A stretch of 64,000 nt of DNA from Pocillopora damicornis (GCF_003704095.1 NW_020843846.1:124001-188000), one strand, 5' to 3'. Counted from the stretch's first letter, positions 1 to 64,000 are shown. Notes: a model not told the origin generated them from the sequence alone. Numbers and translations are program-made.

Positions 1-11280: not shown

Positions 11281-12808
11281 TATCAGTATAAGCTGATGAC
11301 ATAAGAATATCATTTAACATGATTATCTACATAGTTAAGACACGCAATTCTGCTGGTGTTTCAAAATAAAAGTACCGCTCAGATAAACGTTCAATAGTTT
11401 TGCCAAAAAGCCACAACAAGTTGGCACTGCAATATTTGACAGTTTTTTTTTTTATTTTTGATTGCACAAATTTGCTCGGACTGTTTGAGAAAAAAAATCG
11501 AATATGTGGAGGAAGTTGTATGTGTATTAATGATAACCCTAGCTTACAACTGTTCTTTTTGCGTTTCGGTTTTTTACGCAGTTAAAGTGTTCTTGTTGCC
11601 AACTTTAAACTCACTTTTTATGAAATATTCCAAATGAAGGGCGGCGCTTATTCTATAATTACTACTACAGGAAAATTTGAAAATGACTGAACATAGAATA
11701 ATTTGAAATTCAACATGAAATCTCGACTGACCCGATCGAACGGTTCTGATGACTGTAAAATTATTTCTTTGAATGCATCTATCGTGACTACTAAAAACCC
11801 TGCACACAAAAGCGATGTTTATCTGAATTAAAAATATTTCTAAAAATTGAAATAATTTTGTCAAAAGCAACACCGCAAATTATACTTTTGTAACAACATA
11901 ACAATGATGCTCAACTATATTTTTAAGACAAAAACTCGTAAATATATTTTCACGAATATTTGCTACAGATCGCTTTTTTTTGTCTGTTATATCACTCTGA
12001 TGAGTCATGCCATAAGAAGAGTTCTGTACGCGTAAAAAATTTGCACATTAAAAATAAAGTTTTTTTTATTGACTCTGGACTGGATATTATTCATTCAGTA
12101 TATTTGTTTATGAAAGTTTGCATAATATATGTATATCTATATATTTTTCAACCTGTGTTGTCCAAAAGGTGCAAGTGGGAAGCTCTCGCACAAAAAAAAG
12201 ACGATTCTAATCTTTGTGGGAAGTGGATTTTCTGAACCTATTTTTTTTTATAAGTAGTCACTAAAAACTACGTAGGTAAACACATGTATTTGCTTATGAC
12301 TTGTTAAGAGGTTGAAAAAAACCCATAAAGACCCTAAGGATGATTAAGAAATTTGACGCGGGATTGAATTTTACTTCTCAAACATAGCTGCGTTATTGAT
12401 TTTCTCGTCAAATTCAGCAGATTTACTTTATTGAGGAATTTGGTAAGCTGTAATGGAGAACAGATACGTTTATTCAAATGCTGATGCATTGCGCTTCAAC
12501 TCGCTAGAATCATAACTATAATTATCGTAATTTTAAATGCTAATGAAGACTTCTTTGATAAGGCCATGTAACACTTGACAACGGGAACAATACATGTCCT
12601 GTTCGGTAACCAAAACAAACTGCTGAACATAAGGGACTAGAATTAATTTGGAAGAGAAAATACAATATTTAAAATGTCCTTATTCTTAACAGTGTGCAAA
12701 ATTAAATTTATGTTTAGCTAACAACAAAGCAAATCACACATTTTCCCAGTACTTTTAAAGCCACCGCCACAGTTTATTTGTGATATTTTCCGCTTGAGTA
12801 GACAGGTG

Positions 12809-12830
12809 TACTTACGAGCGCCATCTTGAA
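12809..12830 (-). promoter_or_regulatory. YY1-like motif (CAAGATGGCG) about 140 bp upstream of the ABCA ATG, antisense to ABCA, followed by a GTAAGT donor
   Basis: Minus strand reads CAAGATGGCGCTC|GTAAGTAC. Confidence 0.45.
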
Positions 12831-12967
12831 TTTTAAACACGTCAGTCATGCGCTAGTGGGCCATAAATAAAAAGCGAACACCTCAACGTAGTTCCGCCTT
12901 AGTCTGCTGAATACACGATGGAAATGACGTCCTAACTTTTGGGTCAATTTTTCGTTTTCTTTCGGCC

Positions 12968-42353
<29,386 letters not shown>

Positions 42354-44016
42354 TTTTTCAGGAGGACATTGACAAGACTTAAAATTAGTCCTGGATTTTT
42401 TTGGTTTAGGTTCTGACGCTATTACAGGATTAGTAGTTAATCGAATTTTCGATTCCGCTGTGAATTTTTTTCTTTGTGGGTTTGATGTCTTGGAATCTAA
42501 AGTATAGAAATCGAAGACACAACCTTCGCTGAAAAACTTCAGTCCTACCAAAACAACTCTCATCTCACCGGTATATCACTAAAGCTTAGAAAAGAAAGAT
42601 GAGATAGCTTCATCTGTCTTTAAGCTCTCCAGATCTTTTTTGTAACTGTCTCTTCTAGCCCCAATACATCTAATTGTAAATTAATAAGAGAATTTAGTGT
42701 TTTAAGAAGATAACACACTCTTGTCGATAAATTTGTTTCTTCTTATCACCATTTTGCTGAGTAATGTAGAGTTGTTCGAAAGTGGAATATGCATGTTTAT
42801 CACTTTGGAATTTTAAGGATCGATTTTGGAATGATATCTGCTCGAATCTCTTTGCTGGGCAAAGTGTTTTTTAGATTGCACTTTTTTTTGTTATTGCACC
42901 ATTTTTGTTATTTAATTTACTTTATTTATGTATTGTTGGTTATTACAATACCAACGCGTTAGTTTAAAATCTTATTACAATCTTAGATTAAGAACCACGT
43001 TCTCTTTCTGAGATGTTGATAAAGTGACTTTGAACGAAAAATTTCCTTATGGCATGTACGATATAATTTTTCTTAGTTTATTTAATCCTTGCGTGCACAT
43101 CCTTGCTTGAACAAGGTTGTAATTGTAAAATTTTAACATAGAAACTTCTCTACTTGATAATAAGAGAAAACCGTGTGTTCGAGTTAAAATATACTTTTCT
43201 CTGTACTGATGTTGCATCAAATATCTAGTTGTGCCTTCAATTGTCTTTGGGAGCGAATTTATTTACCAAGCAAGAGTTTCTTAAGCTGGTGATCATTCAT
43301 TTTATTCTCGTTTTTATTTGAAAAGGACACATCTCACGCCCAAACATTCGAAACCCAAGTTGAAAGCGACAGTACGTGACGCATTTTAAGTCGACGTTTC
43401 CAAAAGCCTCTCTTGTCCCCACAATAAATGGAGCATTACAAAAACGATACGTTTCCATAACACTCTTCTTTTCGATCAATTTACAAAAGTACCCGTTGTT
43501 ATCAGCGTTTAAATGTGGATGATAGACAAATACACACCCTGAAGTATTTATATTTCGGAAGAAAACGTATTTGTGTGGATGGAGCTTAAGAAACGTGTTT
43601 GGAGTGAACGTCAAAGAAGAGCCACACAGAACCAGTCTTACCTCCTAAGAAGAAATTCGCTAACCTGTTGGTATACTTAACACGGAATGTTCCCATTTGA
43701 TTAGCTCACTCTGATGGCAGAGAACAGCCATGAAAAAAATTCAAGGGAAGAAAACTTGTGAGTTGAAGAACATCTTTTTACTCGAAGATGACATTACATG
43801 TAGACGCCAATCGAGATACCTTTATTAACACAACGCGTAAATTATTAAATGTTAACCATAAAATCATATTTACATTGTCAAATTTCTGCACTTCTTTCCA
43901 TAAAACGCATCCAAAACTCAAATTCAAGGTTCCCCTCAAATCATACTGGGCTTCGGGAAAACGTTATTAAAAAACAATTGAATTTGTCCTCCATATAAAA
44001 TTAGATCTTGTTCACT

Positions 44017-50027
<6,011 letters not shown>

Positions 50028-50087
50028 CTCAGTGTTATTCTAAATTTCGTTTTACAAAGAATTAAATCAAATGTTTACAACAGGATT

Positions 50088-50112
50088 TCATCCACAGCTG
50101 TCCGCCATATTG
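50088..50112 (-). promoter_or_regulatory. YY1-like motif / short uORF (MADSCG*) in the GPATCH2 5' region
   Basis: Minus strand CAATATGGCGGACAGCTGTGGATGA; its ATG is 81 nt upstream of the main ATG. Confidence 0.45.
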
Positions 50113-51473
50113 AAAAGTGCAAGTGTTAGTTCCCAGTCTGCCCCTATTACTTCAAGCTCACAATATTCAAATTGCCGACTTGTTTATGTATCTTGACAAA
50201 GGAGAGTTTTGTTTGGATTGGGGTTTCCAAGGAAATTTCAATGAACAATTACGGCTCTATTATGCTTCCCTACGTAGGAAGCAGGAGGTGGGAAGCCTAT
50301 GATTGCTTAGTGCGTTATCATAATCCCAGTCTGCCGAAGATTCTCAGATTTAGCGAAGGTAATCTACCCCAAACGACTGATCTTTGCTGCAGATTGGAAA
50401 ACAGGTAATGGTATTTGTTGACTGGATCAAGAAGGTCGCAAGGGAATATATTTGTCATGGCAGAGAGCGAAATATTTTCCCATCCGGTCCGACCTGACTT
50501 ATCTGGGCATTTTGTCATATGGCAGTCACTCTCTTAGACTGACATGGTAAAGATTGTTAGTTACACATGACGATCAAATTTCAACTCGGCATGCAGTTCT
50601 ATTATGAAACTGCATGGCGACAAGCGCAAGAGAATGTAAGCATTACCACTCGAGGCTATCGCAGTTACGACAATTACAAGCTTGCAAATACACTAAATTA
50701 CAAGGGCCCAAAGACACTAAAATAATTCAGATCAAGTGTAAATTCAGAAAGCAATTCATTGCTAAACTTAACAGCGGAAATATATACAACGGCGTAATAT
50801 GTGACTTTAAACACAGTCCATGTACTGTAAGATTTTACGCCACTAACTCAGTCGGTAGATTCATTATAATAAATTAATATAAAATTAAATTATTCACTGA
50901 CGTAAAATTTACATTATATATATATCACCGACTGGAAGAAATTACGCTTAATAACGACCCTTCTGAATCTTTTGTTATCCATTTTGTTGTGGCAACTGTG
51001 AGCGACAACAAACTTAGACTCTAATCTCAGTGATAAGGTGTGATCATCTTTTTCCTATCAGACCAGTTGTCCATGCTACAAAATTTTAGCCCTTCAACTC
51101 CCAAGATTCGATAGTCTATTCTTCCCTCCAGCTATGACACACTTGTAAATTGGTTATGAGAATTTGGTGTTAGATCAAGCAAATATCTGATAAGTCTGAG
51201 TATTCTCATTACCTATTTGCTGGGAAAATGTATGGATATTTGAAAGAGAAGTTACATGGTAATCACCTCTGGCAGTTGAAGTGTGGACTCTAATTTTTCA
51301 CTTGATTTTTCTTTATATTTCAGAGTCATGAGATGTCAAAAGTGACCCTAGATGTGCCTGTTATTCAGGCATTTTAATCTGCATAATTCATCCTCCATAC
51401 CTGATACTTCTGTTAGTAAACTTACGGGAAAGCAAGGCCATTATACACAGTCTAATAACAACTTGATTCTAAA

Positions 51474-54400
51474 ATGGGTTGTGCCCCATCCTCCCAAAGT
51501 TTTCAAGTCCACGAAAATGAAACCCGTCTTTTGCAAGAAATAGACCGTCTGCGAAGTATAGAGCAGTCACGCCAGGCAGAAATCAGCAAGCTGCAAGTAG
51601 AAAATGAAAAACTGCGACAAGGCCAAGTGAATGGTGGGTATGCAATGATAAAGCGATCAGACTCTCCTGAAGACGACGGCCATGAAATGTTAGTGAAGGA
51701 GATTGAGAGATTGATATTGGAGCAGAGTGAAAAAGAAAATGAACTCAGTGAACTGAGGAGGACAAATGAGCAGCTGAACTTAACTTTGCAACAAAGCCCA
51801 CCTCAAGTTCAGGTATTTAACAATACACAAACCTGCAAACACTTCCTCAGGGTCTAAAAAGTGTGGTCACAATGAATTGATTTAACCAATTTAAACTGAT
51901 GATCTTGGTAAAAAAAACTGAATGAACTTTCACTATATTCTGGGTACAAAAAAATAATCCAAGTTGTAAATTGTCGTTGTTGTTGAAGGGTACCACATAG
52001 AATTGGCTTTGTTACATTCAGGATACATTCAGGATTGATAGGATTGGATAGGGGAGTGGGGATGACACAGTGGTGAGAGGGCTCACCTCGCACCACTGTG
52101 GTTTGGGTTCAATTCCTGGATCTGGGGTCACATGTGGGTTGAGTTTGTTGTTGGTTCTCATCCTTGCCCATAGTGTCTTTTTCAGGGTCCTCTGGTTTTC
52201 CCCCCTCCACAAAAACCAACATTTCTAGTTCCAAATCAGTCTCAAAAAAGTAGACAAGAAGAACCACTTAATGGAATGTCCAATGCTAAATTCCTATTTA
52301 TTATTTATTTAATTAATGGAATGGAATGAGCATCTCTAAATTTGGATCGCAATGTGTTTTCATTCATTTTAAACAAAATACCATTAAAACACAGATGATT
52401 GTGTTAAAGCTGTGAATATGAAGAAAATCCAGCAATTATGAAGTTACACATGTAGATGAAATACACACCAAACATTATTTGTGTGTAGTCCATGACATAC
52501 ACAGTGGGTGTCAGATTCAACCTTCATGATTTTTGTCACTATGTTGTCTGAATTGTAAACTTGGCCTCAAGGATTTGAATTCTGACTCATCCAGCTATAT
52601 ATTGCCTGTTTGTCCCCAAACCAATCTACAAGGTGGTAATAGGAATTTTAAAAAACTCTGCTATTCTTCAAGGAGACTGCTTTTTGGTTAGCATAATGCC
52701 CAAAACGAGACTTACTTGTGATGGATAACTGTACAATATAATTATTCTTTTGCAGCAGTTTGTTAATAAGAACAGAAATCTTCCAAAAGTTGGAGATCCA
52801 GTGAGTATTTAAAGGATTAATTCTAAAGCTTCATGAAATAATCTTTGTAACTGTATATAGTCATATTGAGGATCTCTCACTTTGTGTGGTACTAAATTTA
52901 CTTATATTTTCTATGGGAAAAAAAAAAGACAAAAAAATTAATTCATGAGGGTGTCACAATTACAGTAGACCAATTAGTTTTCATCATGGCCACTGATTAA
53001 AAACACACAGATAACTGGAAAAAAATAACGCAAATAAAAAGGTTCCATGATTTAAAACCCCAACTGGCTGGAGGCAAACCATTTGGCTATTTTTAAGTTG
53101 AGTCAAGGGTTTTGGAAAAATACTGGTAAGATATTAAAAACTTTGAGGAGTTGAAGCGTCAATGCCAACTCCCCCCTATNNNNNNNNNNNNNNNNNNNNN
53201 NNNNNNNNNNNNNNNNNNNNNNNNNNNNNNNNNNNNNNNNNNNNNNNNNNNNNNNNNNNNNNNNNNNNNNNNNNNNNNNAGTCAGTCAGTCAGTCAGTCC
53301 GTCAGCCAGACAGTCAGTCAATCAGGCATTCAGTCAGTCGGTCGCTCTGTCAGTCAGTCAATCCATGAGTGAAACATAAGGATGGGCAGTTATTCGTTAG
53401 GTTGGACAATCACTTAGTTGTGACACCTATCGTCAGCTTTATTCACAATCACCGATTTGCTGCTGGGTTTTATGGGAGTTTTCGCGAACAAAGTACATCC
53501 AAAACAATATGCATCAACAAGTACTTACATGTTTGGCTTTATGTGCATTCTCTGAATTCAGCCAGCAATAACTGATAAACACGTCAGCGGAATCTCGGAT
53601 TCCAGCGTCCGAGGTATCTCCAGCACTTGGCAAATCTGGAAAAATTTTAAAAAGTTCAAGTCACTTTGTGAACTTAATAGACTGACAAATTTAGGTTGAA
53701 ATATAGAAACAAGAATGGACGTTACGTTTTAAATGTTAACCTTATGGATGAAACTTCGTGTGACCATTCAAATGAAACCTCGTGAGCAATATTTTTATGC
53801 GGTACTGTTTATTATGCTTCTCGTGCTTATTCCAACGTTTGAAATTGAGGACAAACCCTTGTATGCGACCATCTAAATGAAAGCTATTGGACAGTACTTT
53901 CACATGTGTAACTGTGTATTACGCTGTGCAAGGTTGTTCTCACTTAAAATTCTGTGGATGAACCCCTTGCATGTCGCTATTCAAAAGGAAGCTACTGTGG
54001 GGTAGAACTGTTTTGTTACGCTAGACAAGGTGGCTGTAACTTTAAAGTCGGTTGGTACTATCCTTGTATGTGACCGCAAAAATACAAAACATACCTTGAA
54101 CGCTTCCCAATTCTTCGGGAAATTTAACTTCAGGCACGCTCTTCTTAACAGCTCGCAGAAGCTCTGTCATCTTAGAATCCTGTACATCTCTGTTGCTGAA
54201 GTGAATGTACACTTCACCGGCAATAAGCAAACCCACAACTGTCATCATCCATTCGAAAGATCCACTGCCTACTACAACGGGAATAACCGGTTTTCTCGCG
54301 GTCTTCTTAGCATACTGGAACTCTTGACGGCAAATTTCATCCCTAGAAAGAAAAAAGATGGTTATAAGTGGTGATAAGGAAACCAGATTTTCTTGGTCCG

Positions 54401-56519
54401 TGAAGGAGCGCTTTATTCTGCAACAATCACACGCGAAACTGAACGTCTTTGTTGCAGATGTTGCAAGAAACTGCGAACGAATTCTCGGGCCTGCCTCACC
54501 ATACTGACATGTACACTTAGTTGTGGTGTTAGTTTTGAAATCTCGATGGACAGCTGTAAAGGCGACCAGGTTCCTTGGATAATCTTGAAAAGAAAAAACT
54601 AGGTAACAACGCTCCAAACTACGACAGTTTTGGTCGCTATGTCGACTCGAAAAAAAGGTTTTGTTGACTAAATATGCNNNNNNNNNNNNNNNNNNNNNNN
54701 NNNNNNNNNNNNNNNNNNNNNNNNNNNNNNNNNNNNNNNNNNNNNNNNNNNNNNNNNNNNNNNNNNNNNNNNNNNNNTTTCATAACTCAATGGGAAATTT
54801 CTCTCTCTACAATTAAACTCCTTTGCCTGATTCTAGTGGATGCTATCTCTTGTTGAATCAATTCAGCCCTAAGCTGATTCCTGTGTTCCTGGACTATTAA
54901 AATTCTACCTATATTTAGTAACATCATGGAATTCTGAAAACGATCACCCTTGAAATGAACGAACAACCATTCAGATGTAAAAGATAACGCCAGGCCTCTT
55001 TCTTACACAATATTAAACTTGCAGTGACTAATCTTTACACGGCAATTTTAGGGAGGCCATTTTGCCTCTACTTGGTCACGCAGAGGAAGCGAGAAGCTAC
55101 CGAGCGCCTGTCATAGGCGATCACGTGATCTCTCATCACCAACAATGGGCTTACTACGCGGCGACCATTGTGAGCTTCGACCGCGAGACTTTGAAATACA
55201 CAGTGGACTGGGACGATGGAGATCCTACAGGGAAAGTCCAGTCATATAAGGTATGCAGAGAAATTAGGTGCATCTTGGGTAAAAACCGAAGTTGGAGAGA
55301 AATAAAGAAGTTTTGATTGTTAAAAAAATCCTCCCTGACAGCTGCTTAAGAAATGTATATGGAATAGTATGGAGAATGTGGATTCTGATGTTAGAGTGTG
55401 AAGGTCAAAGCCAACCTGAACTCTGGTTTACTTTAGGACCTGGCCATTGACAAGATCCCAAGTGAAGACCAAGTGGGTGTGGACTCCATTGTGTTTTTCC
55501 CCCAGGGAGGTTACGGAGCTACCGAGGGGAATAACACCGGGGGAGTCAGATACCATGAAGGAGTCGTCACACGTGTCTACAAGGTTTGTCATAGCTTAGT
55601 GTAAAATGATTGAATGGTTCGTTGGATACACGTTCAATCCTAATTTTAATAACAGCCATTTTGATAGGCTCTATTTCCGCCGCTCTCTCGTTTCCGGTCC
55701 TCGCTCCTCCCCGAGAAGAGAGTTCGGGGATGGGAGAGAGGGAAGGAACGCGGGCTCATATTCCCGAACAGCGGCTGGTAATCGAGACTAACATTTTGAC
55801 ACAAGCAGTATCATGATGTATAGAACCGAGAATAAGCCTGAGTCTGAAAATTCGATGATCTTCAAGATAGTGTGAGGAGTACGATCGGATAACGGTGGTG
55901 TGTCAGAAAGGTTGCGTCATTGTAGTTCAATTCAACCCGCTCAGCTCGCGCGCGGCCTTAACGCAAACGACACGCGTGAGAGAAATCAGACACGCTCCGT
56001 TTGTTTCCCTCGCGTCTGACTTCTTATTGGCACGTGTTCTCCGGGAGCCTGCCCTCATTATTAGTGCTTTGGCACGAGCGTTTCTTAGCCCGCAGGAAAG
56101 TGGCCATCCTTGAGCAAAACGAGCCAAGGAGAGGTCTGCAAGGGGTCTGGCACTAGTAGTGCCAATCCTTCAGCGATCTTCTCCCCGACTTGTCTAAAAT
56201 TTTCCCGCGGGCGGAAAATGCACGTCCCGCAGCACTAATGATGAGGGTCTGCTCTCGGGCAAGACAAAAAAATTTCAGAATTAACAGTAGACGCCCTTAT
56301 CGCAACCTTTTTAATTGAATCGGTTTTTTTTTTAATTCTTTTTAGGATTCCTCTGGAGCCTGCCTATATGATGGGCATCACACCAAAGGAGCAGAGGACG
56401 GAAAATGGGTCACTTACAAAGATTACAATTACAACTTCAATGGCATACCTCTGCAAATGCTTAGAATCGCTCCCAACGCCATGGATGCACTCATGGCTTG
56501 CAAGGAGGCCTTTAGTTGA
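51474..56519 (+). CDS. Uncharacterised protein: MGC lipidation motif, coiled coil, (gap) and C-terminal tandem Tudor-like domains. Exons 51474-51812, 52756-52800, [gaps], 55052-55250, 55437-55583, 56346-56519
   Basis: MGCAPSSQ start; heptad-rich exon 1; exon 2 ends LPKVGDP. Later exons read PVIGDHVISHHQQWAYYAATIVSFDRETLKYTVDWDDGD, VGVDSIVFFPQ...RYHEGVVTRVYK and CLYDGHH...LRIAPNAMDAL*. Junctions are GT-AG and in phase. Joining the two halves across the gaps is inferred. Confidence 0.75.
52051..52310 (+). mobile_element. tRNA-derived SINE
   Basis: A box TGACACAGTGG, B box GGTTCAATTCC, body TGTGGGTTGAGTTTGTTGTTGGTTCTC...TTTTCCCCCCTCCACAAAAACCAAC and an (ATTT)n tail. Confidence 0.75.
53280..53362. 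repeat. (CAGT)n microsatellite at a contig end
   Basis: Directly visible next to the gap. Confidence 0.9.
53529..54342 (-). CDS. Two spliced exons (54342-54095, 53635-53529) encoding the C-half of one TIR-like domain and the start of a second
   Basis: DEICRQEFQYAKKTARKPVIPVVVG...W..TVVGLLIAGEVYIHF (TIR alphaC-betaD-betaE) splices in phase 1 to DLPSAGDTSDAGIRDSADVFISYCWLNS (TIR box 1). Splice sites are canonical. Confidence 0.8.
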
Positions 56520-58260
56520 AATTTCTTCAACATCTCGTGTTTCTTAGTGTTTGAATATTTTGTACGGTCTCCTTCGCGGTTGTCTTTTGAGATATCACGC
56601 GATGCTCTTCCTCCACCCCCCTCTTATCTCTCTTCCCTTTCAAATAAAGAAGACGAGCGTTGCGTGACAATTCAGAGAAGACGAGAAGCATTGTTCGCGC
56701 CAGCCGGAATAACTACCCCCCGTTTATAGGCCCTCTTGACACCCTTTACGAAGTAGTGTATGCCCAGGGCTGACAAGCGCTAGTTAACGGTATATGTTTT
56801 TTTTTTTTTATGGGAAATGGTTGTGAGACAGGTGTTAAGCGCATGAAACGTTTGTACACCAGAGATTCAGTATTTTACAAGGTTTAATTTACAGTCAAAT
56901 TATAGAGTAAAGGGGGTTTCAATGGAGTGATAAAATTTTGGCCAATTTACGGCAAAGGTTAATACCTTTCAACCAGAAATGTTTTTACAGTTAACTTTTT
57001 TTACAACATACGGCTTAATGTCTTGGTCACTTTACGGGTAATGGTTAACCCCTATTAACTATTAAAAGGCAGGCCTTTTCTAATAAACTGAAGAGTAAAT
57101 ATTTGTTTTGTGGAAAGTCCAATCTAAACCAAAATAAATTCAACCTTTGCCCTCTGTACTACATTGTACAATATTTGCCGACTAGTTTATTAACTACTGT
57201 GCAAGTGGTAGAAACGAGAATTACAGTTGAAGTATCAAAAAACGTAAAGTCTCTTCACCCCTCCCCCCTCGGTGAGTTGAAACAGAATCCATATGACCTT
57301 AGCTAGATCATTTCTCTTGAGAGGGGACAGGTAAGCGGGGAACAAGTGAGTGAATTACTCTCCTAATATTCGAAAAGAAGTTACAGGATCTGAAGACAGT
57401 TTCAGAATGTCTCTGGGTTCTCAAGTGCTGTTCTCTTTCGAGGGAGCAAACTGGAGACATCTCGAGCGTGTTCGTTAATATTTGCTTAATTTTGTGTCCT
57501 TTTGAAAACAAAAATTTCACCTTGAATGACCTTTTTTGGCTGACAACATCGCCCATCCACTCCCCTACTGGACCACTCATCATGCGCGATTCTTGACAAC
57601 CCTTGCGTGAAGCTGTCACAGCTAAGCTTCTCAAGTGAGTTTGGTGCTCTAATTACATTTATTAGGAGCAAGATCTTGAATTTCATCGTCTTGACGTGAA
57701 AGCAAGGTTTGTGATGAATAATTTTACAACTTTGTAGTTGATTATGAATACTGTAGCGTACCATTTGTAATGAATAAAGAGGCTGAATTGCAAATGGAAA
57801 TATGGTGCCCACAGATGGAGGTCTTAGAAGATAATTTGGGTTCATTATGTTAATCGGCCATAGTAGAGAGATACTGAGACAATTCTTAAACTGGCGTTTC
57901 AACAGTTAGCCCTTCGTCCGAGCGAGGAAGGCCTACTGCTCGAAACGTCAATTCAAGAATATCTCTGCGGTGTCCAATTTACGTTGTCACCTCACTGTAA
58001 AAAACCAAATATGCAAATCACATTTTCGGTGTTCTTGGATTAATGTCCGGTTCGATTTTTGACGTTTTTTAAACAATGCTTCATGGAAACGACCTTGGAA
58101 CAAAAACCATTCGATACATACATCAAGAGTTTTTCTTCTCTGGTTCCAAGACAGTAGATTCATCAGTCCGAATTGTATCATACAGTGTAATTTAAAAAGT
58201 ACACGGCGAACGCAGTTTCCCTGCCTGAAGGAGTTTCGTAATAATTTATTCGAGTTATTG

Positions 58261-58666
58261 CACAGGCCGCCGAAGTTCACGTCTCGAGAAAAAGCCAACG
58301 ATGAATTCATGAACGCGTCACGCGTTGTGTGACTCGGTGTTAAGTTACGGGAGGAACCGTTGAAAATTTGAACACGTTATAAGGAATAGTATTAGGAACG
58401 AAATATGGTCGATTTACAACGATAAATATTTCGAAATATGAATATTTTACACGTAAAATCAATAAAAACTTACTCATGCCCTGTGTATCCGTCGTAGTTT
58501 CTAGCGATTTCTGCTGTTTTAAGCTTGCTTTACTATCACTGTTATCCATGTCAAAAGACGAAGTTCACGGTTCCTCCCGTAACTTAACACTGAGTCACAC
58601 AACGCGTGACGCGTTCATGAATTCATCGTTGGCTTTTTCTCGAGACGTGAACTTGGGCCGCCTGTG
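58261..58666. mobile_element. 406-bp MITE with ~100-bp near-perfect TIRs and a 7-bp TSD (GTTATTG); P-superfamily-like ends
   Basis: CACAGG...CCTGTG termini; GTTATTG at 58254-58260 and 58667-58673. Confidence 0.9.
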
Positions 58667-58850
58667 GTTATTGCACTTGGGGTGTGCATATATGATTTCT
58701 GCGTGTGGCAAATAAGATTAGGACGAAAATATCTCATATCTCAGCATGAAACTTAGTGTTTGTGATTGAATCGTGAATCGAAAGGCTGGATGGTTTGACC
58801 TCAAGGGCGCGATAGTATGAAATTGCACAATATATGAGTGTTACTGAACA

Positions 58851-58925
58851 GAGTAACGCAGTAACGGGTAACGCAGTAATGAGTAACGCAGTAACGAGTG
58901 ACGCACTAACGAGTAACGCAGTAAG
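58851..58925. repeat. 15-bp tandem repeat (GAGTAACGCAGTAAC)n, about 5 copies
   Basis: Directly visible. Confidence 0.85.
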
Positions 58926-59508
58926 GAGTGAAGAAGAAATGAGTACCGAGTAACCTGGTAACAACTTAATGGCAAAAATGCTACAAAGTTTTAAAATGAT
59001 TTAAACAAATTAAGAGAGACCCAGAAACGACAAGCAAACTTCGACAGGAGAAAAGAATTATTTCAATCAAGAGAATATATTCTCATGTTGAAACAGATTA
59101 GAAAAGATGAATTTAAGGAGAAAAATTAAGCGTGGAGGTTATTTTGATATTGCGGTGTTGAGACGAGTTTGACAAAGGGATGCGCCTTTGGAATCACGGG
59201 TTTTAAAAAGATTTTTTCTAGTGTTATGTGTATGCTTTTTTGTTGTTTGTTTTTATTTAATTATTTTTTCAATTATTTAGAAAATAATACTTGGTACTCC
59301 TGATGGTTGATATGGATATTTAGCCGCCACACACCATAATCCTTATAGAACTGAAGACGCATCGTGCACTCCAATTGCTCTCGCGCATCCTCGATTTGTT
59401 TACTAAGAACGTGTGGAAAGATTGATAGTTAACTGAGCAAAGTTTTTTAATCAGTCTGACTTATAAATTTATTTTACTTTGTTTTTCCATTCGCTCAGCT
59501 CTTGAGAA

Positions 59509-61225
59509 ATGATAAGCAGAACGGCTTTACGCCTTTTCCTCGGTCGTCATAGCACCCGCCGGTCAGCGTACTCTACTAAAACGGCTCATAAAATTGGAAT
59601 CATCGGCTTAGGAAATGTCGGCTCAACAGTCGCAAAGAACCTTCTTAAGTCAGGTTTCACAGTGTCCGCCTTACTCGACAAGGATCCAAAAGTGGGGCAA
59701 GATCTACCTGGGGATATACCACGCCCAAAGACACCACGTGAGCTGGCTGCCATGTGTGACGTAGTCACAACAGCTCTCCCTGCCCCACCCCATGTTAAAC
59801 AAGTCCTGTTGGGAGAGGACGGGGTATTGGCAGGGCTGCGGTCAGGAGGGGTATGGATTGACCATTCAACCACGGATTATCAGCAGACTTTGGACCTTAC
59901 TGCAGAAGCTGGTATGTGTCTTAGGGCAAGAACCTTTTACAAGAGAGTGTAGTTAGAATGAGATAAGGTGGGCCCCCGGATAGTGTGGTTTGGTTATAAT
60001 TTCGGTGAAATCCCAAGCGATATCCCGGCAGGGGTACCCAGCCACCATACGTATTCCAGGGCGGGATCCCAGTGTGGTTCTGAGCGGCAACACAACGGTA
60101 CCATGGACGCGATCCCAGACGTCGTGGAATATATTTCTCTGTTGCCACTGATTTCCCTTTCCACCAAAAGCATTAATGGGTACCTCAGAACTGCGAGGGA
60201 AACAAGGAAATGTGAAAAGGCCAGCCATCGCAGTTTGCTTACCAAGTTTTCCTTATGGTTGAATGGAGTTCAATTGACACTCTCTATATACTCTCTATAC
60301 TCCTTAGTGGAGAAACACCGTAAAGGAAAAGTGGGGCTGGAATCAAGGCTTGTTAATTGTTTGTATACAGCCCAGCAGCGTTCAAATTCTTGGGCCACTT
60401 TTCACTTTATAAGTCCCGATGAAGTTCTCCTTATAATGCCGTCTGCGATACAACTTCTTGCGCGCAATATTATATTAAAGCTTGTTATAAGAGATTAAGA
60501 CGTGGATTAAACGATTTTCAAGGATTTGAATTACACTCGAGCTTATTATTAACTCATATTTTGCCTCTGAAGCTAAGAAAGGCATCAAAGTTCTTGAGGC
60601 GCCCGTCACAGGAGGTATGGCTCTTCTCAAGCAAGGTAAAATGACTGTACTGGTCGGAGGAGACAGGCAACTCTTCGAAGACTGCCTTCCTATTCTACAA
60701 CAGAGCGGTAAGAAAGTGCTGTACATGGGAGCGATGGGGAGTGCTACCATTGCAAAGGTTGTCTCTAACATGATAGCTGCTGTTAATGTCGTTACCATGA
60801 CCGAAGCCATGTTACTGGGGAAAAGGGGCGGTGTCGATTTAAAATCCCTTTTTGATGCCATTAGATTTAGCGCTGGAAATACGTATACGTGGGAGACGGA
60901 AGCTCCTTTGGTATTTAATGGAACGTACGATCCAGATTTCACCATTGGGCTCCACTGCAAGGACTTGAATCTTGGGTACCAGCTCGGACGTAAGTTTAAT
61001 GTCCCCATACAGATACTAGCCCACGCAGAACAGATCTACAACCGCGCCCTTTACAAGTTTGGGGATGAGGTAGGCTCAACGTCTCCTGCAAAGCTTCTGC
61101 AAGACGAATTAGAAGAAACTTTGCAGGTTGAAGGATTCGAGGATTGGACGTATACTATTGAACATGTTGAAGACTCCATGGCCGTTGTGCACACAACAAA
61201 AGAGAAGGTTTACGGACAGAAGTAA
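59509..61225 (+). CDS. NAD(P)-dependent beta-hydroxyacid dehydrogenase (3-hydroxyisobutyrate DH / tartronate-semialdehyde reductase family), ~351 aa. Exons 59509-59911 and 60573-61225
   Basis: Rossmann IGIIGLGNVG, WIDHSTT, LEAPVTGG, catalytic Lys in ATIAKVVSNMI, and F...LHCKDL. Phase-1 GT-AG intron. Arg/Ser-rich N-terminal extension without acidic residues. Confidence 0.92.
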
Positions 61226-64000
61226 GCACAGTCAATGTGCTGTTCAACAAAGTGGAAACTCTGACAATTCAATAATTTTTTTCTCTGTATAACGTTAGCT
61301 CGCTTGGTATTTTGAGCATAAAATAAATTTTGTAAAGGTTTGAAGTTTGCTCCATCATGAGAGTGAAGTGGGTGTTGATGAGGAGAGAGGGGGATAGGGG
61401 CAGGAAAGGGGGAGATCGTGGGGGTGGGGGTGGGGGCTTACCTCAGGTAATAACAGTGTTATTAGGTTGTGGGCGTGAAATGATTGTGAGAGTGGCGACC
61501 CCGGTAACTTAAGGATTAAAAAAAATATTTTATTTTACAACATTACTATTGCTATTCATACTCAGTTAAATTAAGGTTTCGAAATAAATGATTGTCCAGT
61601 GGCCTGAGCCAAGCTGGAACAATCACGGTTTTCCATGTTTTCCGCCTTGTTTCACAACTAATTGTGCATTTCAAATTTAGCAACTGTTGAGTTTCTCGAG
61701 AATTCGTTGCAAAGTCGTAAACAAATGACACCCTAGTGCAAGATTTTATAGGGAAAATGTATGTGACGGTGAAAGGGCCCTTATCTTTCATTTCTACGAT
61801 CGAAAGATCGATAGGAAAAACTGAAATACGCAGGAAGTTTCTGCGTGAAAAATTACGATTAATCCTTTATTTTTCGTGACACTGTGCTTCGAAGGGGTCC
61901 ATCCTCCTTGGTCCTGCAGTGCTGAAATTGTGTGGTACATTGAACCTTTCATAAAGAAAGTGCATTTATTGCGAAAGTGGGAGTAACTGTCTTAACCAGT
62001 GACCCTCTAAATTACTAATCGAAAGGTGTGAAAGACTGTCAAAATATGATAATTACGCTGTTAGCCATTATTAGTGTCGCTAAATGCATATGGACCAGCA
62101 GAACATAAATTGTTTTGTTTTTTATTTCGGACATTATGTAGGAGCCAGTCACGAATTGATACGTCACCATTGATAGTTTTAAAACTTTTTTTTTCCTTCA
62201 TGAAGATAGCAGTAGACGTACCAAAACCATTTTCGTGATCGTATTTCACTTTTTGATGAAAAGGGATGAAAATCCGTTTTTCACAAGGAAAGTTTGCGTG
62301 CGATTGAAACGATACGAACAGATCTCATTAGTTCGCTCAAATCAAGAATAAAACCCTCCTTCGGGGTCTTTTTTTTTTCAATTTTTTTTAAGGTCGCTTT
62401 GCGCATTATGAAGCAAGCGATATCGGAAGCAGAAGAAACTGTCCTCGTCACTTTGAAGCTTGAGGAAGCCGTCAACTGAAAGCCTGAAAATAAAAAATTT
62501 CACCATTCTGAACATCTGTTGTGTCTATGTCATAAACTGGAACATTTACCACGCAGGGTGACTGAAGATAAATGGTTCAAATGAATTGAAACCAAAACTT
62601 TGAGGTCACTGTACACTTTAAATTGATGATGGGCTTGTCTCATCTGCAGATTAAGGTAACAGTTCACGGTGAACTTGTGGAATCTGAGGCGCGCTCATTC
62701 AGGTAAGCGAAACTGTTTAAAGAACTGTTATTTTCAATTCTAATTTTCAATTCTACCCCAAGGAAATTGTTCGCTTTCTTCGAAAAACGTTTTAGCAAGA
62801 ATGGTGGCTGAACACTTTTTAATCAAATAAACTGGTCCAGCTGTTGCAAACATTTCAATGTTTCAGAAAAACTTTTCAAGTTAGCACCAAAATACTAATA
62901 TTCTCTATTTAATTTGCGGAGATTCGTGCTTCCTTAACAGAGCTCGACAGTGTTTTTTGTGATATAAGCTGAGAATGGACGTCACCTCCAGGAGGATGAT
63001 TTTGGTTTTTGTCCTGTTTGTGTGGATGGAACAGACAAACGCTTTCAACTCTCCAGGTACGTAAGAACGAATGAATATAGAAATAAATCAGATCTAAATG
63101 AACAGAGAAGTCCACGAAAAAAAAAACAAATGAAACAGCAAAATGAGAAAAAAGTGAAATATGGGGAGTTATCGCCCTGAAAGAAGAATCGAACGATACT
63201 TATTCAAATCCTTTTATTCCTAAATAGAGACAAAGATTAGGTTTGTGATAGCTTTGTAAGTATGCTCAAAATCCTGATATGTCCTCGCCTTGAAACCCCA
63301 TCTGCAGGTCTTTTCCTTCAAACATTTTTTTAAAAATATGGCATATATTCTATAAGGCTTTTTCTCCCTTTAAACCTGTATTTAAAAAAAGCAGTTTGTA
63401 AAGTTACAATTGTACAGTTTTTAATAAAAAAAAAAAAAAGATCGCTGCCTCTGTCAATATTTCGCGACATTTATTATTTCGAATGATGATGTTGTGATGT
63501 TAATAAAGTAAGCCTGAATTTTTTCAATTTTTTTTTAATGTACAGTCCGGTCACTCTTCGACACCTATGATCACTTATGTTTCCTTGTAGCTATTCCTAA
63601 CTTAAAATCAATGATTCCCGACAACTCCCGAATTCGCATCATAGCCAACTCTACCGGCCTTTCACAATAAACATCTACACATCAGCTCTCCTCTCTGTGT
63701 GCTATTCACCTCTGGAAGCTTTAGCCCCGAGACTTTGTTGCTAACTCAAACAAAATCCCTTGTTTGAAATTTCCTTCTTCTGAACTGTTTGCACTAACAT
63801 GCACTGCTATTGTAAAGATAAATTCCCTTTTGGTCGCACCTAGTGGGGGATTGGGTTAATAGCTAAACCACAGCTGTCAACGAGTTATAAAAAGCTTTAT
63901 GACAAAGTTCCCCCGTTGTTATCCTGAATGCTTAAATTTTTCATTCGCAATCTGTTTCGGTCTTAGCCATCCTTAAGTAATCTATGTTATTTTTGTGTTT

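What the first reader, a model, noticed from the sequence alone, without database searches (positions are those of the whole stretch)
51474..56519. Putative membrane-anchored TIR-TIR-Tudor protein: an unusual immune/NADase-type architecture
Seen: the gene starts MGCAPSS (Gly2/Cys3/Ser6, a myristoylation plus palmitoylation pattern), followed by a coiled coil and the start of a Tudor-like strand (LPKVGDP). It ends with two Tudor/SH3-like barrels that have aromatic-cage-type residues (WAYYAATI...YTVDWDDGD). Between these halves lie exons for two consecutive TIR-like domains. Known: TIR domains act as innate-immune scaffolds or as NAD+ hydrolases (SARM1, plant TNLs, bacterial Thoeris), and Tudor domains read methyl-Arg/Lys. 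Inference: this is one protein with the order lipid anchor - coiled coil - Tudor - TIR - TIR - tandem Tudor, possibly a receptor-independent membrane signalling enzyme gated by methylated ligands. I do not recognise this architecture from characterised proteins.
Basis: partly seen in the sequence, partly recalled or inferred. Interest (0 to 1): 0.85.

Follow-up and report, generated by a model that had tools for sequence, protein, structure and literature searches.

The report
Lipid-anchored Tudor-TIR-TIR-Tudor coral protein
This is one real, expressed coral gene for a 799-residue protein with a fatty-acid anchor motif, a coiled coil and two immune-type TIR domains flanked by two methyl-mark-reader-like Tudor modules; the family is conserved from choanoflagellates to sea squirts and I found no study of its function.

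Summary
The assembly is wrong here, though. The two TIR exons lie on the minus strand, in a 1.4-kb contig between the two N gaps.

RNA contigs from four studies join exon 1, exon 2, about 732 nt that are absent, the two minus-strand TIR exons, about 405 nt that are absent, and three Tudor exons. So the contig is inverted, and both gaps hide coding exons (aa 129-373 and 492-627). These exons are found nowhere else in the assembly.

A 799-aa transcript-derived protein matches all seven exons at 96-100%. The Stylophora ortholog shows the full architecture: MGC motif, coiled coil, tandem Tudor, TIR1, TIR2, tandem Tudor.

Named members come from corals, anemones, jellyfish, Hydra, tunicates, sea urchins and choanoflagellates. 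All are labelled uncharacterized, and no paper was found.

New here:
- The ordered TIR1/TIR2 pair also ends LRR-Roc-COR proteins.
- TIR2 keeps a strict SxNCxxE motif, while TIR1 often loses the Glu.

The function is inferred: a membrane-tethered TIR module gated by the Tudor cages. Whether it is an enzyme or a scaffold is untested. The scan's only other note on this locus (s1-760935) agrees.

The parts
51400..51473 (+). 5' UTR, at least this part. An in-frame TAA lies at 51456-58, just upstream of the start codon.
   Evidence: RNA contigs are colinear from 51400 or earlier, and X16 record 6 has a further 106 nt upstream. Sequence.
51474..51812 (+). Coding exon 1, aa 1-113. It holds the MGCAPSS N-myristoylation/palmitoylation-type motif, then coiled-coil helices.
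   Evidence: ORF. The GT..AG joint 51809/12 to 52753/56 is seen in 4 runs. It is 98% identical to P0121 aa 1-113.
52756..52800 (+). Coding exon 2, aa 114-128 (QFVNKNRNLPKVGDP). It holds the first strand of the N-terminal tandem Tudor.
   Evidence: Joints. It is 100% identical to P0121 aa 114-128. The ortholog continues ...KVGDPVLAMW... into a Tudor barrel.
53180..53279 (.). Assembly gap 1. It hides the exons for aa 129-373: the rest of the N-terminal tandem Tudor and the N-terminal half of TIR1. That is about 734 coding nt plus introns.
   Evidence: About 732 nt of RNA contig lie between exon 2 and the TIR-a exon and match nothing on the stretch. Nothing else in the assembly matches the ortholog.
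53280..54677 (-). A 1.4-kb contig placed in the wrong orientation in the scaffold. It begins with an (AGTC)n microsatellite at 53280-53360.
   Evidence: 'Opposite strands' joints 52802>54342 and 53527>55052 are seen in 3-4 RNA runs. Tandem repeat.
54095..54342 (-). TIR-a exon, aa 373/374-456. It covers the C-terminal half of TIR1 and the linker. The Glu at the catalytic position (CRQE) is the codon at 54323-54321.
   Evidence: Translation. TIR_2 profile positions 68-120 match at E 0.058. It is 100% identical to P0121 aa 374-455. It is the top hit of the 1.84-billion-protein search.
53529..53635 (-). TIR-b exon, aa 456-491. It covers the linker and the first strand of TIR2 (DVFISYCWLNS).
   Evidence: The joint 53635>54095 has CT..AC ends, which is GT..AG on the minus strand, and is seen in 4 runs. 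The phase-1 junction makes a GAT codon with the preceding exon. It is 100% identical to P0121 aa 457-491.
54678..54777 (.). Assembly gap 2. It hides the exons for aa 492-627, the rest of TIR2 including its SxNCxxE motif. That is about 407 coding nt plus introns.
   Evidence: About 405 nt of RNA contig lie between TIR-b and the next exon and are not on the stretch, in X2, X5 and X16.
55052..55250 (+). C-terminal tandem Tudor, exon a, aa 627/628-693. This is the first barrel, with cage-type residues H, YY, W and DDGD.
   Evidence: Tudor_3 scores E 2.3e-5. It is 100% identical to P0121. The joint 55248/50>55435/37 is GT..AG in 4 runs.
55437..55583 (+). C-terminal tandem Tudor, exon b, aa 694-742. 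It covers the linker and the first half of the second barrel (FFPQGGY...).
   Evidence: It has a weak DUF4819 hit. The last 13 nt differ in the transcripts of runs X2 and X16.
56346..56519 (+). C-terminal tandem Tudor, exon c, aa 743-799, plus the TGA stop at 56517-19.
   Evidence: The joint 55581/83>56344/46 is GT..AG. It is 100% identical to P0121 aa 743-799.
56520..56600 (+). 3' UTR. It continues beyond the stretch that was laid.
   Evidence: RNA contigs cover up to 56545 and run over the end of the stretch.

Best explanation
SHOWN (about 0.97). Window 51474-56519 is one expressed, single-copy coral gene. Its mRNA encodes a 799-aa protein: MGC acylation motif, coiled coil, tandem Tudor, TIR1, TIR2, tandem Tudor. 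The scaffold misrepresents the gene. The 1.4-kb contig between the two 100-N gaps is inverted, and both gaps hide coding exons.

INFERRED mechanism (about 0.4 as a whole).
- N-myristoylation of Gly2 and palmitoylation of Cys3 hold the protein on the cytosolic face of a membrane.
- The coiled coil pre-assembles it into oligomers.
- The two 53BP1-like tandem Tudor modules carry conserved cages: W/H, Y/F, W and two invariant Asp. They bind a cationic ligand of the methyl-lysine/arginine type.
- Ligand binding changes how the central TIR1-TIR2 pair packs.
- The pair works as an asymmetric unit. TIR2 has an invariant SxNCxxE motif with the Glu at the catalytic position of NADase TIRs, so it is the active partner that cleaves NAD+ or makes a nucleotide signal.
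- TIR1 often lacks that Glu in relatives. It would be the structural or regulatory partner.
For: Gene structure:
- RNA contigs from 4 studies give the exon order, the strand flips and the sizes of the missing pieces. The ATG-to-stop length is 2400 nt.
- P0121 (799 aa) matches all seven exons at 96-100%.
- The ortholog finds only this locus in the whole assembly.
- The published Pocillopora damicornis assembly is 234 Mb and HiRise-scaffolded. That fits G000's size and the 100-N gaps.

Architecture, in the Stylophora ortholog:
- TIR_2 scores 82.7 bits in two stretches and Tudor_3 scores 43.2 bits in two stretches.
- The AF2 model has mean pLDDT 81.9.
- Foldseek's top hit is the 53BP1 tandem Tudor (E 4e-5), with SETDB1, UHRF1 and SGF29 also listed.
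- TIR2 aligns to the Hydra TRR-2 TIR at Z 16.5 and to the SARM1 TIR at Z 15.4. Identity to SARM1 is 20-23%, matched among the listed rows only by TIR-STING and RPS4 at 21%.
- The best PDB sequence match is the Cat1 TIR NADase.

Anchor:
- 25 of 50 family members start with the PROSITE-type myristoylation pattern, 21 of them with Cys3. They include choanoflagellates and tunicates.
- One choanoflagellate member has a PH domain instead.

Cage:
- W162/W683, D164/D685 and D166/D687 are each present in at least 45 of 50 members.

Asymmetric TIR pair:
- The TIR2 Glu is present in 25 of 26 members. The TIR1 Glu is Q or H in six of 26 members, including four choanoflagellate sequences and a Hydra paralog.
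- The same ordered TIR1-type/TIR2-type pair ends 12 large proteins. The five that were scanned are LRR-Roc-COR proteins.
- In all 12, the second TIR keeps SxNCxxE and the first usually lacks the Glu.
Against: - No enzymatic, binding or localisation data exist for any member.
- The Trp of the WxxxE motif is, to my knowledge, important in SARM1, plant and bacterial NADase TIRs. Here it is replaced by an invariant Asn in TIR2 and is variable in TIR1.
- The Glu is also kept in non-enzymatic TLR TIRs (own knowledge), so it does not prove catalysis.
- Structural neighbours include scaffolding TIRs (MyD88, IL-1RAcP, TLRs) at nearly the same Z as the enzymes.
- Tudor cages on a membrane-bound protein have no obvious methylated partner. 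The last cage position is Asp rather than the Tyr of 53BP1.
- TIR2's motif, most of both TIRs and the first Tudor module are not in this window. They are inferred from the ortholog.
- The TIR1-TIR2 contact test could not be run (see Tried and rejected).
Confidence: 0.42

Rival explanations
1. The gene and architecture are as above, but the TIR domains are non-enzymatic scaffolds. The protein would be a membrane-tethered adaptor comparable to myristoylated TRAM or PIP2-bound MAL. It would nucleate TIR-TIR assemblies with TLR/IL-1R-like receptors or MyD88. The Tudor modules would recruit downstream partners.
For: - MyD88, IL-1RAcPb, IL-18Rbeta, TLR15, TLR2 and MAL TIRs align to TIR2 at Z 13.8-15.3. 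That is within about 1-2 units of the enzymes.
- The canonical Trp of WxxxE is absent.
- An N-myristoylated TIR adaptor already exists in vertebrates (TRAM; own knowledge).
- A PPxY motif in the TIR1 loop of 18 of 50 members suggests regulation by protein-protein contacts.
Against: - The strict SxNCxxE conservation in TIR2-type domains, together with degeneration of the same position in TIR1-type domains, is the usual pattern of an enzyme/pseudo-enzyme pair.
- The family is present in choanoflagellates. To my knowledge these lack a canonical TLR-MyD88 pathway.
- The best PDB sequence match and the most identical structural match are NADases: Cat1 and SARM1.
Confidence: 0.3
2. The protein is mainly a chromatin or nuclear methyl-mark reader, like 53BP1, UHRF1 or SGF29. 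The lipid anchor would only sequester it until it is released. The TIR domains would serve as oligomerisation modules unrelated to immunity or NAD+.
For: The closest folds for the Tudor modules are all histone readers. Cage positions are conserved.
Against: - No nuclear localisation feature or DNA-binding domain was found by Pfam in the anthozoan members.
- The acylation motif, or a PH domain in its place, is conserved at the N-terminus.
- The TIR pair is more strongly conserved than the linkers, and it is shared with the LRR-Roc-COR proteins that were scanned, which show no Tudor domain.
Confidence: 0.08
3. The TIR exons belong to a separate or nested gene on the minus strand, or to a misplaced contig from elsewhere. 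On this view the 'architecture' is an assembly chimera.
For: The exons lie on the opposite strand between two gaps. On the genome sequence alone, this was the natural first suspicion.
Against: - Single RNA contigs in three runs (X16, X5, X2) span the + strand exons and the TIR exons in one frame.
- A 799-aa product matches every exon.
- Orthologs in more than 15 named species have the same order.
- The splice phases fit.
Confidence: 0.02

Closest known systems
LRR-Roc-COR-TIR-TIR proteins of invertebrates (probably the 'ecTIR-DC 14' class cited in PMC6321704)
   Same: They carry the same ordered two-domain cassette. Their first TIR scores best against this family's TIR1. Their second TIR scores 61-99 bits against TIR2 and keeps SxNCxxE.
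   Different: In those proteins the cassette is the C-terminal output of a Roc-COR GTPase with LRR, ankyrin or PLAT domains (1200-3300 aa). They have no Tudor modules and no N-terminal acylation motif. Their first TIR usually lacks the Glu that the coral TIR1 keeps.
SARM1 / TIR-1 (ARM-SAM-TIR NADase)
   Same: It has a TIR_2-type TIR. Sequence identity among the structurally aligned TIRs is 20-23%, at Z 13-15.4 and rmsd 2.2-2.3 A over about 128 residues; only TIR-STING and RPS4, at 21%, come as close. It shares the Glu at the catalytic position and pairs an oligomerisation domain with a TIR.
   Different: This protein has no ARM or SAM domains, has two TIRs instead of one, and is flanked by Tudor modules. 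An N-terminal acyl motif takes the place of a mitochondrial targeting sequence. The Trp four residues before the Glu is Asn here.
53BP1 / Crb2 tandem Tudor (also SETDB1, UHRF1 TTD, SGF29, KDM4A)
   Same: Two consecutive Tudor barrels. It is the top Foldseek hit (E 4e-5). Pfam Tudor_3 is met in orthologs. The cage-type positions W/H, Y/F, W and D are conserved.
   Different: The second barrel carries a long insertion with invariant FPQG.Y and H.G motifs. The last cage position is Asp rather than Tyr. The module occurs twice per protein, in a lipid-anchored cytosolic context rather than on chromatin.
TRAM (TICAM2) and MAL (TIRAP), the membrane-targeted TIR adaptors of vertebrates (own knowledge)
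   Same: In each, a TIR protein is held at the inner face of a membrane by an N-terminal lipid or lipid-binding signal.
   Different: Those adaptors have a single TIR, no Tudor and no coiled coil. They are restricted to vertebrates and depend on TLRs. No sequence relationship beyond the TIR fold was tested.
Bacterial TIR NADases (Cat1, SPARTA TIR-APAZ, AbTir, ThsB)
   Same: Cat1 is the best sequence match in the PDB (E 1.9e-5). SPARTA and AbTir TIRs align at Z 14-15.
   Different: The similarity is weak. PADLOC and NCBIfam models give nothing above threshold. The domain context is eukaryotic.

Membership tests
TIR domain (Pfam TIR_2 PF13676 / TIR PF01582) | Profile match above the curated cut-off | tested here: met
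   On the window exon alone the result is inconclusive: E 0.058 and 14.3 bits, covering only the C-terminal half. The ortholog of the same gene scores 82.7 bits against a cut-off of 28, in two stretches. P0121, this gene's product, carries PF13676 and PF01582.
TIR domain | Flavodoxin-like alpha/beta fold that superimposes on solved TIRs | tested here: met
   In the AF2 model of the ortholog, residues 474-635 align at Z 16.5 (rmsd 2.0 A, 124 aa) to the Hydra TRR-2 TIR and at Z 15.4 to the SARM1 TIR. TIR1 was not searched on its own.
NADase-type TIR (SARM1, plant TIR, bacterial TIR) | Glutamate at the start of helix alphaC, following the 'S..(W)xxxE' context | tested here: met
   TIR1 has CRQE in the window, with the Glu codon at 54323-54321. 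TIR2 has NCR(I/M)E in orthologs, with the Glu in 25 of 26 members. The positional equivalence rests on the motif context and on the Cat1 alignment, not on a residue-level superposition.
NADase-type TIR | Trp four residues before the catalytic Glu (WxxxE) | tested here: not met
   TIR2 has an invariant Asn (N567 in ortholog numbering). TIR1 has Ile in corals and is variable elsewhere.
NADase-type TIR | NAD+ cleavage activity | not testable with these tools
   This needs recombinant protein and an NAD+ consumption or product assay.
53BP1/Crb2-type tandem Tudor (Pfam Tudor_3 PF18115) | Profile match and a two-barrel fold | tested here: met
   The window exon 55053-55250 scores 24.6 bits against a cut-off of 25.8, just below. 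The ortholog scores 43.2 bits in two stretches. Foldseek's top hit is the 53BP1 tandem Tudor, with SETDB1, UHRF1 and SGF29 also listed.
53BP1/Crb2-type tandem Tudor | Complete aromatic cage for a methylated lysine | tested here: inconclusive
   Three aromatic positions and the key Asp are conserved in both copies. The position of 53BP1 Tyr1523 is an invariant Asp (the 53BP1 numbering is from my own knowledge).
N-myristoylated / palmitoylated proteins | M-G-{EDRKHPFYW}-x-x-[STAGCN]-{P} at the true N-terminus, with a neighbouring Cys | tested here: met
   MGCAPSS fits the pattern. An in-frame stop lies 5 codons upstream within the transcribed exon. The pattern is present in 25 of 50 relatives, 21 of them with Cys3. 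The lipid modification itself cannot be tested here.
SARM1 orthologs | ARM repeats and two SAM domains before the TIR | tested here: not met
   No ARM or SAM hit was found in any of the 10 family members scanned.
ecTIR-DC families of Gerdol et al. 2017 | Listing of a Tudor-TIR-TIR-Tudor family in that catalogue | not testable with these tools
   The paper is not held. Papers that cite it do not mention Tudor.

The most novel reading that the evidence does not exclude
This would be an ancient, pre-animal signalling device. A lipid-anchored heterotypic TIR pair has one catalytic TIR with a non-canonical SxNCxxE site and one pseudo-enzyme partner. Its NAD+-consuming or nucleotide-signal-making activity would be switched by tandem Tudor cages reading a methylated (or otherwise cationic) ligand. 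That would be a direct link between protein methylation and TIR signalling. The same TIR pair would also serve as the output of Roc-COR GTPases.
Probability: 0.22. Interest if true: 0.85.

Novelty: new variant of a known kind. Interest (0 to 1): 0.62.

Why it matters
Animal TIR biology is known almost entirely from TLR/IL-1R adaptors and SARM1. This gene belongs to a family with named members in choanoflagellates, cnidarians, sea urchins and tunicates. The coral assembly holds only this one locus; Hydra has at least two paralogs. No named vertebrate, arthropod, nematode or mollusc member appeared among the best hits. The family combines two TIRs with four Tudor barrels and a membrane anchor, and I found no functional study of it.

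The asymmetric TIR1/TIR2 cassette, shared with Roc-COR proteins, gives a concrete hypothesis: one catalytic TIR and one regulatory TIR. It can be tested in tractable systems such as Nematostella, Hydra, Ciona and Salpingoeca rosetta. The result bears on how TIR enzymes evolved between bacteria and animals.

On the practical side, the finding flags a scaffold error at this locus. An inverted contig and two gaps hide 381 codons, which will break any gene model built on this assembly.

Tried and rejected
- Nested or separate minus-strand TIR gene: rejected.
- Paralogs or unplaced scaffolds holding the missing exons: none found.
- tRNA or SINE call in intron 1: ARAGORN found nothing.
- Literature: ten full-text searches (Tudor+TIR, ecTIR-DC, locus names, coral TIR repertoires) found no paper on this family. 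Gerdol 2017 is not held. The supplements of two citing papers gave nothing on Tudor.
- ESM Atlas: two calls failed because the machine was busy. The call with the S. rosetta member returned only generic TIR clusters with scores under 0.8, so it is uninformative.
- PADLOC and NCBIfam: nothing above threshold.
- Complex prediction on TIR1 versus TIR2 of the ortholog: the machine was unreachable in nine tries (and one more). There is no verdict, so the claim that the two TIRs touch rests on evolutionary evidence only.
- The 11-letter variant at the end of exon 55437-55583 in runs X2 and X16 is not a micro-exon from this window. I read it as allelic or species variation.
- Left out on purpose: a joined spliced protein model, any filling of the N gaps, and any read-out of the gap-encoded residues of P0121.

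Full report
WHAT IS IN THE SEQUENCE

The window is eukaryotic, with GT..AG introns and about 38% GC. It belongs to a 234.35-Mb assembly of 4393 scaffolds. The RNA runs that hold it are labelled coral. The size and the 100-N gaps fit the HiRise-scaffolded Pocillopora damicornis assembly (PMC6208414).

On the + strand:
- An ATG at 51474 opens MGCAPSS... An in-frame TAA lies five codons upstream. Exon 1 runs to 51812.
- A 45-nt exon 2 (52756-52800) ends ...LPKVGDP.
- Three further + strand exons (55052-55250, 55437-55583, 56346-56519) encode the Tudor-like barrels and end in TGA.

The TIR-like pieces are on the MINUS strand, inside the 1.4-kb contig bounded by the gaps at 53180-53279 and 54678-54777:
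- 54342-54095 encodes DEICRQEFQYAKK...PVIPVVVG..., the C-terminal half of a TIR.
- 53635-53529 encodes ...DVFISYCWLNS..., the start of a second TIR.
- The two are joined by a canonical minus-strand intron with matching phase.

Pfam on single exons gives Tudor_3 at E 2.3e-5, TIR_2 at E 0.058 (half a domain) and coiled-coil families for exon 1.

THE GAP QUESTION

I laid Logan RNA contigs of four runs from four studies on 51400-56600.

Single contigs (X16 record 6, 3200 nt; X5 record 15; X2 record 12) contain, in this order:
1. exon 1 (+)
2. exon 2 (+)
3. about 732 nt that lie nowhere on the stretch
4. 54342-54095 (-)
5. 53635-53527 (-)
6. about 405 nt that lie nowhere on the stretch
7. 55052-55248 (+)
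8. 55435-55581 (+)
9. 56344-56545 (+)

The joints 52802>54342 and 53527>55052 are reported as 'opposite strands' in 3-4 runs. All other joints are GT..AG.

The ATG-to-stop length in X16 record 6 is 2400 nt, or 799 codons plus the stop. My hand-derived splice phases agree. Exon 2 ends in phase 0. The TIR-a exon needs two preceding nt. The TIR-a/TIR-b junction makes GAT. TIR-b ends in phase 0. The exon at 55052 needs two preceding nt.

So the letters are not continuous across either gap. The middle contig is inverted in the scaffold. Gap 1 hides the exons for aa 129-373 and gap 2 those for aa 492-627.

A search of the whole assembly with the Stylophora ortholog finds only the exons of this locus. 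The missing exons are therefore absent from the assembly, not misplaced.

A transcript-derived protein of exactly 799 aa (P0121, 114 member sequences) matches the seven exons colinearly at 96-100%.

I used P0121 only for coordinates. I did not read out its gap-encoded residues, fill the Ns or build a joined model. Every exon was searched separately, by reference.

THE FAMILY

A HMMER scan of 1.84 billion representatives with the TIR-a exon gave an 804-aa top hit, P0001. Its cluster holds Stylophora pistillata XP_022808838.1, and it is 79-98% identical to the window exons.

In P0001, Pfam finds two TIR_2 stretches (82.7 bits) and two Tudor_3 stretches (43.2 bits).

AlphaFold2 on a 50-sequence family alignment gives mean pLDDT 81.9, with these elements:
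- helices at 14-49 and 70-110
- beta barrels at 131-276
- an alpha/beta domain at 291-444
- an alpha/beta domain at 477-637
- beta barrels at 654-800

Structure searches:
- Foldseek's best PDB hits are the 53BP1 tandem Tudor, SETDB1, UHRF1 TTD and SGF29. For the TIRs they are RUN1, RPV1, SARM1 and Hydra TRR-2.
- VIA-align gives Z 16.5 (Hydra TRR-2) and Z 15.4 (SARM1, 20-23% identity) for residues 474-635. Identity to SARM1 is matched among the listed rows only by TIR-STING and RPS4 at 21%.

The N- and C-terminal Tudor modules are 49% identical to each other. TIR1 and TIR2 are 29% identical.

So the architecture is acyl motif, coiled coil, tandem Tudor, TIR1, TIR2, tandem Tudor.

DISTRIBUTION

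Named members:
- Stony corals: Stylophora, Desmophyllum, Montipora, Acropora
- Sea anemones: Nematostella LOC116604300, Actinia
- Jellyfish: Rhopilema
- Hydrozoans: Hydra (two paralogs) and Clytia
- Tunicates: Ciona LOC100182474, Styela, Clavelina
- Sea urchins: Lytechinus, a divergent subfamily shared with Clytia
- Choanoflagellates, four species: Salpingoeca rosetta PTSG_10079, S. infusionum, S. helianthica, S. macrocollata

All are labelled hypothetical or uncharacterized. No vertebrate, arthropod, nematode or mollusc name appeared among the 81 best rows. That is suggestive but not proof of absence.

FEATURES THAT BEAR ON MECHANISM

(a) Anchor.
- 25 of 50 members begin with the PROSITE-type myristoylation pattern, 21 of them with Cys3. 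They include tunicates and choanoflagellates.
- Several of the rest look N-terminally truncated.
- S. helianthica has a PH domain instead, and another member has EF-hands.
- Medusozoan-type members place a C2H2/Di19-type zinc finger right after MGC.

(b) Tudor cage.
- The positions I equate with the 53BP1 cage are W136/H659, Y143-F144/Y664-Y665, W162/W683, D164/D685 and D166/D687. The equivalence rests on my own knowledge of 53BP1 numbering.
- These positions are kept in 40-49 of 50 sequences.

(c) TIR pair.
- The Glu at the catalytic position is present in TIR2 in 25 of 26 sequences, in an invariant S-x-N-C-x-x-E context.
- In TIR1 it is Glu in most animals, including this coral (CRQE, codon 54323-54321). 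It is Gln or His in six of 26 members, including four choanoflagellate sequences and one Hydra paralog.

(d) Shared cassette.
- The next-best hits of the TIR-a exon are 1200-3300-aa proteins. The five that were scanned are LRR-Roc-COR proteins ending in two TIRs.
- In all 12 tested, the second TIR scores 61-99 bits against family TIR2, while the first scores only 5-39 bits. The first TIR scores better against TIR1 than against TIR2.
- The second TIR keeps SxNCxxE. The first mostly has a hydrophobic residue at the Glu position.
- The ordered TIR1-type/TIR2-type pair is therefore an old two-domain cassette with divided roles.

(e) PPxY.
- A PPxY motif sits in a TIR1 loop in 18 of 50 members: anthozoans, tunicates and choanoflagellates.
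- This is a possible WW-domain/NEDD4-type handle. In this gene it would lie in the hidden part.

(f) Missing Trp.
- The Trp of the WxxxE motif is absent. TIR2 has an invariant Asn there.

INTERPRETATION

Shown:
- one gene
- its exon order
- its expression in four independent RNA data sets
- its architecture
- its deep conservation

Inferred:
- membrane tethering by dual acylation
- oligomerisation by the coiled coil
- ligand reading by the Tudor cages
- an asymmetric TIR pair in which TIR2 is the active partner

I put about 0.4 on an enzymatic output (NAD+ cleavage or a nucleotide signal), about 0.3 on a pure scaffold or adaptor, and about 0.1 on a nuclear-reader role. The rest is unknown. The conserved Glu is not proof, because TLR TIRs keep it too (own knowledge). 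The missing Trp argues for a non-canonical site or for no catalysis.

NOVELTY

The proteins exist in databases as unnamed predictions. I found no paper on a Tudor+TIR protein in ten full-text searches. Two subscription catalogues of invertebrate TIR proteins could not be read.

I class it as a new variant of a known kind: TIR signalling proteins, here with an unusual sensor and anchor set. The shared TIR1/TIR2 cassette and its SxNCxxE signature are the most useful new observations.

The scan's other note on this locus (s1-760935, 'CRQE keeps the catalytic-position Glu') agrees with what I see. I add that TIR1 is the less conserved of the two at that position.

Noticed in passing
window 52050-52270 (intron 1): A high-copy repeat. 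RNA-contig depth jumps here, and many contigs with loose ends start or stop at 52128-52167. The sequence has a tRNA-like B-box look (GGTTCAATTCC), but ARAGORN calls no tRNA. It is probably a SINE-type element.
   Followed up: partly
window 56034-56083 and 56216-56265 (last intron): A 50-nt inverted repeat, 74% complementary, with 132 nt between the arms. It looks MITE-like. Low-level RNA contigs with many mismatches map nearby.
   Followed up: partly
window 55571-55583 (end of exon Tud_b): In runs X2 and X16, and in the representative P0121, the last 13 nt of this exon are replaced by other letters. That changes about 4 residues (...TRVYK in the window and in Stylophora). Runs X1 and X5 carry the window's version. 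The variant letters occur nowhere in the window. It is probably an allele or a sibling-species difference.
   Followed up: partly
window 53280-53360: An (AGTC)n microsatellite, about 20 copies, lies exactly at the edge of gap 1. It has very high and messy RNA-contig depth, and it is a likely reason for the contig break.
   Followed up: no
window 59506-59949 and 60530-61222 (+): The downstream neighbour is a 3-hydroxyisobutyrate/6-phosphogluconate-dehydrogenase-like gene. Pfam gives NAD_binding_2 at E 6.7e-21 and NAD_binding_11 at E 2.1e-27. It is split into at least two exons.
   Followed up: partly
window 48921-50039 (-): An open 373-codon stretch on the opposite strand lies 1.4 kb upstream of the start codon. 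It is rich in Ser, Asp, Glu, Lys and Arg and has no Pfam hit. It may be a divergently transcribed gene.
   Followed up: partly
window 51327-51354 (5' UTR): Several upstream ATGs lie in other frames, including a 63-codon uORF from 51352 that overlaps the main start. The main ATG has a strong context (A at -3, G at +4).
   Followed up: no
P0064, P0171, P0179 (not in the window): A divergent subfamily without Pfam-detectable Tudor is shared at 57-62% identity between the sea urchin Lytechinus and the hydrozoan Clytia. That is oddly close for such distant animals. It could be contamination, gene transfer or strong constraint.
   Followed up: no
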